Shown one piece after another: positions 1 to 64,000 of a DNA stretch of 64,000 bases. The stretch's first letter is position 1; every line of letters starts with the position of its first letter. The position numbers and the translations under genes were made by a program. The notes under the pieces are model-generated. The model was given only the letters and a program-made list of their open reading frames with translations, searched no databases and was not told where the DNA came from. This DNA comes from Candidatus Bathyarchaeia archaeon (lineage in GTDB: Archaea > Thermoproteota > Bathyarchaeia > Bathyarchaeales > Bathycorpusculaceae): the NCBI GenBank assembly GCA_038873195.1, contig JAVZEV010000001.1, positions 150,490 to 214,489 on the forward strand, given 5' to 3'.

Positions 1-1167
1 AGCGTCTTTCGGCTCAAAGAAGCAAGATTTAAGCATGTTTATTATTAGGACACCGTCCACGTTTTTGTCTGCAAGCACTAAGTCAAGTACTTTCGCGTAT
101 CTTTCCGCTCTTGCGTCAGCTATCATGTCAATTGGGTTAGAGGCATCTACACCCGGGTATAACGTCTCAATTTTCTTTTTAACTTTCTCTGATAATGTTG
201 CAAGTTTAAGATTGTTTTTCGCAACGGCGTCTGCTGCCAAAATTGCTGGTCCACCAACGTTGCTCACGATTGCTACGTTGTCTCCGTGCATGGACGGCTG
301 TTTTGAAAGCGCTATAGCGGCGTTCATCAACTCCTCAACGTCGTCAACTCTTATTATTCCCGCTTTTTTTAGGGCGGCGTCAAAAATTTCGTCTTTTCCC
401 GCAATTGAAGCGGTATGCGATTTGGCTCTGTGTGCTGATTCTTGTGTGATTCCGCCTTTTAAGGCTAGTATTGGTTTTTTCTTGACGATTTTTCTTGCTT
501 CTTCTATGAATTTTCTTCCATCCTTTATTCCTTCCATGTATAGACATATTACTTTCGTGTTTGCGTCTTTCCCTAAATAGTGTAGCAGGTCAACATCATC
601 CACGTCTATTTTGTCTCCCATGAAAGCAAATTTGCTTATGCCGATGTTGTAGAAGCATGCCCAATCAAGCATGCAAGCGCCTACTCCACCGCTTTGTGAA
701 ATTACTGCAATTTTTCCTTTTTTGGGCATGGTGTCTCTTTCGAAGGTTGTGTTCAAACCGTTGGCTGTGTTTATTACGCCCATGATAGTGTTCGGTCCCA
801 AAATTCTAACTTTGTATTTCTGTTTGAGCTTGAGCAACTGTTGACGCTGTTCGTCCTTGTATCCTCCGGTAATCAAGACAAACGCTTTGACGCCTTTTTT
901 GGCGCATTCTTTAACGTAGATTATTGACTGTTTCGACGGAAGCATTACAACAGCAAGCTCTGGAACTTCGGGCAGTTTTTCCAGTTTGTTATAGCCAATT
1001 TTCCCATCCATATCCAAAATGTAGATTTTTCCGTTGAAAAATTTCTTCATGTTATAGGTTACACTTTTGAAAAGTTGCGGAGAAGTCATGCCCACTTTTT
1101 CTTGGAGTACGCTTGAGCCTATTAGGACGACTTTTCGCGGTTCAAAGATAGCCGCCACTTCATCCAT
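1..1167 (-). CDS. ADP-forming acetyl-CoA synthetase / acetate--CoA ligase family protein (CoA-binding plus succinyl-CoA-synthetase-like domains). The 3' end is cut by the window edge.
   Basis: Own translation of the minus strand; the ORF is open at position 1 and so is absent from the track. Sequence: MDEVAAIFEPRKVVLIGSS...LAVVMLPSK...KVRILGPNTIMGVIN...KGKIAVISQSGGVGACMLDW...HTASIAGKDEIFDAALKKAGIIRVDDVEEL. ATG at 1167-1165. The +strand ORF 35-580 is its low-complexity shadow. Confidence 0.75.
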   Translation of the reverse strand, partial: MDEVAAIFEPRKVVLIGSSVLQEKVGMTSPQLFKSVTYNMKKFFNGKIYILDMDGKIGYNKLEKLPEVPELAVVMLPSKQSIIYVKECAKKGVKAFVLITGGYKDEQRQQLLKLKQKYKVRILGPNTIMGVINTANGLNTTFERDTMPKKGKIAVISQSGGVGACMLDWACFYNIGISKFAFMGDKIDVDDVDLLHYLGKDANTKVICLYMEGIKDGRKFIEEARKIVKKKPILALKGGITQESAHRAKSHTASIAGKDEIFDAALKKAGIIRVDDVEELMNAAIALSKQPSMHGDNVAIVSNVGGPAILAADAVAKNNLKLATLSEKVKKKIETLYPGVDASNPIDMIADARAERYAKVLDLVLADKNVDGVLIINMLKSCFFEPKDA

Positions 1168-1249
1168 AGAGTTAACCTTCAAACCTTAGCTTTTAAGAGG
1201 GAAGGAAAGAAGATACGTTGTTCCCATTCATAAATTTAACTTTTACAAT

Positions 1250-2041
1250 TCAAGCGCGTTCTATTATTTTCATGTACGCAAATGCTGCTCCCAACGTGAA
1301 AATTGCGGAAAAAGCTAAAACGTTTATTATTGAAGTAAAAGCGAAGGGTGGATAGCCCAAAAGGAAATTGCGAATCATGTCTGAGGCATTGCTAAGAGGA
1401 TTAATTTCCGCAAGTGTTACCAGCGGCATGGGGAATTTGCCGTCTTGTCCAAGCTGTTGGATAAGCGAAAGCGGATAGAAAACGCTACTGCAGAAGAAGA
1501 GAGTGTAGTAAACTAGACCTCTCGCAGTTATGAATTTTTCAAGACTTGAAGTGGAAACCGCAATTGCTATGCTTAACCCTGAAATTCCCACGGCTAACAA
1601 GAACAGAACAGCCAAGATTAGGAAGAACTGCCACACGTTTGGAAAACCTAAAAATATGAAGCACGTGAGTAAAAGCGGAGACATGTATAGCATTCCGCGC
1701 AAACCACCTGAAAGTACACGTCCTATGGCAAGCTCTAGCCTAGTCATTGGCAAACTTAGCATGTAATGATGCACTTCTCTTCGGCGTTCCATGTTTATCT
1801 CGCGTCCAATCATAAAAGCGGAAGCAAACAATCCAGTCACCGCGAGTCCTGGCGCGAAGAAGTTGAAGTAGCTTTTGATTTCGCTTGCTACTGCGCCGCT
1901 TATCATGTAGTTGTAAACGATTGCCATTATGAATAAGTCGGCTAGGTTCATGCTGATTAAGCCTACAAGCCACCATTTGTAACGGAAGAAGTTTCTGAAA
2001 TCGTGTTCCAGCAAGTATAGAATTGCCTTCATTATTGCCAA
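1250..2041 (-). CDS. ABC-2 type transporter permease
   Basis: 263-aa polytopic membrane ORF. Its start overlaps the stop of the upstream paralogous permease. It lies in an operon with ATPase 2815-3777. Confidence 0.75.
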   Translation of the reverse strand: MAIMKAILYLLEHDFRNFFRYKWWLVGLISMNLADLFIMAIVYNYMISGAVASEIKSYFNFFAPGLAVTGLFASAFMIGREINMERRREVHHYMLSLPMTRLELAIGRVLSGGLRGMLYMSPLLLTCFIFLGFPNVWQFFLILAVLFLLAVGISGLSIAIAVSTSSLEKFITARGLVYYTLFFCSSVFYPLSLIQQLGQDGKFPMPLVTLAEINPLSNASDMIRNFLLGYPPFAFTSIINVLAFSAIFTLGAAFAYMKIIERA

Positions 2042-2739
2042 CCGCCTCCTTCAATACGCTTGTCGTAGATTATTATGCCTACGAAAGTGAAAAATGCAAA
2101 AAAAGCGATTATGCCCAGAAGTGGCAACAAAGGATTATCAAGAGTTGTTATCGACTCAATGCCTGTGCCCCAGCGGAATAAGTCTGCAGCGAAAGTAACA
2201 GGGTTGAAGCTTGCAACTCCACCATAAAAGGGATTAGCTGCTTGCACAACCGCTAAGGGATACATAGCCGTGCTCAAGCGAACAATTAAAGCATCCAAAA
2301 CACCCATCAAAATATCGAAGCGATCACTGGATTTTATCATCACAGCGATTGTAATGCTCATTCCAGAAACTCCAAAAGAGAACAGGAAAAGCGCAAACAA
2401 GGCTACGAGAAAATTAAGCGGGTTAATGGCGCCTATGACATACAATGATATTGCTATCATTGGTCCAACGTAAATGAATGATCTGAGTCCTCCGCCTATT
2501 GATCTTCCGAGAACCAGCTGTCTTCTTGAGACTGGAAGGCTCAGAAGGTATTCGAAGACGCCGTGTTCTGCTTCTTCGTAGATGTCAAATCCAATGAAAA
2601 TGGCTGCGGAGTATAGCGTCATCACAGAGAGTCCGGCTACGTAATAGCGAAAGTAGTCTGGCACGGCTTGAACGTTTATCATGCGTGAGGCGATTAGTCC
2701 GAACAGTGCGATTTGTGATGCGAACCATATTAGCCGCAT
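2032..2739 (-). CDS. ABC-2 type transporter permease. The true N-terminus probably lies upstream of 2739 (see findings).
   Basis: 235-aa polytopic ORF paralogous to 1250-2041. The frame stays open up to the ATPase stop and encodes a conserved-looking VLLVVERDIRIFFQYKF segment. Confidence 0.7.
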   Translation of the reverse strand: MRLIWFASQIALFGLIASRMINVQAVPDYFRYYVAGLSVMTLYSAAIFIGFDIYEEAEHGVFEYLLSLPVSRRQLVLGRSIGGGLRSFIYVGPMIAISLYVIGAINPLNFLVALFALFLFSFGVSGMSITIAVMIKSSDRFDILMGVLDALIVRLSTAMYPLAVVQAANPFYGGVASFNPVTFAADLFRWGTGIESITTLDNPLLPLLGIIAFFAFFTFVGIIIYDKRIEGGGWQ

Positions 2740-2814
2740 TATGATTAGGAATTTGTATTGGAAGAATATGCGGATGTCTCTCTCTACTACTAAGAGGACT
2801 TTATTCGTGTTTTT

Positions 2815-3777
2815 TCACTCTCCGCCTTTTTGGGCTTCTTCTATTGTTAAGCCTGTATAGTGTGCGAATACGTCGTCGAGGCTTGGCTCGCTCATGCGGA
2901 TGGATGTTATTGGCATGTTTTGTTTCATGAATAGGTTCATTATTCTTGGGACGACTTCCTCAACTTGGTTCAGATAGACGCGTATGTTGGAAGGCTTAAC
3001 TTGTAAAACGTTTACGACTTCCTTAAATTTCTTGAGCTGTTCAACAATTTTTGGCGGAGTTTCCTTTTCAAGTTGTATGTCTACAACGTCGCCGCCTGGA
3101 ATGTTGTCTTTTAGTTTTTTGGGTGTGTCAAGCACGAGCAATTTGCCTTTGTGTATTATTGCCACACGGTCTGATAGCACATCTGCCTCGTAGAGTTCAT
3201 TTGTGGCGAGGATTATGGTTGTTCCTTCTTCGCGTAACTGGCGAAGCATGTTCCATATGCGGTGTTTGCCTACCACGTCGATTTGGGCTGTTGGTTCATC
3301 AACAATTGCAATTTTGGGGCGTTGAACGAGAACTTTGGCAAGTTCGACTCTTTTGCGCATTCCGCCGGAGAGCGCGTGAACGTTTTTGTGGCGGTGGTCC
3401 CACATGTCTAAGGCTTCTAGAACTTCTTTGACTCTGCGTTTGCGTTCTTCAGTAGACAATCCGCAGACTTTTGCGTGCCAATTTACTATGTCCCATGGTG
3501 TGCTGACCCAGAGCATTTTTGGCTCTTGAAACACTATTCCTAGTAATCCGCGAACTTTGTCTGGGTTTTTTCTTATGTCATACGCGCCTACTGTCGCCGT
3601 GCCTTCTGTTGGACGTATAACCGTTGCAAGCATGAGAATTGTTGTGGTTTTGCCTGCTCCGTTGGGTCCCAAGAGTCCAAGGATTTCTCCTTCCTCGATT
3701 TCTAGGTTTAAGTGGTCTACTGCGGTGATGTTTCCGAATTTTTTGGTGAGGTTATCTATCTTGATTATTGGCGGCAC
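2815..3777 (-). CDS. ABC transporter ATP-binding protein (ABC-2/DrrA-like)
   Basis: Walker A GPNGAGKTT, signature LSGGMRKR, Walker B IAIVDEPT. Confidence 0.9.
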   Translation of the reverse strand: MPPIIKIDNLTKKFGNITAVDHLNLEIEEGEILGLLGPNGAGKTTTILMLATVIRPTEGTATVGAYDIRKNPDKVRGLLGIVFQEPKMLWVSTPWDIVNWHAKVCGLSTEERKRRVKEVLEALDMWDHRHKNVHALSGGMRKRVELAKVLVQRPKIAIVDEPTAQIDVVGKHRIWNMLRQLREEGTTIILATNELYEADVLSDRVAIIHKGKLLVLDTPKKLKDNIPGGDVVDIQLEKETPPKIVEQLKKFKEVVNVLQVKPSNIRVYLNQVEEVVPRIMNLFMKQNMPITSIRMSEPSLDDVFAHYTGLTIEEAQKGGE

Positions 3778-3830
3778 TTTCTACGTCATGCTCCGAAGCA
3801 GATACAATAAACGATACTTTTAGATAAGAG

Positions 3831-5138
3831 TTATCGTGAAACTAACCCCAAACCTATCTTTTGAGCATTTTCTATTACAGCATGTTCGTCGAAAGTTTTT
3901 ACTTGTCGATTTTCCATCAAAATTTTTCCATCAACAATAACAGTGTCTACGTCACTTCCATGTGTAGCGTAAACGAGGCTTGCATAAATGTTATGTAAGG
4001 GTTTAAGGTGAGGCTTCGAAAGGTCGACCAAAATCAAATCTGCCCCCTTGCCAACTTCAATAGAACCCACTTCTTTCGTAAGTCCCAAGGCTTTGGCTCC
4101 ATTTATTGTTGCCATTTTCAAAACTTCGTAGGCTGGTAGAACTGTAGGGTTTCTGTAAGTGTGCTTCTGAAGCAAAGCTGCAATTTTCATAGTTTCGAAC
4201 ATGTCAAGAGTGTTGTTGCTAGCGGGTCCATCGGTTCCTAAACACACGTTCACACCTAAATCCATCAAGTCCTTCACTTTCGCTGCGCCTTCCCCAAGTT
4301 TCATGTTAGCCACCGGAGCATTAACTACATTGACACTCCGTTCAGAAAGAATGTGCATGTCTTTTTCTGACAAGTCTATGCAATGTGCAGCCACGACTTT
4401 CTCATTCAAAAAGCCAATTTTATCTAGAAACTCAACCTCGCTTAGCCCATGCTTCTTCTCAAACTCTTTAAACATTGCCTTCGACTCAGCCAAGTGTATT
4501 TGTACCCCTACGTTCAATTCTGTAGATTTTTCCTTAATCTTTTTTAACAAATTTAAGCTGCAACTGTAAGCCGCATGGGGACCTAACATAGTTCTAACGC
4601 GGCCATTGGCGTATCCATGAAATTTCTTAGCAAAACTCACGCTTTTTCTAAACGTTATTGCGCCCAAAAGCTTATGTCCAGATTCAATTATGCCTTGCGC
4701 TAAAACGCCTCTCAGTCCGCTTTTTTCCACAGCCTTTGCAGCCATGTCCTCGTAAAAGTACATGTCCGCGAAACATGTTGTTCCGCTCTTAATCATTTCT
4801 AAGCAGCCGAGAAGAGCTCCAGCGTAAACATCGCTTGCTTTGAGTTTAGCTTCTAAAGGCCAAATGGTTTCTTTCAGCCAAATGTCGAGCGGTTGGTCTT
4901 CAGCTATTCCGCGAAAAAGTGTCATTGGCAAGTGTGTGTGGCAGTTAATTAGTCCAGGCATGGCAACTTTTTCTTTCGCGTCTATCTCTTTTTCAGCTTT
5001 TATGCTAGTTGCTGCTGCAGATTTGCCTACAAAAGTTATTTTTCCATCTTTTATGGCCATGGCGCCGCTTTCTATTATTTCTTTCTTGTTCATTGGAAGA
5101 ATGGTGCAATCGCGGATTAGAATGTCTGCTTTTTCCAA
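3831..5138 (-). CDS. mtaD: Amidohydrolase, MTA/SAH (5'-deoxyadenosine) deaminase-like
   Basis: 435 aa. Metal-binding INCHTHLPMT near the N-terminus, HLAES and GTDG motifs typical of the MtaD/DadD subgroup of the amidohydrolase superfamily. Confidence 0.7.
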   Translation of the reverse strand: MEKADILIRDCTILPMNKKEIIESGAMAIKDGKITFVGKSAAATSIKAEKEIDAKEKVAMPGLINCHTHLPMTLFRGIAEDQPLDIWLKETIWPLEAKLKASDVYAGALLGCLEMIKSGTTCFADMYFYEDMAAKAVEKSGLRGVLAQGIIESGHKLLGAITFRKSVSFAKKFHGYANGRVRTMLGPHAAYSCSLNLLKKIKEKSTELNVGVQIHLAESKAMFKEFEKKHGLSEVEFLDKIGFLNEKVVAAHCIDLSEKDMHILSERSVNVVNAPVANMKLGEGAAKVKDLMDLGVNVCLGTDGPASNNTLDMFETMKIAALLQKHTYRNPTVLPAYEVLKMATINGAKALGLTKEVGSIEVGKGADLILVDLSKPHLKPLHNIYASLVYATHGSDVDTVIVDGKILMENRQVKTFDEHAVIENAQKIGLGLVSR

Positions 5139-5261
5139 ATTGCATCCTTAATTTAGATAGAGAAGGAAACGATAAAAAGGCTACTAAAATTTGACTGAAG
5201 AAGGCGTATGCTCATTTGTTTTTCTCGTGTGAAAATTAAGAGGTGTTGGCGGTGGTAATTG

Positions 5262-5717
5262 TTAGATTAGCGATTTTGAGTGTTCGATTTTCTTTAGGAA
5301 TGGTCGCAGTGCAGGTTGGATATTGCTCTCTTCGCCAAGTTCGCCTTTTGGCAGTCCTGGCGTGCCGATTTTTCTGCATATGAAGTTAAGCGAGTCTTCT
5401 GTGAAGTTCAGTAGGTTCTGTCCTTCTGTGGTTAGCTTATACACTTTTCTTGGTCTTTCGTTGTCCATGTTCCATTCGCTTTTTACGTATCCTTTCTTTT
5501 CTAATGTTCCTAGTAAGGGGTATATTGTGCTTGGTCCGAAGTATACGCCGAAGGTTCTGCGGATTTTTGTGATTATTTGGTAGCCGTGCATGGGCTGTGA
5601 GCTTAGGAATTGTAGTACAATTAGGTCTAGGAGTCCTTTCATTAATTTGGTTTGGACTTCTCGTGAGTTGTTTACCATTTTTCCTTCCTCTTGTATTTGT
5701 GTTCGACGCGGATACAA
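5262..5717 (-). CDS. PadR family transcriptional regulator
   Basis: Winged-helix core LLDLIVLQFLSSQPMHGYQI...STIYPLLGTLEKKGYV...RKVYKLT. The start is more likely M14 (5678), which follows GAGGAAGG. Confidence 0.8.
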   Translation of the reverse strand: MYPRRTQIQEEGKMVNNSREVQTKLMKGLLDLIVLQFLSSQPMHGYQIITKIRRTFGVYFGPSTIYPLLGTLEKKGYVKSEWNMDNERPRKVYKLTTEGQNLLNFTEDSLNFICRKIGTPGLPKGELGEESNIQPALRPFLKKIEHSKSLI

Positions 5718-5900
5718 TATGTCTATTTTAGGACATATCTCAAGTCTTTATAGTGCCTAAACGAAAATATAAAGGTTCATGCTTACCGCAGACATATAAA
5801 AGCATAACAGCGGCATATTGAACTATTCAATTTCTTACATAACCTAAATAAGCCAAAACATGAACAAGTCCTAAACAGGACACTGCCAGAGAGTGAAAAA

Positions 5901-6215
5901 TTGACCGAAGACTTTAGAAAAGAAATTGTTCAACGCATAACCAAAAACCTGCTCGATATTCAAATACTCAAACTAATAGATAGAGAGCCAATGTGGGGCT
6001 ACAGAATAAAAAAGCAAATGGAAGCTGAATTCGGCATAAAACTCAGACACGGCGCGTTATACCCACTGCTTAACGCTTTAGAACAAAAGGGTTTCTTAAC
6101 AAGCCAAAAACAGCAACAGGGTGGAAGAACAAGAAAAGTCTATGCAATAGCTAAAAACGGAAGAAGATATGTAGAAGCGTATAATGACGTGTTGAAAGAA
6201 CAAATATCCGGATAA
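5901..6215 (+). CDS. PadR family transcriptional regulator
   Basis: LLDIQILKLIDREPMWGYRI...GALYPLLNALEQKGFL...RKVYAIAKNG. Divergent from the other PadR gene. Confidence 0.85.
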   Translation: MTEDFRKEIVQRITKNLLDIQILKLIDREPMWGYRIKKQMEAEFGIKLRHGALYPLLNALEQKGFLTSQKQQQGGRTRKVYAIAKNGRRYVEAYNDVLKEQISG

Positions 6216-6287
6216 AACACGAGCAGTGAATTACCGCATTTTAACCTAATCAAATCTTTTAAACAACTAGGCAAATAAGAATAGGGT

Positions 6288-7274
6288 ATGGTAAAGAAAT
6301 TAGGCAAAATTATAGTTGCCGACTTAGAGAAGCGAAGCAAAAAAGGACTTGAATTTGCAAAACAAATAATGCAAACAGAGAGAATGGAGCATCCCATACT
6401 ACGTGAAGCGCTTGAGCACTACCTTACACATTGGAAAGACTTTACGCATCCAGGCTTGTTCTCGATGGCATGTGAAGCGGTGGGAGGCAACATTGATGAT
6501 GCTGTGTCGGCGCAAGCGGCGATAGCTATGATGGCCGCGGCATTTGACATACACGACGACATTATAGACAGATCCAAAGCTAAGCATAAGATACCAACTG
6601 TTTATGGAAAGTTTGGCGCTGAAATTGCTCTTCTTCTTGGCAATGCGTTCCTAATAGAAGGTTTCAAACTTTTTGTTGATTCAACGATGTTGTTGCCAAA
6701 AGAAAAAGGAAAAGAAGCGCTTGATACGCTTAAGAGATTAATGTTTGAAGTTGGCAATGGACACGCCATTGAGGTTGGCTTAAAAGGAAGAAAAAAGGTT
6801 GCGCCAGATGATTATATGAAGGTTATCGGAATGAAGGCTGCGGGAATCGAGTTGGATATGCATTTTGGGGCTTTGTTTGGCGGTGGAAAGGATGCGGAAG
6901 TTGAGCAGTTAGCTAGACTAGGAAGAATTCTTGGAATATTAGTTTTGCTTCGGGAAGAGTTCATAGATGTTTTTGAAATCGAGGAGCTTCGCCAACGAAT
7001 CGTCGTACATGATCTGCCTGTGCCACTCTTATTTGCAATGCAAGATCCGGAGGCAAAGGGAAAAGTTAATACGGTTATTTCAAAACCGAAGATATCGCAG
7101 AACGATGTTAATGAATTGGTTGAGTGTACTCTTGAAGCGACGCCTGTTGTGAAGCTTAAGAAGAAAATGCAAGCTTTAATAGAAGAAGGGTCTAAATTTG
7201 CTAAGTGCTTACCTAATCCAAAACTAAGAAGTCAGCTTCAGACTTTTTTGTCTTTTATGCTTGAAGACTTATAA
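6288..7274 (+). CDS. Polyprenyl synthetase family protein with an atypical second Asp-rich motif
   Basis: First Asp-rich motif AAAFDIHDDIIDRS. The position of the second motif reads LLREEFIDVFE. Confidence 0.65.
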   Translation: MVKKLGKIIVADLEKRSKKGLEFAKQIMQTERMEHPILREALEHYLTHWKDFTHPGLFSMACEAVGGNIDDAVSAQAAIAMMAAAFDIHDDIIDRSKAKHKIPTVYGKFGAEIALLLGNAFLIEGFKLFVDSTMLLPKEKGKEALDTLKRLMFEVGNGHAIEVGLKGRKKVAPDDYMKVIGMKAAGIELDMHFGALFGGGKDAEVEQLARLGRILGILVLLREEFIDVFEIEELRQRIVVHDLPVPLLFAMQDPEAKGKVNTVISKPKISQNDVNELVECTLEATPVVKLKKKMQALIEEGSKFAKCLPNPKLRSQLQTFLSFMLEDL

Positions 7275-7450
7275 GTTTAAGCGTATATTCTGACGGGCAT
7301 ATCTTTCTTCTTTGCTCTTTTAACTGCTGCCTTCTTCATCTTATTCCCCTCACGTATTATTGTAGAACATATCTACTTATTAAGGTTTGTTGTTGAACAA
7401 GAATACAGAATGGTGATTAAGAAGAGTTTTATCTTTAAAAACCACACTCT

Positions 7451-8686
7451 TTGGTGAGTTGTGCTATGGTTTCAATGAGCGCGATTAGAAAGGAAATTGC
7501 TTGGCGGGATGCTGCACCAGCGATTTTTCTAGTGAATAACAGTTTTGTATGGTACGTATTGACTTATTTTAGTTTTGACATGGTTATAACCGACCTGAAA
7601 TTGTTTGCAACAGAAGAATTTAGTTTGTTCGCATTGTACTTTTTAGGAGTTGCAACTTCGGCAATTTTTGGTTCGAAATTTTTTCCACGCGCTCGTGTGA
7701 AATTCCTATATTTGTGGTTGTTTATGGGAGCAGTCGCGACATCACTTTTAATTACAGTTTTTAGTAATGATATGTTAGCCAATTTCTTGGTTGCTCTTTT
7801 TTTGGGCATTTCGGTTGGTTTAGGATTGCCTTCTTGTTTAAGTTATTTTGCCGAGTCAATACGTATTGAAAATCGTGGCTTCATAGGCGGAATAACATGG
7901 AGTGGTGTGGGATTTATTGTATTATCTCTGGCTCTTTTAATGAATATGCTTGGACAGTGGGAAGCAATTATCATGCTGACAATCTGGCGACTTTTTGGTG
8001 GTTTTAGTTTTCTGTTTTTAACTAGACAGAAAAAGCTGTTAGGTGAACAAAAATCCACGAGCTACTTAAACTTAATTCGTAAAAGAGAGGTATTGTTGTA
8101 TTTGTTTCCTTGGGTAATGTTTTCTCTCATAAATTTTGCAGAAACGCCAATTTTGGAAAGGGTGTTTGGTGTGGAATCTTTTGCTTTTGTGGGGATCGTA
8201 GGGTATGTTTTTATAGGAATTTTTGCGGTTGTTGGTGGTGTTCTTGCGGATGTTGTTGGAAGAAAACGTGTGGTTATTACGGGCTTTGTTATGCTAGGTA
8301 TTGAGTATGCAGCGTTGAGTGTTTTTTCTTCTTCTCCAGCTACTTTGTATTTGTTTATGACTCTTGATGGCATAACATGGGGGCTTTTTGTTTCTGTTTT
8401 CTTTATGGCTATTTGGGGGGATCTTGGCGAAGGTTATGTGAAGGAGAAGTTTTATGCTTTGGGTGGTCTTCCTTTTCTTCTTGCGAATTTTGTATCTATA
8501 CTAATTAGTCCTTATGCTGGTGCTATTTCTCCTACTGCGGCTTTTTCTTTTGCGAGTTTCTTTCTTTTTTTGGCGGTTATTCCTTTGATGTATGCTCCTG
8601 AGACTTTGCCTGAAAAGAAGATTAAGGAGAGAGAGCTTAAGGAATACGTTGAGAAGGCGAAGAAGATTAAGGAAAAGTATGGTTAG
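7451..8686 (+). CDS. MFS-like polytopic membrane transporter
   Basis: 411 aa with about 10-12 hydrophobic spans and a central basic loop (TRQKKLLGEQK). No diagnostic motif was recognised beyond the topology. Confidence 0.5.
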   Translation: MVSCAMVSMSAIRKEIAWRDAAPAIFLVNNSFVWYVLTYFSFDMVITDLKLFATEEFSLFALYFLGVATSAIFGSKFFPRARVKFLYLWLFMGAVATSLLITVFSNDMLANFLVALFLGISVGLGLPSCLSYFAESIRIENRGFIGGITWSGVGFIVLSLALLMNMLGQWEAIIMLTIWRLFGGFSFLFLTRQKKLLGEQKSTSYLNLIRKREVLLYLFPWVMFSLINFAETPILERVFGVESFAFVGIVGYVFIGIFAVVGGVLADVVGRKRVVITGFVMLGIEYAALSVFSSSPATLYLFMTLDGITWGLFVSVFFMAIWGDLGEGYVKEKFYALGGLPFLLANFVSILISPYAGAISPTAAFSFASFFLFLAVIPLMYAPETLPEKKIKERELKEYVEKAKKIKEKYG

Positions 8687-8713
8687 GTTGAGGGAAAGCC
8701 TACGTTCTTTCAT

Positions 8714-9826
8714 GTGATATTAACGAATGAGTGTAATCTCGAGTGTAGGTACTGTTTTGGTGAGGCGGTTGAGGATGTCGTTGACGATTTTTCTGGGTTT
8801 GAGGTTGACTATCATTTGCCGAAAAAGATGAGTTATGATGTGGATGTTTTGAAGAGTTTTTGTGAGAAGGACCCTGATTGCGTTTTGACTTTTTATGGTG
8901 GAGAACCACTGTTATGCGTTGATAATATTAAGCGGATTATGGATTGTGTGAAGGCTAAGTATTTTATGGTTCAGACGAACGGTTTGCTTTTGGATAGGCT
9001 GGGGTCTTCTTATGTTAATCGTTTTCACACTATTCTTGTTTCGATAGATGGCGACGAAGCCTTAACGGATTTTTACAGGGGAAAGGGCGTTTTTCGGAAA
9101 GTTATTGAAAATTTGCGGCTGATTAAGCGGAATGGTTTTGGGGGTGAGTTGATTGCGCGTATGACGGTTATGGAGCAGACGGACATTTATGAGCAGGTTA
9201 GGTGGCTTGTGGATAATGCTGAGTTTCCGTTTTCTTCTGTGCATTGGCAATTAAACGCGGGTTTCTGGAGCAGCGATTTTGCGCGGAGAAACTTTCAGAA
9301 ATGGAGCGAAGAAAGCTATAATCCTGGGGTTCGTATGCTTGTTAAGTTTTGGGTTGATCACATGGAGAAGGCTGGACGTGTTTTGCGGCTTTATCCTTTT
9401 TTGGGCGTTGCGCATTCGTTTTTGTTTGATGAAAAGGCGAGTTTGTTGCGTTGTGGTGGAGGATGGATTAACTATGCGGTTCAGACGGATGGGTTTATTG
9501 TTCCTTGTCCGACGATGTGGGGAATGAAAAACTACTATTTAGGGCATATTAGCAGTGCGGAGCCTTTGAAGTTGCCGCGGGTTTTTGTTGGTGAACCATG
9601 CACCAAATGTGAGATTTACGGGGTTTGTGGAGGTCGTTGTTTGTATGCGAATGTTACGAAAAGGTGGAATAGTGAAGCTTACCGTTTAGTGTGCGGCACT
9701 GTGAAGAATTTGGTGGACGCAATAACTGATGAAATGCCAAGAATTAAAGGGCTTATTGAAAATGGAAGCGTAAGCCTAAAAGACTTCGAATTCATGAAAT
9801 ACAACGGATGCGAAATAATCCCATAG
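8714..9826 (+). CDS. Radical SAM protein with a C-terminal SPASM domain
   Basis: CNLECRYC (CX3CX2C) at the extreme N-terminus. SPASM-type cysteines CGGGW...VPCP and CTKCEIYGVCGGRC. GTG start, 27 nt after the MFS stop and in the same frame. Confidence 0.85.
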   Translation: MILTNECNLECRYCFGEAVEDVVDDFSGFEVDYHLPKKMSYDVDVLKSFCEKDPDCVLTFYGGEPLLCVDNIKRIMDCVKAKYFMVQTNGLLLDRLGSSYVNRFHTILVSIDGDEALTDFYRGKGVFRKVIENLRLIKRNGFGGELIARMTVMEQTDIYEQVRWLVDNAEFPFSSVHWQLNAGFWSSDFARRNFQKWSEESYNPGVRMLVKFWVDHMEKAGRVLRLYPFLGVAHSFLFDEKASLLRCGGGWINYAVQTDGFIVPCPTMWGMKNYYLGHISSAEPLKLPRVFVGEPCTKCEIYGVCGGRCLYANVTKRWNSEAYRLVCGTVKNLVDAITDEMPRIKGLIENGSVSLKDFEFMKYNGCEIIP

Positions 9827-10027
9827 TTTTTTATTGCATCCCTTATATGGCGGTTATTTTTGCTTTTTGAAGAAGGTTTAAATTTTCGTTTTCTTGATTG
9901 TGTCTCCTTAAAGTGCGATTGTGCTGCTTTTGTCGTATGCAAAATTGCGGAAACAATTTTAAGAATGTGCTGGTTTATAGCGGTATGGGCGCTCAGCTCG
10001 AGAGTTATTTAAGAGGAATGGACGGAG

Positions 10028-13012
10028 ATGATGAAGAATCAAAACGTAGAGAGGTTAAGTGTAAGCCAAGTTTCGAGCTGGGCTCTGCCAAACACCGAAG
10101 AGCTTCTAAGTCTACCAATTGATGAGCTTCTTGCTCGTTTAAACACTTCCATGTCTGGACTCTCTTCAGAAGAAGTGGAAGAACGCCTAAGAACATATGG
10201 TTACAACGAACTTGCCAAAAGAAAGAAGAGAACAGCTATTATCAATTTTCTTTCTCACTTCCGTAGTCCTTTGATAATTATATTATTGATTGCAGGGTTA
10301 ATTGCGGGTTTTCTTGGAGAGATTATAAACGTTGCAATTATATTTTCTATTGTTTTCGTGAGCGTTATACTTGACTTTTACCAAGAATCAAAAGCCGAAA
10401 AAGCTGCAGAAGCGCTGAAGGAAAAAGTAACCACAACTGCGACGGTTCTCAGAGACGGCGCCAAACAAGAAGTGAGACTTTCCGAGATTGTTCCAGGCGA
10501 TATCATATATCTTTCGGCTGGAGACATTGTGCCTGCAGATGCACGAGTCATCGCTGCAAAAGACCTATTCTTGAATCAGTCAGCGTTAACGGGAGAATCA
10601 TTTCCAGTAGAAAAAACATCTACACCAATAAAGGCAAAGGGAACAGCGCCCACAGAATGGAATAACTGCCTTTTTATGGGGACTTCAGTTGTAAGTGGGA
10701 CAGCAACAACTGTTGTGCTGAAAACTGGGAGTCACACAGAATATGGAAAAATCGCTAAAAGACTTGTCGAAAAAGAACCTGAAACAGAATTTGAAAGGGG
10801 AATCAAGGGTTTTGGTTTTCTAATAATGCAAGTCACCTTCCTTCTGGTGATGTTTGTTTTTTTCATAAACGCACTTTACAAGCGTGACGTTTTGGAGTCC
10901 CTCCTTTTTGCTGTGGCCTTGGCTGTTGGCTTGACGCCTGAACTTCTACCGATGATTATCACCGTAAACCTTTCCAAAGGAGCTCTTGCAATGTCTAAGA
11001 AAGGCGTTATCGTAAAGCGCCTAGCGGCTATCGAGAATTTCGGAAGCATGAATGTTTTATGTACCGATAAGACAGGTACGCTCACAGAGAACAAGATAAA
11101 GCTTGTATTGCATGTGGATATGGAAGGAAATGATGATGAAAAGGTGCTGTTGTACTCATTTCTGAACAGCTATCACCAGACAGGATTGAAAAGTCCACTC
11201 GATGAGGCTATACTTGGATATAAAGACATCGATGTGAAAGATTACCAGAAAATCGATGAAGTTCCATTCGATTTCATAAGAAGGCGAGTTTCTGTCGTTG
11301 TTGAGTATGAAAAACAGCGATATTTTATTGCTAAAGGAGCCCCTGAGGAGATAATCAAAGTATGTTCTTACTGTGAACATGGCGGCATGATTTCTGATTT
11401 AACAGACGAATTTCGCAGAAAAATTGATCAGAAATACTATGATTTGAGTGTTGAAGGGTTCAGAGTCTTAGCAGTTTCCTACAAGAAACTCAAGGAAGAG
11501 AAACCCGTATACTCTGTGAATGATGAGAGCGATATGGTGTTTTTAGGTTTTGTGGCGTTTCTTGACCCGCCTAAAGAAACAGCGCGGGAATCCTTGCAGT
11601 TATTAAGCAAGGCGGGAGTAGAACTAAAAATCCTCACCGGCGACAATGAATTAGTTACAAGGAAAGCATGTGCGCACTTAGATTTTGAAATCAAAGGAGT
11701 TGTCCTTGGAAGTGAAATTGCTCAGATGCATGATGATGCACTTTCTAGGGTTGTTGAAGAAGCAAACGTTTTTGCGAGAGTGACACCAGCCCAAAAAGAC
11801 AGAATAATTAATGCTTTAAAAAACAACGGACATGTGGTTGGCTTTTTAGGAGACGGAATCAACGACGCGCCTTCAATGAAGACCGCAGACATTGGCATAT
11901 CAGTAAATAACGCTGTGGACGTAGCCAAGGAATCTGCTGACATTATACTGCTGCAGAATGACCTGAGAATTCTTGATGAAGGCGTTTTAGAAGGGCGAAA
12001 AACTTTCGGCAACACTATGAAATACGTCATGATGGGAGTTAGTTCAAACTTCGGCAACATGTTCAGCGTCGCCGGAGCATCCCTTTTTCTGCCATTCTTG
12101 CCCATGCTTCCGATACAAATACTCTTAAACAATCTACTCTACGATTTCTCCCAGTCCACCATAACCACCGACAATGTAGATCCAGAATATGTTGAAAAAC
12201 CCAAACGATGGGACATTTCCTTCATAAGGAGATTTATGATATTCTTAGGACCGGTAAGCTCCATTTTTGACTTCCTAACATTCTTTATAATGCTACTTGT
12301 TTTCAACGCAACTGAGCCTCTGTTTCAAACAGCATGGTTTCTCGAGTCTTTATGTACACAAACCTTTGTCATATTTGTCATAAGAACAAGAAGAACGCCT
12401 TTCTACAAGAGCAAACCAAGCAGACTTTTACTTTTAAGCAGCCTAAGCATCGTTGGCTTTGCATTGATACTGCCATTCACGCCTTTAGGCGAATTATTCC
12501 ATTTTGTGCAACCACCGTTCACGTTTTTCCTAGTCTTAGCGGCATTGATTGGCGCTTACTTAGTGTTAACTGAAACCGTCAAAAAGTGGTTCTATAAACG
12601 ATATGCTTACCGCTTGGAGCAAGTTTTGATTCCGGCAAGACGAGCTGGACTTTACTTCAGCAAGACCGCAAGACTTGTTCAGGATATGGTGGCCATAATC
12701 TGCTTGCGTGCTGAAGACGAGATTTCCATCGATTCCTTATTAGCTGATCTAACACGAGGCGTAAGCTATCCTTTCGACATGGACCAAGTAGGCCATAACA
12801 TTCAACATCTAAGACGTGCAGGGCTCATTAGTATTAATTGGCGTCAAAGGACAATAAAACGAGAAAAGCCTATGAAAGACTATATAACGAAACAGGTGAT
12901 GACAAGCCAATTTTGGCCAAAAATAGCTGAAGATTGGCGAAAAATCAGCGACATCATTCAAGAGAAATACAAGAAAGTGAATACAGAATATCAGAACCTT
13001 TTATCTTCATAA
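10028..13012 (+). CDS. mgtA: Mg2+-importing P-type ATPase (MgtA-type) with an extra 133-aa C-terminal tail
   Basis: TGES, DKTGTLTEN, GLTPELLPMI, GDGINDAPSMK. Ten predicted TM helices, then a soluble extension. Confidence 0.85.
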   Translation: MMKNQNVERLSVSQVSSWALPNTEELLSLPIDELLARLNTSMSGLSSEEVEERLRTYGYNELAKRKKRTAIINFLSHFRSPLIIILLIAGLIAGFLGEIINVAIIFSIVFVSVILDFYQESKAEKAAEALKEKVTTTATVLRDGAKQEVRLSEIVPGDIIYLSAGDIVPADARVIAAKDLFLNQSALTGESFPVEKTSTPIKAKGTAPTEWNNCLFMGTSVVSGTATTVVLKTGSHTEYGKIAKRLVEKEPETEFERGIKGFGFLIMQVTFLLVMFVFFINALYKRDVLESLLFAVALAVGLTPELLPMIITVNLSKGALAMSKKGVIVKRLAAIENFGSMNVLCTDKTGTLTENKIKLVLHVDMEGNDDEKVLLYSFLNSYHQTGLKSPLDEAILGYKDIDVKDYQKIDEVPFDFIRRRVSVVVEYEKQRYFIAKGAPEEIIKVCSYCEHGGMISDLTDEFRRKIDQKYYDLSVEGFRVLAVSYKKLKEEKPVYSVNDESDMVFLGFVAFLDPPKETARESLQLLSKAGVELKILTGDNELVTRKACAHLDFEIKGVVLGSEIAQMHDDALSRVVEEANVFARVTPAQKDRIINALKNNGHVVGFLGDGINDAPSMKTADIGISVNNAVDVAKESADIILLQNDLRILDEGVLEGRKTFGNTMKYVMMGVSSNFGNMFSVAGASLFLPFLPMLPIQILLNNLLYDFSQSTITTDNVDPEYVEKPKRWDISFIRRFMIFLGPVSSIFDFLTFFIMLLVFNATEPLFQTAWFLESLCTQTFVIFVIRTRRTPFYKSKPSRLLLLSSLSIVGFALILPFTPLGELFHFVQPPFTFFLVLAALIGAYLVLTETVKKWFYKRYAYRLEQVLIPARRAGLYFSKTARLVQDMVAIICLRAEDEISIDSLLADLTRGVSYPFDMDQVGHNIQHLRRAGLISINWRQRTIKREKPMKDYITKQVMTSQFWPKIAEDWRKISDIIQEKYKKVNTEYQNLLSS

Positions 13013-13372
13013 AAGTCAGAGAGAGATTCCTAGCACAGTTTCAGGAAAGAAAAATGTCGCAGTACCTTTTATAGAAATTTAGTACGGGCAAATCCTGAGA
13101 ATTTGAACTAATGTTACCTCGTTTTTAAGAGGATTATTCACGTTTTATGTAGACTTGAAACACATTTTTAGGCATTTTTTGAAAAAGAGGGGCTATGCGG
13201 GAGACATCTCCACTTATGGCGAATTTGATTTTAATTCTTATTAAGCAAATAGAAAAATTCTAGCGTAAAGTCTACCACAGTTTCAACGTATTTATAAGGG
13301 GGTATAACTTCCGCAGAGAGCTTAAAAACAAGCAAAATTCAAGGTATGATTTCGAAAAGATATGAAATAGTC

Positions 13373-14611
13373 CTATGATTCATTTGTTTGATTTGTAATG
13401 TTTGTTTCTATTTGCACGTCGTCTTTATCGAAAATTAAGTATGTTACAACGTTTGTTTTATCTATCCCATGCCAATTATACGTGTTTCCTATTGAAACCA
13501 GCTTTTGTGTAGGTGCCACAACATTAAAGCCATCATAGTTGAAGTTGTTTTCGAATAATGCTCCAATTAACGTTATAGTTTCCGCACATGGATTCAATTG
13601 ACTGTAAATGTTTGGACTGTTATCCGTGTAAAACATGCCGCCTACCACAGTAAGCTTTGAAATCATCCGATTCCTTACGAGTATGTTTGGAGCATCATCG
13701 CCTAAACCATTCTCCACCCAACAATTCGTCAACTCCAAAACTGGCAAAAGCGCGTTTTCTCCAGTTCCACCTCCAACAACAATGTGCGCTTCCAACTCAT
13801 CACTCCACACGCTTTTGCTTGCCAAAAGACAATTAGCCAATTTCAACTCCGCCACATTCTTCGCGTATACGTCTGCTTTTCTATGAAAACCGAACAAGCA
13901 ATGGATTAGGTTTATTTGACCACCCGTTCTATAACCCTCACCAGCGTCGCCAATTTTGACGCCGTACTCTGTTACTGTGTCTGAAGCGTCGTTGGTTATT
14001 CTTCCATCAATCCAACAGTTAAAAAGCAACGTGTCTTCGCAACCTGTTAAGTCTATATTAGCGAATTTGGCACCCCAAATTTTGCAATTCCTAATTTGAT
14101 GAACAGGCACTTGACTTGGCATGCGCATGGCATCTATGCATTTTTCAGCTAAACCATTACCATTAATGAACAACCCATCTAAATGTGCATATCTTACATT
14201 ACGTATGTCGAAAATCGCAAGCATCGGTTCAACAGCAACTATTTCGGCACCGTCGCTTATTATGTAAAAATCTTCTTTCAACGGAATTATAGACTCTGTG
14301 ACGTAGAACTTTTGCTTTTTGAGATAAATACAAGAAAAACCAGCATCCAAAGCTTCTTGGATATTTTCATATTCTTCGCCAACTCCCACAACAATTTCAG
14401 CAGTTAACGATGCGTTTATCGAAAATTCACTGTATCGCTCATAACCTTTAGGTATCCAGCCTTCGTAATCTTCGAAGAACGTAAAGGTAGATTTGCTGTC
14501 GTCGCTGTGTGAGTTATAGTTTGCCGTAGGCGCAGCATAACTGATAAGCAATAGAAAAAACATTGAAACCACTGCGAATGCTGTGAAACGATAGCCTAGC
14601 TTAGACTGCAT
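13373..14611 (-). CDS. Secreted or anchored right-handed beta-helix repeat protein
   Basis: N-terminal hydrophobic segment FTAFAVVSMFFLLLISYAA. Repeated NC-x-[ILVW] turns (IRNCKIW, LFNCWIDG, LANCLLAS, LTNCWVENG) typical of parallel beta-helix repeats. Confidence 0.45.
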   Translation of the reverse strand: MQSKLGYRFTAFAVVSMFFLLLISYAAPTANYNSHSDDSKSTFTFFEDYEGWIPKGYERYSEFSINASLTAEIVVGVGEEYENIQEALDAGFSCIYLKKQKFYVTESIIPLKEDFYIISDGAEIVAVEPMLAIFDIRNVRYAHLDGLFINGNGLAEKCIDAMRMPSQVPVHQIRNCKIWGAKFANIDLTGCEDTLLFNCWIDGRITNDASDTVTEYGVKIGDAGEGYRTGGQINLIHCLFGFHRKADVYAKNVAELKLANCLLASKSVWSDELEAHIVVGGGTGENALLPVLELTNCWVENGLGDDAPNILVRNRMISKLTVVGGMFYTDNSPNIYSQLNPCAETITLIGALFENNFNYDGFNVVAPTQKLVSIGNTYNWHGIDKTNVVTYLIFDKDDVQIETNITNQTNES

Positions 14612-14734
14612 CAGTCATTCCAAAAAGCAACTCGCCTGCTAACATGGTAAGGTTTTGTATGTAAGCAGTCCGCACTCACAGAAACACAGCGACTTGCCAA
14701 AATCTTAATTTGCCCATTCCCCAATTGTGAATCG

Positions 14735-15070
14735 GTGAACGGCTTGTCTGTAACCCTACGCGACGCCCAGCATCTTTGTTGGAAAAACTTCCGCAAAATT
14801 AACGATAAACTCGACCCAGAACGAGGCAAAAACTGGACACCCTTTGTAATGGTCACTGATTTACTGGAAGAAGCAGGCGAAGTAGCCGCTGTAGTTAAGG
14901 GTTTAGAAGGTTATAAGCCGCCGGAAAAGCCGAAGACTAAAGAAATGCTTGCCACGGAGCTTTCTGATTTGTTATACATTATTTTTGTTCTTGCTGAGCA
15001 TTACGGCATCGAACTGGAAGAAGCTTTTCTGCAAACAGTGAACGATTACATGTTACGCTTCATTAAATAG
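14735..15070 (+). CDS. MazG-like nucleotide pyrophosphohydrolase domain protein
   Basis: LLEEAGEVAAVVKG...ELSDLLYIIFVLAEHYGIELEEAF, the typical EExxE/helical MazG core. Confidence 0.65.
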   Translation: MNGLSVTLRDAQHLCWKNFRKINDKLDPERGKNWTPFVMVTDLLEEAGEVAAVVKGLEGYKPPEKPKTKEMLATELSDLLYIIFVLAEHYGIELEEAFLQTVNDYMLRFIK

Positions 15071-15090
15071 GGAAAAACGTTCTCAAAGGT

Positions 15091-15492
15091 CTAAGCTTCA
15101 GAAAGCTTCAAGACAAGCTTTTTAACTCTTCTTTCAATCTCGTCTCTGATTTCACGAACTTTCTCTATAGGCTTTCCTTTCGGGTCTTCAAGCTCCCAAT
15201 CAGTTACCTTGTTCAGCAGTGGCGCTGGACATATACCTTCGGCACCGCATCCCATAACAATTATCATATCTGCTTCTTGAACCATTTTTGTGCTAAGAAG
15301 TTTCGGCTTGTTTCGTGATATGTCAATTCCCTTTTCACGCATGGCTTGAACAACAACCTGGTTAACCTCTTTAGAAGGCATTGTTCCCGCACTTACTGCC
15401 TCAATTTTGCCTTTTCCATAATGATGCGCAAAGGCTTCAGCCATTTGGCTTCTGCCGGCATTCTCAACACAAACGAAAAGAACTTTTTTCAC
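15091..15492 (-). CDS. arsC: Arsenate reductase, LMW-PTPase (thioredoxin-coupled) type
   Basis: CX5R P-loop VLFVCVENAGRSQMAEA. Downstream Cys pair in MGCGAEGIC. Confidence 0.85.
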   Translation of the reverse strand: MKKVLFVCVENAGRSQMAEAFAHHYGKGKIEAVSAGTMPSKEVNQVVVQAMREKGIDISRNKPKLLSTKMVQEADMIIVMGCGAEGICPAPLLNKVTDWELEDPKGKPIEKVREIRDEIERRVKKLVLKLSEA

Positions 15493-15540
15493 GTTTCTTC
15501 ACTCGCACTTTACCTTTGTATGTCGTGTCTTTTAAGTTTG

Positions 15541-15891
15541 TTATCTTTTGCTTTCGCAGTCCATGCAAATATTGGCTTCTCTGTTAGTCCAGAAAGTTTT
15601 GCCACACTTGGCGCAAGTAGTTTTGCGCAACAGCCCCTTATCTCCAGACTTAACCATAGCAAAGGCAAATTCTCTTTTTGGAAAACTTATCGCTTTTTTA
15701 TGGCACAATGGCTCACATGCCGTGCAACCGTTTACGCACTTAAACGGATAAGCAACAACAGCTTTCCCATTCTCAAAAATGAAAACGCCATTAGGACAAA
15801 ATTCTACGCATTTGGGCTTACCGAAACTGGCGCAACCGTCGCATTTTTCCGTAAAAACTGTTGGATACCACGGCATTGAAGATTTTGCCAT
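15541..15891 (-). CDS. 4Fe-4S ferredoxin-type protein with a C-terminal zinc-ribbon tail
   Basis: CDGCASFGKPKCVEFCP and CVNGCTACEPLC cluster motifs. C-terminal CAKCGKTFWTNREANICMDC. Confidence 0.6.
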   Translation of the reverse strand: MAKSSMPWYPTVFTEKCDGCASFGKPKCVEFCPNGVFIFENGKAVVAYPFKCVNGCTACEPLCHKKAISFPKREFAFAMVKSGDKGLLRKTTCAKCGKTFWTNREANICMDCESKR

Positions 15892-16094
15892 TAAGGCTTT
15901 TCACCCTTCTCGGATTTTCTTCGGCAATCAAAGCAGTATTCCGTTTCAAAATTTGCCAAAAAAGTTTTTCCACACTCTTTGCATTTTACTTCTTTAAGCA
16001 TTCCCTCTTTTATCGGCGAAACCGATTTCAAAACATCTACTGCAGCTTGCGTGCACGCACATGAGGATTTCTTTTCTGTCTTTTCGCCCTTCAT
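15891..16094 (-). CDS. Small zinc-ribbon protein
   Basis: 67 aa. CKECGKTFLANFETEYCFDC is paralogous to the tail of the downstream ferredoxin-type ORF. Its stop overlaps the next start (ATGA). Confidence 0.45.
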   Translation of the reverse strand: MKGEKTEKKSSCACTQAAVDVLKSVSPIKEGMLKEVKCKECGKTFLANFETEYCFDCRRKSEKGEKP

Positions 16095-16097
16095 AGA

Positions 16098-17135
16098 CTA
16101 CAGCGACCCACTTAAAAAGCCATATAACAACCCGAATATTACACTGCCAGCCCAAGCAATAAGTATGTATGTTAAAACAACTTTCCACTTGGCTATTCGC
16201 GAAACAGCCAAAGCATTTGCAACATCATATGGCTGTCCCATAAGCCAACTAAGCAACGCACCTTTTGACATGCCCAAAGCGTACATTCCTCTTCCAAGAA
16301 CAATTTCGACCAATGTTGGCGTATATAATGGTCCGCCAATAACGGATGCAAGAAACACGCCCGTTACGCCTGTCAGATAAGTGCCAACTATGTCTTCGGG
16401 CAGGTAAGCTTCCACGTAACCAACCACAATTAAGCCCGCGATAAAGAAGGGCAAAATTTGCTTTGCCAAATACGCCGCAAATTTTAATGATGCCCAAAGT
16501 CTTTCATCTAATGGCAGCTTAACTACTTCGACTGATGCTTTGCCAGTCGGAGCGTTTAGTTGATGTTCCTTTTCTATTGCCTTTCCCCACGGAGTCTTCG
16601 ACATTATTATGCCTGCAGTTAAAGCAACAACAACCGACGCTATTATGCGCACTCCAGCAAGTTCCCAAGATATTAACTCTCCAGTTAATAGAATACTCAA
16701 TATGTTAGCAGCTGGAGCCATAAGCAGAAAGGTGATGGCCGGACCGATTCCTGCTCCAGCGAAGAGCACACCCGCAAACAACGGAACCATCGTGCATGAA
16801 CAAACGGTCAAGAAAGGCGCCATTCCAAGAGCAAGCCCATACCCCGCGACCTTCCCGCTGCCCATATATTTTGTTATTGCCTCTTTCGGCACAAACTCGT
16901 AAACCAGCCCAGCTGCAACAAACGCGAACAGAAGACATATCCATCCGTGGCTGAAGTAGTCGATAAGATATGCAATCGGGATTTCCCATATGGCTAGACC
17001 GTGAAAATCAGCTGGCTTCATCGTTGGCGCAAGCGAATAAGCCATTATACGACTGTAGATTAGTAAGCCGATGACTGTAAATACAAAAAGCAAGAGTATT
17101 GCTGTTCGAATACTTCTGACTGTTTTTTCGTCCAT
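16098..17135 (-). CDS. Permease of the COG0701 / ArsP-like family
   Basis: 345-aa polytopic protein. It sits immediately downstream of a thioredoxin-fold CxxC protein and next to ArsR, which is the usual context of this permease family. Confidence 0.7.
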   Translation of the reverse strand: MDEKTVRSIRTAILLLFVFTVIGLLIYSRIMAYSLAPTMKPADFHGLAIWEIPIAYLIDYFSHGWICLLFAFVAAGLVYEFVPKEAITKYMGSGKVAGYGLALGMAPFLTVCSCTMVPLFAGVLFAGAGIGPAITFLLMAPAANILSILLTGELISWELAGVRIIASVVVALTAGIIMSKTPWGKAIEKEHQLNAPTGKASVEVVKLPLDERLWASLKFAAYLAKQILPFFIAGLIVVGYVEAYLPEDIVGTYLTGVTGVFLASVIGGPLYTPTLVEIVLGRGMYALGMSKGALLSWLMGQPYDVANALAVSRIAKWKVVLTYILIAWAGSVIFGLLYGFLSGSL

Positions 17136-17148
17136 AATCTTTCCGGCT

Positions 17149-17421
17149 CTACTTTGCGGTTTCTCTTATCAATTTTTCAATTTCATCTTCTTTTGGAATT
17201 CTTCCCATAATTTTTACAGTGTTGTTTATGGCTATGGCTGGAGAAACCAGAACGCCATATTTGCCCACTATTTCTTTTGACATTATGTTAGCCTTTTTAA
17301 TCTCCACTTTAATTTCCGACTGCTTTAGTTTTTCAGCAGCTTTTTCCACTACCTTCTTTGCCGCTTGACACCGCATGCACGGCGGTTCAGGTCCGATAAC
17401 TTCCACTTTTACTTCCTTCAT
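17149..17421 (-). CDS. Thioredoxin-fold redox-active disulfide protein
   Basis: MKEVKVEVIGPEPPCMRCQAAKK (CxxC). About 90 aa. Start M13 of the track ORF follows GGTGAG. Confidence 0.75.
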   Translation of the reverse strand: MKEVKVEVIGPEPPCMRCQAAKKVVEKAAEKLKQSEIKVEIKKANIMSKEIVGKYGVLVSPAIAINNTVKIMGRIPKEDEIEKLIRETAK

Positions 17422-17454
17422 GTTCTCACCTTGCTTGATTATTGAGAAACATAA

Positions 17455-17470
17455 CAATATTTAAATATTG
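17455..17470. promoter_or_regulatory. Perfect 16-bp palindrome CAATATTTAAATATTG in the divergent promoter region. Candidate bidirectional TATA element and/or ArsR operator.
   Basis: Read directly. Related TAACAATA..TTTAAATA sequences recur at about 18875-18886 and about 19339-19357, upstream of the next two transcription units. Confidence 0.4.
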
Positions 17471-17472
17471 CT

Positions 17473-17814
17473 ATGGACTTTGCTTTAAACATGCATCCCC
17501 AAACAAAAAACACAAACAAGTTCAAGGCTAAAATTTTCAATGCACTCGCTGACCCAATTAGGCTTGAGATTCTGGAGTGCTTACGCAATGGCGAGAGATG
17601 TGTGTGCGAAATTATTCCACACTTGGGAATTGCGCAACCTCTTGTTTCCCGACATTTGGCAATCCTGAAAAATTGCGGACTTGTAACGCATAGAAAGAAG
17701 GGAAACCGAAGGTTTTATTCAGTTACTGACCCAGAAGTTTTTCATATAATTGACGCTATTACCGCAGACTTGGTGGATGCGCTTTCGAAACGTGTTATTG
17801 AACAGATAGTTTAG
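17473..17814 (+). CDS. arsR: ArsR/SmtB family transcriptional regulator
   Basis: ALADPIRLEILECLRNGERCVCEI...QPLVSRHLAILKNCGLV. Confidence 0.85.
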   Translation: MDFALNMHPQTKNTNKFKAKIFNALADPIRLEILECLRNGERCVCEIIPHLGIAQPLVSRHLAILKNCGLVTHRKKGNRRFYSVTDPEVFHIIDAITADLVDALSKRVIEQIV

Positions 17815-17833
17815 TAAGAGGCGAAAATGGAAA

Positions 17834-18283
17834 ATGTCGAAAGAGGGAGAATGGCAAGAAGGAATGCCAACACATGAGACCATACTATTCTCTTGTTTTG
17901 GCGGTTTATCAAACACCGGAATAACAAGCGCTTTAGCGTGCTTGGAGGCTGTAAAGGAGCTTGGCTTGGCGAAAGTGGCTATTGGCTGTTTGCCTTCTGT
18001 GCCGTTAGGTGTGAAACCAGTCTTGGGAAAGGCTAAAGCTGCGAAGAAAATCATAACGGTGGATGGTTGTCCTTTTGAGTGTGCAAAGAAAACTGTAGAA
18101 AATGCTGGCTTTAAAATTGCTAGAAGTATCGTGCTGGTCAGAGACATCGGCATGAAAAAAGTGGCTTTGCACACCGACATCGGCAAAGGCTTAGGAGTTG
18201 AAAAATACATCAGTCAAGAAGACATAAACAAAGCCAAAAAACTAATCATAAAATCAATTCTGGAGAAAACAGATGAGCGGTAA
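17834..18283 (+). CDS. DGC-domain (putative zinc-binding) protein
   Basis: ILFSCFGGLSNTG...ITVDGCPFECAKK, matching the DGC family signature. ars-island context. Confidence 0.55.
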   Translation: MSKEGEWQEGMPTHETILFSCFGGLSNTGITSALACLEAVKELGLAKVAIGCLPSVPLGVKPVLGKAKAAKKIITVDGCPFECAKKTVENAGFKIARSIVLVRDIGMKKVALHTDIGKGLGVEKYISQEDINKAKKLIIKSILEKTDER

Positions 18284-18857
18284 AGATTTCATGGAACTTT
18301 TGTTTCCTGAGGTTTTAGTTAAGAAAATTGAGATAAAAGAGATAACGCCTTGCACTGCTGACCCTGAAAGGATTAAATTTTTGGCTCAAGCTGATAAGGC
18401 TCTTGAGGATGTGCTTCCTATTCTTTACCTTGCAATTCCAAACGCGAAATATTCTGAAAAACTTGGCGCTTTAAGCTATAGGTACAAGCAACATTTGATA
18501 ACAATGTTTTCGACTGGAAGAATCGGAATGACTTATGTCAAAGACAGAAGTGAAGCGGAACAATTGATAGAAGAAGCAAAAAACCTCATAAACCATGCCT
18601 TTGTCTATCTGAAAATCCACGGAAAACCTGAACCAAAGTTGATAGAGTCAAAGAAGGAGCTTAACCCCACGAAGATTTACGAAAAACTTCCAAAGACCAA
18701 CTGCAAAGAATGTGGAGAGCAAGGGTGCTTCGCTTTTGCGGCAAAGCTCCTGAACGGCGAGAAATCGTTACATGACTGTTCTCCCTTGAGTTTGAAAGAA
18801 AATGCCGCAACTAGAATTCAAATTGAACAGATGATGAGCCCTATTAAACTGAAGTAA
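18273..18857 (+). CDS. Protein with a C-terminal RnfB/CdhD-type putative Fe-S cluster domain
   Basis: LPKTNCKECGEQGCFAFAAKLLNGEKSLHDCSPL. The N-terminal ~130 aa was not recognised. Confidence 0.5.
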   Translation: MSGKDFMELLFPEVLVKKIEIKEITPCTADPERIKFLAQADKALEDVLPILYLAIPNAKYSEKLGALSYRYKQHLITMFSTGRIGMTYVKDRSEAEQLIEEAKNLINHAFVYLKIHGKPEPKLIESKKELNPTKIYEKLPKTNCKECGEQGCFAFAAKLLNGEKSLHDCSPLSLKENAATRIQIEQMMSPIKLK

Positions 18858-18908
18858 AACCGCGAATTTAAAACATATTTAAATATTTTGTTTTGTTAAA
18901 TTATCACG

Positions 18909-19304
18909 GTGGAAATGTCTAAAATAAAAATTGATAAAAGACTTAAGCGGCTTGTAAACACTGGAATATGTCCCTATGATGACCCACTGAAATACGCTGA
19001 TGAGCTTAGAGAGCTTGCGAACGAAATTGCAAATGCAGAAGAAGCTGGAAAGCAAAGCAAATTTTTCAAAGCGTTAGGTGATGCGACTAGGCTAAGAATT
19101 TTGAAGCTTTTAGAGGTTAGGGAAATGTGTGTCTGCGAAATTATGATTGCGCTGGGCTTGACACAGCCTACGACTTCTCACCACTTAGGAATATTGGAAA
19201 ATGTGGGATTAGTAAGGAGTAGAAAAGAAGGCAAATGGGTTTACTATATGATAGCTGACCCGAGATTAATTCAAAATCTGCGCAGATTCCATGTTATGCA
19301 ATAA
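18909..19304 (+). CDS. arsR: ArsR/SmtB family transcriptional regulator
   Basis: LGDATRLRILKLLEVREMCVCEIMIALGLTQPTTSHHLGILENVGLV. Confidence 0.85.
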   Translation: MEMSKIKIDKRLKRLVNTGICPYDDPLKYADELRELANEIANAEEAGKQSKFFKALGDATRLRILKLLEVREMCVCEIMIALGLTQPTTSHHLGILENVGLVRSRKEGKWVYYMIADPRLIQNLRRFHVMQ

Positions 19305-19384
19305 GCACATGTTTGATTATTTATTTTCTAGAGAATTGTAACAATAGATTTAAATACTTTAATATGTTCCTTTTTTAGCTCACG

Positions 19385-19774
19385 GTGAAACATCACTTGA
19401 AAAAGATATTGGTTGGTGTTGACGGTTCAGAGTATGCGGAAAAAGCTCTGAAACAAGCAATTCAGGTTGCACAGAAGTTTTCTGCGAAGGTAACCGTAGT
19501 GAATGTTTATCATGCTCCTACTGGTCAAGAAGTGAGCCAAAAAATCTTAGATAAGGCTAAAGACATTCTAGAAAATAGCGGTGTTAAGTTTAATCTTGTC
19601 TCAGTTTTGAACCCCAACACTCCTAAAGTCATCACAGACATGGCTAGAGACGAAAAATTTGACTTAGTGGTGGTTGGAAGTCGAGGAATAGGCGCTGTCC
19701 ATGCGTGGTTAATAGGAAGCGTCTGTAACAAGATATGCTACGACTCGCCTGTTAGCGTGCTTATCGTGAAGTAA
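19385..19774 (+). CDS. Universal stress protein (UspA family)
   Basis: KKILVGVDGSEYAEKAL...DLVVVGSRGIGAV...GSVCNKICYDSPVSVLIV. Confidence 0.85.
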   Translation: MKHHLKKILVGVDGSEYAEKALKQAIQVAQKFSAKVTVVNVYHAPTGQEVSQKILDKAKDILENSGVKFNLVSVLNPNTPKVITDMARDEKFDLVVVGSRGIGAVHAWLIGSVCNKICYDSPVSVLIVK

Positions 19775-19800
19775 TTTCCTTTAATTGGAGGGGGTAAAAA

Positions 19801-20853
19801 TTGGAGTCTGCAAAAGAGCCTACATCAGCTAGAAAAGCCGAGCTTGGAATTTTCGAGAAGTATCTCACCCTTTGGATAGCTATATGCATAGTTGTTGGTT
19901 TACTCGTAGGAAGGTTTCTGCCGCAGTTTGGAGAGTTTATGGATTCTCTCAAGTTCCGACAGTTATCAATTCCAATAGGTGTTCTTCTATTTTTTATGAT
20001 GTATCCGACTGTTTTGGGAATCCGTTTCAGCGACGTAAAAAAGGCGGCGACAAGACCCAAACCCTTACTCGTCACAATCATTGCAAATTGGCTCATAGCT
20101 CCACCGTTGATGACGTTGCTTGCAAATTTAATGTTAGTTGACCCGTTACATAAGGCTGGAATAATCCTGCTCGGTCTTTCGCCTTGCACGGCAATGGTCA
20201 TGTGGTGGATGTTTCTTGCAAAAGGCGACATGGCGCAAGGGCTGATAAACACTGCTGTTAATGCGCTTTTGATGCTTATTCTTTATGCTCCAATGGCAGC
20301 CTTTTACCTTGGTGTAAGTAGCATTCCAGTTCCATGGGACTTGATCGCCATAAGCGTTCTTGTTTTTATTGCTTTGCCGGTAGCGGCTGGAGCGGTTTCT
20401 CGTAAAGTAATTATTGAGAAGAAAGGGGAAGAGTGGTTTAATAACGCTTACATTCCTTCTGTTGGAAAAATATCTATAATCGCCCTCCTGACAACTTTAA
20501 TCGTGTTGTTCTCGTTTGAAGGAGAAATAATGCTCAACAATCCTTTGCTCGTCGCGTATTTAGCGGCTCCTAATCTGTTGCATTACTCGATAATGATTAC
20601 GTGGACGTATCTTCTAGGCTATTTTGCAGGTTGGGCCTATGAAACAGTGATTGACACCACTCTTATAGGGTCGAGTAGCCACTTCGAAGTCGCAATTGCC
20701 GTCGCAACTACCCTTTATGGCATCGGTTCTGGAGCAGCATTAGCTACAGTTATAGGTCCGTTATTGGAAGTGCCTTTGATGCTCTCAGTCGTTAAACTTG
20801 GCTTGCGAACAAGAAAATATTTTCCAAGAAAGAAACGTCAGATGGTCCAGTAA
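19801..20853 (+). CDS. acr3: ACR3 family arsenite efflux transporter
   Basis: LGIFEKYLTLWIAICIVVGLLVGRFLP N-terminus, 10-TM layout, conserved LGLSPCTAMV Cys. Confidence 0.9.
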   Translation: MESAKEPTSARKAELGIFEKYLTLWIAICIVVGLLVGRFLPQFGEFMDSLKFRQLSIPIGVLLFFMMYPTVLGIRFSDVKKAATRPKPLLVTIIANWLIAPPLMTLLANLMLVDPLHKAGIILLGLSPCTAMVMWWMFLAKGDMAQGLINTAVNALLMLILYAPMAAFYLGVSSIPVPWDLIAISVLVFIALPVAAGAVSRKVIIEKKGEEWFNNAYIPSVGKISIIALLTTLIVLFSFEGEIMLNNPLLVAYLAAPNLLHYSIMITWTYLLGYFAGWAYETVIDTTLIGSSSHFEVAIAVATTLYGIGSGAALATVIGPLLEVPLMLSVVKLGLRTRKYFPRKKRQMVQ

Positions 20854-21164
20854 GAACAGATTGCCAATTTTTCTCCAAACTGATTTTTTAGGAATTGTAT
20901 CACGTCTTTTTCGTCAATGTAGCGGTTTCCCGTTTTGTCTCTACTCAAAGATATACCTGTTTCCTTTAATCTGTCTCCTTTGCAAAAATCGATAAAAACG
21001 TAATATGATTCTTTGCACGGTATTATTAGTCTCAAATTTGTAAGTTCTCTTGCCGGAGACAAACCGTTCTGTTCTATGTTATAAACAATTGAGCTGGGCT
21101 TTTTTTCCATGACTAAACGTTTGAATTCTTCCCAACTTTTGACTTTGACAACTTCGCTATTCAT
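20838..21164 (-). CDS. Hypothetical protein
   Basis: 108-aa ORF with non-repetitive composition. Convergent with acr3 and overlapping it by 16 nt. No recognisable motif. Confidence 0.35.
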   Translation of the reverse strand: MNSEVVKVKSWEEFKRLVMEKKPSSIVYNIEQNGLSPARELTNLRLIIPCKESYYVFIDFCKGDRLKETGISLSRDKTGNRYIDEKDVIQFLKNQFGEKLAICSYWTI

Positions 21165-21244
21165 AGTGATTCTGTTTAATCTATGGTGTTGATTGTTAAA
21201 GAATCTTTTGTGTGGTTTGCCTTGCGCTGCATATTTTGTTGAGA

Positions 21245-21275
21245 GTAACAGTTATATATGTAACACTGTTATATA
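21245..21275. promoter_or_regulatory. Tandem palindromic sites GTAACAGTTATATA / GTAACACTGTTATATA upstream of PadR 21306. Candidate operator plus TATA.
   Basis: Read directly. Each copy contains TAAC(A)-n-(T)GTTA dyad symmetry followed by TATATA. Confidence 0.4.
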
Positions 21276-21305
21276 CGTGCTCCGAGCACACAAGAGGCAA
21301 AAACA

Positions 21306-21686
21306 ATGTGCGGTTCCAACCAATGTCATTGCCGACATGACTATCCAGAACGAGGCTGGATACAATTCCTAATGCTAAGAATACTCTACGAAAAACCAAT
21401 GCACGGCTACCAACTTCTAGAAGAAATCGAAGAAAGAAGCTGCGGATGCCACAAACTTGAACCAGGTTCCATTTACACACTTCTACGAAGAATGGAAGAA
21501 AGAGGCTTGCTGGAGTCCAAATGGGAGAAAACCGAAGGCGGTCCAGACAAACGCGTTTACAAAGTAACCAAAAATGGCGTGGAAGCTCTCAGAATGGGGC
21601 TCAAATCAATTGTGCAGAGAAAACTGCTTTTCGACGACTTAGCACGCTTCTATGAAGAACATTTTGCGAAAGAAAACGGGAGGTGA
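21306..21686 (+). CDS. PadR family regulator with Cys/His-rich insertions
   Basis: PadR core FLMLRILYEKPMHGYQL...GSIYTLLRRMEERGLL...KRVYKVTKNG, plus an N-terminal MCGSNQCHCRHD and an internal SCGCH. Confidence 0.8.
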   Translation: MCGSNQCHCRHDYPERGWIQFLMLRILYEKPMHGYQLLEEIEERSCGCHKLEPGSIYTLLRRMEERGLLESKWEKTEGGPDKRVYKVTKNGVEALRMGLKSIVQRKLLFDDLARFYEEHFAKENGR

Positions 21687-21693
21687 AAAGTGA

Positions 21694-21879
21694 ATGTGTG
21701 GAGAATGCTGTTATAGAACCGGGCATCATCATGGGCATCACGAACACGGAATCTGCATGGGCTATCACATGCCACTAATGGATGTTGACGAAGAAATCAA
21801 AATGCTTGAAGAATACAAAGAAGCATTAACAAAGCGACTGGAAAAAGTTAACAAACGACTTGAGGCGTTAAAACATTAG
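21694..21879 (+). CDS. Small Cys/His-rich protein with a C-terminal coiled coil
   Basis: MCGECCYRTGHHHGHHEHGIC... followed by EEIKMLEEYKEALTKRLEKVNKRLEALK. It starts 8 nt after the PadR stop. Confidence 0.5.
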   Translation: MCGECCYRTGHHHGHHEHGICMGYHMPLMDVDEEIKMLEEYKEALTKRLEKVNKRLEALKH

Positions 21880-21935
21880 GAAAGCGTAACAAAAGGATTA
21901 TGGTTCCATAATGACGCAAAGGTAATCGATTGTGT

Positions 21936-22289
21936 ATGAAAAGGATTATTTTGATTGTTCGCCAAAACGAAATCAGCAAGATTTTCCCAAACGGTTTTCT
22001 ACTCACGCTAGAAGATAGCGCTTCTACCATCAACGCTATCAACGCTGCTGATGAAGAAATAAAGAAAAAATGCGGCAAGTTCCCGGTAGAAAAGCGTAAA
22101 AGCTTACTTCAAATGGTTTATCACTCACTCGAAAACAGATTCTACAAGCAAGTTGCAATTCAAGCATACGTGAAATCACAATTGCTGAATGCAAGAGAAA
22201 ATCCGCAAATGCCCCTGCCAGACGGGACAGTTATAATTTTAGTTCCTCAAGGTGGGTGTCAAACAGATTGGGAAGAACCTGTTGAATGA
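21936..22289 (+). CDS. Hypothetical protein, possibly a MoaD/ThiS-like beta-grasp with an internal di-glycine
   Basis: ATG at 21936 within track ORF 21930-22289. C-terminal PLPDGTVIILVPQGGCQTDWEEPVE. Confidence 0.4.
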   Translation: MKRIILIVRQNEISKIFPNGFLLTLEDSASTINAINAADEEIKKKCGKFPVEKRKSLLQMVYHSLENRFYKQVAIQAYVKSQLLNARENPQMPLPDGTVIILVPQGGCQTDWEEPVE

Positions 22290-22323
22290 GAGATTAATGA
22301 ATGGAAAAATAAGAGGAGAAATG

Positions 22324-22593
22324 CTAAAGTTTCTTGTATACCGTGTCTTTTTCTCTGACTCGCTCTGCAACCTTCAAACCTATACTCTGTCCTGCTTTGG
22401 CTTGTTGAACGTTCTTATGCTCAATCTGCATGGATTCTACAACTTGTTCGAAATCTGTTGTGGGTCCCTTAATGAGTATGGTATCGCCTACAGACAAGGG
22501 TTTAGTAAGCTCAACAACAGCCACGCTGATTTTTGGGAAAAAGTGAGTCACACGCCCAACCTCAACAACTTCTTCCTCACTCAAGCAGCACAT
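22324..22593 (-). CDS. EF-Tu domain-2-like beta-barrel protein
   Basis: VGRVTHFFPKISVAVVELTKPLSVGDTILIKGPTTDFEQVVESMQIEHKNVQQAKAGQSIGLKV, the pattern of translation-factor domain II. Confidence 0.5.
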   Translation of the reverse strand: MCCLSEEEVVEVGRVTHFFPKISVAVVELTKPLSVGDTILIKGPTTDFEQVVESMQIEHKNVQQAKAGQSIGLKVAERVREKDTVYKKL

Positions 22594-22633
22594 CTCCTAA
22601 AAACACAATAAGAGTAGCATTTACATAAATAAT

Positions 22634-23923
22634 TTATTCAATAATCTCGCCTTCCAAATGCGTTGAAAAGGCTCTCACAACTCTAACGCACAAGTTCTTT
22701 CCAAGCAGATTGCTATCTCCTTTTACGGCAACGGGTTTGTATGCAAAATTGCGTCCCACCCAAGAACCAGCAACCTTACCCATCTCATTGACTAGAATTT
22801 CGCCTTCCCATCCAATCCAGCGCTGATTTTTTTCAAAAGCAATTTTCCTCGCTAGCTCTGCTGCTTCGCTGCTTCTGCGTTTAATCTCCGTCAAAGACAC
22901 CAAATCCGCTTGCATCCTAGCCGCCGCCGTCTTGGGTCTTGCAAAAAACTTTGAAACATTCACTATGTCAGGCTTAACCTCTCCAATTAACCGCAGAGTC
23001 TTCTCAAAAGCTTCTTTGTTTTCACCTGGAAAACCACAAATAACGTCAGTTGCTATGGTTATCTGTGGAAAACTTGCACGAAAAGCGTTTACAATTTTCT
23101 TAAACTCTTCTACCGAATAGAATCTCCGCATACGCTTAAGAATTTGATCGTCGCCGCTCTGCACCGGCAAATGAGCAAACTTGTAGATTTTCTCGCTTTT
23201 GAAAGTGCAAATTAAATCTTCTAATATATCCATTACTAGGTTAGGAGTCATCATACCCACGCGAATCTTAAAGTCACCCTCAACAGTGCACACGGCTTCA
23301 AGCAGTTCCGCAAGATTCGTGCCGATGTCCCTTCCATAACAAGCCGTATCCTGCGAAGTAAGCCAAAACTCTCTAACGCCACCGGCAATGTCTCTTTTCA
23401 TTCTTTTAATAACTTCTTGAATACCATAACTCCTTAAGCGTCCTCTTGCAAAAACCACACAACAATAAGCGCATGAGCCTAAACAACCATAATTTACAGG
23501 AATAATACTTATGACTGGATTCATTCGCACGCATGGAAGATTCAAGCCAGGTTTAGTCTTCAAAACGTCTTCTAAAAAAACGGTTCTTCTGCCATTTGAA
23601 ACCTGCTCAACAACCTTAATGATTGCGTTGCCTGCCGCTGGTCCAACAACCCCGTCAAAACGCACCTCTCTACATAAACGCTCAAAATTAATTAATGGTA
23701 AACATCCAGCAACAATCAGTTTCTTACTTTTCGGGACTCTTTTCAGCATTTCAATCATGCGGTTTTCCGTGGGTCCTTTAACAGCGCAAGTGTTGTAAAC
23801 AACTATCTCTGCCTCTGTTAAATCATTCACCAGCTCATAACCAGCTTCCGCTAAACAACCTGCCAAAACCTCGCCGTCCGCTAAATTTGTTGAACACCCG
23901 AAACTCTTAACGAAAACGCGCAT
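22634..23923 (-). CDS. Archaeal MiaB-like tRNA methylthiotransferase (MtaB/CDKAL1-type)
   Basis: MTTase N-domain MRVFVKSFGCSTNLADGE, radical SAM CLGSCAYCC, C-terminal TRAM-like domain. Confidence 0.85.
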   Translation of the reverse strand: MRVFVKSFGCSTNLADGEVLAGCLAEAGYELVNDLTEAEIVVYNTCAVKGPTENRMIEMLKRVPKSKKLIVAGCLPLINFERLCREVRFDGVVGPAAGNAIIKVVEQVSNGRRTVFLEDVLKTKPGLNLPCVRMNPVISIIPVNYGCLGSCAYCCVVFARGRLRSYGIQEVIKRMKRDIAGGVREFWLTSQDTACYGRDIGTNLAELLEAVCTVEGDFKIRVGMMTPNLVMDILEDLICTFKSEKIYKFAHLPVQSGDDQILKRMRRFYSVEEFKKIVNAFRASFPQITIATDVICGFPGENKEAFEKTLRLIGEVKPDIVNVSKFFARPKTAAARMQADLVSLTEIKRRSSEAAELARKIAFEKNQRWIGWEGEILVNEMGKVAGSWVGRNFAYKPVAVKGDSNLLGKNLCVRVVRAFSTHLEGEIIE

Positions 23924-24130
23924 GCCACTTCATCGCGATACATTAAATGCTTTAACAAGGAATAAAAACATAGAGGTTGCCGACTGCCGGAATTTACAGA
24001 AATCTGAAACGGGTTATAAAGAATGTTTAAATAGAAAGGAACTAACATATTTAAAACATATTTATATCATATTATGAAGAAGTATAACTTGTAACCCTAA
24101 TTCTCTTGCTTACCCGGAGGGAGAAATGAA

Positions 24131-24286
24131 TTGAAGTTAATCACACTGTATTTACCCGAACCCTATATTAAAGCTTTAGACCACCTCGTAAACGAAAAGT
24201 TTTACCCAAACCGTGCAGAAGCAATCCGCGTAGCTATCCGTGACTTAATTAATGATGAAGTTATGCGGTGGAAAAAGGTTGGCTAA
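24131..24286 (+). CDS. Ribbon-helix-helix (CopG-like) protein, CdrS-like, directly upstream of ftsZ
   Basis: Own translation; 51 aa, below the track cut-off. Sequence: (M)KLITLYLPEPYIKALDHLVNEKFYPNRAEAIRVAIRDLINDEVMRWKKVG. TTG start 10 nt after GGAGGG (24116-24121). TAA at 24284-24286, 1 nt before the ftsZ ATG. Confidence 0.65.
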   Translation: MKLITLYLPEPYIKALDHLVNEKFYPNRAEAIRVAIRDLINDEVMRWKKVG

Positions 24287-24287
24287 A

Positions 24288-25397
24288 ATGCAACCCGCAG
24301 AACATGCGCTTAAGTACGCGTGGCAAGGCATGACCGCCGAGGAGATTCTACAGTCTAGCAACTGCCGCATTGTAGTAGTCGGAGTCGGCGGAGCTGGAAA
24401 TAACACTGTTTCGCGACTAATGGAGATGGGAATAACAGGCGCCGAATGCATAGCAATAAACACAGACGCGCTTCACCTCACCGCCTCAAGAGGACACCAA
24501 AAAATCCTGATAGGCGAAAAACTCACTAAGGGGCTTGGTGTTGGCGGCGACCCAACACTTGGAAGAGCAGCAATTGAAGAATCCAAAAAGCGCATTGAAG
24601 ATTTGCTTTCTGGCGCGGGCATAGTTTTCATAACTGCTGGTTTAGGAGGCGGAACTGGAACTGGCGCTGCACCAGTTATCGCGGAAATTGCAAGGCGAAA
24701 AGGCGCAATAACCGTAGGCGTTGTAACTACCCCCTTCAGAATAGAAAAGGGTCGAATTGAATATGCCGCCGCAGCGTTAACTGAAATGCGCAGAAACTGC
24801 GACACCGTGGTCGTAATAGATAACAACAAGTTAATGCAGCTCGTGCCACAATTGCCCATTAACGAAGCCTTCAGAATTGCAGACCAAGTGTTAGCAAACA
24901 TGATTAAAGGCATTGTCGAAACAATCTCAGCCCCAAGCCTCATAAACCTTGACTTCGCAGACTTCAAAACCATTGTTAAACGAGGCGGAGTGGCCGTTGT
25001 AGGAGTAGGCGAATCTGACGCGCCTAACAGAGCAGAAGAAGCCGTGCGAAATGCTCTAAGAAGTCCACTGCTTGACGTGGATTATGCCGGCGCAACCGGA
25101 GCCCTAATTCACGTGACAGGCGATGCACACATGACAATTGAAGAGGCAAACCGTGTAGGCGAAATCGTTACTGAAATGATGGACACAAACGCATTAGTCA
25201 TATGGGGAGCAAGAGTCAACCCAGAACAAGACGGCAAACTAAAAGTCACGCTCGTCATGACCGGCGTAAACTCACCACATATTCTAAGCGGATTCGGAAC
25301 AATCGCGCCACAACTTTTCAATCTAGAACCCTACGCAGAGCCAGAAAAGAAACTCGACTTAAATCTAAACCTCTACCAAATGGAAAACTTCCTCTAA
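24288..25397 (+). CDS. ftsZ: Cell division GTPase FtsZ
   Basis: GVGGAGNNTV and GLGGGTGTGAAPVIAEIA tubulin signature. I prefer ATG 24288 (MQPAEH...) over track start 24252, which lies inside the RHH gene. Confidence 0.95.
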   Translation: MQPAEHALKYAWQGMTAEEILQSSNCRIVVVGVGGAGNNTVSRLMEMGITGAECIAINTDALHLTASRGHQKILIGEKLTKGLGVGGDPTLGRAAIEESKKRIEDLLSGAGIVFITAGLGGGTGTGAAPVIAEIARRKGAITVGVVTTPFRIEKGRIEYAAAALTEMRRNCDTVVVIDNNKLMQLVPQLPINEAFRIADQVLANMIKGIVETISAPSLINLDFADFKTIVKRGGVAVVGVGESDAPNRAEEAVRNALRSPLLDVDYAGATGALIHVTGDAHMTIEEANRVGEIVTEMMDTNALVIWGARVNPEQDGKLKVTLVMTGVNSPHILSGFGTIAPQLFNLEPYAEPEKKLDLNLNLYQMENFL

Positions 25398-25542
25398 CTC
25401 CTCTCTCTTTTTGTAAATATGTCTCAGAAAAGTACTCGGTAAATCCCACTTCTACACAGCAACAAGAAACCTACACTTCTAAAGTTTTTCAAGAATTTGA
25501 GTAGAGAACAAGACATTCTCATCCTTAAAGAACAGTGAATTG

Positions 25543-26187
25543 TTAATGCAATTTCCTTTTCAAGGACAAAATCTCTCTTTTCAATCTCATCGTTAATGGT
25601 ATAGCACTGCCCAAGGGTTCACATAACCCCTTTTTTATTGCTCTCATTATCTTGTCAATCTGTGATTCAGCGTTAACAATTGTGTATGCGCAACCGATTT
25701 CTGGAGCGTAATGAGCGTCGCTGCCAGCAACTTGGCTAATCCCTAAGCGCAAAGCAATTTCTCTACTATGTTTAACAGAATATTTGAATGGGAAGGCAGA
25801 AGCGTTAATCACTTCCACTGCGTCAAACTTTGAATTCGTGTGCTTCCCCAAACTTCCTTTAAAGAAAGTTGCAGGGTGACATGCTACTGCAATGCCGCCA
25901 GCCCCATGTATCTTATCCACAGTTTCGTCTACGGTGAGTTTTGGCGGAATTGGTTCTTGAACATTAAGTCCTAAGATGTGTCCGTTCAAACTTGAAATTT
26001 CAATTCCCGGAATGATTAAAAAGTCGGTTTTTTTGATCATTTTTAGGGCGCCGTCGATTCTGTCGTGGTCTGTTATTGCTATGCCGTTTAATCCGCGTTT
26101 TTTAGCGTAGAAAACGAGTTGTTCTGGCGTGATTGAGGAGTCGTAAGAATAGTGAGTGTGAACGTGGAGGTCGATTTTTAACTGCAA
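25543..26187 (-). CDS. PHP-domain metal-dependent phosphoesterase
   Basis: IDLHVHTHYSYDSS N-terminal His motif, GIAITDHD, and later GSDAH. Confidence 0.8.
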   Translation of the reverse strand: MQLKIDLHVHTHYSYDSSITPEQLVFYAKKRGLNGIAITDHDRIDGALKMIKKTDFLIIPGIEISSLNGHILGLNVQEPIPPKLTVDETVDKIHGAGGIAVACHPATFFKGSLGKHTNSKFDAVEVINASAFPFKYSVKHSREIALRLGISQVAGSDAHYAPEIGCAYTIVNAESQIDKIMRAIKKGLCEPLGSAIPLTMRLKREILSLKRKLH

Positions 26188-26191
26188 AGTT

Positions 26192-27889
26192 TCACACAGT
26201 CTTTCCTAAGCGTTCTCTAGCTTTCTCTAACATCTCGTCCAGTTCTTTTTCGTCAGCCTCTATCTTTCGGAATAATGGCTTGGGTTTAGCTATTTCGTGG
26301 TTTGCTGGCAAGGGTTTTAGGGCTTCGTTCCAGTTTTGTTCATGCACGTTGCCTGGTAAGCTGAGGGTTTTCCAGATTTCTTGTGCGGTGAATGGCATGA
26401 ACGGTGCTGAAGTTATGGATAGTGCTTTGACAATTTGTGCTGCAACGTAAAGGATGCATGCTGCTTTATCTTTATCTTTTTTGATGAGGTTCCATGGTTC
26501 TTTCTCGTTTAGGTACTGGTTTCCTATGCGGCTGATGCTTATTAGTGTGTTAGTGGCGGACTGTAATTTGCAGTCTTCGATTTCTTTTGCGATTGTTTCG
26601 ACTTTTTCTTTGAGAGTTTTCAGAATTTGTTGGTCATTTTTGCTTAGGGTTGTTGGTTGTGGGATTTTTCCGCCGAATTGGGTGTTTATGAAGGTTAGTG
26701 TTCTGTGGATGAAGTTGCCGAACGTGTCGTTTAGGTCAGCGTTTACTTTTTCGAGAAATATTTCCCATGAAAAGTTTGAATCTTTTGTTTCTGGTCTTGT
26801 TGCCATTAGAAAGTAGCGCCAGTAGTCTGCTGGGAAAAGTTCTAGGGCTTCGTCTGCCCATATGCCGATTCTCTGGCTTTTTGAGGCTTTTTCGCCTTTG
26901 AACTGGAGGAATTCGGTTGCTGGCACGTTCCATGGTAAAACATAGTCGTCTCCAGAAGCCAGTAGCAGGGCTGGGAAGATTATTACGTGGAAGGGAATGT
27001 TGTCTTTTCCAATGAAATACAACGTGCGCGTGTCCTTGTTGAACCAGTATTCCTTCCATTTTTCTGGTTCTCCACGATTTTTGAAGTATTCTATTGTTGC
27101 TGAAATGTAGCCCAAAACATTCTCAAACCATACGTAGAAGGTTTTGCCTTCTGCTCCTGGGAACGGCGCTGGGATTCCCCATTCTACGTCTCTTGTCATG
27201 GCTCTTGGTTTTAATCCTTCTTTTATGAGGTTTAGGCTGAAGTTTCTGGCGTTTAGTGGTAGTTGTTTGTTGTTGCTGATGTAGTGGGCGAGTTTTTTTG
27301 AGAATTTTGGCAGGTCAAAATACCATTGTTTTGTCTTTTTTATGACTGGTTTGCTTTTGCATATTACACAGTAGGGTTCGATTAACAGCAAGGGTTCTAG
27401 TAGTCTCCCGCAGGAATCGCATTGGTCTCCGCGGGCTGGTTCGTATCCGCAGTATGGACATTTTCCTTCGACGAATCTGTCTGGCAAGAAGCGACTGCAT
27501 TTTTCGCAGTAGAGCATTTCTGTTTCTTGTGTGAAGATGTAACCGTTGTTGTAAATTTTTCTTTGGTGGTCTTGCACGAATTCTATGTGAACGGGGTTTT
27601 CTGTTCGGGTGTAATTGTCAAATGAGAAACCCCATTTCTTGAATAATTCAACAACTTTCGCGTGCATTTTGTCTGTTAGTTGTTTTGGCGAAATTCCCTG
27701 TCTTATCGCTTCGACTTCTATTGGGGTTCCATGCTCGTCTGAACCGCTTACCATTACTACTTCTTCGCCTTTTAAGCGGTAGTATCGAGCGGCAACGTCT
27801 GCTGATAAGACTTGCACTAGCGTGCCCAAGTGTGGGAGATAGTTCACATAGGGCCAAGCGCATGTGACTACGACTTTTCCGAGTTTCAC
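26192..27889 (-). CDS. metG: Methionine--tRNA ligase
   Basis: AWPYVNYLPHLGTL (HIGH region). Zn knuckles CEKC/CPYC/CDSC/CVIC. KASKSQ (KMSKS). Confidence 0.95.
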   Translation of the reverse strand: MKLGKVVVTCAWPYVNYLPHLGTLVQVLSADVAARYYRLKGEEVVMVSGSDEHGTPIEVEAIRQGISPKQLTDKMHAKVVELFKKWGFSFDNYTRTENPVHIEFVQDHQRKIYNNGYIFTQETEMLYCEKCSRFLPDRFVEGKCPYCGYEPARGDQCDSCGRLLEPLLLIEPYCVICKSKPVIKKTKQWYFDLPKFSKKLAHYISNNKQLPLNARNFSLNLIKEGLKPRAMTRDVEWGIPAPFPGAEGKTFYVWFENVLGYISATIEYFKNRGEPEKWKEYWFNKDTRTLYFIGKDNIPFHVIIFPALLLASGDDYVLPWNVPATEFLQFKGEKASKSQRIGIWADEALELFPADYWRYFLMATRPETKDSNFSWEIFLEKVNADLNDTFGNFIHRTLTFINTQFGGKIPQPTTLSKNDQQILKTLKEKVETIAKEIEDCKLQSATNTLISISRIGNQYLNEKEPWNLIKKDKDKAACILYVAAQIVKALSITSAPFMPFTAQEIWKTLSLPGNVHEQNWNEALKPLPANHEIAKPKPLFRKIEADEKELDEMLEKARERLGKTV

Positions 27890-27984
27890 GGCACCTCCAA
27901 ATTTTCATTTAAACTGTTATCCTCTTGTAAATTCTATTACTTAAAGATAAATGAGAAAAAAATGTTGATGGAAGTGTGCTGTTG

Positions 27985-28590
27985 TTATTCTTCCGTGGTT
28001 TTCCATGTTACTTGTGGTCTGCGTGTTGACAGGAATATGGTTGAGGCTATTATCATTGTGCAGACGATGATTAGTACAGTTAGTATTGTGAACAATGTTG
28101 TTAGTTTGTCCATGTCTTGAATGCTCGTTGGAGCTGGTGTGCTTGCTATGCTGATTGGAATGTTTCTTGTTTCTGTTGTTTTGTCAGTTACTGCTTGTAC
28201 TTTTATGTTTGGGATGCCGGAAGCTATTGCTCTGCCGTCTGTGGGCACCGTGAATGTTAGTGTAAAGCTTCGGTTTTCACTTGGGTCGATTGTTGGGTAT
28301 TGTATGTCTTTGATTGTTTCGTTTCCTTCCCATATGTAGTCATCATGCCATGGATATTCCACGGTGATGCTCTTTATGGTGACGTCTTCTGTTCCGTCGT
28401 TGTATATCCAGATGCGAAGTGTTCCTTGTTCGCCTGGTTTGTACTGTGGTTTGTCTACGTAGCCGTAAATCTCTATGCTGGCGGCAGCTTTAACGGAAGA
28501 CGCAAAAGATAACGCTATTAGTGCTGCCATTAAAGTTGATAACAAAAGTTTTTCTTTCAATTCTGAACACCTTTTCAAAGTTGATAACAT
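27985..28590 (-). CDS. Membrane-anchored surface protein with one CARDB-like beta-sandwich domain
   Basis: N-terminal signal-like segment, GTLRIWIYNDGTEDVTIKSITVEY, C-terminal TM LTTLFTILTVLIIVCTMIIASTIF. Confidence 0.4.
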   Translation of the reverse strand: MLSTLKRCSELKEKLLLSTLMAALIALSFASSVKAAASIEIYGYVDKPQYKPGEQGTLRIWIYNDGTEDVTIKSITVEYPWHDDYIWEGNETIKDIQYPTIDPSENRSFTLTFTVPTDGRAIASGIPNIKVQAVTDKTTETRNIPISIASTPAPTSIQDMDKLTTLFTILTVLIIVCTMIIASTIFLSTRRPQVTWKTTEE

Positions 28591-28669
28591 GATCGGTATT
28601 TAAAATTTGTCACGTTGGAATCAGTGTCCGACTTAACCAGAGTCTTCGCTATCGGCTAATTACCCTTTT

Positions 28670-29881
28670 TCAAAAGAATTCTTTGACAATTTTCGTCAAA
28701 ACTGAAGCGTTAGCGTTGGTTCGGATTCCTTTTGGGTTAAAATGGGTTGCCGCTGCTTCGAATCCTTTTTCTTTCAAGATGTCAATTATTTTTTCTGTTG
28801 ATGGGACTGGAAGCGCCATTTTGTCGCATATTTCGTCGATGACATAGTATGTCGGTGGCGCGTCCGCTTCTTTGCTTATTAGATTTAGGATTTTCGCTAT
28901 TTTTTGTCCTGTTTTCAAAACTTTGCGTTTAGCTTCGTTTTTCATTGTCTCGCAGAATTGCTGGTCTGCTAGTTTTCCTAGCCACAATGGACCTGCGAAG
29001 TTCATCTTTGAGTTGCATTCGCTGCATTTAAGCTGGTCTGTTTTGAATACTCTTTTTGTGTTTTCTCTGTGGAAGCATCTGGAGCAGTGAAGTATGTAGC
29101 CCATTTTTTCTATGCTTTCGTCTGCCTTTTTTGCGCCGTAGTTTATTGTTGCGTATACGCGTATGTAGTGGTTTGCGCTGTGGCTGAAGATTACGGTTAT
29201 GCCTATGTCGTGTTTTGCTGCTATCGTGGCTAAGCATCCAGCTAACAGTCTAACGGCTACTTCGTGGCAGTATTCTGTGCGTAGGGGTTTTCCACCGTAT
29301 TTGCGTATGCAAGCTTTTGGGTGGACTCCGCAGAGAGGCGCCATGTCTGTTGCTGTTAAGGCTAAGAGTCCGTTGTTGCGTAATGCGCGGATTGCAGAGT
29401 CTATGTAGGGTACGGGTGAACCGAACGGGTCTATGTCTATGGCGTCGAATCTTTTGTGTGGTGCAGAGTAATGCGCTAGGAGAAGGTTTGCATCTTCGTT
29501 TTTGACTGTGACGCTTTTGCCTAGTTTGTTTTTTTGCACGTTGATTCTGGCGAGTTGGGCGGCTTTGTCGCTGATGTCGTTTATCAAAACTTTTTTTATG
29601 CCTTTAACTTCTGTTGCGAAGCGTATTCCTCTTATGCCGCAGCCGGTTAAGGGTTCGCAAACGGAGATTTCTCGGTTTGCTGTTTTTTGGTAGGCTTGTA
29701 AGGCTACGACTGCTATGTCGCGGTTGAGTTCCATTATTGGGTTGTAGAAGACTGGAGCTTTTGAGGGTGCGTAGTCTGAGGGTTGTTTTATGAAGGCTTT
29801 GAGTTTTGGAACGAGAATTTTGGTTTTGCCTTCTTGGATTGTTTCTGTTGGAAAGTCTATGGTGGCGTTTGTTTTTTTCAT
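28670..29881 (-). CDS. trm1: tRNA (guanine26-N2)-dimethyltransferase Trm1
   Basis: FYNPIMELNRD, EPLTGCGIRGIRFA, IDIDPFGSPVPYIDSA, and a Cys4 insertion CSRC...CSEC. Confidence 0.9.
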   Translation of the reverse strand: MKKTNATIDFPTETIQEGKTKILVPKLKAFIKQPSDYAPSKAPVFYNPIMELNRDIAVVALQAYQKTANREISVCEPLTGCGIRGIRFATEVKGIKKVLINDISDKAAQLARINVQKNKLGKSVTVKNEDANLLLAHYSAPHKRFDAIDIDPFGSPVPYIDSAIRALRNNGLLALTATDMAPLCGVHPKACIRKYGGKPLRTEYCHEVAVRLLAGCLATIAAKHDIGITVIFSHSANHYIRVYATINYGAKKADESIEKMGYILHCSRCFHRENTKRVFKTDQLKCSECNSKMNFAGPLWLGKLADQQFCETMKNEAKRKVLKTGQKIAKILNLISKEADAPPTYYVIDEICDKMALPVPSTEKIIDILKEKGFEAAATHFNPKGIRTNANASVLTKIVKEFF

Positions 29882-29961
29882 GTTTTTGTTTTTCTCCGAG
29901 AGTATTTGGGTATCGAAATATTTTAATGCGTTTTGTGTAGATGTGTAGCGCGTGAGAGTGT

Positions 29962-30810
29962 ATGAAAGCGTTTGTTTCGGTTGATATGGAGGGCATGCCG
30001 TACGTTGTTGTTCCGGGGCATTTGAATTTGAAGGGTAGTTTGTATGAGGAGGCTAGGAAGATTGCTACTAAAGTTACGCTTGTGGTTGTTGATGAGTTGC
30101 ATAAGAAGGGTTTTGACGAGGTTGTTGTTGCTGACAGTCACGGTCCAATGGTTAATGTTCATGTTGAGGATTTGCCTGAGTACGTGGAGATTATTAGGGG
30201 TTTTCCGCGTCCGCTGAGTATGGTTGCGGGTGTTGAAGGGTGTGATGTTGCTGTTTTTCTTGGTTATCATTCTAAGTTTGGAACGGCGAAGTCTTCGTTT
30301 GACCATACCTACAGTGGCGGAAGCATTAACAAGTTAGAAATTAATGGTGTTGAGGTTAGCGAGTTTCTCTTTAATGCGTATGCTGCGGGAGACTTTAAGG
30401 TTCCAGTGATGCTGGTTGCTGGCGACGCTCAACTGTTAGAAGATGATGTTAAGAAGTATGCGCCTTGGGTTGAAACTGTGGCTTTGAAGCGTTCTTTGAG
30501 CAGAGTTTCCGCTAAGAGTCCTGGAATGGTGAAAATTGAGAGTGAATTGAGAAAGGCTGTTGATAAGGCGGTTGCCAACTTTAAGCGCAAGAAGGTTAAG
30601 CTGTTGGTTGCTGGTAAGCCTGTTAAGTCGCGTGTTACTTTTTTGGCGAGTCACTTTGCGGATGTGGCGGGGTTGCTACCTTCAGTTAAGCGAGTTGACG
30701 GGTTATGTGTGGAATACACGGCGAAGAGTATGGTTGACGCGTATAAGACGTTTGAGTTGCTGGTGCTTGCTGCAGCGGGGATTTCGTCTTTGCTTACGAA
30801 TCTTTCTTAG
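29962..30810 (+). CDS. M55 family metallopeptidase (DppA-like D-aminopeptidase)
   Basis: MKAFVSVDMEGMPYVV...VVADSHGPM...FLGYHSKFG. Confidence 0.8.
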   Translation: MKAFVSVDMEGMPYVVVPGHLNLKGSLYEEARKIATKVTLVVVDELHKKGFDEVVVADSHGPMVNVHVEDLPEYVEIIRGFPRPLSMVAGVEGCDVAVFLGYHSKFGTAKSSFDHTYSGGSINKLEINGVEVSEFLFNAYAAGDFKVPVMLVAGDAQLLEDDVKKYAPWVETVALKRSLSRVSAKSPGMVKIESELRKAVDKAVANFKRKKVKLLVAGKPVKSRVTFLASHFADVAGLLPSVKRVDGLCVEYTAKSMVDAYKTFELLVLAAAGISSLLTNLS

Positions 30811-30815
30811 GTGTT

Positions 30816-31379
30816 TTGAAGCTGGTTAAGTTGCAGAAACGAATTTTGCTTTTAACTGGCGTTCCGGGTGTTGGGAAGTCAAGTGTTCTTTTGAAAATTG
30901 TTGAGGCGTTCAAAGCTAGAGGCTACCGTGTTGGCGGAATGTTAAGTCGTGAAGTTCGCTCTTGCGGCACACGGGTTGGTTTTGAAATTTTGGATTTAAG
31001 CAGTGGCGAGCGTGGGTGGCTTGCGCATGTTAATCAGCCTAGCGGTCCAAGGGTTGGCAAGTACCGCGTGAACTTGGAAGACCTTGACAGTGTGGGCGTT
31101 GCTGCGATTTTGAGGGCTGTTGATGGTTTGGACGTGGTTGCTATTGATGAGGTTGGACCGATGGAGTTGTTTTCTGAACGGTTTAGGGAAGCGGTTAAGC
31201 GGGCTGCTGAGAGTGGAAAGCTTGTGGTTGGCATAATTCATTGGAAGGCAGGGGATAAACTGATAAATGAAATTAGAGCCAGAGAAGACGCTGAAGTGCA
31301 TGTGGTTACTTTTGAGAACAGAGGAAACCTACACGAGGTAATACTTGAAAAAGCAGTCAAATTTCTAGAAAACACATAA
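30816..31379 (+). CDS. Nucleoside-triphosphatase, THEP1 family
   Basis: LLLTGVPGVGKSSVL Walker A, VVAIDEVGPME Walker B. Size about 185 aa. Confidence 0.8.
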   Translation: MKLVKLQKRILLLTGVPGVGKSSVLLKIVEAFKARGYRVGGMLSREVRSCGTRVGFEILDLSSGERGWLAHVNQPSGPRVGKYRVNLEDLDSVGVAAILRAVDGLDVVAIDEVGPMELFSERFREAVKRAAESGKLVVGIIHWKAGDKLINEIRAREDAEVHVVTFENRGNLHEVILEKAVKFLENT

Positions 31380-31450
31380 GAGCGCTTTGTATAGCTTTTT
31401 AACTGTAAATGATCAAAAAATAGAGCGTAAAGAAAATACAATAGTGATTT

Positions 31451-32023
31451 TTAGTAGTTTTCTGTCCAAAGCTCATAATAGCTTCTCGGGTGGTCGCACA
31501 CTGGACATTTTTCTGGCGCTTCTCTGCCTTCCATCACGTATCCACAGTTTCGACACTTCCACATTACAGGCTTGTCTCTTTTGAAAACTCTGCCAAGTTC
31601 AACGTTTGCTAGCAATTTTCTGTATCGTCTCTCATGATACTCCTCAACCTTCGCAACATTCCGAAAAGTTCTAGCAACCTCTGGAAAACCTTCCTCTTCT
31701 GCAATCTCTGCAAAATTAGGATAAAGCGTACCCCACTCGTATTTTTCACCTTCAGCCGCAGCCCGCAGGTTCTCTGCTGTCGAAGCAATAACGCCTGCTG
31801 GATAGGCTGCAGTAATCTCCACCAAGCCGCCTTTTAGAAACTTAAAGAAAAGCTCAGCGTGTTCTTTCTCGTTGTCCGCTGTCTCCGTGAAAATCGCCGC
31901 AATCTGTTCGTAACCTTCCTTCTTCGCAACGCTGGCAAAGAAGGTGTAGCGCATTCTAGCCTGTGACTCGCCAGCGAAAGCCGCCAACAAATTCTTCTCT
32001 GTTCTGCTACCTTTCAATTCCAT
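31451..32023 (-). CDS. rbr: Rubrerythrin
   Basis: Ferritin-like ExxH pairs ([16 protein letters not shown]) plus a C-terminal rubredoxin CRNCG...CPVC. Start taken at MELKGS, which follows GGAGGT. Confidence 0.9.
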
Positions 32024-32163
32024 CCAATACCTAACCTCCATTATGGCTCATATATTTGCATGCAACACTCATAAAAGAGTTCCTCAAAACCACCCAAAAT
32101 CAACCGAAAATTCAACCTATAAATAAGGGGGGTATAGCTACTCAGAGCACACAAACAAAAAAC

Positions 32164-33246
32164 TCAAGGAACAACATTCAACCCAAAACCACCAAAACAC
32201 GACCAATACCTACGCAACAACCTCTTCAACTCATCAATAGTTCTCTCAACCACCCTAATACAATGAGCTGGCTCTTTCGGCAGCGGAAAAGAATCTTCCA
32301 CATGAATCTCGTTCAAACCAGCCACTCCAGCAACAAGCGCATACCAGCACATCGGCAAAACCTGCGGATTATAACCACTTCCAGGAATCAAAACAACTTT
32401 TCCACCACAAATCTTATCCGCCGTTTCTCTAATCAGCCTTGAAACTCTAAAAAAACCATTCACAGTCAAATTCAAACCTCCAAGCATATCAGCAAAATGC
32501 GCATCGCTTCCACCATTAGCAATTATCACCTCGGGCTTAAACTCCTCTGCCAACGGAACAAAAATCTCATTTAACGCATAAAGATACGTGTTATCACTTG
32601 TGCCTGGAGGCAAAGGCACATTAATGTTACAACCTTCTCCAGCGTACTCTCCAATCTGTTCAACAAAACCAGTTCCCGGATAAATTGTTCTCGGGTCCTG
32701 GTGCAAAGAGATGTAGAGCACGCTTGGATCTTGATAGTAGATGTCGCTTGTGCCGTTTCCAAAATGCACATCATAATCCAATATTAGAAAACGCTTAACA
32801 TTATACTTTGCTCTCAAATGCTCAACCAAAACAGCCACATCATTAAATATGCAGAATCCACCGCCATAACTGCGTCCAGCATGATGATAACCACCACCCA
32901 CAGAAATTGCACGCTTCACTTCCCCACCAAAAACAGCCCTACCACAACGAATCGCACCACCAACAATTAACAGTGCAGCCTCCAAAATCTCCGGTGAAAC
33001 AGGCGTCTCAACATCATAAGGCTTGTTCTCCCTTGCCAAACGAAAAATCAAATCCACATAACCCTCTTCATGAACCCTTAACAACTCCTCTTTCGATGCT
33101 GGTTGAGGTTCAACAAGAACAATTTCCGAAAGCTTAAACAAACCTTGATTTTCAAAAAACTTCATAGCATTTGCGAATCTGTCTCCTCTAAAAGGATGTC
33201 CTTCGCCCAAATCATACTGTCTAAATTTCTCGTGAAAAGTCATCAT
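32164..33246 (-). CDS. Histone deacetylase / acetoin-utilisation (AcuC) family deacetylase
   Basis: GGGYHHAG, LILDYDVHFGNGTSD, GGSDAH. Start taken at MMTFHEKF (track ORF start 33291). Confidence 0.85.
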   Translation of the reverse strand: MMTFHEKFRQYDLGEGHPFRGDRFANAMKFFENQGLFKLSEIVLVEPQPASKEELLRVHEEGYVDLIFRLARENKPYDVETPVSPEILEAALLIVGGAIRCGRAVFGGEVKRAISVGGGYHHAGRSYGGGFCIFNDVAVLVEHLRAKYNVKRFLILDYDVHFGNGTSDIYYQDPSVLYISLHQDPRTIYPGTGFVEQIGEYAGEGCNINVPLPPGTSDNTYLYALNEIFVPLAEEFKPEVIIANGGSDAHFADMLGGLNLTVNGFFRVSRLIRETADKICGGKVVLIPGSGYNPQVLPMCWYALVAGVAGLNEIHVEDSFPLPKEPAHCIRVVERTIDELKRLLRRYWSCFGGFGLNVVP

Positions 33247-33365
33247 CACTTTGTCAACCAATCGCCATGCACTCTCAAAAAAGATAAACACACGTTACGA
33301 TATATAAGAAACTCTGTAATCCTGAGCTTAACTAGAAAAAAAGAGCGAAGTTATCTATTCGCTTG

Positions 33366-33965
33366 CTACGCTTCTTGTTTTTCTGCAGTTTGCGGTTGAG
33401 CTTCTGCTGGTTGCGCGTGTTCTTGTGCAAGCTCAGAAGTTGTTATTTCTTTGATTTCAACAACTGGCGGAGCTTCTTCGACAACTTTGATTTCAACTTT
33501 AGATCCATCAATATTTTCTGAAGGCTGTGGCTCAATTTTTTCTTGCACGCTCACATCTACTGTTAGGTTCAGCGTATTTGTCGAAAGCTGATTTATGGCT
33601 TCTTTAACAGCGCCTAACTCCTTCCTTGCAGTGTCAAGCCCAACAGACAGAAGGTTGATTTCGCGTTGATAAGTTTCATCGTCAACCTCGCCTGTCACAT
33701 GCTGAATCTCAAAGTTTGCAAGAAACATCTCCAACGTTTTGATTTGCTCTTCAAGCTCCTTCATTTTAGTATTCATTTTCTCCAGCAAAGCCTTCTGCTG
33801 CTTTTCAATTTCCTCCACTGTCGCGTCGATTTCCTTGTTGAAAAGTTCATGCGTCGGCGGCGAAATTTTGCCGGTGTTCAATAAATTGTCCAAAGCTTGC
33901 TTCTTTTTCTTCGCCATCTCATATTCTTCGCTTAATCGCTTAAAAGAGTGTTTCCACGAAATCAA
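33366..33965 (-). CDS. CdvA-like coiled-coil protein (no PRC-barrel domain)
   Basis: KQALDNLLNTGKISPPTHELFNKEID...LEMFLANFEIQHVTGEVDDETYQREINLL. This resembles the repeated 'G-E-I-x-x-x-x-Y' coiled-coil segments of CdvA. Acidic/Gln-rich tail. Confidence 0.45.
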   Translation of the reverse strand: MISWKHSFKRLSEEYEMAKKKKQALDNLLNTGKISPPTHELFNKEIDATVEEIEKQQKALLEKMNTKMKELEEQIKTLEMFLANFEIQHVTGEVDDETYQREINLLSVGLDTARKELGAVKEAINQLSTNTLNLTVDVSVQEKIEPQPSENIDGSKVEIKVVEEAPPVVEIKEITTSELAQEHAQPAEAQPQTAEKQEA

Positions 33966-34083
33966 TTATTAACACCGTTCAGTTTTAGCCGCAAAAGAAA
34001 GAGATAACGTTTGTTAACATGTAGATATATCGCTACGTAATTCTTTTTTATTATATCTACACGTTTTTTGGCTACGCATGAGT

Positions 34084-35367
34084 TTATTTCCTCTTTCTGA
34101 ACAGTTGAACATTGTCAATTTCGCAGACATATTCAAACCCTGCTTCTACTAATTGTTTAGCCTCTTCCACAGTTTTAGCTGTTGCCGAATGGTATTCGTT
34201 GGTTTCAAAGTTGACTAGTTGAGTGTAGATTAAAGTCGTCTGCAAGTTTCTATGTCCCAAAGTTTTCATAACGTGCAGAATGTCTTTGGTTTTAGCGTAT
34301 TCCATTGTTGCCTTCCAATGCCTAAACGTGTGGAAGTGAATTTGCAGCAATCTTGGATTCTGAAGTTTAACTGCTGCTTTCCTTCTTTGCAAGCTGAAGC
34401 TTCCTTCCCAACTTGACAAGTGCCTATATCCAAAGATGCGGTCTGAAGTTTTCGGAAGACTGTTAAGCATCGCCATAAGCTCAGTTGAAATTTTGATAAC
34501 TCTGCACACGCCATGTTTTTCCGTGCTGTTCAATATTATAGTGTCCGTTTTAGTGTCAAGATCTTTCCATTGAAGCTTTAACGCTTCACCTACACGGATT
34601 CCTGTTTCTTTAAGCAGCCTCAACAATGCACTAAGCTTTTTTCCGCAGCTTGCTATTAAACTGTCAAGCTCGCTTTCTAAGGGAATGAAAGGCACTTTTC
34701 GGTTTGGCTTGTAAATTGGCGGTTTCCATTTTATTTGGTTTAACTCTGCAAATTTTCCGTAAACTATCACTGCCAAAGACTTTGTGGATTCACTCCATCT
34801 TTTCTGTTTAGCAATAACTTCTTTTACGCTTTCAGGGTTTGAAAGGTCTGCTCCATACTTCAACAGCAACTTCAAAGTTTTAACATAGTTTTGTATTGTT
34901 GCCTCGTTTATTCCATCGCTGGCTAACTGAAACATAAACTGAACAATTTTTCCTTTAACGTCTTGCTGTGCGGTTTCTGTGGCTCCCGCTTCCCGCTTTT
35001 CGCTTGTTGCTTTTGCCGCTTCCATGACAAGAACCTTCTTGCCATGTGCATCGCTATTGCATTGTGTCAAACAATTCTTAAAAGACTTTCCGCCTTTCCC
35101 ACTTTCCCCAAATGTGACAAAAGAAGACTGAGATTCAGCATTTGCTGAAAAAGAAGCTTGATTTAAGCTTGTTTTGTGACATTTGTCACTTGTAAATTTA
35201 TTTACAAAAGAAGCTGATTCTGAGCTTCTTTTGTCAGATTTCTGACTAAACCGATAACCACAGTTTCGGCAAAGCCACCTTTGAACTGTTGAACCATCAC
35301 TAAGATAACGCAAACCATCCTTATAGAGAAGCTGAGAACCACATTCTGGACAGCACAGCCGAGCCAT
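34084..35367 (-). CDS. Tyrosine recombinase/integrase with an N-terminal zinc ribbon
   Basis: CCPECG...CRNCG ribbon. Catalytic residues GIRVGEALKL (R), HTFRHW (HxxR), GHRNLQTTLIYTQL (H..Y). Confidence 0.9.
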   Translation of the reverse strand: MARLCCPECGSQLLYKDGLRYLSDGSTVQRWLCRNCGYRFSQKSDKRSSESASFVNKFTSDKCHKTSLNQASFSANAESQSSFVTFGESGKGGKSFKNCLTQCNSDAHGKKVLVMEAAKATSEKREAGATETAQQDVKGKIVQFMFQLASDGINEATIQNYVKTLKLLLKYGADLSNPESVKEVIAKQKRWSESTKSLAVIVYGKFAELNQIKWKPPIYKPNRKVPFIPLESELDSLIASCGKKLSALLRLLKETGIRVGEALKLQWKDLDTKTDTIILNSTEKHGVCRVIKISTELMAMLNSLPKTSDRIFGYRHLSSWEGSFSLQRRKAAVKLQNPRLLQIHFHTFRHWKATMEYAKTKDILHVMKTLGHRNLQTTLIYTQLVNFETNEYHSATAKTVEEAKQLVEAGFEYVCEIDNVQLFRKRK

Positions 35368-35379
35368 TAGCCTTCACTA

Positions 35380-36765
35380 TCAGTTTAACTTTTGGTTAAG
35401 ATATGTGTGGCTGAAGTTGGGGGTAGAATTTTCTACACCTGCAGAATTTTTTACCCCCATATCCGGCAACACATATCTCATGTAACGCTTATCCAACGGG
35501 TCAGGCTGCTCAACAATTAATCCAGAACCATCCAAAATTTTCAGTATATCCGAAGCCCTATCCCTTCCAATAACCTTATGATAAGTGTTGTAATACCATT
35601 GCTGGAACTCTTTTCGGTTAATGCCATTTTCTTTGTCTTCCAAATAGGGTTTTAAATGTTGAAATATGCGGAAGATTTCAGGCGGCAACCCTAACTCGTT
35701 AGCTTCCGCAACGCCATAGTAAAGCCTGAAGCCTGCCTCGACATCTTCGTCATTCACTATTATCGTGTCACCTACACGTTCGCGGTGCATAAAATTTAGC
35801 AATGCATGAGCTTTAATGATGGCTAAAAGTCGCGTAATGTCTCTTTGGTGTCTCGGAATTAGAAACTTATGGTCTTCGAGAAATTGCTGGTAAATTTGGC
35901 TGCGTTTTTCCTCTGGAATTCGCACATACTTTATCTGTGCTGCTTTCACATTTGCCACACGTTCTTTAAGTAAGCGCCTTGCTGGGTCTTCCATCATACG
36001 TTTATTGAAGGCTTCCCTATCCGCTTCCTTCTCAATTTTTAAAGCGATGGTTTCTCGCAGTTTCTCCTGATTAATTTCTGGACTAAGCAATAGTAAACGT
36101 GTCTTCTCCTGTTCCGCCATCGTGAATTTTGCCGTGCAGAAAACAACCGTAGCAAAGCCTTTGATGACAATGTTTTTAGTTCTTAACCCTGCCTTTTCCT
36201 TCTTATCCGTTATCCACGCTACGACTTCCTTCTCGTCGTGGCTTAACAATGCGCGCAATCTTTGAAGCAGTTGGTCATGTGGCTGGTCTAAAAAAATAAT
36301 GATTTTCTTCTGCAAATCAATAAGGTAGTAGCTGCCCTTTAACAGTTGATTCCACTCTCGCATTTTCTTTCTATACACGTTTTCGACATGTTCTCTGGAA
36401 GGTTTATCCATGTCAAACTCTAAATTTTCCTTAATCTTAGCCTTCGTAGGCTTCGCTTCCCAATTAACCGGGATTCCCTCTTTCAGCATCAGTTTGCCGT
36501 AACCGTGAAAAAAAGCCGTTGGCGAAGCATAACCCAACTTGATAACGTCTTCGTCTGGAAAGTACCAGCTTAACTCCAAAGGAATATACGATTTTCCCGT
36601 GCTGCTTTCAGCCAAATAGCCAATGTTAATCTGGTCTTCTTCAGTGTAAGTAAGCAGCATGGCAAGGAACGTTATAGCCTTGTTTTCGTCATCGTGCTTT
36701 ACGGTTGAACCTAAAACCTGAATCAAATCGTCAACGGTTAAAGTTTTATTTACATCTTCAGCCAA
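35380..36765 (-). CDS. P-loop ATPase, putative element replication/partition protein with a C-terminal winged-helix-like region
   Basis: Walker A-like AESSTGKSY, Walker B-like KIIIFLDQ. 461 aa. In an operon between the RHH and the integrase. Confidence 0.45.
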   Translation of the reverse strand: MAEDVNKTLTVDDLIQVLGSTVKHDDENKAITFLAMLLTYTEEDQINIGYLAESSTGKSYIPLELSWYFPDEDVIKLGYASPTAFFHGYGKLMLKEGIPVNWEAKPTKAKIKENLEFDMDKPSREHVENVYRKKMREWNQLLKGSYYLIDLQKKIIIFLDQPHDQLLQRLRALLSHDEKEVVAWITDKKEKAGLRTKNIVIKGFATVVFCTAKFTMAEQEKTRLLLLSPEINQEKLRETIALKIEKEADREAFNKRMMEDPARRLLKERVANVKAAQIKYVRIPEEKRSQIYQQFLEDHKFLIPRHQRDITRLLAIIKAHALLNFMHRERVGDTIIVNDEDVEAGFRLYYGVAEANELGLPPEIFRIFQHLKPYLEDKENGINRKEFQQWYYNTYHKVIGRDRASDILKILDGSGLIVEQPDPLDKRYMRYVLPDMGVKNSAGVENSTPNFSHTYLNQKLN

Positions 36766-36866
36766 AAATAGAAACCCCCGTTAGTTTGGTTGGGGGAGGG
36801 AAAGCTGGTGTCTGTTCAGGTGTGTGCACACTCTTACTTGCACCAGCCCATCTTCCCCCTTTAACC

Positions 36867-37016
36867 CTAAGCAGTTTGGAGAAACTGCTCCAACGCTGCA
36901 CGAACCACGTCTGAAAGGTTCTTAAATTTCCCTTGCCTGATTAATTCCTGTATTTTCTCCCTAAATTCTGAAGGCAATCGCAATGCAATTCGTTCGTCAT
37001 GTTTTTGGGCTTTCAA
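36867..37016 (-). CDS. Ribbon-helix-helix (CopG-like) protein, element copy A
   Basis: Own translation; 49 aa, TTG start. Sequence: (M)KAQKHDERIALRLPSEFREKIQELIRQGKFKNLSDVVRAALEQFLQTA. Paralogous to 40502-40648. Confidence 0.6.
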   Translation of the reverse strand: MKAQKHDERIALRLPSEFREKIQELIRQGKFKNLSDVVRAALEQFLQTA

Positions 37017-37076
37017 GTTTTCACCTTAAAAAGCTGTGTCAAACGCTTATATAGGAGTACACTGACATTTTTACAT

Positions 37077-37538
37077 ATGTTTGACATGTCAGTTGCTGAC
37101 ATATTAAAGGAGCATGGAAAATGGATTGAGAGCAGCAAATTCCTCAAAAAAGTAAGAGAGAAACTAAACATAAGCGAAAGACAAGCATACAGATTAATCA
37201 AAAAAGATAAGCTAATTCTAAAGCTTACTCTCCAAGATCGAAGAGTTCTTTATGGATTAGCTGAATTTGGTTTACCAACCTCTGAAGCTGAGAAGCCTTC
37301 AGAAATTGAGTTAATCAAAGAAGACGCTGTTAAAGGAAACGATGTTGAAGCATGGAATAGGCTTGTCCTTTATGCAGACACCCATAATCTAAACCCGCAC
37401 CCTACAGCATTATACAACGAAAACATAGCCAAGTTGAAAAAGGAAAATTCAATTTATCTTTTGACGGGTGTTCCAGACGAAATAGAGTTTAAAATTAGAA
37501 GAAACATTATTCGATATTGGCTAAGAAAATTAGAATAA
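37077..37538 (+). CDS. Hypothetical HTH-containing protein (element)
   Basis: Start moved to M27 of the track ORF, about 25 nt after TTATATA, which removes the overlap with the RHH gene. KLNISERQAYRLIKKDK looks like an HTH. Confidence 0.4.
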   Translation: MFDMSVADILKEHGKWIESSKFLKKVREKLNISERQAYRLIKKDKLILKLTLQDRRVLYGLAEFGLPTSEAEKPSEIELIKEDAVKGNDVEAWNRLVLYADTHNLNPHPTALYNENIAKLKKENSIYLLTGVPDEIEFKIRRNIIRYWLRKLE

Positions 37539-37580
37539 CAAAAAAAGGGAAGTTAAGAGGCTGTGATGCTCGTAGTGTTG

Positions 37581-37868
37581 TTACATTCCTCTTCTAACGT
37601 AGCCGAGGATTATCACTGCTCCAACTATTATTGGAATGATTACGAGCAGTGTCATTGCAACCCAAATGTTGCTTTGCAATGCAGCCCAAGTGCTGTTCGC
37701 TTGCGCAGTCCAGCCGGCTTGAGATTGGCTGTTAACCAAGCTTTGAATCACTATGATAGCTATCAACAGCGAAACCATGATTCCAACCAGAACGCCAATT
37801 ACTCCGCCGCCGCCCATAGGTGCCTCAGCCCTCTTGTCTTCGAGAAACTTCCTCAGTTTTTTAAACAC
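37581..37868 (-). CDS. Small two-TM membrane protein. Candidate spindle-virus-type major capsid protein.
   Basis: 95 aa. Charged leader MFKKLRKFLEDKRAEAP, helix 1 VIGVLVGIMVSLLIAIIVIQSLVNS, polar linker with NST, helix 2 LLVIIPIIVGAVIILGYVRR. Confidence 0.45.
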   Translation of the reverse strand: MFKKLRKFLEDKRAEAPMGGGGVIGVLVGIMVSLLIAIIVIQSLVNSQSQAGWTAQANSTWAALQSNIWVAMTLLVIIPIIVGAVIILGYVRRGM

Positions 37869-37943
37869 TATACTCTTTCACCTCTTTCTTTTTCCATGTA
37901 TAAAAGTTGAATGGTAAAGCGTATTTAAGCACGATAATAGTGA

Positions 37944-37959
37944 ACTATAATATTATAGT
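37944..37959. promoter_or_regulatory. Perfect 16-bp palindrome ACTATAATATTATAGT upstream of the two-TM gene
   Basis: Read directly. It lies between the stop at 37977 and the start at 37868. Confidence 0.35.
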
Positions 37960-37976
37960 GACTGGTTTATGGACTA

Positions 37977-38489
37977 TTATTCCAGAATTTTTGCGGCTTC
38001 CCTAAGCAAAACTGCACAGGCTTTGCGATACTTTGGATAGAGCGTTTCCGAAGCTTCCAGGAATTCTCGGAATAAACCGTCACCTTCACATTGAACGTTT
38101 AAACTTTGCGAATGCGCCATTCTCCGCTTCATTTTCTTAGCTATTGACGTGTGAGTCACTTGAAAGCCGATTTCCCTCATTTTAGCGGCTATTTTGCGGA
38201 GGCTTAACCCTTCTTTTTGCAGTTTCTCTATGAAAGCGTAAGTTTCCTCGTTCCACACGATAGGCTTTAGCTCGGAAGGCTTAGCCGCTACATTCTCGTT
38301 GTTGCTGTCGGATTTCTTTAAGAAAAAGAATAGTTTGCCATTATATGCTTGCTGAAAAACCTTAACGCCTTCCTTACTTAACTGTTCATTCCATTCAGGC
38401 TTAAAAAGTGCATGTGGAATTAGAAGGCACGAGCCGAAAAACGTGTCTTCCAAAGGGAAGCTTTCGCTTAACTGTTCATATAAACCCAT
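37977..38489 (-). CDS. Hypothetical protein with an HTH-like segment (element)
   Basis: 170 aa. GLSLRKIAAKMREIGFQVTHTSIAKKMKR resembles a helix-turn-helix. Confidence 0.4.
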   Translation of the reverse strand: MGLYEQLSESFPLEDTFFGSCLLIPHALFKPEWNEQLSKEGVKVFQQAYNGKLFFFLKKSDSNNENVAAKPSELKPIVWNEETYAFIEKLQKEGLSLRKIAAKMREIGFQVTHTSIAKKMKRRMAHSQSLNVQCEGDGLFREFLEASETLYPKYRKACAVLLREAAKILE

Positions 38490-38518
38490 ATTGCCCTTAG
38501 GATAATGGGTTTGTTTCC

Positions 38519-38635
38519 AAATTTAAACTTTAACTTAAAAATATCAAAGATGCAGACTCTGCATCTTTGAAAGATGTTTTGGGAAAAATTTAAACTTTAA
38601 CGCAACCTGAAGTTACCGCCACACGCCGTGTGGCG
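38519..38635. repeat. 16-bp direct repeat AAATTTAAACTTTAAC (38519-38534 and 38586-38601) flanking a 12-bp-stem hairpin (38544-38570). A second hairpin CGCCACAC-GCC-GTGTGGCG follows at 38617-38635.
   Basis: Read directly in the intergenic region of the element. Confidence 0.7.
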
Positions 38636-38840
38636 AATAGCGTATCATAATATTGGCAACACAGAGTTAAGCTTCAACGCAACCGTAACAGACTTGCCAG
38701 ACGGCTGGACAGTCAGCATGGACAAGACAAGCTGGATTCTACCCGTTGGCGCAACAACAAACCTAACCGTGACACTTCAGCTAACAAAAGCCTTGCCAAT
38801 TGGCTCGTACAGTTTCAACCTAGCCTTCTACATACCATAA
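38628..38840 (+). pseudogene. Probable C-terminal remnant of a CARDB/NEW3-like surface-protein gene
   Basis: The 70-aa ORF starts with GTG inside a hairpin. ELSFNATVTDLPDGWTVSMDKTSWILPVGATTNLTVTLQLTKALPIGSYSFNL is a single beta-sandwich domain end, with no signal peptide. Confidence 0.35.
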
Positions 38841-39037
38841 CTCAAAAGAACACTACGAGCATCTACCCTAACCTTCCCTTTTTTCTTTATCCAATGAGAT
38901 AAAATCTATTTTTATCTCATACTAGATTAATTTTGCATGGAAAAGCTCAATTTAAGCTTGTTTTCGTTTCACTATTAATTTAAGCATTGTTGTTGATGTA
39001 TGTGGTAAAGAAATAATGTTAATGGTTGCGTATTACT

Positions 39038-39229
39038 CTAAGTTATGTAGTCCCTCGGATTCCTTTTACGCTCTAACAAGAAAGCTTCCTGAGTCATGCG
39101 TGAATGAATAGTTTCGTTGTAAAGCTGAAGCTCATCTAACTCCAGCTCCCTCTCCAGGATGCGCATTTCAAGTGTTTTGCGCTTATGCTTTTTCCTTTTC
39201 ACCTTTACTTTTTCCACGTTCAAAACCAC
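39038..39229 (-). CDS. Hypothetical basic coiled-coil protein (element)
   Basis: 63 aa, Lys/Arg/Glu-rich. Last gene of the minus-strand string 40648->39038. Confidence 0.3.
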   Translation of the reverse strand: MVLNVEKVKVKRKKHKRKTLEMRILERELELDELQLYNETIHSRMTQEAFLLERKRNPRDYIT

Positions 39230-39282
39230 CTACCATAACGATAAACACTAACAACGCAAAAATCAAAAAGAGAAAATCGCCA

Positions 39283-39630
39283 TTATCCATGTTCTAAAAC
39301 CTCATGCAGTTTCTCGATAGGCTTAACTTCAGTTTGAGAAGTTTGAGGCTTCCGCTTATCCACAATGTCCAATTTCCTTTTCCTATCTAAACCGTAGCGT
39401 TTCAAAACCTTCTCGAAGGGAACACCACACGCCAACTCATTAACTGCATTAAGAAACATGGCTTTCCCAATATTGCCTTCAGCTATTGGATAATATGAAT
39501 CTTCACTATCCAGAACGCTTTTAATAATGAAAAGCAACTCTGCAAAGCTTAACGGTTCAGTGTAGGCTTCCACAAGCACGAGAATATCGTTAGGCCCTTT
39601 CTTACCATTAACCAAATGCAAAACAACCAT
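39283..39630 (-). CDS. Hypothetical protein (element)
   Basis: 115-aa ORF. Its start overlaps the upstream stop (39630). Confidence 0.4.
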   Translation of the reverse strand: MVVLHLVNGKKGPNDILVLVEAYTEPLSFAELLFIIKSVLDSEDSYYPIAEGNIGKAMFLNAVNELACGVPFEKVLKRYGLDRKRKLDIVDKRKPQTSQTEVKPIEKLHEVLEHG

Positions 39631-39974
39631 TACCGCTTAACCTCTCGCTTTTTCCTTCCCACAGTTGAACCATTCCTATACACCCAATAAAACCAGCCTT
39701 CCGAATTCACGCAGCCCCCAGCATGCTCATTAAGAAACTTCAGCAATGCCTTATGCTCAGGATTGTTATAGTCTTCGCTTACCTCAAACTCTCCCTTCGC
39801 ACCTTCCCGCTTTTGCCAATTTATCTTACCAGCGTCAAAAGGCAACTTAACCGAAGGCTTAGCCTCTCCCATCAACTTTTCAATTTGCCTCCGAAATTTA
39901 ACAACTGAAGCCTCAACACCATTAAGAAAATCAATAATGTCCTCCGCTAAAATCTTCAAATCCTCACCGGCCAA
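39630..39974 (-). CDS. Hypothetical protein (element)
   Basis: Track ORF 39630-40187 shortened to TTG 39974, which overlaps the stop of the 166-aa ORF. The C-terminal part KLPFDAGKINWQKREGAKGEFEV...GWFYWVYRNGSTVGRKK looks like genuine coding sequence. ATG 39872 is an alternative start. Confidence 0.35.
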   Translation of the reverse strand: MAGEDLKILAEDIIDFLNGVEASVVKFRRQIEKLMGEAKPSVKLPFDAGKINWQKREGAKGEFEVSEDYNNPEHKALLKFLNEHAGGCVNSEGWFYWVYRNGSTVGRKKREVKR

Positions 39975-40464
39975 TTTTCCGCCACCCCTCCAACCGACTC
40001 TTAACCCTAAGAAAATGCAACTCACACAACCACAACACACCTTCACAATCAAACGCCTTAAAAACCGCCTTCCGACTGCAAAACGCACAACACTCCAAAG
40101 AACCACGAACAACACCCTCACCACCCACAGACTCCTCCGCATACCTACGCACACGCTTGACGGCACGCTCAACAACCAAATTCTCAATCTTAATCGGCTT
40201 GATAGTACGACTAAGGTGCACCTTGCCTTCTAACCATCCGAAAATCATGGGTTCGAGCACGTGGCAAATGCTCAAAGAATTGCGCTTTATTTCCGATTTA
40301 AAGGCATTCCAAAGCTCCAAATTACACTTGAAACTAACACTTTTTCGAGGCGCATCTAAACGAAAGTGCACCTTTGTAATACTCTCAGTGTTATCGTTTT
40401 GGTTTTGTTGTGTTGTGTTTTGGTTTTTGGAAAGTTTTATATCTGGTTTCTTGCTATTTTCCAT
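39964..40464 (-). CDS. Hypothetical protein with a C-terminal Cys cluster (element)
   Basis: 166 aa. Asn/Gln-rich N-terminus, then CCAFCSRKAVFKAFDCEGVLWLCELH. Confidence 0.4.
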   Translation of the reverse strand: MENSKKPDIKLSKNQNTTQQNQNDNTESITKVHFRLDAPRKSVSFKCNLELWNAFKSEIKRNSLSICHVLEPMIFGWLEGKVHLSRTIKPIKIENLVVERAVKRVRRYAEESVGGEGVVRGSLECCAFCSRKAVFKAFDCEGVLWLCELHFLRVKSRLEGWRKIGR

Positions 40465-40501
40465 TTGTCTACACTTCCTTTTTTTCTGTTTTAAGCTTGA
40501 A

Positions 40502-40648
40502 TTAGCTTGCTTGTACTTGGGTTTCGAGAAATTGTTTGAGTGCGGTTCTGATTATTTCGGTTATAGTTTTGAATTTTCCAGCTTTGATTAGAGCCTCGAG
40601 CTGTTGTCTTTCTGTTTGGTTTATGCGGATTCCAATTCTTCTGTTCAT
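40502..40648 (-). CDS. Ribbon-helix-helix (CopG-like) protein, element copy B
   Basis: Own translation, 48 aa: MNRRIGIRINQTERQQLEALIKAGKFKTITEIIRTALKQFLETQVQAS. The track instead lists a low-complexity ORF in another frame (40491-40760). Confidence 0.6.
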   Translation of the reverse strand: MNRRIGIRINQTERQQLEALIKAGKFKTITEIIRTALKQFLETQVQAS

Positions 40649-40661
40649 GTTTTTCACCGTC

Positions 40662-40691
40662 GTTCGACAGTTTTAAATAAAAGTGTCGAAC
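40662..40691. promoter_or_regulatory. 8-bp inverted repeat GTTCGACA-n14-TGTCGAAC bracketing a TATA-like TTTTAAATAAAA. Candidate RHH operator.
   Basis: Read directly between the divergent genes 40648(-) and 40717(+). A related half-site GTGTCAAAC...TGACA brackets TTATATA at 37037-37067, next to RHH copy A. Confidence 0.45.
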
Positions 40692-40716
40692 ATTAATAAG
40701 AATAGGCGACAAGACA

Positions 40717-41280
40717 ATGTCCCAAAAGGACACTAAAGAAAAAAGAAAGGAACGAATCAAAGAGTTTCTAAGAGAATTTGGAGCTTTATCAACAACTCAG
40801 CTCACTAATAAGATTAACGAGAAATATCAGCTTCACTATAACAAGAAAACTATCCAGAGAGACATTTCCGAGCTTATGTTAGAAGGATGTGTAAAACCGA
40901 ATCCGCCTATAGGAAGAGAACAAACATATTCCTTACCAGAAAAATCTAATACTAAAACAGTTTCAACCTATCTGCTGACTCGTTTATGGAGAGAGGAAGA
41001 GGAAATCGAAAAGCTGAATCTTTATAATGAGTCTGTGAGAGCATATATGAAAGCAAGATTGTTATGGCTGAAACTTCCTTCACCATTCAAACAGAAACTT
41101 TCGCCAGCCTTTAAAAAAGTCAGTGAAGCCCTTGCATCAATTTCAGCGGAATCTCTTTTGTTTGATATAAGGGAGCTAAGGAAAATAAGGTATCTGCGAG
41201 AAATAGGTATTCCATTCTTAATTGAAAACATATCCTTAGTTTTACATGAAATTGAGAAGGAAGGTGCTTCTAATGAGTGA
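40717..41280 (+). CDS. Hypothetical protein with an N-terminal winged-helix-like domain (element)
   Basis: RIKEFLREFGALSTTQLTNKINEKYQLHYNKKTIQRDISELMLEG. Confidence 0.45.
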   Translation: MSQKDTKEKRKERIKEFLREFGALSTTQLTNKINEKYQLHYNKKTIQRDISELMLEGCVKPNPPIGREQTYSLPEKSNTKTVSTYLLTRLWREEEEIEKLNLYNESVRAYMKARLLWLKLPSPFKQKLSPAFKKVSEALASISAESLLFDIRELRKIRYLREIGIPFLIENISLVLHEIEKEGASNE

Positions 41281-41686
41281 GTATGAGCACGGATTAAACC
41301 ACTCGAGCGGTTCATTCACTTTCACTCGAGTTACCACGCCAAAAAAAGAAGCTAAAATCACAGTCGGATTAACCATAAAGCCAACACTCTTAGCTGAAGC
41401 ACGAAAGCACAACCTAAACCTAAGCCGAATCCTCGAACAAGCATTAAACTCAATCCTCGAATACCTAGCTCAACAAAACAAAACCGAAAGCTCTATATCT
41501 CTTACCGTCGGTTCTCTTCCGAGAGAAACGACACGGGCCCGTAGCTCAGTAAGGACAGAGCACCGGGCTTTTAACCCGGGGGTCCCGGGTTCAAACTTGG
41601 AAGGTTTGTGCCTTTCCAGGGGACAGTTCCCGGCGGGCCCGTTTATAGGCGTATTGACATTATTTTTTAAAATTTTGTGGTTGTGA
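41273..41686 (+). CDS. CcdA/RHH-like small protein whose reading frame continues through tRNA-Lys. The 3' end is unreliable.
   Basis: KITVGLTIKPTLLAEARKHNLNLSRILEQALNSILEYL. ATG 41273 overlaps the upstream stop. There is no stop before the tRNA gene that starts at 41535. Confidence 0.35.
   Translation: MSEYEHGLNHSSGSFTFTRVTTPKKEAKITVGLTIKPTLLAEARKHNLNLSRILEQALNSILEYLAQQNKTESSISLTVGSLPRETTRARSSVRTEHRAFNPGVPGSNLEGLCLSRGQFPAGPFIGVLTLFFKILWL
41535..41641 (+). tRNA. tRNA-Lys (anticodon UUU) with a 32-nt insertion, a putative non-canonical intron, in the T-loop (41596-41627)
   Basis: Hand-folded. Acceptor GGGCCCG/CGGGCCC, D stem GCTC/GAGC, anticodon arm CCGGG-CTTTTAA-CCCGG, T stem CCGGG/CCCGG. 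The T-loop TTCAAA|T is interrupted after position 59. CCA is not encoded. Confidence 0.8.
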
Positions 41687-41768
41687 CTCTTGGAAAACGC
41701 ATCCTTTATAGTAATATTCATGATTGCGGAATATTTGTTAAAGTATCCTCTATTAATTATATGCATGA

Positions 41769-43796
41769 TTGGAGATGGGCTTTAAGATAAAAAGATTAGC
41801 TGTGACGCTTACAATCGCAGTTTTTCTTATAGGATTAATACACATGAACATGAAAATTACTTTTTCAGAAAGCATTGGAGGAAAAATTGACCTCTATACA
41901 CAGAACGAGCCATACAGTGGAAAAGGTCCAAACATGCCAAGCGACGCGTTCGAACCAGGTAAACTAGTTGTCTTATATGCGTTAGTTACATATAATGAAG
42001 CTCCAGTGCAAAATTTGATTGTAAACTTTTATGTGCAAAGTCCAAATGGTTCTATTTTTTATCTTACTGAGAAAACTGACGAGACGGGAATTGCAAGAGT
42101 TAACTTTACAATACCATATAAATCTGTTAACGTAACTGATATTTTTGGAGTATGGTTTGTTTCTGCAACTGTTGCAATTAATGGTAATAACTTTCAAGAT
42201 ACTTTATCTTTTAAAGTAGATTGGATTGTAAAACTGCTTTCAGTAAAGACCATCGACGGAAACCTCACCGAAAGAAATGCCTTTGGAATCGGAGGGTATG
42301 TCGGATTAGAAGTGACCCTTAGGAACATAGCAATGACAACGAAAAATGCTACAATTGCGATAACCATAGAAGACGAATTAATGGTTCCAATAAGTTCTTT
42401 CCACATAAATGATTTTGAACTTCAGTCAAACGAAAAAATAGTTAAAGTTTACTTCAAATTGTTCATTCCAAAATGGGCATTTATTGGAAGAGCAACCGTT
42501 TTTGTGTCTGCCTTAACTGCTCCAGTAGAGCAGAATGGAGTGCCATACTGCCCTGGAATATCAACTTCATTCTACATCACAATTCAAAATCTCATGACAA
42601 TGGATTTTCATGACGTTTCAATAGTAAAAGTTCTCCCCTCATCTAACTCGGTAAAGATTGGTGAGTTGGTTATTGTTAATGTAACGGTAAGAAATGAAGG
42701 AACAGCTACAGAAAACTTCGTTGTGAGCATCTATTATGACAATTTTTTTGTTCAAAACATGAGTATAGAGCTACTCGAACCATACTCTTCAAAAATGCTA
42801 ACTTGCATCTTTGACACATCCCTTCTTGGTCCCGGAAACTATACGCTAACGGCGTTTATCCCCTATCTACTTAATGAAGCCGATTACGTAGACAATCTCT
42901 TCGAAGATGGAGTTATTGAGGTTAGATTTAGGCAATATTACCTGACTATACATGTAGAACCCTCTGATGCCACATTTATTTCTGGTGAAGGATGGTATGA
43001 TGAAGGTTCAAACGTGACTTTAGATGCTCCTAATTATGTTCTTAAATCGGCTGGCGTGCGCTATATGTTTAACCATTGGGTTGTGAATGGAATACAGAAT
43101 CTGGCTAACTCAATAACGGTAATTATGAACACCAATCACACAGTCACAGCATATTACACTTTGCAGTATTATCTAACTGTTCTCTCATCTTATGGAGTAG
43201 CCGGTGGAGAAGGATGGTATGACGCTAACACCATAGCCTATGCTACTTTAGATGCTGGCGTTATTGACCACAGAAACAATACTCGTAGAGTGTTTACCCG
43301 TTGGGGCGGAGATGCTTACGGGTCTCATTTTATGCAAAGTGAGGAAATATTTATGGACAAGCCTAAAACAGCGGTGGCTGTCTGGAAAACGCAATATTAC
43401 TTAACAGTGAAAGTTGACCCATCTGCAATTGTGATGATTCTTGGAGAAGGTTGGTATGATCAATTTGAAAATGTCACCTTAACAGCTCCGGCTGTTGAAG
43501 GATACGACTTTAACTATTGGAAAGTTGACGAAACCACTCAAAACGCTGGAACACGCACAATAACCGTTTTCATGAATGCCCCTCACAACGCGACAGCCTA
43601 CTATCACTCTACCGGAGCAGGCGCATATTTCCCATGGTGGTCACTTTTCTGGTATCTGCTCTTCCCACTAGCATTGATACTCGTAATCCTTCTTGCTCTG
43701 CTTTATCGCAGAAGGAAAAAGAAGAAAGAAGACACGTTCTACAGAGGCTGGACTGCTTGGTATTACTGTTACGACCTGCGAAAAAGAATCCGTTAA
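41769..43796 (+). CDS. Large surface protein: signal/anchor, CARDB-like domain, three ~76-aa tandem repeats, C-terminal TM and a basic tail
   Basis: VIVNVTVRNEGTATENFVVSIYY (CARDB-like). QYYLT...GEGWYD...AYY repeated three times. LFPLALILVILLALLYRRRKKKK. Confidence 0.6.
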   Translation: MEMGFKIKRLAVTLTIAVFLIGLIHMNMKITFSESIGGKIDLYTQNEPYSGKGPNMPSDAFEPGKLVVLYALVTYNEAPVQNLIVNFYVQSPNGSIFYLTEKTDETGIARVNFTIPYKSVNVTDIFGVWFVSATVAINGNNFQDTLSFKVDWIVKLLSVKTIDGNLTERNAFGIGGYVGLEVTLRNIAMTTKNATIAITIEDELMVPISSFHINDFELQSNEKIVKVYFKLFIPKWAFIGRATVFVSALTAPVEQNGVPYCPGISTSFYITIQNLMTMDFHDVSIVKVLPSSNSVKIGELVIVNVTVRNEGTATENFVVSIYYDNFFVQNMSIELLEPYSSKMLTCIFDTSLLGPGNYTLTAFIPYLLNEADYVDNLFEDGVIEVRFRQYYLTIHVEPSDATFISGEGWYDEGSNVTLDAPNYVLKSAGVRYMFNHWVVNGIQNLANSITVIMNTNHTVTAYYTLQYYLTVLSSYGVAGGEGWYDANTIAYATLDAGVIDHRNNTRRVFTRWGGDAYGSHFMQSEEIFMDKPKTAVAVWKTQYYLTVKVDPSAIVMILGEGWYDQFENVTLTAPAVEGYDFNYWKVDETTQNAGTRTITVFMNAPHNATAYYHSTGAGAYFPWWSLFWYLLFPLALILVILLALLYRRRKKKKEDTFYRGWTAWYYCYDLRKRIR

Positions 43797-44208
43797 TTCT
43801 TAAAACAGAAGAAGAAAGAAGTGATGAGTGAAGCCTTCTCCTTTCCCGCTTAGGCTGAATATTCAGTAAATGCGTCTTTTTATAAAACCCTTGCTATACA
43901 CACAAGCATATATCATTTCTCAAAATATACCCTATTACACACTCATTTCAGCTTTGGAAACTTTGCTTTTAGGCAGTAACGCGAAAAGTATTGTGGGAAG
44001 GCTTAAGAAAATGTTCGAGGAAATTGCTGCAGACGCGGTCAAAATGTTAATGTTTCTCTTTTTCGTCACCTTAGCCTTTATAATAGTTTCAGGCGCTCTC
44101 TGGCTGCGTGCATCAAAAAACAACGCATAAACATTCACCCTACTAAATGTTAATGGCTAAAATAAAACAAGACTTTTCTGCGCCTAACTTCCATATTCTT
44201 AAGCGGTT

Positions 44209-45201
44209 TCACTTTTCAACTAAGTGACAAGCAACAAAGTGATTAGGCGAAACTTCAATCAATTCTGGCTCTTTTTCTCTGCACCTTTTTTCTTCATGTG
44301 GACAACGCGGATGAAAACGACATCCAGAAGGTATGTTTATCGCTGAGGGCACTTCACCTTTCAACGCGATTGGTCTTCGTTTTCTTTCCGGATTTGGAAC
44401 TGGTATAGCAGCAAGCAAAGCTTGGGTATAGAGGTGTAGAGGGTTGGAGAAAATCTCTTTTTTATCTCCCATCTCCACAATTTTTCCAAGGTACATTATC
44501 GCTATTCTGTCTGAAATATATTTAGCAATTGCCAAATCATGAGTTATAAAAAGGTAAGTAAGATTCAATTCCTTTCTTAACTCCAACATCAAATCGATAA
44601 TTGTTGTTCTCAAAGAAACGTCAATCATAGAAACCGGCTCGTCTGCAACTATAAATTCTGGGTCTAGAATTAAAGAGCGTGCTATTGCTGCTCGCTGTCT
44701 CTGTCCTCCACTTAACTGGTGCGGGTACAACTCAGCGAACTGCTCCGGTGGAGTAAGGTCAACGCGTTCAAGCATTTCTAAGACTTTTTTTCTTTTCTCT
44801 TGATGTTTTACTAAACCGTGAATCTCAAGTGGATGCCCCACTGCATCTCCGATTTTCATTCGAGGATTAAATGATGCATAAGGGTCTTGAAATATTATTT
44901 GCATTTTTCTCCTAAGTATCCTAAGTTTCTCTGGACTAAGCGTCGTGGTTTCTGTGTTGTTGAAGAAAATTTTTCCAGAAGTAGGCGGTATTAACCGTAC
45001 GACCAATTTGCCTGTTGTCGTTTTTCCGCAACCGCTCTCTCCAGCAAGAGTAAAAACTTCTCCTCTACGAATTGAAAAACTTACGTCATCAACCGCTTTA
45101 ACAAAACTTTTTGTGCGCGCTAAAAGTTTTTCAAGAAAGCTTTTCTCAACTGGAAAATACTTTTTGAGATGCTCAACTTTCAGAATATCACTGTGATTCA
45201 C
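44209..45201 (-). CDS. Oligopeptide/dipeptide ABC transporter ATP-binding protein (OppF/DppF-type)
   Basis: GESGCGKTT, LSGGQRQR, IVADEPVS. C-terminal Cys-containing oligopeptide-transporter extension. Confidence 0.9.
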   Translation of the reverse strand: MNHSDILKVEHLKKYFPVEKSFLEKLLARTKSFVKAVDDVSFSIRRGEVFTLAGESGCGKTTTGKLVVRLIPPTSGKIFFNNTETTTLSPEKLRILRRKMQIIFQDPYASFNPRMKIGDAVGHPLEIHGLVKHQEKRKKVLEMLERVDLTPPEQFAELYPHQLSGGQRQRAAIARSLILDPEFIVADEPVSMIDVSLRTTIIDLMLELRKELNLTYLFITHDLAIAKYISDRIAIMYLGKIVEMGDKKEIFSNPLHLYTQALLAAIPVPNPERKRRPIALKGEVPSAINIPSGCRFHPRCPHEEKRCREKEPELIEVSPNHFVACHLVEK

Positions 45202-46195
45202 GCTTTTTCACTCCTTCATAAGCATAACATCGAACGTAATGTTCAGCGTTGGTCTCTACGAGCGGAGGTTCTTGCGTGCGACATCTTTCTTTTGCGCGAT
45301 AACATCTTGGCCAGAAACGGCAGCCTTTTGGCAGATTAAGCATGTCAGGTGGAGAGCCAGCTATGGCTTCAAGTTTTTGTTCAGCGAGCTCAATATTTGG
45401 AATGGACTTTAAGAGTCCCTGTGTGTAGGGATGCTGCGGATTAGAGTAGATGTCTGCACTGCGGGCGTACTCAACCATGTGTCCAGCGTACATGACTAGG
45501 ATTTTGTCGCTTCTTTCTAAGACTAGGCTCAAATCATGTGTTATTATGATAAGAGTCAAGCCGTAAGCTCTTCGTAAAGCATCAAGAAGATCTAGAATTT
45601 TGGCTTGAACTATCACGTCAAGAGCAGTTGTCGGCTCATCAGCAATTATTAAGCTTGGATTAAGCGCCATTGCTAATGCTATCATTACTCGTTGTCTCAT
45701 TCCTCCACTGAGCTGATGAGGGTAATCGTTTATGCGTTCTGGTTGAATCCCAACATCTGCAAGAATTTTTTTTGTTCGTTCCAGTGCCTCTTTGCTGCTT
45801 ACTTTTGGCTCATGAGTTTGGATAAGTTCAACAAAATGGGCGCCGATTCTTTTAACTGGATTTAAAGAAGTCATGGGGTCTTGGAACACGTAGGAGATTT
45901 CTCTTCCTCTAAGGTTCCGCAACTCGTTCTTTTTAAGTTTCAAAATATCCTTGTCCCTAAGAATTATTTGCCCTTTAGTTATTCTACCTGGATAGGGAAC
46001 CAGCAAGCCCAAAGACAAACCTAACGTGGATTTTCCACACCCTGACTCACCTACCACGCCTAGTGTTTCCGCTTTTCCTACCGAAAAAGAAACATCTTCT
46101 ACAGCGCGTATTTTTCCACGCTTAGCCCAGTATTCCACGGCTAGTGCGTCCACGTTCAACAATTTCTGAGCCACCGTTCTCACCCTAATCTTCAA
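45188..46195 (-). CDS. Oligopeptide/dipeptide ABC transporter ATP-binding protein (OppD/DppD-type)
   Basis: GESGCGKST, LSGGMRQR, IIADEPTT. Confidence 0.9.
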   Translation of the reverse strand: MKIRVRTVAQKLLNVDALAVEYWAKRGKIRAVEDVSFSVGKAETLGVVGESGCGKSTLGLSLGLLVPYPGRITKGQIILRDKDILKLKKNELRNLRGREISYVFQDPMTSLNPVKRIGAHFVELIQTHEPKVSSKEALERTKKILADVGIQPERINDYPHQLSGGMRQRVMIALAMALNPSLIIADEPTTALDVIVQAKILDLLDALRRAYGLTLIIITHDLSLVLERSDKILVMYAGHMVEYARSADIYSNPQHPYTQGLLKSIPNIELAEQKLEAIAGSPPDMLNLPKGCRFWPRCYRAKERCRTQEPPLVETNAEHYVRCYAYEGVKKRESQ

Positions 46196-47069
46196 GTCTC
46201 GGGTTCAAAAGCTCACTCAGTCCTTCTCCCATGAACGTGAAGCCTAAAGCCAAAAGGATTATCATTAAACCTGGAAATGTTATCACCCACCATGCACCGC
46301 TATTCAGAAGTCTTCGTCCGTTTGTTAAGTCCCATCCCCAGTCTGGAACATCTACGGAAACGCCTAAACCTATGAAGGTTAATCCAGCAGCCGTTAGGAT
46401 GGCATCTGCAAAATTTACTGTCAAAATCACAATTATGGATGGAACAACATTTGGAAGAATGTAACGGAACAATATCGTGCCACTTTTTGCCCCAGCCGCC
46501 TTTGCTGCTTCCACATAAGGCATTTCTTTTATACTGAGCACTTGACTTCGAATAACTCTGAAATAAGAGGGAACATAAACCACGGCTATTGAAAGAGCCA
46601 TGTTAACGACGCCCTTTCCCAGCATCGCCGCTATCGCAATGGCTAAAACCAAGCTTGGAAACGCATAGACACTATCCATTACAAGGCAGAAGACACGGTC
46701 TGTTATGCCTCCAACGTACGACGAAAACAGACCGAGCGGAGCCCCAGCCGCCAAACAGATAATTACTGAGAACACAGCAACTTGAAGCATTATTCCACCA
46801 CCTGAAATGACTCTGCTGAACATGTCTCCTCCCATATCGGTAGTTCCAAAAGGAAACTGCGAACTAGGCGGAGACAAAGGTGGACCAACCTCAATAGCAG
46901 AAGGATCATGAGGCCTTATCCAAGGAGCAATTAGAGTCATTACAATGATAGATGTAACTATGATTGCACCAAAAAGCACAAGCCACCCAGCTAAGCCCCT
47001 CTTAGTTAGTGAGGTTAAGCCTGGAATTACTCTTGAAAGCATGCTTTTCTTAATATTGGGCTTTTCCAT
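46185..47069 (-). CDS. Peptide ABC transporter permease (OppC/DppC-type)
   Basis: BPD-type inner-membrane component. EAAKAAGA EAA loop. Confidence 0.9.
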   Translation of the reverse strand: MEKPNIKKSMLSRVIPGLTSLTKRGLAGWLVLFGAIIVTSIIVMTLIAPWIRPHDPSAIEVGPPLSPPSSQFPFGTTDMGGDMFSRVISGGGIMLQVAVFSVIICLAAGAPLGLFSSYVGGITDRVFCLVMDSVYAFPSLVLAIAIAAMLGKGVVNMALSIAVVYVPSYFRVIRSQVLSIKEMPYVEAAKAAGAKSGTILFRYILPNVVPSIIVILTVNFADAILTAAGLTFIGLGVSVDVPDWGWDLTNGRRLLNSGAWWVITFPGLMIILLALGFTFMGEGLSELLNPRLED

Positions 47070-47079
47070 TCATGGTACC

Positions 47080-48117
47080 TCAAAGGCGTATTCGAGGGTC
47101 AAGATAAGCATAAAGCAAATCAACAACTAAACTAACTATAGAGACGAAAATTCCGAAAACAACAACTGCGCCTTGAATGGCTGTGTAATCGCGAAAGTTT
47201 ATTCGGTCAACGATGTACCTGCCAAGTCCAGGCCAAGAGAAAGTGGTTTCTGTTAATATTGCTCCGCCGAGGAGCGTTGCAAACTGCAGTCCCATCATGG
47301 TTAGCACGGGAAGAAAAGCATTTCTTAAAGCATAGCCGTAGGTTACGACCCTTTCTTTTAGTCCTCTTGCTCTCGCGGCAGTTACAAAGTCAAGCCGCAA
47401 AGTTTCCAGCATGTTACTTCTCGTCAACCTAATGAAAACCCCTGAAAGAACCAAACCCAGGGTTAATGAAGGCAGAAAAAGATAGCGAAGGCTTTCTACA
47501 AACTTGTAAATGTTTCCCTCTAAAAGACTGTCAATAGTGTATAAACCCGTGGAAAATTGAGCACCGCCTATGTTTAATCCAACAGGGGCGTCCATTGCAG
47601 GGCTTTTTCTTAAGCCGACTGGCAACAAATGTAATCCTACTCCAAGAGTGAGTTGGAAAATCATGCCCAAAAAGAAAACTGGAATAGCATAAGTTACTAT
47701 TCCAAAAATGCGAATGGCGTGGTCCGTAGGTTTATTGTAGGCTTTTGCTGCTTCGACGCCAAAAAAGATGCCTATTAAGACTGCGATTATCATGGAAAAA
47801 ATTGCCAATTCCAGAGTTGCAGGAAACGCTGAGAAAATTTGTTGCGCTACAGGTTCAAATCCCGGCGCCATGGATTTGCCTAAATCTCCCCTGAAAAGTC
47901 CTGAGATATAATCCAAATATTGAATCCAAAGCGGCTTGTCAAGACCCAGTTCACGTCGCATTTCTTCCATGGCTTCGGGATTTTCTGCTTTCTCAAAGTG
48001 AAGCAAAACTGGGTCGCCCGGCAAGACTCTTACGATAATAAATACCATCGTTAATAGTATGAAGATCATGGGAATTGTTAGTAAGATTCGTGAAATTATG
48101 TACGTGCGCAGTGTCAT
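47080..48117 (-). CDS. Peptide ABC transporter permease (OppB/DppB-type)
   Basis: MTLRTYIISRILLTIP N-terminus, TAARARGLKE EAA loop. Confidence 0.9.
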   Translation of the reverse strand: MTLRTYIISRILLTIPMIFILLTMVFIIVRVLPGDPVLLHFEKAENPEAMEEMRRELGLDKPLWIQYLDYISGLFRGDLGKSMAPGFEPVAQQIFSAFPATLELAIFSMIIAVLIGIFFGVEAAKAYNKPTDHAIRIFGIVTYAIPVFFLGMIFQLTLGVGLHLLPVGLRKSPAMDAPVGLNIGGAQFSTGLYTIDSLLEGNIYKFVESLRYLFLPSLTLGLVLSGVFIRLTRSNMLETLRLDFVTAARARGLKERVVTYGYALRNAFLPVLTMMGLQFATLLGGAILTETTFSWPGLGRYIVDRINFRDYTAIQGAVVVFGIFVSIVSLVVDLLYAYLDPRIRL

Positions 48118-48173
48118 TTTTTATCCTGCCGTCTCTTTGAGATAAATAAAAAGAAAGGGGAATTAAACTTTGT

Positions 48174-49811
48174 TTATTCTTCCGCGTAAACCATCCAGTG
48201 GCGCCAAGACTGTGTTATGTCAAGATAAATTCCTTTAACGTTAGTTTTTGTTACTGCGTAAGCCGAGCCTTGATAGAGTGGAATTAGTGGGCAGTCCTCT
48301 ACCAGCAAGTCTTGGATATCCTCATACAAAGCGCTTCGTACACTTGTTGTTGTGTTGCCTCTTGCCCACGCTATTAACTCGTCCATCTGGGTGCTGTTAT
48401 AGTTATGGTGGAGCCATGATCCGCCTGAGGAATGAACGAATGGGTAAATGTAGTCGTCTGGGTCAATGTAGTCTGGATACCAGCCTAAAATGAAGGCTTC
48501 CATTTCTTCGTTCCGCCGTTTCTCTCTGTACGAAGCCCAGTCTGCGCTGTCAAGTGTTACGCTTATTACTCCACTGGCTTCTAATGAGGCTTTTAATGCT
48601 TGGGCTTGTTGTGGACTTTGCGGGTAATGTCCTGAACTTTCGTACCACAACTTGAATGATAGTTTGTTGGTTTCGTTGTATCCGAATTCGCTGAGAAGGT
48701 CTCTGGTTAGCGTATAGTTTGGATCGCCGAGTGTTTGGAAGGCATTGGTGTGGCTGAACATGCCTATTGGTATCATGCTGTAAAGTTTCTGTGCTTGCCC
48801 GAGAAATACTGTTTGAACTATTGTTGTTCTGTTTATTGCGGCTCCTATGGCACGTCTTATTTTTGTTTCGTTGAAGGGTGCATATTTCTCTTGTAGAACA
48901 AGATATTGGATGAAAGCTCCTGTGCCTTCCCAAACTTTCAAGTTGGTGTTGGCTTTCATGGAGTTTATGTCTGTTGCGGAAAGCTGTCTAAAGGCTATGT
49001 CGATTTCTAACGCGTTCATTGCTGTTGCGAGTGCCGTGGCGTCGGCGTACATTTTTATTATGATGTTTTTGGTTTTTGGATAGCCTCCTGTTGCGTTCCA
49101 ATAGTTGGGATTGGCTTCTAAACGAATCTCGCTATCTTTGCCTGCCACTCTGGTCCAGCTTTTGAGTTTGTAAGGACCAAGACCCATTGGGTGGCTAGCT
49201 CGTGGGTTGCCTTCCACATATTCTACAACGGAGTTCATGGGTGCATAGGTTGGGTCAACTATGTATGATGCTTGGCAAGCCATAAGCGATAGGAAAGCGG
49301 CAAATGGAATCTTAAGGTAGAATTTCACAACGTACTTGCTTACTACAGTAACGTTTTCTATGATGTCGCTGTAGCCTATGCCTACGAAGGGTCCGTCTTC
49401 GTCTGCGATGCCCATTCCTCTGTCAAAAGTGTATTTAACGTGGGTTGCGTTGAACTCTGTTCCATCGTCGTACTTAACTCCTTCACGAAGGTTAAAGGTC
49501 CAAACTAAGCCGTCAGATGACACGTCCCATGAAGTGGCTAGTGATGGAACAATATCTGCTGCGCTACCTGTTGCTCCAGCTCGGTATTCCACTAATCCAC
49601 AGCCTAAAGACTGTATTATTTCCCAACCGAAAAAGTCGTATGCTCTTGCAGGGTCTAAGCATGATTCCACGGAGTCTGTCGTTCCCATTATTAATGTGTC
49701 TTTCAAACGAGTTTTCGGCATTGTTAGGTAGTAACCAGCAACTCCGGCAATTACGATTATAACGATGACGATGCCTATGATTACCATTTTGCCAATGGCT
49801 TTTTCTCTCAT
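48174..49811 (-). CDS. ABC transporter substrate-binding protein, family 5 (peptide/nickel)
   Basis: 545 aa. N-terminal membrane anchor, then the family-5 SBP pattern (LATSWDVSSDGLVWTFNLREGVKYDDG). Confidence 0.85.
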   Translation of the reverse strand: MREKAIGKMVIIGIVIVIIVIAGVAGYYLTMPKTRLKDTLIMGTTDSVESCLDPARAYDFFGWEIIQSLGCGLVEYRAGATGSAADIVPSLATSWDVSSDGLVWTFNLREGVKYDDGTEFNATHVKYTFDRGMGIADEDGPFVGIGYSDIIENVTVVSKYVVKFYLKIPFAAFLSLMACQASYIVDPTYAPMNSVVEYVEGNPRASHPMGLGPYKLKSWTRVAGKDSEIRLEANPNYWNATGGYPKTKNIIIKMYADATALATAMNALEIDIAFRQLSATDINSMKANTNLKVWEGTGAFIQYLVLQEKYAPFNETKIRRAIGAAINRTTIVQTVFLGQAQKLYSMIPIGMFSHTNAFQTLGDPNYTLTRDLLSEFGYNETNKLSFKLWYESSGHYPQSPQQAQALKASLEASGVISVTLDSADWASYREKRRNEEMEAFILGWYPDYIDPDDYIYPFVHSSGGSWLHHNYNSTQMDELIAWARGNTTTSVRSALYEDIQDLLVEDCPLIPLYQGSAYAVTKTNVKGIYLDITQSWRHWMVYAEE

Positions 49812-49967
49812 AATTTCACCGCAGATATATAGGTCAATTCGATGAGTATATAAGATTTTAACCCAACAATGCTGCTGTAAGAGTTAACGGTAACAATAAT
49901 AAAGGTTTACAAGCTTCACAGACTACGAAATGCATAAATCTTTTTATTCGCATCTTAAAATTTCGGT

Positions 49968-50120
49968 CGGGCGGTAGCTCAGCTTGGTAGAGCTTCCGAG
50001 CCTGCTAACACGCTTAGCAGACGGAGACGCTGTAGACGCCTACCCACGGTGGGTGTTACCCAGCCTATCAAGCGCACAGAAACCGGAGTGTCGCAGGTTC
50101 AAATCCCGCCCGCCCGACCA
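49968..50120 (+). tRNA. tRNA-Tyr (anticodon GUA) with two putative introns (49999-50028 and 50036-50081) and a genome-encoded CCA
   Basis: Hand-folded. C1-G72 acceptor CGGGCGG/CCGCCCG with A73. D arm GCTC-AGCTTGGTA-GAGC. After removing the 30-nt and 46-nt insertions the anticodon arm is TCCGG-CTGTAGA-CCGGA. T arm GCAGG-TTCAAAT-CCCGC. Confidence 0.8.
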
Positions 50121-50253
50121 AGCCCCTTTTACTGAAATAAGGCTACATTGAATTTATTTTGGTAAGACGGTTTAACATCGCCTTTCTCTATTATCGATAA
50201 GTCCTAGAAAGGCAACATTTACTTTAAGGTTTTAAAATCTCGTCTCATATTGC

Positions 50254-52203
50254 CTAGAGTTTTACCTTCATTAAACGCAAAGTATTAAGAAGCAAGAACA
50301 TAGTTACTCCATCATCGCCAGATGCGACAGTAAACCATAAAGGAATAAAACCCATCAATCCTAATCCGCCCAAGAGTATCTTAACAATTAGTGATGCAGC
50401 TATGTTCTGCTTTGCAATTTCAACAGTCTTGCCGCTTAATTTGATCAAGTAGGGTATCTGAGCCAATTCATCCTTAACTAGCACAACATCTGCCGACTCC
50501 AGCGCAACATCCACGCCTGCGCCACCCATTGCAATACCTACATCTGAAGCCGCTAGGGCTGGAGCGTCGTTGACACCATCTCCAACCATTGCTACCAAGC
50601 CGTTGTTATTCTTCATTTCTTCAACGATTTTCAATTTGTCCTCTGGAAAGAGTTCTGCATGCACTTTGTCAACGCCCAGTTTTTCAGCGATTTCTTTTGC
50701 AATTTCAGTTTTGTCGCCTGTTAGCACTGCAGTTTTGATTCCAGCTTTTCTTAAAGTCTTAATGGCTTCAATCGCGTCTTTTCTAACATCGTCAAACATA
50801 CAGACAGAAGCGATTCCTGACTTGTCGATTGAAACACACACAGATGTGTGCTTCTCGTTGGCGTAGATTCCTTCTATTTGTTCACAGTTGCATGCGTATT
50901 CTTTCATCAGTTCCATATTGCCTACGGCGACATGAGTGCCATTGACATACCCTACTATCCCCTTGCCGGGAATTTCTGTCACATCGGTGACTTTGAGCTT
51001 AGTGATGTCTAAGTTTCTCTCGGATGCTTTCTTTACAATAGCTTGCGCGACAGGGTGGTTTGAAAACTGGTCCAATGCAGCTGCGTACATCAAAGCCTGC
51101 TCACCATAGTTCTCCACAGATTTAACTTCATGAACTGCAGGCTTGCCTAAAGTAAGCGTGCCGGTTTTGTCGAATATGACAGTCTTGATTCTAGCCAGTT
51201 TTTCAACATAGATGCCACCCTTAATGATGACACCTTTTCTGGCAGCAACCGTTATTGCGGTAAATATTGTCGCTGGGACAGGTACTATGAATGCGCTCGG
51301 GCAAGAAACCACCAGAAGTATCAAAGAGCGGTATAGCCACGTTTGGAAAGGTCCGCCGAGAATTCTGGGCATGACTGTTGCTATGAGTACGGCGAGCACT
51401 ATAATAATGGGCACGTAAACTTTGGCAAATCTGTCAACTAACTTTTCAATAGACGCTTTTCTCTTTCTGGATTCTATAACAAGCTTCACGATTCTGGAAA
51501 CAAGAGTATCCTCGGCCCTTTTGCTGACAGTCACTTTAAGGACACCGCTTGTGCACAATGTACCCGCGTACACGGGGTCGCCTATCTTTTTTATTATAGG
51601 CAGTGATTCTCCTGTTACTAGGGACTGGTCTACATGTGAAAAGCCTTCAACAATTGTCCCGTCTAAGGGAATTCTCTCACCAGGCTTTACCAGTATAGTC
51701 GTGCCTGGCAAAACTTCTCTAACACTTATGTTCTTTTCAGTGCCATCAATTATCACCCTCGCTTCATCAAGCATAAACTTTGACAACTTCTCAACTGTCT
51801 TGCGAGCTCTGTCTTCAATATAACCTTCGAAATACTCTGCCAATGAGTAGAGAAACAGCACCGAGGCTGCTTCAAAAAGAAAATCCAAATACGCTGCGCC
51901 TAAACCAGCCACCGCCATGAGGAATTCTACTGAGAATCTTTTCTCGATTACGAGTTCTCTTATTCCGATAAATCCAATGTATATTCCTGCTGCAATTACG
52001 GAAACATGATATATGATTAGGGAGAGGGTCGCAGTCTCGTTAAGAATTGGTATGACAAAGCCTAGCGGGATTCCTTGAGCAAATAAATCTAACAAACCAC
52101 CAACAACAATGGTTGAGCCTAACGCCAGAGCGAGCAAAATCCATGTTCTTTTGTTTCTGCTCTCTTCAAATTCTTTAAGCTCGCCTCCTACATTTCTTTT
52201 CAT
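50254..52203 (-). CDS. Heavy-metal translocating P1B-type ATPase without an N-terminal HMA domain. The TM6 motif is CPS.
   Basis: TGES, VSCPSAF in place of the usual CPC, DKTGTLT, SNHPVAQAI, GDGVNDAPAL. Confidence 0.9.
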   Translation of the reverse strand: MKRNVGGELKEFEESRNKRTWILLALALGSTIVVGGLLDLFAQGIPLGFVIPILNETATLSLIIYHVSVIAAGIYIGFIGIRELVIEKRFSVEFLMAVAGLGAAYLDFLFEAASVLFLYSLAEYFEGYIEDRARKTVEKLSKFMLDEARVIIDGTEKNISVREVLPGTTILVKPGERIPLDGTIVEGFSHVDQSLVTGESLPIIKKIGDPVYAGTLCTSGVLKVTVSKRAEDTLVSRIVKLVIESRKRKASIEKLVDRFAKVYVPIIIVLAVLIATVMPRILGGPFQTWLYRSLILLVVSCPSAFIVPVPATIFTAITVAARKGVIIKGGIYVEKLARIKTVIFDKTGTLTLGKPAVHEVKSVENYGEQALMYAAALDQFSNHPVAQAIVKKASERNLDITKLKVTDVTEIPGKGIVGYVNGTHVAVGNMELMKEYACNCEQIEGIYANEKHTSVCVSIDKSGIASVCMFDDVRKDAIEAIKTLRKAGIKTAVLTGDKTEIAKEIAEKLGVDKVHAELFPEDKLKIVEEMKNNNGLVAMVGDGVNDAPALAASDVGIAMGGAGVDVALESADVVLVKDELAQIPYLIKLSGKTVEIAKQNIAASLIVKILLGGLGLMGFIPLWFTVASGDDGVTMFLLLNTLRLMKVKL

Positions 52204-52271
52204 ATTGTTTCATGTATGTGTAAAAACCATCGAATTCTATATTAAGATAGTGCTAGATTTTTTGGTAAAAA

Positions 52272-52312
52272 TATTAATATATTAATAGCAATATGTTAGA
52301 ATGTTAATAGCA
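52272..52312. promoter_or_regulatory. Perfect 16-bp palindrome TATTAATATATTAATA (52272-52287) plus direct repeat TTAATAGCA (52282-52290 and 52304-52312) in the nikR/ATPase divergent region
   Basis: Read directly. AT-rich, so it could be partly a promoter element and partly an operator. Confidence 0.3.
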
Positions 52313-52331
52313 GCGTGGATTGGTTTGAAAA

Positions 52332-52730
52332 ATGACCGTGATAAGCATAACCTTGCCGGCGGAACTTCTCAGCAAATTTGATGATTTCATTAAAGCAAGG
52401 GGATATTACAGCAGGTCAGAGGCTTTTCGAGATGCCATAAGAAGTCTTATCACCGAATCTGAGCTTGCCAAACTCGAAACTGGAAACGTAGCTGCAACCG
52501 TAATGACAACATGTGATTATGCAAGGAAAGATGTTGATCTAAAAATGACCGAAATAAGACATGAGTTTGATGATGTTGTAATAGAAAACGTCCATAGGCA
52601 CATAGGCGAGAGATACTGCTTAGAAATTTTCATTGCTCAGGGAAATAACGACCGAATATTGAATCTTATCAATAGACTTAGAGGAATGCATGGAATTCAA
52701 CAAGTCCGCGCCATGTTCATGCCACTCTAA
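52332..52730 (+). CDS. nikR: Nickel-responsive regulator NikR
   Basis: RHH N-terminus ISITLPAELLSKFDDFIKARGYYSRSEAFRDAIR. C-terminal VHRHIGERYCLEIF matches the H-x-H-x5-C-LEI nickel site of E. coli NikR. Confidence 0.9.
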   Translation: MTVISITLPAELLSKFDDFIKARGYYSRSEAFRDAIRSLITESELAKLETGNVAATVMTTCDYARKDVDLKMTEIRHEFDDVVIENVHRHIGERYCLEIFIAQGNNDRILNLINRLRGMHGIQQVRAMFMPL

Positions 52731-52815
52731 ACTGGGATTGAGAGCATAGTCCGGATATGCAAGGAATTTGAACGCGGTTGTAAAGCTATTACGCCAGACT
52801 CACTTAAGAATATTG

Positions 52816-54333
52816 TTAAAGTTTGGTTTCTTTGAGTAGTTGTTTAATTTTTTCTATGTCTTCGCTTAGCACTCTGTCTTGTTCGAGCATTGGCACATGC
52901 TTTCTTATGAGCGCGTGAACTTTTTTTGTTCCTTTTCCAAGCTTTTCTAGTCCGCGAAAATCTGCTGCTTGAGCCGCGCATAATAGTTCTATGGCTATTA
53001 TGTATTCTGTGTTCTCCAAAATCTGCATGGCTTTTTCTGCAGCTGTCACTCCCATACTCACAAAGTCTTCATAATTTGCAGATGTTGGAATAGAATCTAC
53101 ACAGGCAGGATGCGCTAGAATCTTATTTTCCGAGACTAAAGCCGCAGCAGTGTACTGCACAGTCATAAAACCACTGTTCACGCCTGCTCTTGCCTTTGGC
53201 GGAATTAAGAAGGCTGGCAAACCATTGTTTAGTTTACCGTCAAGCAACCTTGCCGTTCTTCTTTCAGAAATGTTACCAACCATTGCTAATGCTATTCCAA
53301 GCAAGTCCATCGCGAGGGATACTGGTTGCCCGTGAAAATTCCCACCCGAAAGACAAGCTTGTTCTTCAGGAAAGATTAGAGGATTGTCCGTTGCCGAGTT
53401 AATTTCAACTTCCACAACCTTTCTTGCATAAGCTATTGCATCTCTTGCAGCGCCCAAAACTTGTGGTGCACATCTTAAACTGTAAGGGTCATGGGGACGC
53501 TGCCTCTTTTGCATGGCTTCATTTCCTGTTTGGACAAGCTGGCTTCCCGCAATAAGCGTTCTAATATTCTTTGCCGTCCACATTTGACCGGTATGCGGCC
53601 TGACATTGTGGATTTTTTCGTCAAAAGCATCAGAAACTCCAAGCAAAGCCTCAAGCGATAATGCAGTTGCTGCTTCTGCTGCTTCAATCAAGTTTTCAGC
53701 ATCGTGAACCGTTAATACCGCGATGGCTGTCATCAGTTGCGTGCCATTGTTAAGCGCTATTCCTTCCTTAAACTCAAGCTGGACAGGTGCTATTCCAGCC
53801 TTTTGCATGGCTTCTTTTCCGCTCATCACTTTGCCTTGGTATTCGGCTTTTCCTTCGCCTATGAGCACCAGAATCATATGGGATAAAGGTGCGAGGTCGC
53901 CGCTGGCGCCAACAGAACCTTTAGCTGGAACTATTGGATGTACGCCTTTGTTCAGCATTTCAACAAGTGTTTCTAAGGTTTCCAAGCGCACGCCTGAATA
54001 TCCCTTAGCCAAAGTGTTTGCACGCAGAAGCATTAAAGCGCGTACTATATCCGTGCTTAGGGGTTTTCCAACACCAGACGCGTGGCTTCTGATGAGGTTA
54101 ACTTGTAACTGTTTAATGTTGTCTGGTTGAATTGTTATGTTGCTTAATGCTCCAAAACCCGTGTTCACACCGTAGATGACGCGCTTTTCTCTGACTAGTT
54201 TTTCCAGAACCATGCGGCTTTTTTTTACTCGCTTTTTCGTTTCTTCTGGAATTGTTACTTTGGCGTTTTCTCGTGCAACCTTGACGATATCCTCAATTGT
54301 TAATGTTTCCCCGTCAACTTGCACTGCATGCAT
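52816..54333 (-). CDS. hutH: Histidine ammonia-lyase (MIO-dependent aromatic amino acid lyase family)
   Basis: GSVGASGDLAPLSH MIO-forming Ala-Ser-Gly triad. 505 aa. Confidence 0.9.
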   Translation of the reverse strand: MHAVQVDGETLTIEDIVKVARENAKVTIPEETKKRVKKSRMVLEKLVREKRVIYGVNTGFGALSNITIQPDNIKQLQVNLIRSHASGVGKPLSTDIVRALMLLRANTLAKGYSGVRLETLETLVEMLNKGVHPIVPAKGSVGASGDLAPLSHMILVLIGEGKAEYQGKVMSGKEAMQKAGIAPVQLEFKEGIALNNGTQLMTAIAVLTVHDAENLIEAAEAATALSLEALLGVSDAFDEKIHNVRPHTGQMWTAKNIRTLIAGSQLVQTGNEAMQKRQRPHDPYSLRCAPQVLGAARDAIAYARKVVEVEINSATDNPLIFPEEQACLSGGNFHGQPVSLAMDLLGIALAMVGNISERRTARLLDGKLNNGLPAFLIPPKARAGVNSGFMTVQYTAAALVSENKILAHPACVDSIPTSANYEDFVSMGVTAAEKAMQILENTEYIIAIELLCAAQAADFRGLEKLGKGTKKVHALIRKHVPMLEQDRVLSEDIEKIKQLLKETKL

Positions 54334-54557
54334 AATAATTATCTCCGATTACGAATAGGGACTTTCTAAACTTTAATCCTTTAGGGTATAAATCTTCTTT
54401 CTCATTCAATCATGAAAACTCGATTTATTTTTTGAAAAAACTGAAAAATCTTCGCGTATGACTAAATTGCCTTCAAATTTGGAATTGGTTTTTCATAAAA
54501 CTTTTATATCTGAGGGATTTGGATATGAGTAAATAATTAGTCTATTAAGGTGCTCGC

Positions 54558-54791
54558 ATGGAACCCAGCAAAAAACCGCTGAACGTGTTGGTTAAGCAAC
54601 TGAACGCTTACATTGCAGTTGTACTGAAGAACGGTTGCGAATACAAGGGAAAAATGATCAAATGTGACGGGCATATGAATATTCTTTTGGAAGGTGCAGC
54701 CGAGAGCAAGGATGATCAGCTCATTGCTAACTATGGAAATCTTTTGTTGCGTGGAAACAACATACTTTATATAATGTTGGATGTGCATTAG
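54558..54791 (+). CDS. Sm-like archaeal protein (SmAP/LSm)
   Basis: PLNVLVKQLNAYIAVVLKNGCEYKGKMIKCDGHMNILL...LLLRGNNILYI (Sm1/Sm2 motifs). Confidence 0.85.
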   Translation: MEPSKKPLNVLVKQLNAYIAVVLKNGCEYKGKMIKCDGHMNILLEGAAESKDDQLIANYGNLLLRGNNILYIMLDVH

Positions 54792-55687
54792 AAAGCGGTT
54801 AGTTTTCCTTTTCCTGTCACGTATTCCAGAGCTTCTTTAAGTGTGATTTCTAACATAAATTTGCGTTTGAAATATTGCAGAACGTTTTTTACGTCTCTGG
54901 TTAGCAGTTGTTGGGCGTTTGGGTGTTTTCTTGTGACGTATTGTGGCCAGTCGATGATGAGTATTTGCATGTTCGGCTTTAGTATAATGTTGTATTCGCT
55001 TAGGTCAGCGTGGATTACGCCGGCTTGCAAGTAGGCTTTTCGAATGTTATGCAGTATTCGCTTCAATATTTTTTCTGGTTCTGGAAGCTCCTTCCATTCT
55101 GCAAGTTCTGCTCCTTCAATCATTCCCATGGCTATGGCGTGGCGGTTCTGGTTTATTGGTTCTGGAACTGCCACTTTATGAGAAAAAGTGAGTGTTAAGG
55201 CTTGGAATTCTTTTTCTGCTGCGATTCTTGATTGGAAAAGCCAGTTGGCGTGTTCAGTTGTGTAGGCTCTTTTCCGCATTGTTTGGCGGAAACTTATTCT
55301 TCCAAGTCTGTGAAATTTTACGGCTATTTTTTCTCCTTTTGGGTTTAGAGCGTCGTATACGTCTGCTTCTTTGCCTACGCCTAAGGGTTTTCCGAAGGCT
55401 TCGAGCACGTTGGCTTTGACGAAAGCGTTTATTGCTAGGCAGTCGTAACCGGCATAATTTAAAGTGTAGCCTACGTATGCTCCTTGCATTTGGCGTATTA
55501 AACGTAATTTGTGGAGACGCTTTAGGCGAAAGTCGATTTCTTCAAGGTTGAATTTTGCGAATTTTGCGATTAGTTCTTTTGGGACGAATTCGTGTTTGCT
55601 CATTGCTGCTTCTATGACTTGCAGTACTCTGAAATCTTCGTTCTCTAAGGTGCGGAACACTTTCACTGCGGTTTCAGCTGACGACAT
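54788..55687 (-). CDS. RIO-type serine/threonine kinase, Rio2-like (N-terminal winged helix)
   Basis: EDFRVLQVIEAAM wHTH, LGVGKEADVY ATP loop, IHADLSEYNIL catalytic loop. Start taken at M23 of the track ORF. Confidence 0.85.
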   Translation of the reverse strand: MSSAETAVKVFRTLENEDFRVLQVIEAAMSKHEFVPKELIAKFAKFNLEEIDFRLKRLHKLRLIRQMQGAYVGYTLNYAGYDCLAINAFVKANVLEAFGKPLGVGKEADVYDALNPKGEKIAVKFHRLGRISFRQTMRKRAYTTEHANWLFQSRIAAEKEFQALTLTFSHKVAVPEPINQNRHAIAMGMIEGAELAEWKELPEPEKILKRILHNIRKAYLQAGVIHADLSEYNIILKPNMQILIIDWPQYVTRKHPNAQQLLTRDVKNVLQYFKRKFMLEITLKEALEYVTGKGKLTAF

Positions 55688-55784
55688 AACAGTACACAGA
55701 GTAGTTGTTTTATTATTAAAAGATGAAGTTGTTAAATTCTTGATTAAACACAAAACGTAATACTCAGTTTAGACAATAATAAAG

Positions 55785-56132
55785 ATGGGAGAATCATTGA
55801 GAAAAAAGGTCAAATTTTGGATGTTATTTTTATTAGGTGTTAGTATATACGCGCCATTTTTGCTGTTTTCTCTCATGATTCGCCATATCATGAACATTAT
55901 CTTATTCACTGCATGCTTTCTATTCTACAATTATGGAATCTACCATTTTGTTTGGAAGAAAGTGCAACCAAAATATCCAATGGTTCCGCCTGAAGGGCGA
56001 GTAGATGTTTATTTTCCGCGAACTAATATTCCAAGACCTATACATGAAGACGTACAGCACTATCCGGGTTTCTTCAAGAAGAAAGTAAAGAAAAAGTATG
56101 AGAGAACGAAAAAAATCAAAAAGAAGCGTTAA
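55785..56132 (+). CDS. Hypothetical membrane protein with a Lys-rich tail
   Basis: Two or three hydrophobic segments, then KKKVKKKYERTKKIKKKR. No homology recognised. Confidence 0.3.
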   Translation: MGESLRKKVKFWMLFLLGVSIYAPFLLFSLMIRHIMNIILFTACFLFYNYGIYHFVWKKVQPKYPMVPPEGRVDVYFPRTNIPRPIHEDVQHYPGFFKKKVKKKYERTKKIKKKR

Positions 56133-56136
56133 AGTT

Positions 56137-57294
56137 TTATTCTATGTCAATTATCTCGATTTTTTCGAAGCATTCTCCTATAGCGTCTTTCAAGTTCAGT
56201 CTTTTTTCGATTGATTCCACAATTTCTAAGTTAGCTTTTGTTGTGGGATGTTTTGCCATGAAAATTGAGCAGCAGTCCTTATAGGGTTGGATGGAAATTT
56301 CGAAAGTGCCAATTTGCTTAGCTAATTGGACGATTTCGTTTTTCTCGTAAGTTAAGAGTGGTCTAAGTATGGGTATATTTGTTGCTTTGCTGATTACCGC
56401 CATGTTTTCTAAAGTTTGCGAGGAGACTTGTGCCAAATTTTCGCCGCTTCCTATAGCATTTATGCTGTGTTTTTTGGCTATTTCCTCTGCAACCTTGACC
56501 ATGAACCTGCGGAACAAAACCAACCTGTATCTCGATGGCGCCTCTACGGCTTCGGCTTCGAAGGGATAAAAAGGAACAAAAAACATGCGCGTTTTGAAAC
56601 TGTACTGTGTCAAGACTTTCGCTAAATCCAAAATCTTGGCAAGTTTTGCTTCATCAAACCGTTCAAAAGCGTGGAAATGTAGAAAGTCAACAGTGCATCC
56701 GCGTTTCATTAGTAGCCATGCTGCCACGGGAGAGTCTATTCCGCCAGACAACAAGTGTAGAACTTTTCCTGAAACGCCAGAAGGCAAACCGTACAGTCCC
56801 TTAACTTTTCTGTCGAAAACGTATGCTTTTCCTCCGACAATCTCAACAAAAATGGTGGTTTCCGGTTCTTCCAATGAGATTTTAGCCTTGAATTGTTTTA
56901 CAAGATAAGCGCCTAATTCGCGGTTAACTTCCATTGACGTGTAGGGTACTGTCTTGTCTGCTCTGTTCGCTGAGACTCTTGCTTTTGTGCCTGCGGCTAT
57001 CGGGAAATTTTTTCTTACAAGCTCTTTTATTTTGTCTATGCTGGAGGCGTCTGTGGTTTTGCAAGGGGCGAACCATGCTATGCCGAAAACTTTCTTAAGC
57101 GCTTCTTCAATTATTTTTACGTTTGATTTTTTGTTTAGTTCTAGAATTATTCGTCCTTGAACTTTTCTTATTTTTTCGTATTCTACATTTTTTAAAGCAT
57201 TGTTTATGTTCTCAATTAGTTTTTTCTCAAAGAATGGTCTATTCAATCCTTTAAGTCCGAGTTCTCCGTAGTGAATTAAAACGTAATCAAACAC
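56137..57294 (-). CDS. thiI: tRNA 4-thiouridine synthase ThiI (THUMP plus PP-loop, no rhodanese domain)
   Basis: HYGELGLKGLNRPFFE, PP-loop LLSGGIDSPVAAWL. Confidence 0.9.
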   Translation of the reverse strand: MFDYVLIHYGELGLKGLNRPFFEKKLIENINNALKNVEYEKIRKVQGRIILELNKKSNVKIIEEALKKVFGIAWFAPCKTTDASSIDKIKELVRKNFPIAAGTKARVSANRADKTVPYTSMEVNRELGAYLVKQFKAKISLEEPETTIFVEIVGGKAYVFDRKVKGLYGLPSGVSGKVLHLLSGGIDSPVAAWLLMKRGCTVDFLHFHAFERFDEAKLAKILDLAKVLTQYSFKTRMFFVPFYPFEAEAVEAPSRYRLVLFRRFMVKVAEEIAKKHSINAIGSGENLAQVSSQTLENMAVISKATNIPILRPLLTYEKNEIVQLAKQIGTFEISIQPYKDCCSIFMAKHPTTKANLEIVESIEKRLNLKDAIGECFEKIEIIDIE

Positions 57295-57336
57295 GAATAG
57301 GATATTTTTCGGCTTAATTTAAAAACTTTCCATTTT

Positions 57337-58314
57337 TTAAGTTCGATAGCCCCCGAGCGTAGTTGCCAGAAATATGCTATAAATGAAAAGTAGAACGGCG
57401 CCTTCTCTCCAGCTTACTTTTTCGCTTGAAAGGAAATACCATAAGAAAAGATTTGTTATTAACGAGAACATAACCAAGTTAGAGAAAGCAGTCATGTTAA
57501 CTGTGAATGCTGATGCTGCTAGGGTTACACCGAGAATGCACGTTATGTTTATGAAGCAACTTCCTACAATGTTGCCCAATGCCATGTCTAAATGTCCTTT
57601 TCTTGTTGCGTCAATGCTCGTCGCCAGTTCCGGTATGCTTGTACCGAAGGCAACAACTGTCGCGCCGATAACAACGCGTGGCACGCCTACGCTGAGGGCT
57701 ATGTAAGAGGCGGAGTCAACGATGAAGTAAGAGCTGGCTACTACGCCGGCGGCGCCGAGAAATGTCAGAAGTGCGTATTTGCCTATTTTCTGCTTTTCTG
57801 AGCCTAGGGAGCTTTCTTCTTTTACTTTTCTTATTCTGGAAAGCTGGAAAAGATAGAAAACAAAAATTGTCAGCAGAATTATTCCTATGTATTGGCTTGC
57901 ATATCCAATGTAAAGCAGAGTTAGCGGGATAACTGAAGCTATAAAAAGTCCGAAGTATAAGCTTCCTATTTCTTCTTTTGCCATAGTAGGGTACATAGAA
58001 GTGTATCTTGGACATTTCAAAACCACAATCAAAAAGCAGATGCCTAGTATTAAGCAAATGTTTACGATGTTTGAACCCAAAACGTTTCCTATGGCGACGC
58101 CTACATTTTCTCTTGACACTGCAGCAAAAATGGCTACGCTGAGTTCAGGTAAGGATGTGGAAAATGCGACTAGTATGAATCCCACGGTGGTTTTTCCTAT
58201 TCCTGTTATTTCCGCGACTCTGGCGGAGTTTGTGATTGTCCAGTCGCTGGCTTTGTCTAAAGCAACCAATGATACTATAAGAATTATGACATTAACCAGC
58301 AGTCCCTCGAACAA
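57337..58314 (-). CDS. Ca2+/cation antiporter (CaCA, YrbG-like)
   Basis: Two alpha-repeats, GNVLGSNIVNI and GNIVGSCFINI. Confidence 0.85.
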   Translation of the reverse strand: MFEGLLVNVIILIVSLVALDKASDWTITNSARVAEITGIGKTTVGFILVAFSTSLPELSVAIFAAVSRENVGVAIGNVLGSNIVNICLILGICFLIVVLKCPRYTSMYPTMAKEEIGSLYFGLFIASVIPLTLLYIGYASQYIGIILLTIFVFYLFQLSRIRKVKEESSLGSEKQKIGKYALLTFLGAAGVVASSYFIVDSASYIALSVGVPRVVIGATVVAFGTSIPELATSIDATRKGHLDMALGNIVGSCFINITCILGVTLAASAFTVNMTAFSNLVMFSLITNLFLWYFLSSEKVSWREGAVLLFIYSIFLATTLGGYRT

Positions 58315-58437
58315 GGTAACCCGCTCCTTTTCTTAATTCCTAACTGATATCCGTTAAAAGTGTTTCCCACATTTTTAATCGAAACTAAACAGAAACTTGC
58401 ACAAAACAAAAATCACGTAAACACTATAAATCTACTC

Positions 58438-59271
58438 ATGTCTTCGTTCAAGATAGTGTTTCTTGGAACTGGCGGCGGAAGATTCGCAACAATCACGCAG
58501 AAAAGACGCACTGCAGGAATACGCATAATAAATGACAGTTTAAATTTGCATTTGGATCCTGGACCTGGGGCTCTTGTATACTCCATTAATGAAGGATTGG
58601 ATCCGCAGAAGATTAACGCCGTTTTTGTTTCTCATTGCCATCCTGACCATTATACGGATGCTGAGGTTCTGATTGAGGCTATGACGCGGGGTATGACCCG
58701 AAAGCGAGGCGTGCTTGCCGCTGCTCGTAGCGTTTTGAATGGGAGCGATGTGTGTGAACCTTCAATATCGAAATATCATCAGCAAATGCCGGAGCAGAAA
58801 ATTGTGACTTTGCCTGGCGTGAAATTTCAAGTTGGAGATGTTAATGTTTTAGTCACTGAAGCGCGGCATACTGATCCGGACGCTGTGGGTTTTAGGTTTG
58901 AAACTCAAGAGTTTGGTGACTTCGCGTATACAAGTGACACTGAATATTTTGAGGGTATAAGCAAATACTACGAGGATGTGAGACTTCTGTTACTGTGTGT
59001 CATGCGACCAGCGGGAAAACCTTGGAAGGGACACATGACAACAAACGATGCCATAAAGATAATTGAGAATACGCGTCCGGAGCAGGCGGTTTTAACGCAT
59101 CTTGGAATGCAAATGATATTTAAGGGACCAGCGAACGAGGCAGGATTAATCAAAGAGAAGACAGGGGTTCCCACAGTTGCCGCTACAGATGGTATGCTGA
59201 TAGATTTCGGTGAAGCAATAGCCATTCAAGCGTCTAGAAAAACGCAGCAGGGCTTAGACAGGTTTTTCTAA
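58438..59271 (+). CDS. MBL-fold metallo-hydrolase
   Basis: FKIVFLGTGGG, VSHCHPDHY (HxHxDH). Start taken at ATG 58438 inside track ORF 58360-59271. Confidence 0.75.
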   Translation: MSSFKIVFLGTGGGRFATITQKRRTAGIRIINDSLNLHLDPGPGALVYSINEGLDPQKINAVFVSHCHPDHYTDAEVLIEAMTRGMTRKRGVLAAARSVLNGSDVCEPSISKYHQQMPEQKIVTLPGVKFQVGDVNVLVTEARHTDPDAVGFRFETQEFGDFAYTSDTEYFEGISKYYEDVRLLLLCVMRPAGKPWKGHMTTNDAIKIIENTRPEQAVLTHLGMQMIFKGPANEAGLIKEKTGVPTVAATDGMLIDFGEAIAIQASRKTQQGLDRFF

Positions 59272-59322
59272 AGAATTTTTAACTAGAACCACTTGTATAA
59301 TGGGCTGAAGGATGTAAAAGCA

Positions 59323-59997
59323 ATGCGTGTCGTGCTGAGGATAGGCGGTTCGGTTGTTGCTTCTCCGTTGAATTCCGACTTAATCAGTAAATATGTGGGT
59401 TTATTGAACGATTTGCGTAAAAAGGGACATGAAGTGGCGGTTGTTGTTGGCGGCGGCACCTTAGCCCGAGAATTCATTAAAGCCGCAAAAGAATTGAGCT
59501 TGAATGAAAAGGCTCAAGACGAAGTTGCCATTTCCGTTTCGCGACTCTACGCGCAACTTTTCCTTAAAGCACTTGGAAAGTTAGGCTGCGAACATGTTCC
59601 CTTGACGGTTGAGGATGCTGTAGAATGCGTGCGTAAAGGGAAAATTGCGGTCATGGGAGGTTTGAAGCCTGGCATGACAACGGACACTGTTGCTGCTTTA
59701 ATCGCCGAGAAAGCAGATGCTAGTTTGCTGGTTAAGGCTACTGACCAAGAGGGCGTTTATGATAAAGACCCGAGGAAATACGCAGACGCTGTTAAACTTG
59801 AGCGTTTAAAGTTTAAGGATTTGTCACATGTGCTTGCCGAGAATAAGCACAAAGCGGGTATACACCAGATTATTGACCCAGAAGCGATTAAAATTCTGGG
59901 ACGTAAGAGAATTAGGATGATTGTTTTGAACGGCTTTAAACCCGAAAATGTTTTGGCCGCTGTTAATGGCGAGCATATTGGAACGTTAATAGAGTAA
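59323..59997 (+). CDS. pyrH: UMP kinase, archaeal type
   Basis: MRVVLRIGGSV..., VAVVVGGGTLAR, amino-acid-kinase fold. Start taken at ATG 59323. Confidence 0.9.
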   Translation: MRVVLRIGGSVVASPLNSDLISKYVGLLNDLRKKGHEVAVVVGGGTLAREFIKAAKELSLNEKAQDEVAISVSRLYAQLFLKALGKLGCEHVPLTVEDAVECVRKGKIAVMGGLKPGMTTDTVAALIAEKADASLLVKATDQEGVYDKDPRKYADAVKLERLKFKDLSHVLAENKHKAGIHQIIDPEAIKILGRKRIRMIVLNGFKPENVLAAVNGEHIGTLIE

Positions 59998-60030
59998 GCT
60001 GGTTGTTTGCGACAAGTTTAAATATCACTG

Positions 60031-60050
60031 TCGATATCGCTATCGATATC
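60031..60050. promoter_or_regulatory. Direct repeat TCGATATC-GCTA-TCGATATC upstream of PadR 60066. Candidate operator.
   Basis: Read directly. Each unit contains the GATATC palindrome. Confidence 0.3.
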
Positions 60051-60065
60051 AATGGTGATAAATAT

Positions 60066-60620
60066 ATGCGTCCCTTTGGAAGACATTGGATGAAACACAC
60101 AGCACTTGTTCCCAAGGGCTTCATACGTTATCAAGTTCTCGAACTATTAAGCGAAAAACCTATGTCTGGCTCAGAAATAATGGACGAAATTGAAAAGAGG
60201 ACGGATGGGCGGTGGAGACCGAGCCCCGGTTCGATTTATCCGCTCTTGTCATGGTTGCAGGATAACGCTTACGTGAAAGAGTTGCCCGTTGAAGAAAATG
60301 GCATGAAACGTTACGCGCTTACTGATAAAGGCAAAAAACTTCTCGAGGAACAGCGGCAGATAAAGATGAAGTTCAGAAAAGAAGTGCGTTTTATGCCGCC
60401 GCCTTTCTTAGGCGCCTTGTGGTTCCGTATTCCTCCGGAAAAAACCATCCAACTGCGCAAGTCTATGCATAGAGTTTTTTCTGCCTTCTTCGAGCTTGGA
60501 AGCAATTTAGAGAAAAAGTTTTCTGAAAAAGCGTTGGAGGAAGTTCAGAAAATTTTGGATGAAACAGCAGAAAAAATTGAAGAGTTGAATAAAAAATTGG
60601 AGAGGAAATCCGATGAGTGA
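60066..60620 (+). CDS. PadR family regulator with an extended C-terminal helical domain
   Basis: FIRYQVLELLSEKPMSGSEIMDEI...GSIYPLLSWLQDNAYV...KRYALTDKG. Its stop overlaps the start of the ABC ATPase. Confidence 0.75.
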   Translation: MRPFGRHWMKHTALVPKGFIRYQVLELLSEKPMSGSEIMDEIEKRTDGRWRPSPGSIYPLLSWLQDNAYVKELPVEENGMKRYALTDKGKKLLEEQRQIKMKFRKEVRFMPPPFLGALWFRIPPEKTIQLRKSMHRVFSAFFELGSNLEKKFSEKALEEVQKILDETAEKIEELNKKLERKSDE

Positions 60621-61614
60621 AAATGTAATCGAGACTGAAGGCTTGACGAAAGTTTTCAATAAGAGTTTAGTAGCTGTTGACCACGTGAGCTTCAGTGTGA
60701 AGCAAGGCGAAATTTTCGGTTTTTTGGGTCCTAATGGTGCTGGAAAAACAACGACGATTAACATGTTGATAACGATTTTGAAGCCTACCGAAGGCAAAGC
60801 ATCAGTGTTAGGCTTTGATATTGTGAAACAGAACAATGAAGTTAGGAACGTGATTGGAGTTGTGCCGCAGGAATATACTGCTGACGAAGACTTAACCGGT
60901 TTAGAAAACATTCTCTTATGCGCTTACCTTTACGGGATTCCACGAGACATCGCAAAAGAACGAGCTATGGAACTGCTTAAGCTGGTGGAGTTAACCGAGT
61001 TTAAAGACAAGAAGGTTCAAACTTATTCTGGCGGGATGCGCCGCAGGCTCGAGCTTGCATGCGGATTAGTCAATAGACCAAAAGTGCTTTTTTTGGATGA
61101 GCCTACGTTAGGGTTGGATGTTCAAACTAGAGCTGCAACTTGGGACTACATTCGAAAGTTGAAGAAGGAGTATGGGATGACGCTTTTCATGACTACACAT
61201 TATCTTGAGGAAGCAGATGCTCTTTGCGACCGTATTGCAATAATTGACCATGGAAAAATAGTTGTGATTGGCACGCCAGAAGAGCTTAAGCACAGCTTAG
61301 GTGGCGACATCATAACCTTAAGTATTAAGGAGAATGCGGATGTAAGCGAACTTATCCGCTCTGTGGAGCACGTGAAGGAAGTTAAGAATGAAGATGGCTC
61401 ATACAGAATTAAGGTTGAATATGGCGAAATAACCGCCCCATTTATAATTGAAGCTCTGCGAAGTAGAGGATACACGGTAACGAAGCTTTCAATGACGGAA
61501 CCAACATTGAACGAGGTTTACTTGGAATATACTGGCAGGTCAATGCGTGATACTGAAGAGTCTCGCGAAACTTTTAGGGCGCATAGAATGACCATGAGGA
61601 GGGCAAGAGCATGA
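60613..61614 (+). CDS. ABC transporter ATP-binding protein (DrrA-like)
   Basis: GPNGAGKTT, YSGGMRRR, LFLDEPT. Confidence 0.9.
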   Translation: MSENVIETEGLTKVFNKSLVAVDHVSFSVKQGEIFGFLGPNGAGKTTTINMLITILKPTEGKASVLGFDIVKQNNEVRNVIGVVPQEYTADEDLTGLENILLCAYLYGIPRDIAKERAMELLKLVELTEFKDKKVQTYSGGMRRRLELACGLVNRPKVLFLDEPTLGLDVQTRAATWDYIRKLKKEYGMTLFMTTHYLEEADALCDRIAIIDHGKIVVIGTPEELKHSLGGDIITLSIKENADVSELIRSVEHVKEVKNEDGSYRIKVEYGEITAPFIIEALRSRGYTVTKLSMTEPTLNEVYLEYTGRSMRDTEESRETFRAHRMTMRRARA

Positions 61615-62552
61615 GCAAACAGAATGAGCATCATCCGAAGAAACTTCATGGACTCTGGGCTTTGACTAACCGAGAACTTAAAAAATGGCTAAACGAGCCC
61701 GTAATACTTCTTATGGCCATACTTCAACCGATAATATGGATGGGTCTGTTCGGAAAGGCAATGAACTTGGGCAACATGTTCTCAAGCAGCAACTTCAATT
61801 TAAATATGCCAGACGTTACTTTTTATTACCCACCAATTGCTGGAAACATAACAATTCCCGGTTCAGTGCTCTCGCCGATTTTTCAAAACATGTTTAGCAA
61901 TATGGGTCCAAGCGTGATGAAAAATATTTTCGGCGTTACGGATTACTTCAGCTACATGTCAGTGGGCATGATATCTTTCATCGTGTTGTTCACCACAATG
62001 TTCAGTGGCATGTCCATAGTCTGGGACAGACGCTTGGGGTTTTTAAACAAAGTACTCAGCACGCCTGTCTCGAGAGCAGCAATCATATTTTCAAAGGTTC
62101 TTAATGCGTCTTTGAGAGCAATGTTTCAAGCCACAATAATCCTAGTGCTCGCGGTAATATTTGGTTTGCAAGTCAGTTCAACCTTTACTCCACTAAACAT
62201 ACTCTTATTATACGCTGCAATATTCCTTCTTTGTCTAGGGTTGTCCTCCGTGTTTTTGGCGCTCGCTTTGCGGTCTACTAAATGGGAAACGCAGATGGCG
62301 ATTGTGAACCTTATTAACTTGCCATTGATGTTTGCGAGCAACACGTTCTTTCCAATCTCTCAGATGCCAGACTGGATACAAGCAATAGCACGTGTGAATC
62401 CAATAAGCTACTTGACAGACGCTATTAGGCAACTAACAGTGTACGAATTAAACGCGACATCGTTGATGTTTGACTTTGCTTTTCTCGGCATCTTCGCAGT
62501 TGTGTTCTCCATAATCGGCATACTGCTCTCATGGAAGTATCTCACAAAGTAA
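61611..62552 (+). CDS. ABC-2 type transporter permease
   Basis: 313-aa polytopic ORF, translationally coupled (ATGA) to the ATPase. Confidence 0.8.
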   Translation: MSKQNEHHPKKLHGLWALTNRELKKWLNEPVILLMAILQPIIWMGLFGKAMNLGNMFSSSNFNLNMPDVTFYYPPIAGNITIPGSVLSPIFQNMFSNMGPSVMKNIFGVTDYFSYMSVGMISFIVLFTTMFSGMSIVWDRRLGFLNKVLSTPVSRAAIIFSKVLNASLRAMFQATIILVLAVIFGLQVSSTFTPLNILLLYAAIFLLCLGLSSVFLALALRSTKWETQMAIVNLINLPLMFASNTFFPISQMPDWIQAIARVNPISYLTDAIRQLTVYELNATSLMFDFAFLGIFAVVFSIIGILLSWKYLTK

Positions 62553-62580
62553 AAGCTAAAGACAAAAATGGAGACTTAGC

Positions 62581-63270
62581 ATGACAACAATTGTTGAAGC
62601 GGCTAACCTTAAAAAAACTTACATGCTGGGCAAGGTTCCAGTGGAAGCCCTTCGCGGTGTTAATCTAAAGGTTGAAAGCGGTGACTTCGTCGCTATTCTC
62701 GGGCCTTCTGGAAGCGGCAAATCAACACTGCTGAATTTGATAGGCGCTTTAGATAAGCCGACAGAAGGAAAATTGCTGATTGAAGGAGTGGATGTCTCAA
62801 CGCTTAATGACAATCAATTGGCAGACCTTAGACGCCGCATAGGCTTTGTTTTTCAATTCTTTAATTTGATTCCTCGATTTACAGCGAGAGAAAACGTGGA
62901 GTTATCAATGTCTATAGTTGATGTAGGCAAAGCTGAAAGAAGAAAACGCGCGGAAGAGCTTCTTGAAATTGTGGGATTGAAGGAGCGAATGAATCATAAG
63001 CCAGCCGAGCTCAGCGGTGGCCAACAGCAGCGTGTGGCAATTGCACGCGCCTTAGCGAATAACCCCAGATTTTTGTTGTTGGACGAGCCGACTGGAAATA
63101 TCGATTCTAAGGCTGCAAGCGAAATAATGGGACTAGTCAAGAGGCTCAATGAAGAGAAAGGCGTAACCATAATAATGGTCACACACGATCAGCGCTTAGC
63201 ATCGCAAGCACAGAGAACACTGCAGATGTTTGATGGTTTAATAATTAATGAAAGGGTGAATCACAAATGA
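62581..63270 (+). CDS. ABC transporter ATP-binding protein (MacB/LolD-type)
   Basis: GPSGSGKST, LSGGQQQRVAIARAL, LLLDEPTGNID. Confidence 0.9.
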   Translation: MTTIVEAANLKKTYMLGKVPVEALRGVNLKVESGDFVAILGPSGSGKSTLLNLIGALDKPTEGKLLIEGVDVSTLNDNQLADLRRRIGFVFQFFNLIPRFTARENVELSMSIVDVGKAERRKRAEELLEIVGLKERMNHKPAELSGGQQQRVAIARALANNPRFLLLDEPTGNIDSKAASEIMGLVKRLNEEKGVTIIMVTHDQRLASQAQRTLQMFDGLIINERVNHK

Positions 63271-64000
63271 AAGCAAGCGACATTCTCTCCTACTCTTTCA
63301 GTGCAATAAGATTAAGGAAACTTCGGGCGGGTTTAACGACTCTAGGCGTCGTAATAGGCATCGCCGCCATAGTCGCCTTGCTTTCAATCACTCAAGGTTT
63401 ACAGGAAACCATTACTACGCAGCTTCAGAGGGGATTTGCAACTGACACATTGATTGTTTCTGCTGGTGGAGGCGGGGTTTTCGGCGGTGGTGATTCTGGC
63501 TTTAAATTATTCATTAATGACACGCAAACAATTAATGAATTAGAAAATGTTGAATTGTCGATTGCGATAATTCAAAGAGCGGGCGCTATTAATTTTACCG
63601 CTGGGGCTCGAAATGTTACCATAGTAGGTGTTGACTTCGCTGAATATGCAAGCATTTACAGAACTACCTTCGCACCAGAAGAAGGAGGAAACATACCGAG
63701 TAACCCTGCAAATGACGCTATAGTAGTTGGCAAACGCGTAAGTGACCCGTGGAAAAATGGAACAATACTATGCAACGCAAATGACACAGCAACAATCGTC
63801 TGGCTTAACGCAACCGCACGCCCACCAAAATATGAAAACTACACTGGCAACGTCACAGCTGTTCTCCAAGAAATAGGAGGCTTCAGCATAGGCGGACCGT
63901 CAGACTTCAACGTTTACATTCCAATTTCTCAAGCTCAAAGCTTCTTTGGAACAGACGAATGCGATGTAATAATTGTAAAATTGACAAACGATGATAAGGA
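63267..64000 (+). CDS. MacB/FtsX-type ABC permease. The 3' end is cut by the window edge.
   Basis: Own translation: MKASDILSYSFSAIRLRKLRAGLTTLGVVIGIAAIVALLSITQG..., followed by a periplasmic MacB_PCD-like region. ATG overlaps the ATPase stop (ATGA). Confidence 0.8.
   Translation, partial: MKASDILSYSFSAIRLRKLRAGLTTLGVVIGIAAIVALLSITQGLQETITTQLQRGFATDTLIVSAGGGGVFGGGDSGFKLFINDTQTINELENVELSIAIIQRAGAINFTAGARNVTIVGVDFAEYASIYRTTFAPEEGGNIPSNPANDAIVVGKRVSDPWKNGTILCNANDTATIVWLNATARPPKYENYTGNVTAVLQEIGGFSIGGPSDFNVYIPISQAQSFFGTDECDVIIVKLTNDDK

Follow-up and report, generated by a model that had tools for sequence, protein, structure and literature searches.

A small ORF encoding 95 residues from a GTG start, lying at positions 37581 to 37868 on the minus strand of the window (the whole 64,000-nucleotide stretch of bathyarchaeal DNA analysed here), raises two questions that are best kept apart: whether its product is really a capsid protein of the type found in spindle-shaped archaeal viruses and, if so, what such a gene is doing in the integrative element that carries it. 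A sequence-only reading of this DNA had quoted the protein sequence and set out its parts in order, and in these respects it was correct, the sequence being identical and the arrangement agreeing with both hydropathy and an AlphaFold2 model. The hydropathy profile comprises a charged leader (residues 1-17), a Gly run (19-22), a first hydrophobic segment (approximately 21-44), a polar linker (approximately 45-66) containing N58-S-T60, and a second hydrophobic segment (approximately 70-90) followed by a basic end, VRRGM. The model, calculated from a 41-sequence alignment (mean pLDDT 85), predicts a helical hairpin with helices at residues 2-10, 20-46 and 55-92. Of these, the 20-46 helix (hydrophobic helix 1; 37731 to 37811, minus strand) has pLDDT values of 85-94, while the 55-92 helix (helix 2; 37593 to 37706, minus strand) has its hydrophobic core at about residues 70-90. 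Two hydrophobic helices forming a hairpin within fewer than about 100 residues are what characterises VP1 and VP3 in size and fold.

That the ORF is a real gene is clear, and the idea of a chance ORF can be dismissed because it has relatives, invariant residues and a low dN/dS. There are 40 close relatives, and an exhaustive search extended these to 128 clusters at 50% identity; residues W53, A57, N58, T60, W61, N67 and W69 are invariant in the family. The gene family is under strong purifying selection (dN/dS 0.06-0.15, with synonymous sites near saturation), and four genomes or more contain an intact ORF that retains both the SD and the TATA motif. In the window these motifs form part of an upstream region (37878 to 37959, minus strand) that, as read from the sequence, probably controls the gene: an SD-like GAGGTGA at 37878-37884 and a TATA-like CTTAAATA at 37922-37929 precede the start codon, and a perfect 16-nt palindrome, ACTATAATATTATAGT, occupies 37944-37959, all on the minus strand. 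At the same place upstream of the capsid gene, two related loci (L003 and L012) have the same CTTAAATA, an SD motif and an imperfect palindrome. A scan for bacterial promoters and terminators was set aside, the source being an archaeon. Among the GTDB representative genomes just two loci came to light, a search of the approximately 2.9 million viral contigs of IMG/VR with the family alignment recovered no relative, and a phage and archaeal-virus collection queried by tblastn, both with the ORF and with two distant members of the superfamily, matched nothing. Three named bathyarchaeal entries occur among the close matches, with locus tags QXN36, QXV01 and QXL57, and none with QMYA; QXN36_01620 is a second copy of the capsid gene.

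Two features outside the hydrophobic segments are conserved. The charged leader proper, residues 1-14 (MFKKLRKFLEDKRA; 37827 to 37868, minus strand), ends at K-R-A|E, a boundary that follows from motif conservation and from hhalign: the family conserves a D-K/T-R-A-E/Q motif, upstream of which the leader varies in length, and in the alignment this motif falls on TKG|E, the site at which SSV1 VP1 is processed. By analogy, K-R-A|E is a putative cleavage site. In the polar turn, the N-x-T sequon N58-S-T60 (37689 to 37697, minus strand) is retained in all 41 close sequences and in 123 of the 128 more distant members, and N-glycosylation at N58 is predicted.

As to which family the protein belongs to, every match found directly between its sequence family and VP1/VP3 is a weak one (E between 1e-2 and 3e-5). 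The ORF itself matches phrog_11172, the SSV VP1 family, with E 0.0025 over residues 6-87; for the same profile SSV1 VP1 gives 1.9e-73, and His1 VP21, an accepted homologue, gives just 0.029. Within the family 27 of the 41 members match this profile, the best at 5.4e-5. When the family profile was run against 177,635 PDB sequences, the sole match was SSV19 VP1 (7xdi; E 0.011), and it covered both helices. In the profile-profile comparison with fusellovirus VP1/VP3, which the sequence-only reading had recommended as a check, hhalign against 24 fusellovirus sequences gave a probability of 48% (E 1.8e-4) for the family profile and of 74% (E 2.8e-5, over 66 columns that include the cleavage motif) for a profile of the 128-cluster superfamily. 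Among the controls, the fusellovirus profile reached 13.7% with His1 VP21, an unrelated membrane protein of 89 residues, likewise with two helices and encoded by the same virus contig, reached 0.2-0.4%, and reversed alignments reached 0.8% and 7%; layout-preserving shuffles scored 17.7 ± 4.5 and 19.5 ± 4.2, against real scores of 29.7 and 33.7, although for alignment A1 one shuffle out of 40 did reach the real score. At profile level these results speak for membership of the fusellovirus VP1/VP3 family, though not decisively. The further likeness to His1-type capsid proteins that had been suggested is a more distant one, at 6-27%.

It might be argued that the protein is not related to capsids at all, but is a generic two-helix membrane protein (a pilin of the VirB2/CedA1 type or of type IV, a holin, or a fragment of a channel) whose resemblance to VP1 is compositional. 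The weak E-values would be compatible with this, as would weak matches to numerous transmembrane families, MscS_TM, holin and TrbC among them. Scanned singly against Pfam, the 128 superfamily members gave scattered noise across 157 families, and Pfam's model for VP1/VP3 (PF06281) left the ORF unreported at E ≤ 0.1. Foldseek, which does not discriminate helical hairpins, found no match below E 1 for the hairpin model in either the PDB or BFVD. When a broad profile is used, the PDB matches ranking after VP1 are flagellins and pilins of archaea, with E 0.07-0.3. However, VP1 remains the top or sole match in a PDB set that includes many pilins and membrane proteins, the shuffles, reversals and other two-helix protein of the same virus all score lower, no genes for conjugation, pilus assembly or lysis lie nearby, and at no classifiable locus is the neighbourhood purely cellular. 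Two specific candidates were considered and rejected. A type IV pilin or archaellin would have a similar leader, short and basic with a [KR]-[GA] cleavage site, and a similar first helix (archaellins appear at E 0.07-0.16 with the broad profile), but it would continue into a globular domain, in place of which the present protein has another hydrophobic helix; Pilin_N and flagellin families are absent from the 25 Pfam families listed of the 157 matched in the scan of 128 members, and the N-terminal 56 residues gave no pilin match in the PDB. For a pilin of the VirB2/TrbC/CedA1 type, TrbC was matched by just two of the 128 members, at E 0.0046 or weaker, the close-family profile found no such pilin in the PDB, and the element contains no transfer ATPase. 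Taking both sides together, a generic membrane protein seems highly improbable; most likely the 95 residues make up a capsid protein of the VP1/VP3 type found in spindle-shaped viruses of archaea.

Stronger evidence for this identity than the profile matches comes from the genomic context of the relatives. At most of the related metagenome loci the capsid gene lies inside a conserved virion module, as in the contigs of 10-50 kb behind L004, L006, L007, L009, L014, L016, L017, L031 and L036. No locus has an exclusively cellular neighbourhood: wherever neighbours can be classified they carry either virus-module or small-element markers, about 15 mostly short contigs being markerless, and the context labels of short metagenome contigs are based on one or two marker genes. 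At L004/L020, L036, L046 and L052 the capsid gene is accompanied by a B251-type ATPase and other virion genes, so that contigs sharing the ORF and an ATPase, which the sequence-only reading had suggested looking for in environmental viromes, do exist in metagenomes, though the search of IMG/VR found no relative. The L004 ATPase matches phrog_5484 at 2.4e-24 and SSV1 B251 at 2e-12, and its matches in the phage collection are confined to 36 records, all of them spindle-shaped or ovoid crenarchaeal viruses. A VP2-like basic protein in the relatives' contigs bears a W-I/V-QKA-I/L-K motif, and is 76% conserved in L036.

These contigs can be compared with Huangdivirus (Xuanyuanvirus yandi, Huangdiviridae), an ICTV-ratified spindle-shaped provirus of Bathyarchaeia that has VP1, VP2 and VP3 (Duan et al. 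2024, PMC10848311), and whose host class is that of the window. The earlier supposition that no spindle-shaped virus had been described in this host lineage does not, therefore, hold. L004 and L036 share the published gene order, namely integrase, B251-like ATPase, an intervening gene, VP2, a large protein, a small two-helix protein, a further large protein and, beyond these, a small gene and a small two-helix protein; L009 additionally encodes a glycosyltransferase. In L004 and L036 the capsid family occupies the position of Huangdivirus VP3 (Huangdivirus_28; QMYA01000001, 14649-14945), a putative orthology based on gene order. The closest relatives of the ORF are capsid genes of uncultivated Bathyarchaeia viruses of a Huangdivirus-like organisation. 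The element in the window has no other Huangdivirus gene.

What the element does contain is quite different in character. It occupies roughly 34.0-41.5 kb of the window, a length of about 7.5 kb, and is integrated beside a tRNA-Lys gene. At its left end, next to a host CdvA-like gene (33366-33965), lies an XerA-like tyrosine recombinase/integrase with an N-terminal zinc ribbon (34084 to 35367, minus strand; PF00589 at 2.3e-19, phrog_1 at 2.4e-29). Beside it is p461 (35380 to 36765, minus strand), an MCM-like AAA+ helicase assigned from its homologues and from an AlphaFold2 model (pLDDT 76) that matches MCM helicases in Foldseek at E 1e-5 to 1e-3, and having a C-terminal winged helix of MarR-like type. 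Its homologues number at least 1949, and in some of them the helicase is fused to Prim-Pol (PF09250) and PriCT-1 (PF08708) domains; searches of plasmid and phage collections gave no match. It is the replication protein of the element. Upstream of the helicase gene is a CopG-type RHH regulator (36867 to 37016, minus strand; PF01402, E 2.5e-5), and the order RHH, helicase, integrase is kept in L012, L013 and L018. An ORF without an assigned function and with an uncertain start codon, p179 (36999 to 37538, plus strand), lies divergently beside the capsid gene; genes of similar size occupy this position in L012, L013 and L018, with no detectable BLAST similarity. On the other side of the capsid gene is p170 (37977 to 38489, minus strand), an HTH-containing protein with weak matches to DUF6471 and GcrA, which is its constant neighbour in small elements (L003, L012, L013, L042, L051 and L062). 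Together with p115 (39283 to 39630, minus strand) these two genes form a cassette: p115 is 86% identical in L003, and 41-46% identical in L042 and L062, where it again adjoins p170 and the capsid gene. This region also contains, at 38628-38840, a short fragment of an Ig-like ORF. Two regulatory genes lie towards the right end: a second RHH gene (40502-40657, minus strand) and the gene of p187 (40717-41280, plus strand), a wHTH protein with a homologue in L062.

The right boundary and integration target are probably marked by a CcdA/RHH-like ORF (41246 to 41660, plus strand) running into a tRNA-Lys(UUU) gene that has an insertion in its T-loop, found by a tRNA search at 41535 to approximately 41660; in L003 a homologous ORF abuts a tRNA-Val gene. 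No direct repeat of at least 11 nt links the integrase end with the tRNA end, and neither half of the tRNA has a second copy. Terminal overlaps that would indicate a circular form are absent from all the contigs fetched, which is uninformative for several of them, these being sub-ranges of longer contigs. A 675-residue protein encoded on the far side of the tRNA was weighed as a fibre candidate and rejected, as it has CARDB and InlB-repeat domains and no likeness to proteins of the virus contigs; it looks like a host surface protein.

Is this element, then, a provirus, as was originally proposed? If it were complete and inducible, belonging to a spindle-shaped virus or to another virus that contains a membrane, and perhaps unusually minimal, with particles made from the capsid protein together with p115 and p170, this would account for the integrase, the tRNA-adjacent site, the RHH regulators, the intact and selected capsid gene and the conservation of the p115-p170-capsid cassette. 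Some very small archaeal viruses, such as the clavavirus APBV1 (5.3 kb), do have capsid proteins of the helical-hairpin kind. Against this, the element has only 7.5 kb and lacks a B251-type ATPase, VP2 and any large receptor-binding or terminal-fibre protein; searches for the ATPase, VP2 and conserved virion-module genes using Pfam, PHROG and comparison with the virus contigs found none within it, not even as decayed remnants. Of the ten or so module genes that accompany the capsid gene in virus-like contigs none is present, the capsid gene being the only one that the window element and those contigs have in common. Where a spindle-virus provirus would have a complete morphogenetic module between att sites, there is here a capsid gene alone, and no att repeats. 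Furthermore, the same type of backbone occurs without a capsid gene: in L018 the RHH-helicase-integrase backbone is found at 82-89% identity, and no capsid gene accompanies it. The provirus proposal must accordingly be judged improbable, and since all the other virion genes are missing, the element looks like a virus satellite instead.

Equally, one could suppose that the capsid gene is a functionless leftover of an old provirus or of some recombination event. It is, after all, the sole virus-derived gene on the element, and the Ig-like fragment at 38628-38840 is close by. This is extremely improbable, however, in view of a dN/dS of 0.06-0.15 measured with synonymous sites near saturation, an intact ORF whose SD and TATA motifs are kept in at least four genomes, and the failure to find pseudogene remnants of neighbouring virion genes; in addition the cassette is conserved across a deep divergence, recurring in small elements whose capsid proteins are just 46-57% identical to that of the window.

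The reading we prefer, to which we would give slightly better than an even chance, is that a capsid homologue has been taken up by a plasmid-derived integrative element next to tRNA-Lys, and that this element most likely acts as a satellite of viruses or as a hybrid between plasmid and virus. As expected of a satellite, this is a small replicon of about 7.5 kb with a plasmid-type replication protein, the MCM-like helicase, and with an incomplete virion module, the capsid gene alone, shared with viruses. Capsid genes of small elements interleave with viral ones, the nearest virus-context copies having 79-91% core identity; for the gene in the window, the nearest relatives include virus-context copies at 79-86%. 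No helper provirus was found in the 64-kb window; one metagenome (Ga0164310) holds both a small-element-type locus (L065) and a virus-type locus (L022), which is only suggestive of helper pairing. Encapsidation and dependence on a helper would be the defining behaviour of such a satellite, and both are here argued from analogy. A rather unlikely alternative is that the capsid homologue has been exapted, either as a dominant-negative decoy, which would poison the assembly of related viruses as they come in and so serve superinfection exclusion or defence, or for membrane remodelling in vesicle-mediated transfer of plasmids. A selected gene on a non-viral backbone would fit this, as would the 79-91% core identity just mentioned, which co-assembly would require whether the protein acts as a parasite or as a poison. 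On the other hand, no defence genes were recognised in the element by Pfam, PHROG and NCBIfam scans, and the closest precedent, in which a plasmid Rep is combined with a spindle-virus capsid gene, has been read as a satellite. The present data do not separate exaptation from the satellite reading.

On the preferred reading, the course of events might be sketched as follows. If SSV1 VP1 is taken as a guide, the capsid-like protein would enter the membrane in hairpin form, shed its short charged leader at K-R-A|E, receive an N-glycan at the invariant N-x-T of the turn and polymerise into a capsid lattice. The element would replicate by means of its own helicase; on co-infection by a Huangdivirus-like helper it would supply or co-assemble its own capsid subunit, and would borrow the helper's other virion proteins in order to spread. 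More speculatively still, and with rather little confidence, one might suggest that this element, together with L003, L012/L013, L042, L051 and L062, represents an unrecognised class of integrative capsid-encoding satellites (or of autonomous minimal virus-like agents) of Bathyarchaeia, whose capsid genes are kept matched to Huangdivirus-like helpers by repeated gene exchange, and that the K-R-A|E leader (K-K-G-Q in the wider superfamily) is a class-III-type signal cut by the host prepilin peptidase. Were this true, prepilin peptidase would be the long-sought enzyme of capsid-protein maturation in spindle-shaped viruses.

The wider interest lies partly in the host, Bathyarchaeia being among the most abundant archaea of sediments and hot springs and having only one described spindle-shaped virus genome. 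The capsid family unites dozens of unannotated metagenome contigs that share a virion module, and its alignment is a usable marker for finding such viruses and elements. It further shows a transfer of the capsid gene to an integrative backbone of plasmid-like type that is very widespread, its helicase family having at least 1949 members. If the small elements are satellites, capsid-encoding parasitism of spindle viruses, proposed so far for halophiles only, would be general in archaeal viromes, integrated elements included.

Among known systems, the protein is closest to VP1 and VP3 of the Fuselloviridae (SSV1; SSV19 VP1, PDB 7xdi; PF06281; PHROG 11172 and 5402), with which it shares a mature length of about 75-95 residues, two hydrophobic helices, a polar turn with an N-x-S/T sequon, a short basic C-terminus and a leader ending basic-small|Glu (TKG|E in SSV1, KRA|E here). 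It differs in that the sequence similarity is marginal, falling below detection by the Pfam model; in the motifs W-x3-A-N-x-T-W and N-I-W, which are specific to its own family; in having a leader of 14 residues as against 65 in SSV1 VP1; and in its host, Bathyarchaeia rather than Sulfolobales. His1 VP21 (Halspiviridae) also has the two-helix layout and a sequon-bearing turn, but it has no cleaved leader and is more distant than fusellovirus VP1, the 6-27% hhalign probability representing a weak local match at A-N-x-T-W / S-T-S-S-W; three of the 128 superfamily members match the Pfam family His1_capsid.

At the level of the whole element, pSSVx and pSSVi offer one comparison, as they too are small plasmid-virus hybrids, and pSSVi, like the window element, is integrative. 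Both are satellite plasmids of Saccharolobus fuselloviruses and depend on a fusellovirus helper to be packaged. Neither plasmid encodes a capsid protein, pSSVx having the ATPase instead, and their packaging has been shown by experiment, whereas that of the window element is deduced from its genes. The closest parallel is provided by the SRCEs of halo- and nanohaloarchaea, elements of 2.7-9 kb in which a replication protein of plasmid type occurs alongside part of a spindle-virus module, and which have been interpreted as satellites (bioRxiv 10.1101/2025.02.15.638363; Nat Microbiol 2025). The window element, at about 7.5 kb, resembles these in being small and in having a replication protein of plasmid type and an incomplete morphogenetic module (in SRCEs, a capsid gene and/or an ATPase). 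The SRCEs, however, are circular episomes of hypersaline environments with RCR Reps or AEP primase-helicases, whereas the element described here is integrated into a chromosome of Bathyarchaeia, has a tyrosine integrase and an MCM-like helicase without a primase, lacks the ATPase and carries the conserved p115-p170 pair adjoining its capsid gene.

The gene of the small two-helix protein (window 37581..37868, - strand) is real and conserved. It starts with GTG and encodes 95 residues that agree with the sequence quoted in the sequence-only reading, and hydropathy in an 11-residue window bears out the layout described there: behind a charged leader (residues 1-17) and a Gly run come two hydrophobic segments (about residues 21-44 and 70-90), which flank a polar stretch (about residues 45-66) containing N58-S-T60, and the C-terminus, VRRGM, is basic. 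AlphaFold2, using a 41-sequence alignment of the close family (mean pLDDT 85), places helices at residues 2-10, 20-46 and 55-92 and so predicts a helical hairpin; Foldseek with this model gave no informative match. A word-indexed search yielded 40 relatives, three of which are annotated hypothetical proteins from Candidatus Bathyarchaeia MAGs, identifying the host as Bathyarchaeia, and an exhaustive profile search yielded a superfamily of 128 clusters at 50% identity (63-188 residues), all sharing the layout. In the close family W53, A57, N58, T60, W61, N67 and W69 are invariant, while the leader varies in length and ends in D-K/T-R-A-E/Q. Copies from different genomes give dN/dS of 0.06-0.15, with synonymous sites near saturation, and upstream of the gene GAGGTGA and a CTTAAATA box are both kept in two other genomes (L003 and L012).

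Just upstream of this conserved TATA-like box lies a perfect 16-nt palindrome, ACTATAATATTATAGT (window 37944-37959), which could be an operator bound by one of the RHH or HTH proteins of the surrounding element; the corresponding position in L003 and L012 has an imperfect palindrome. A 54%-identical family member adjoining a p69-like gene (p-numbers give protein lengths in residues) was also seen at L011 4826-5035, on a contig binned to Thermoplasmatota (JAPDJO010000089.1); either the family reaches beyond Bathyarchaeia or this contig is mis-binned.

The proposed likeness to spindle-virus capsid proteins is upheld by PHROG, PDB and hhalign comparisons and by the context of relatives on virus-like contigs. 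The only PHROG matched is 11172 (E 0.0025, residues 6-87), the SSV VP1 family, against which SSV1 VP1 itself scores 1.9e-73 and the accepted homologue His1 VP21 reaches only 0.029; 27 of the 41 close-family members match it, the best at 5.4e-5. When the close-family profile was run against 177,635 distinct PDB sequences (E <= 10), its single match was SSV19 VP1 (7xdi, E 0.011), covering both helices; with a broader profile VP1 again came top, ahead of archaeal flagellins and pilins (E 0.07-0.3). The profile-profile comparison with fusellovirus VP1/VP3 that the sequence-only reading had proposed, carried out with hhalign against an alignment of 24 such sequences, gave probabilities of 48% for the close family (E 1.8e-4) and 74% for the superfamily (E 2.8e-5, 66 columns). 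As controls, the fusellovirus profile gave 13.7% with His1 VP21, an unrelated membrane protein of 89 residues and two helices, encoded on a related virus contig, gave 0.4% and 0.2%, and reversed alignments gave 0.8% and 7%. The real score was 29.7 for the close family, as against 17.7+-4.5 (maximum 31.4) for 40 shuffles preserving the transmembrane layout, and 33.7 for the superfamily, as against 19.5+-4.2 (maximum 29.1) for shuffles of the same kind. A Pfam scan of the ORF did not report PF06281, and single-sequence Pfam scans of the superfamily gave only scattered matches, spread over 157 membrane families. The VP1/VP3 signal in the sequence is specific but modest.

The leader and helix 1 (window 37827-37868) resemble a class III (prepilin/archaellin) signal, having a short basic leader, [KR]-[GA] and a hydrophobic helix. 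The putative cleavage motif is KRA|E in the window ORF and KKGQ in the superfamily consensus, the known site of SSV1 VP1 (L001 12567-13001) being TKG|E, and hhalign pairs K-K-G-Q / K-R-A-E with this T-K-G-E processing site. The class III-like leader, together with the appearance of archaellins next after VP1 in the PDB search, suggests that the leader may be matured by the host prepilin peptidase. Homology of the family to pilins found no support in Pfam and PDB checks, and the titles and abstracts of literature combining 'spindle-shaped', 'VP1' and 'prepilin peptidase' give no indication of such a maturation proposal. The leader would be cleaved from the capsid protein, which may also be glycosylated.

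Context provides stronger evidence for the capsid homology than does direct sequence comparison. Relatives occur on nine virus-like contigs of 10-50 kb (L004, L006, L007, L009, L014, L016, L017, L031 and L036), which form a coherent group with a common syntenic block: a ~500-590-aa protein, a small two-helix protein, proteins of ~85, ~730-920, ~135 and ~100 aa, a ~69-aa gene on the opposite strand and, last, the capsid-family gene. At least one gene of this virion-like block adjoins the capsid gene in most of the 56 JGI metagenome loci fetched. The P-loop ATPase of L004 matches phrog_5484 at 2.4e-24 and SSV1 B251 at 2e-12, and in a collection of 50,697 phage and archaeal-virus records its matches are confined to 36, all from fuselloviruses, APSV1 or a guttavirus; fusellovirus-type ATPases were detected in L004/L020 and L036. 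L004 also encodes a 78-residue basic, VP2-like protein beginning WIQKALK (cf. WVQKAIK in SSV1 VP2), which is conserved to 76% in L036, an independent contig. The environmental-virome search that had also been proposed, made as an IMG/VR scan with capsid-family patterns, found no relative, so that the group seems to have been missed by standard virus-detection pipelines.

Two further observations may be added. L046 (17.8 kb, few large ORFs) has an MCP at 2406-2615 (54% identity), a p115-like gene at 9515-9679 and a B251-type ATPase-like gene at 11029-11676 (40% identity to the L004 ATPase), and may be an intermediate between small elements and full viruses. In the window itself, a small RHH gene at 24119-24280 (+), overlapping the start of the ftsZ ORF, encodes a protein 59% identical to an RHH protein of L007.

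Huangdivirus, a spindle-shaped provirus of Bathyarchaeia, encodes an integrase, a B251-like ATPase, VP2, VP1, VP3 and a glycosyltransferase (Duan et al., ISME Commun 2024), and the family Huangdiviridae was ratified by ICTV in 2025. The order in its published gene table, integrase - ATPase - g18 - VP2 - 585-aa - VP1 (94 aa) - 577-aa ... 65-aa - VP3 (98 aa), is that of L004 and L036, where the capsid family occupies the VP3 position. Synteny, the sole basis, points to orthology with Huangdivirus VP3, and the capsid assignment agrees with the published annotation of the equivalent gene. The observation and capsid homology in the sequence-only reading stand; its statement that no spindle-type virus had been described for this lineage was wrong, and its suggestion that the element is a provirus is not borne out by the gene content.

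The element (window ~34.0-41.5 kb, about 7.5 kb) follows a CdvA-like host gene ending at 33965. It comprises a zinc-ribbon tyrosine integrase (34084-35367), the MCM-like helicase p461 (35380-36765), an RHH protein, p179, the capsid gene, p170 (HTH), p115 and further small ORFs, with a second RHH protein, a wHTH protein and a CcdA-like ORF toward the right end, where tRNA-Lys(UUU) (from 41535, +) and, beyond it, a CARDB/InlB-repeat surface protein form the flank. The p461 family has at least 1949 members, among them fusions to Prim-Pol and PriCT-1 domains; in Foldseek the AlphaFold2 model of p461 (pLDDT 76) matches MCM helicases (E 1e-5 to 1e-3), and the C-terminus of p461 is a MarR-like winged helix. 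When all virus-contig ORFs were compared with the element, and element proteins with the virus contigs, by tblastn, the capsid gene was the sole gene in common in both directions and no decayed remnants of virus-contig genes were found in the element, which is therefore not a provirus of the Huangdivirus-like type.

Several other features of the locus may be mentioned. The tRNA-Lys(UUU) (41535-41660, +) has an apparent ~32-nt T-loop insertion (...GGTTCAAA[CTTGGAAGG...GGACAGT]TCCCGGCGGGCCCG) that looks like a non-canonical intron; ARAGORN and Rfam end the tRNA at 41612 and 41608, respectively, and so miss the true 3' acceptor strand. Directly upstream, a stretch of ~25 nt, AAACCGAAAGCTCTATATCTCTTA, is common to window 41480-41510 and L003 5290-5320, beside different tRNAs (Lys-UUU and Val-GAC, respectively), and could be the end of the element or an element-supplied tRNA promoter. 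In the gene-poor stretch between p170 and p63, a 70-aa ORF (38628-38840, +) with weak NEW3/Ig-like domain matches (E 0.004-0.008) is perhaps a fragment of a larger gene for a surface protein. At 39630-40464 (-), two long ORFs (185 and 166 aa) share sequence in different reading frames; the latter ends in a Cys-rich zinc-finger-like motif, and the N-terminal third of the former looks like non-coding read-through. In the same assembly, the helicase identical to that of the window bears the locus tag QXN36_01285, and some 67 genes away, outside the window, a 96%-identical capsid protein (P0001, QXN36_01620) is encoded; a second copy, of either the capsid gene or the whole element, is therefore probable in this genome.

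The capsid gene and p170 are common to the window and to L003, L012 and L013, from other Bathyarchaeia MAGs; L003 additionally shares the integrase and p115, and L012/L013 the helicase and RHH protein. p115-like and p170-like genes adjoin capsid genes 49-57% identical to that of the window in L042 and L062, and L051 has a 46%-identical capsid gene with a p170-like gene and an RHH gene. The RHH-helicase-integrase backbone recurs at 82-89% identity, without capsid gene or p170, at L018 3628-7991 (an integrated element adjoining host RIO1/eIF-1A genes). In a nearest-neighbour analysis on a 78-residue core, capsid genes of small elements interleave with viral ones: the L003 core shares 86% identity with virus-context L004 and L026, as against 81% with that of the window, and the L042 core shares 87% with a virus-context copy. 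A plasmid-like backbone thus carries the p115-p170-capsid cassette as cargo that is recurrent and under selection, and the capsid gene of the cassette tracks viral capsid genes. Such a gene might alternatively serve as a decoy or in defence, or in vesicle-mediated transfer, or the element might be an autonomous minimal virus; the best fit is a plasmid-derived, integrative satellite or plasmid-virus hybrid. The capsid subunit encoded by such an element would be matched to a helper virus, on which the element would depend and in whose particles its DNA may be packaged.

The capsid ORF adds a member to the VP1/VP3-like capsid superfamily, in a virus group so far represented by one published genome, and the element would represent a new variant among capsid-encoding satellites, one that is integrative. 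Of the systems documented so far, the element comes closest to the SRCEs of haloarchaea and nanohaloarchaea, which measure 2.7-9 kb, join a plasmid Rep to a spindle-virus capsid gene and/or ATPase and have been interpreted as satellites (Zhou et al. 2025); a further analogy is with the pSSVx/pSSVi plasmids of Saccharolobus. The window element differs in being chromosomally integrated, in its host class, in its primase-less MCM-like helicase and p115-p170 partners, and in having no ATPase.
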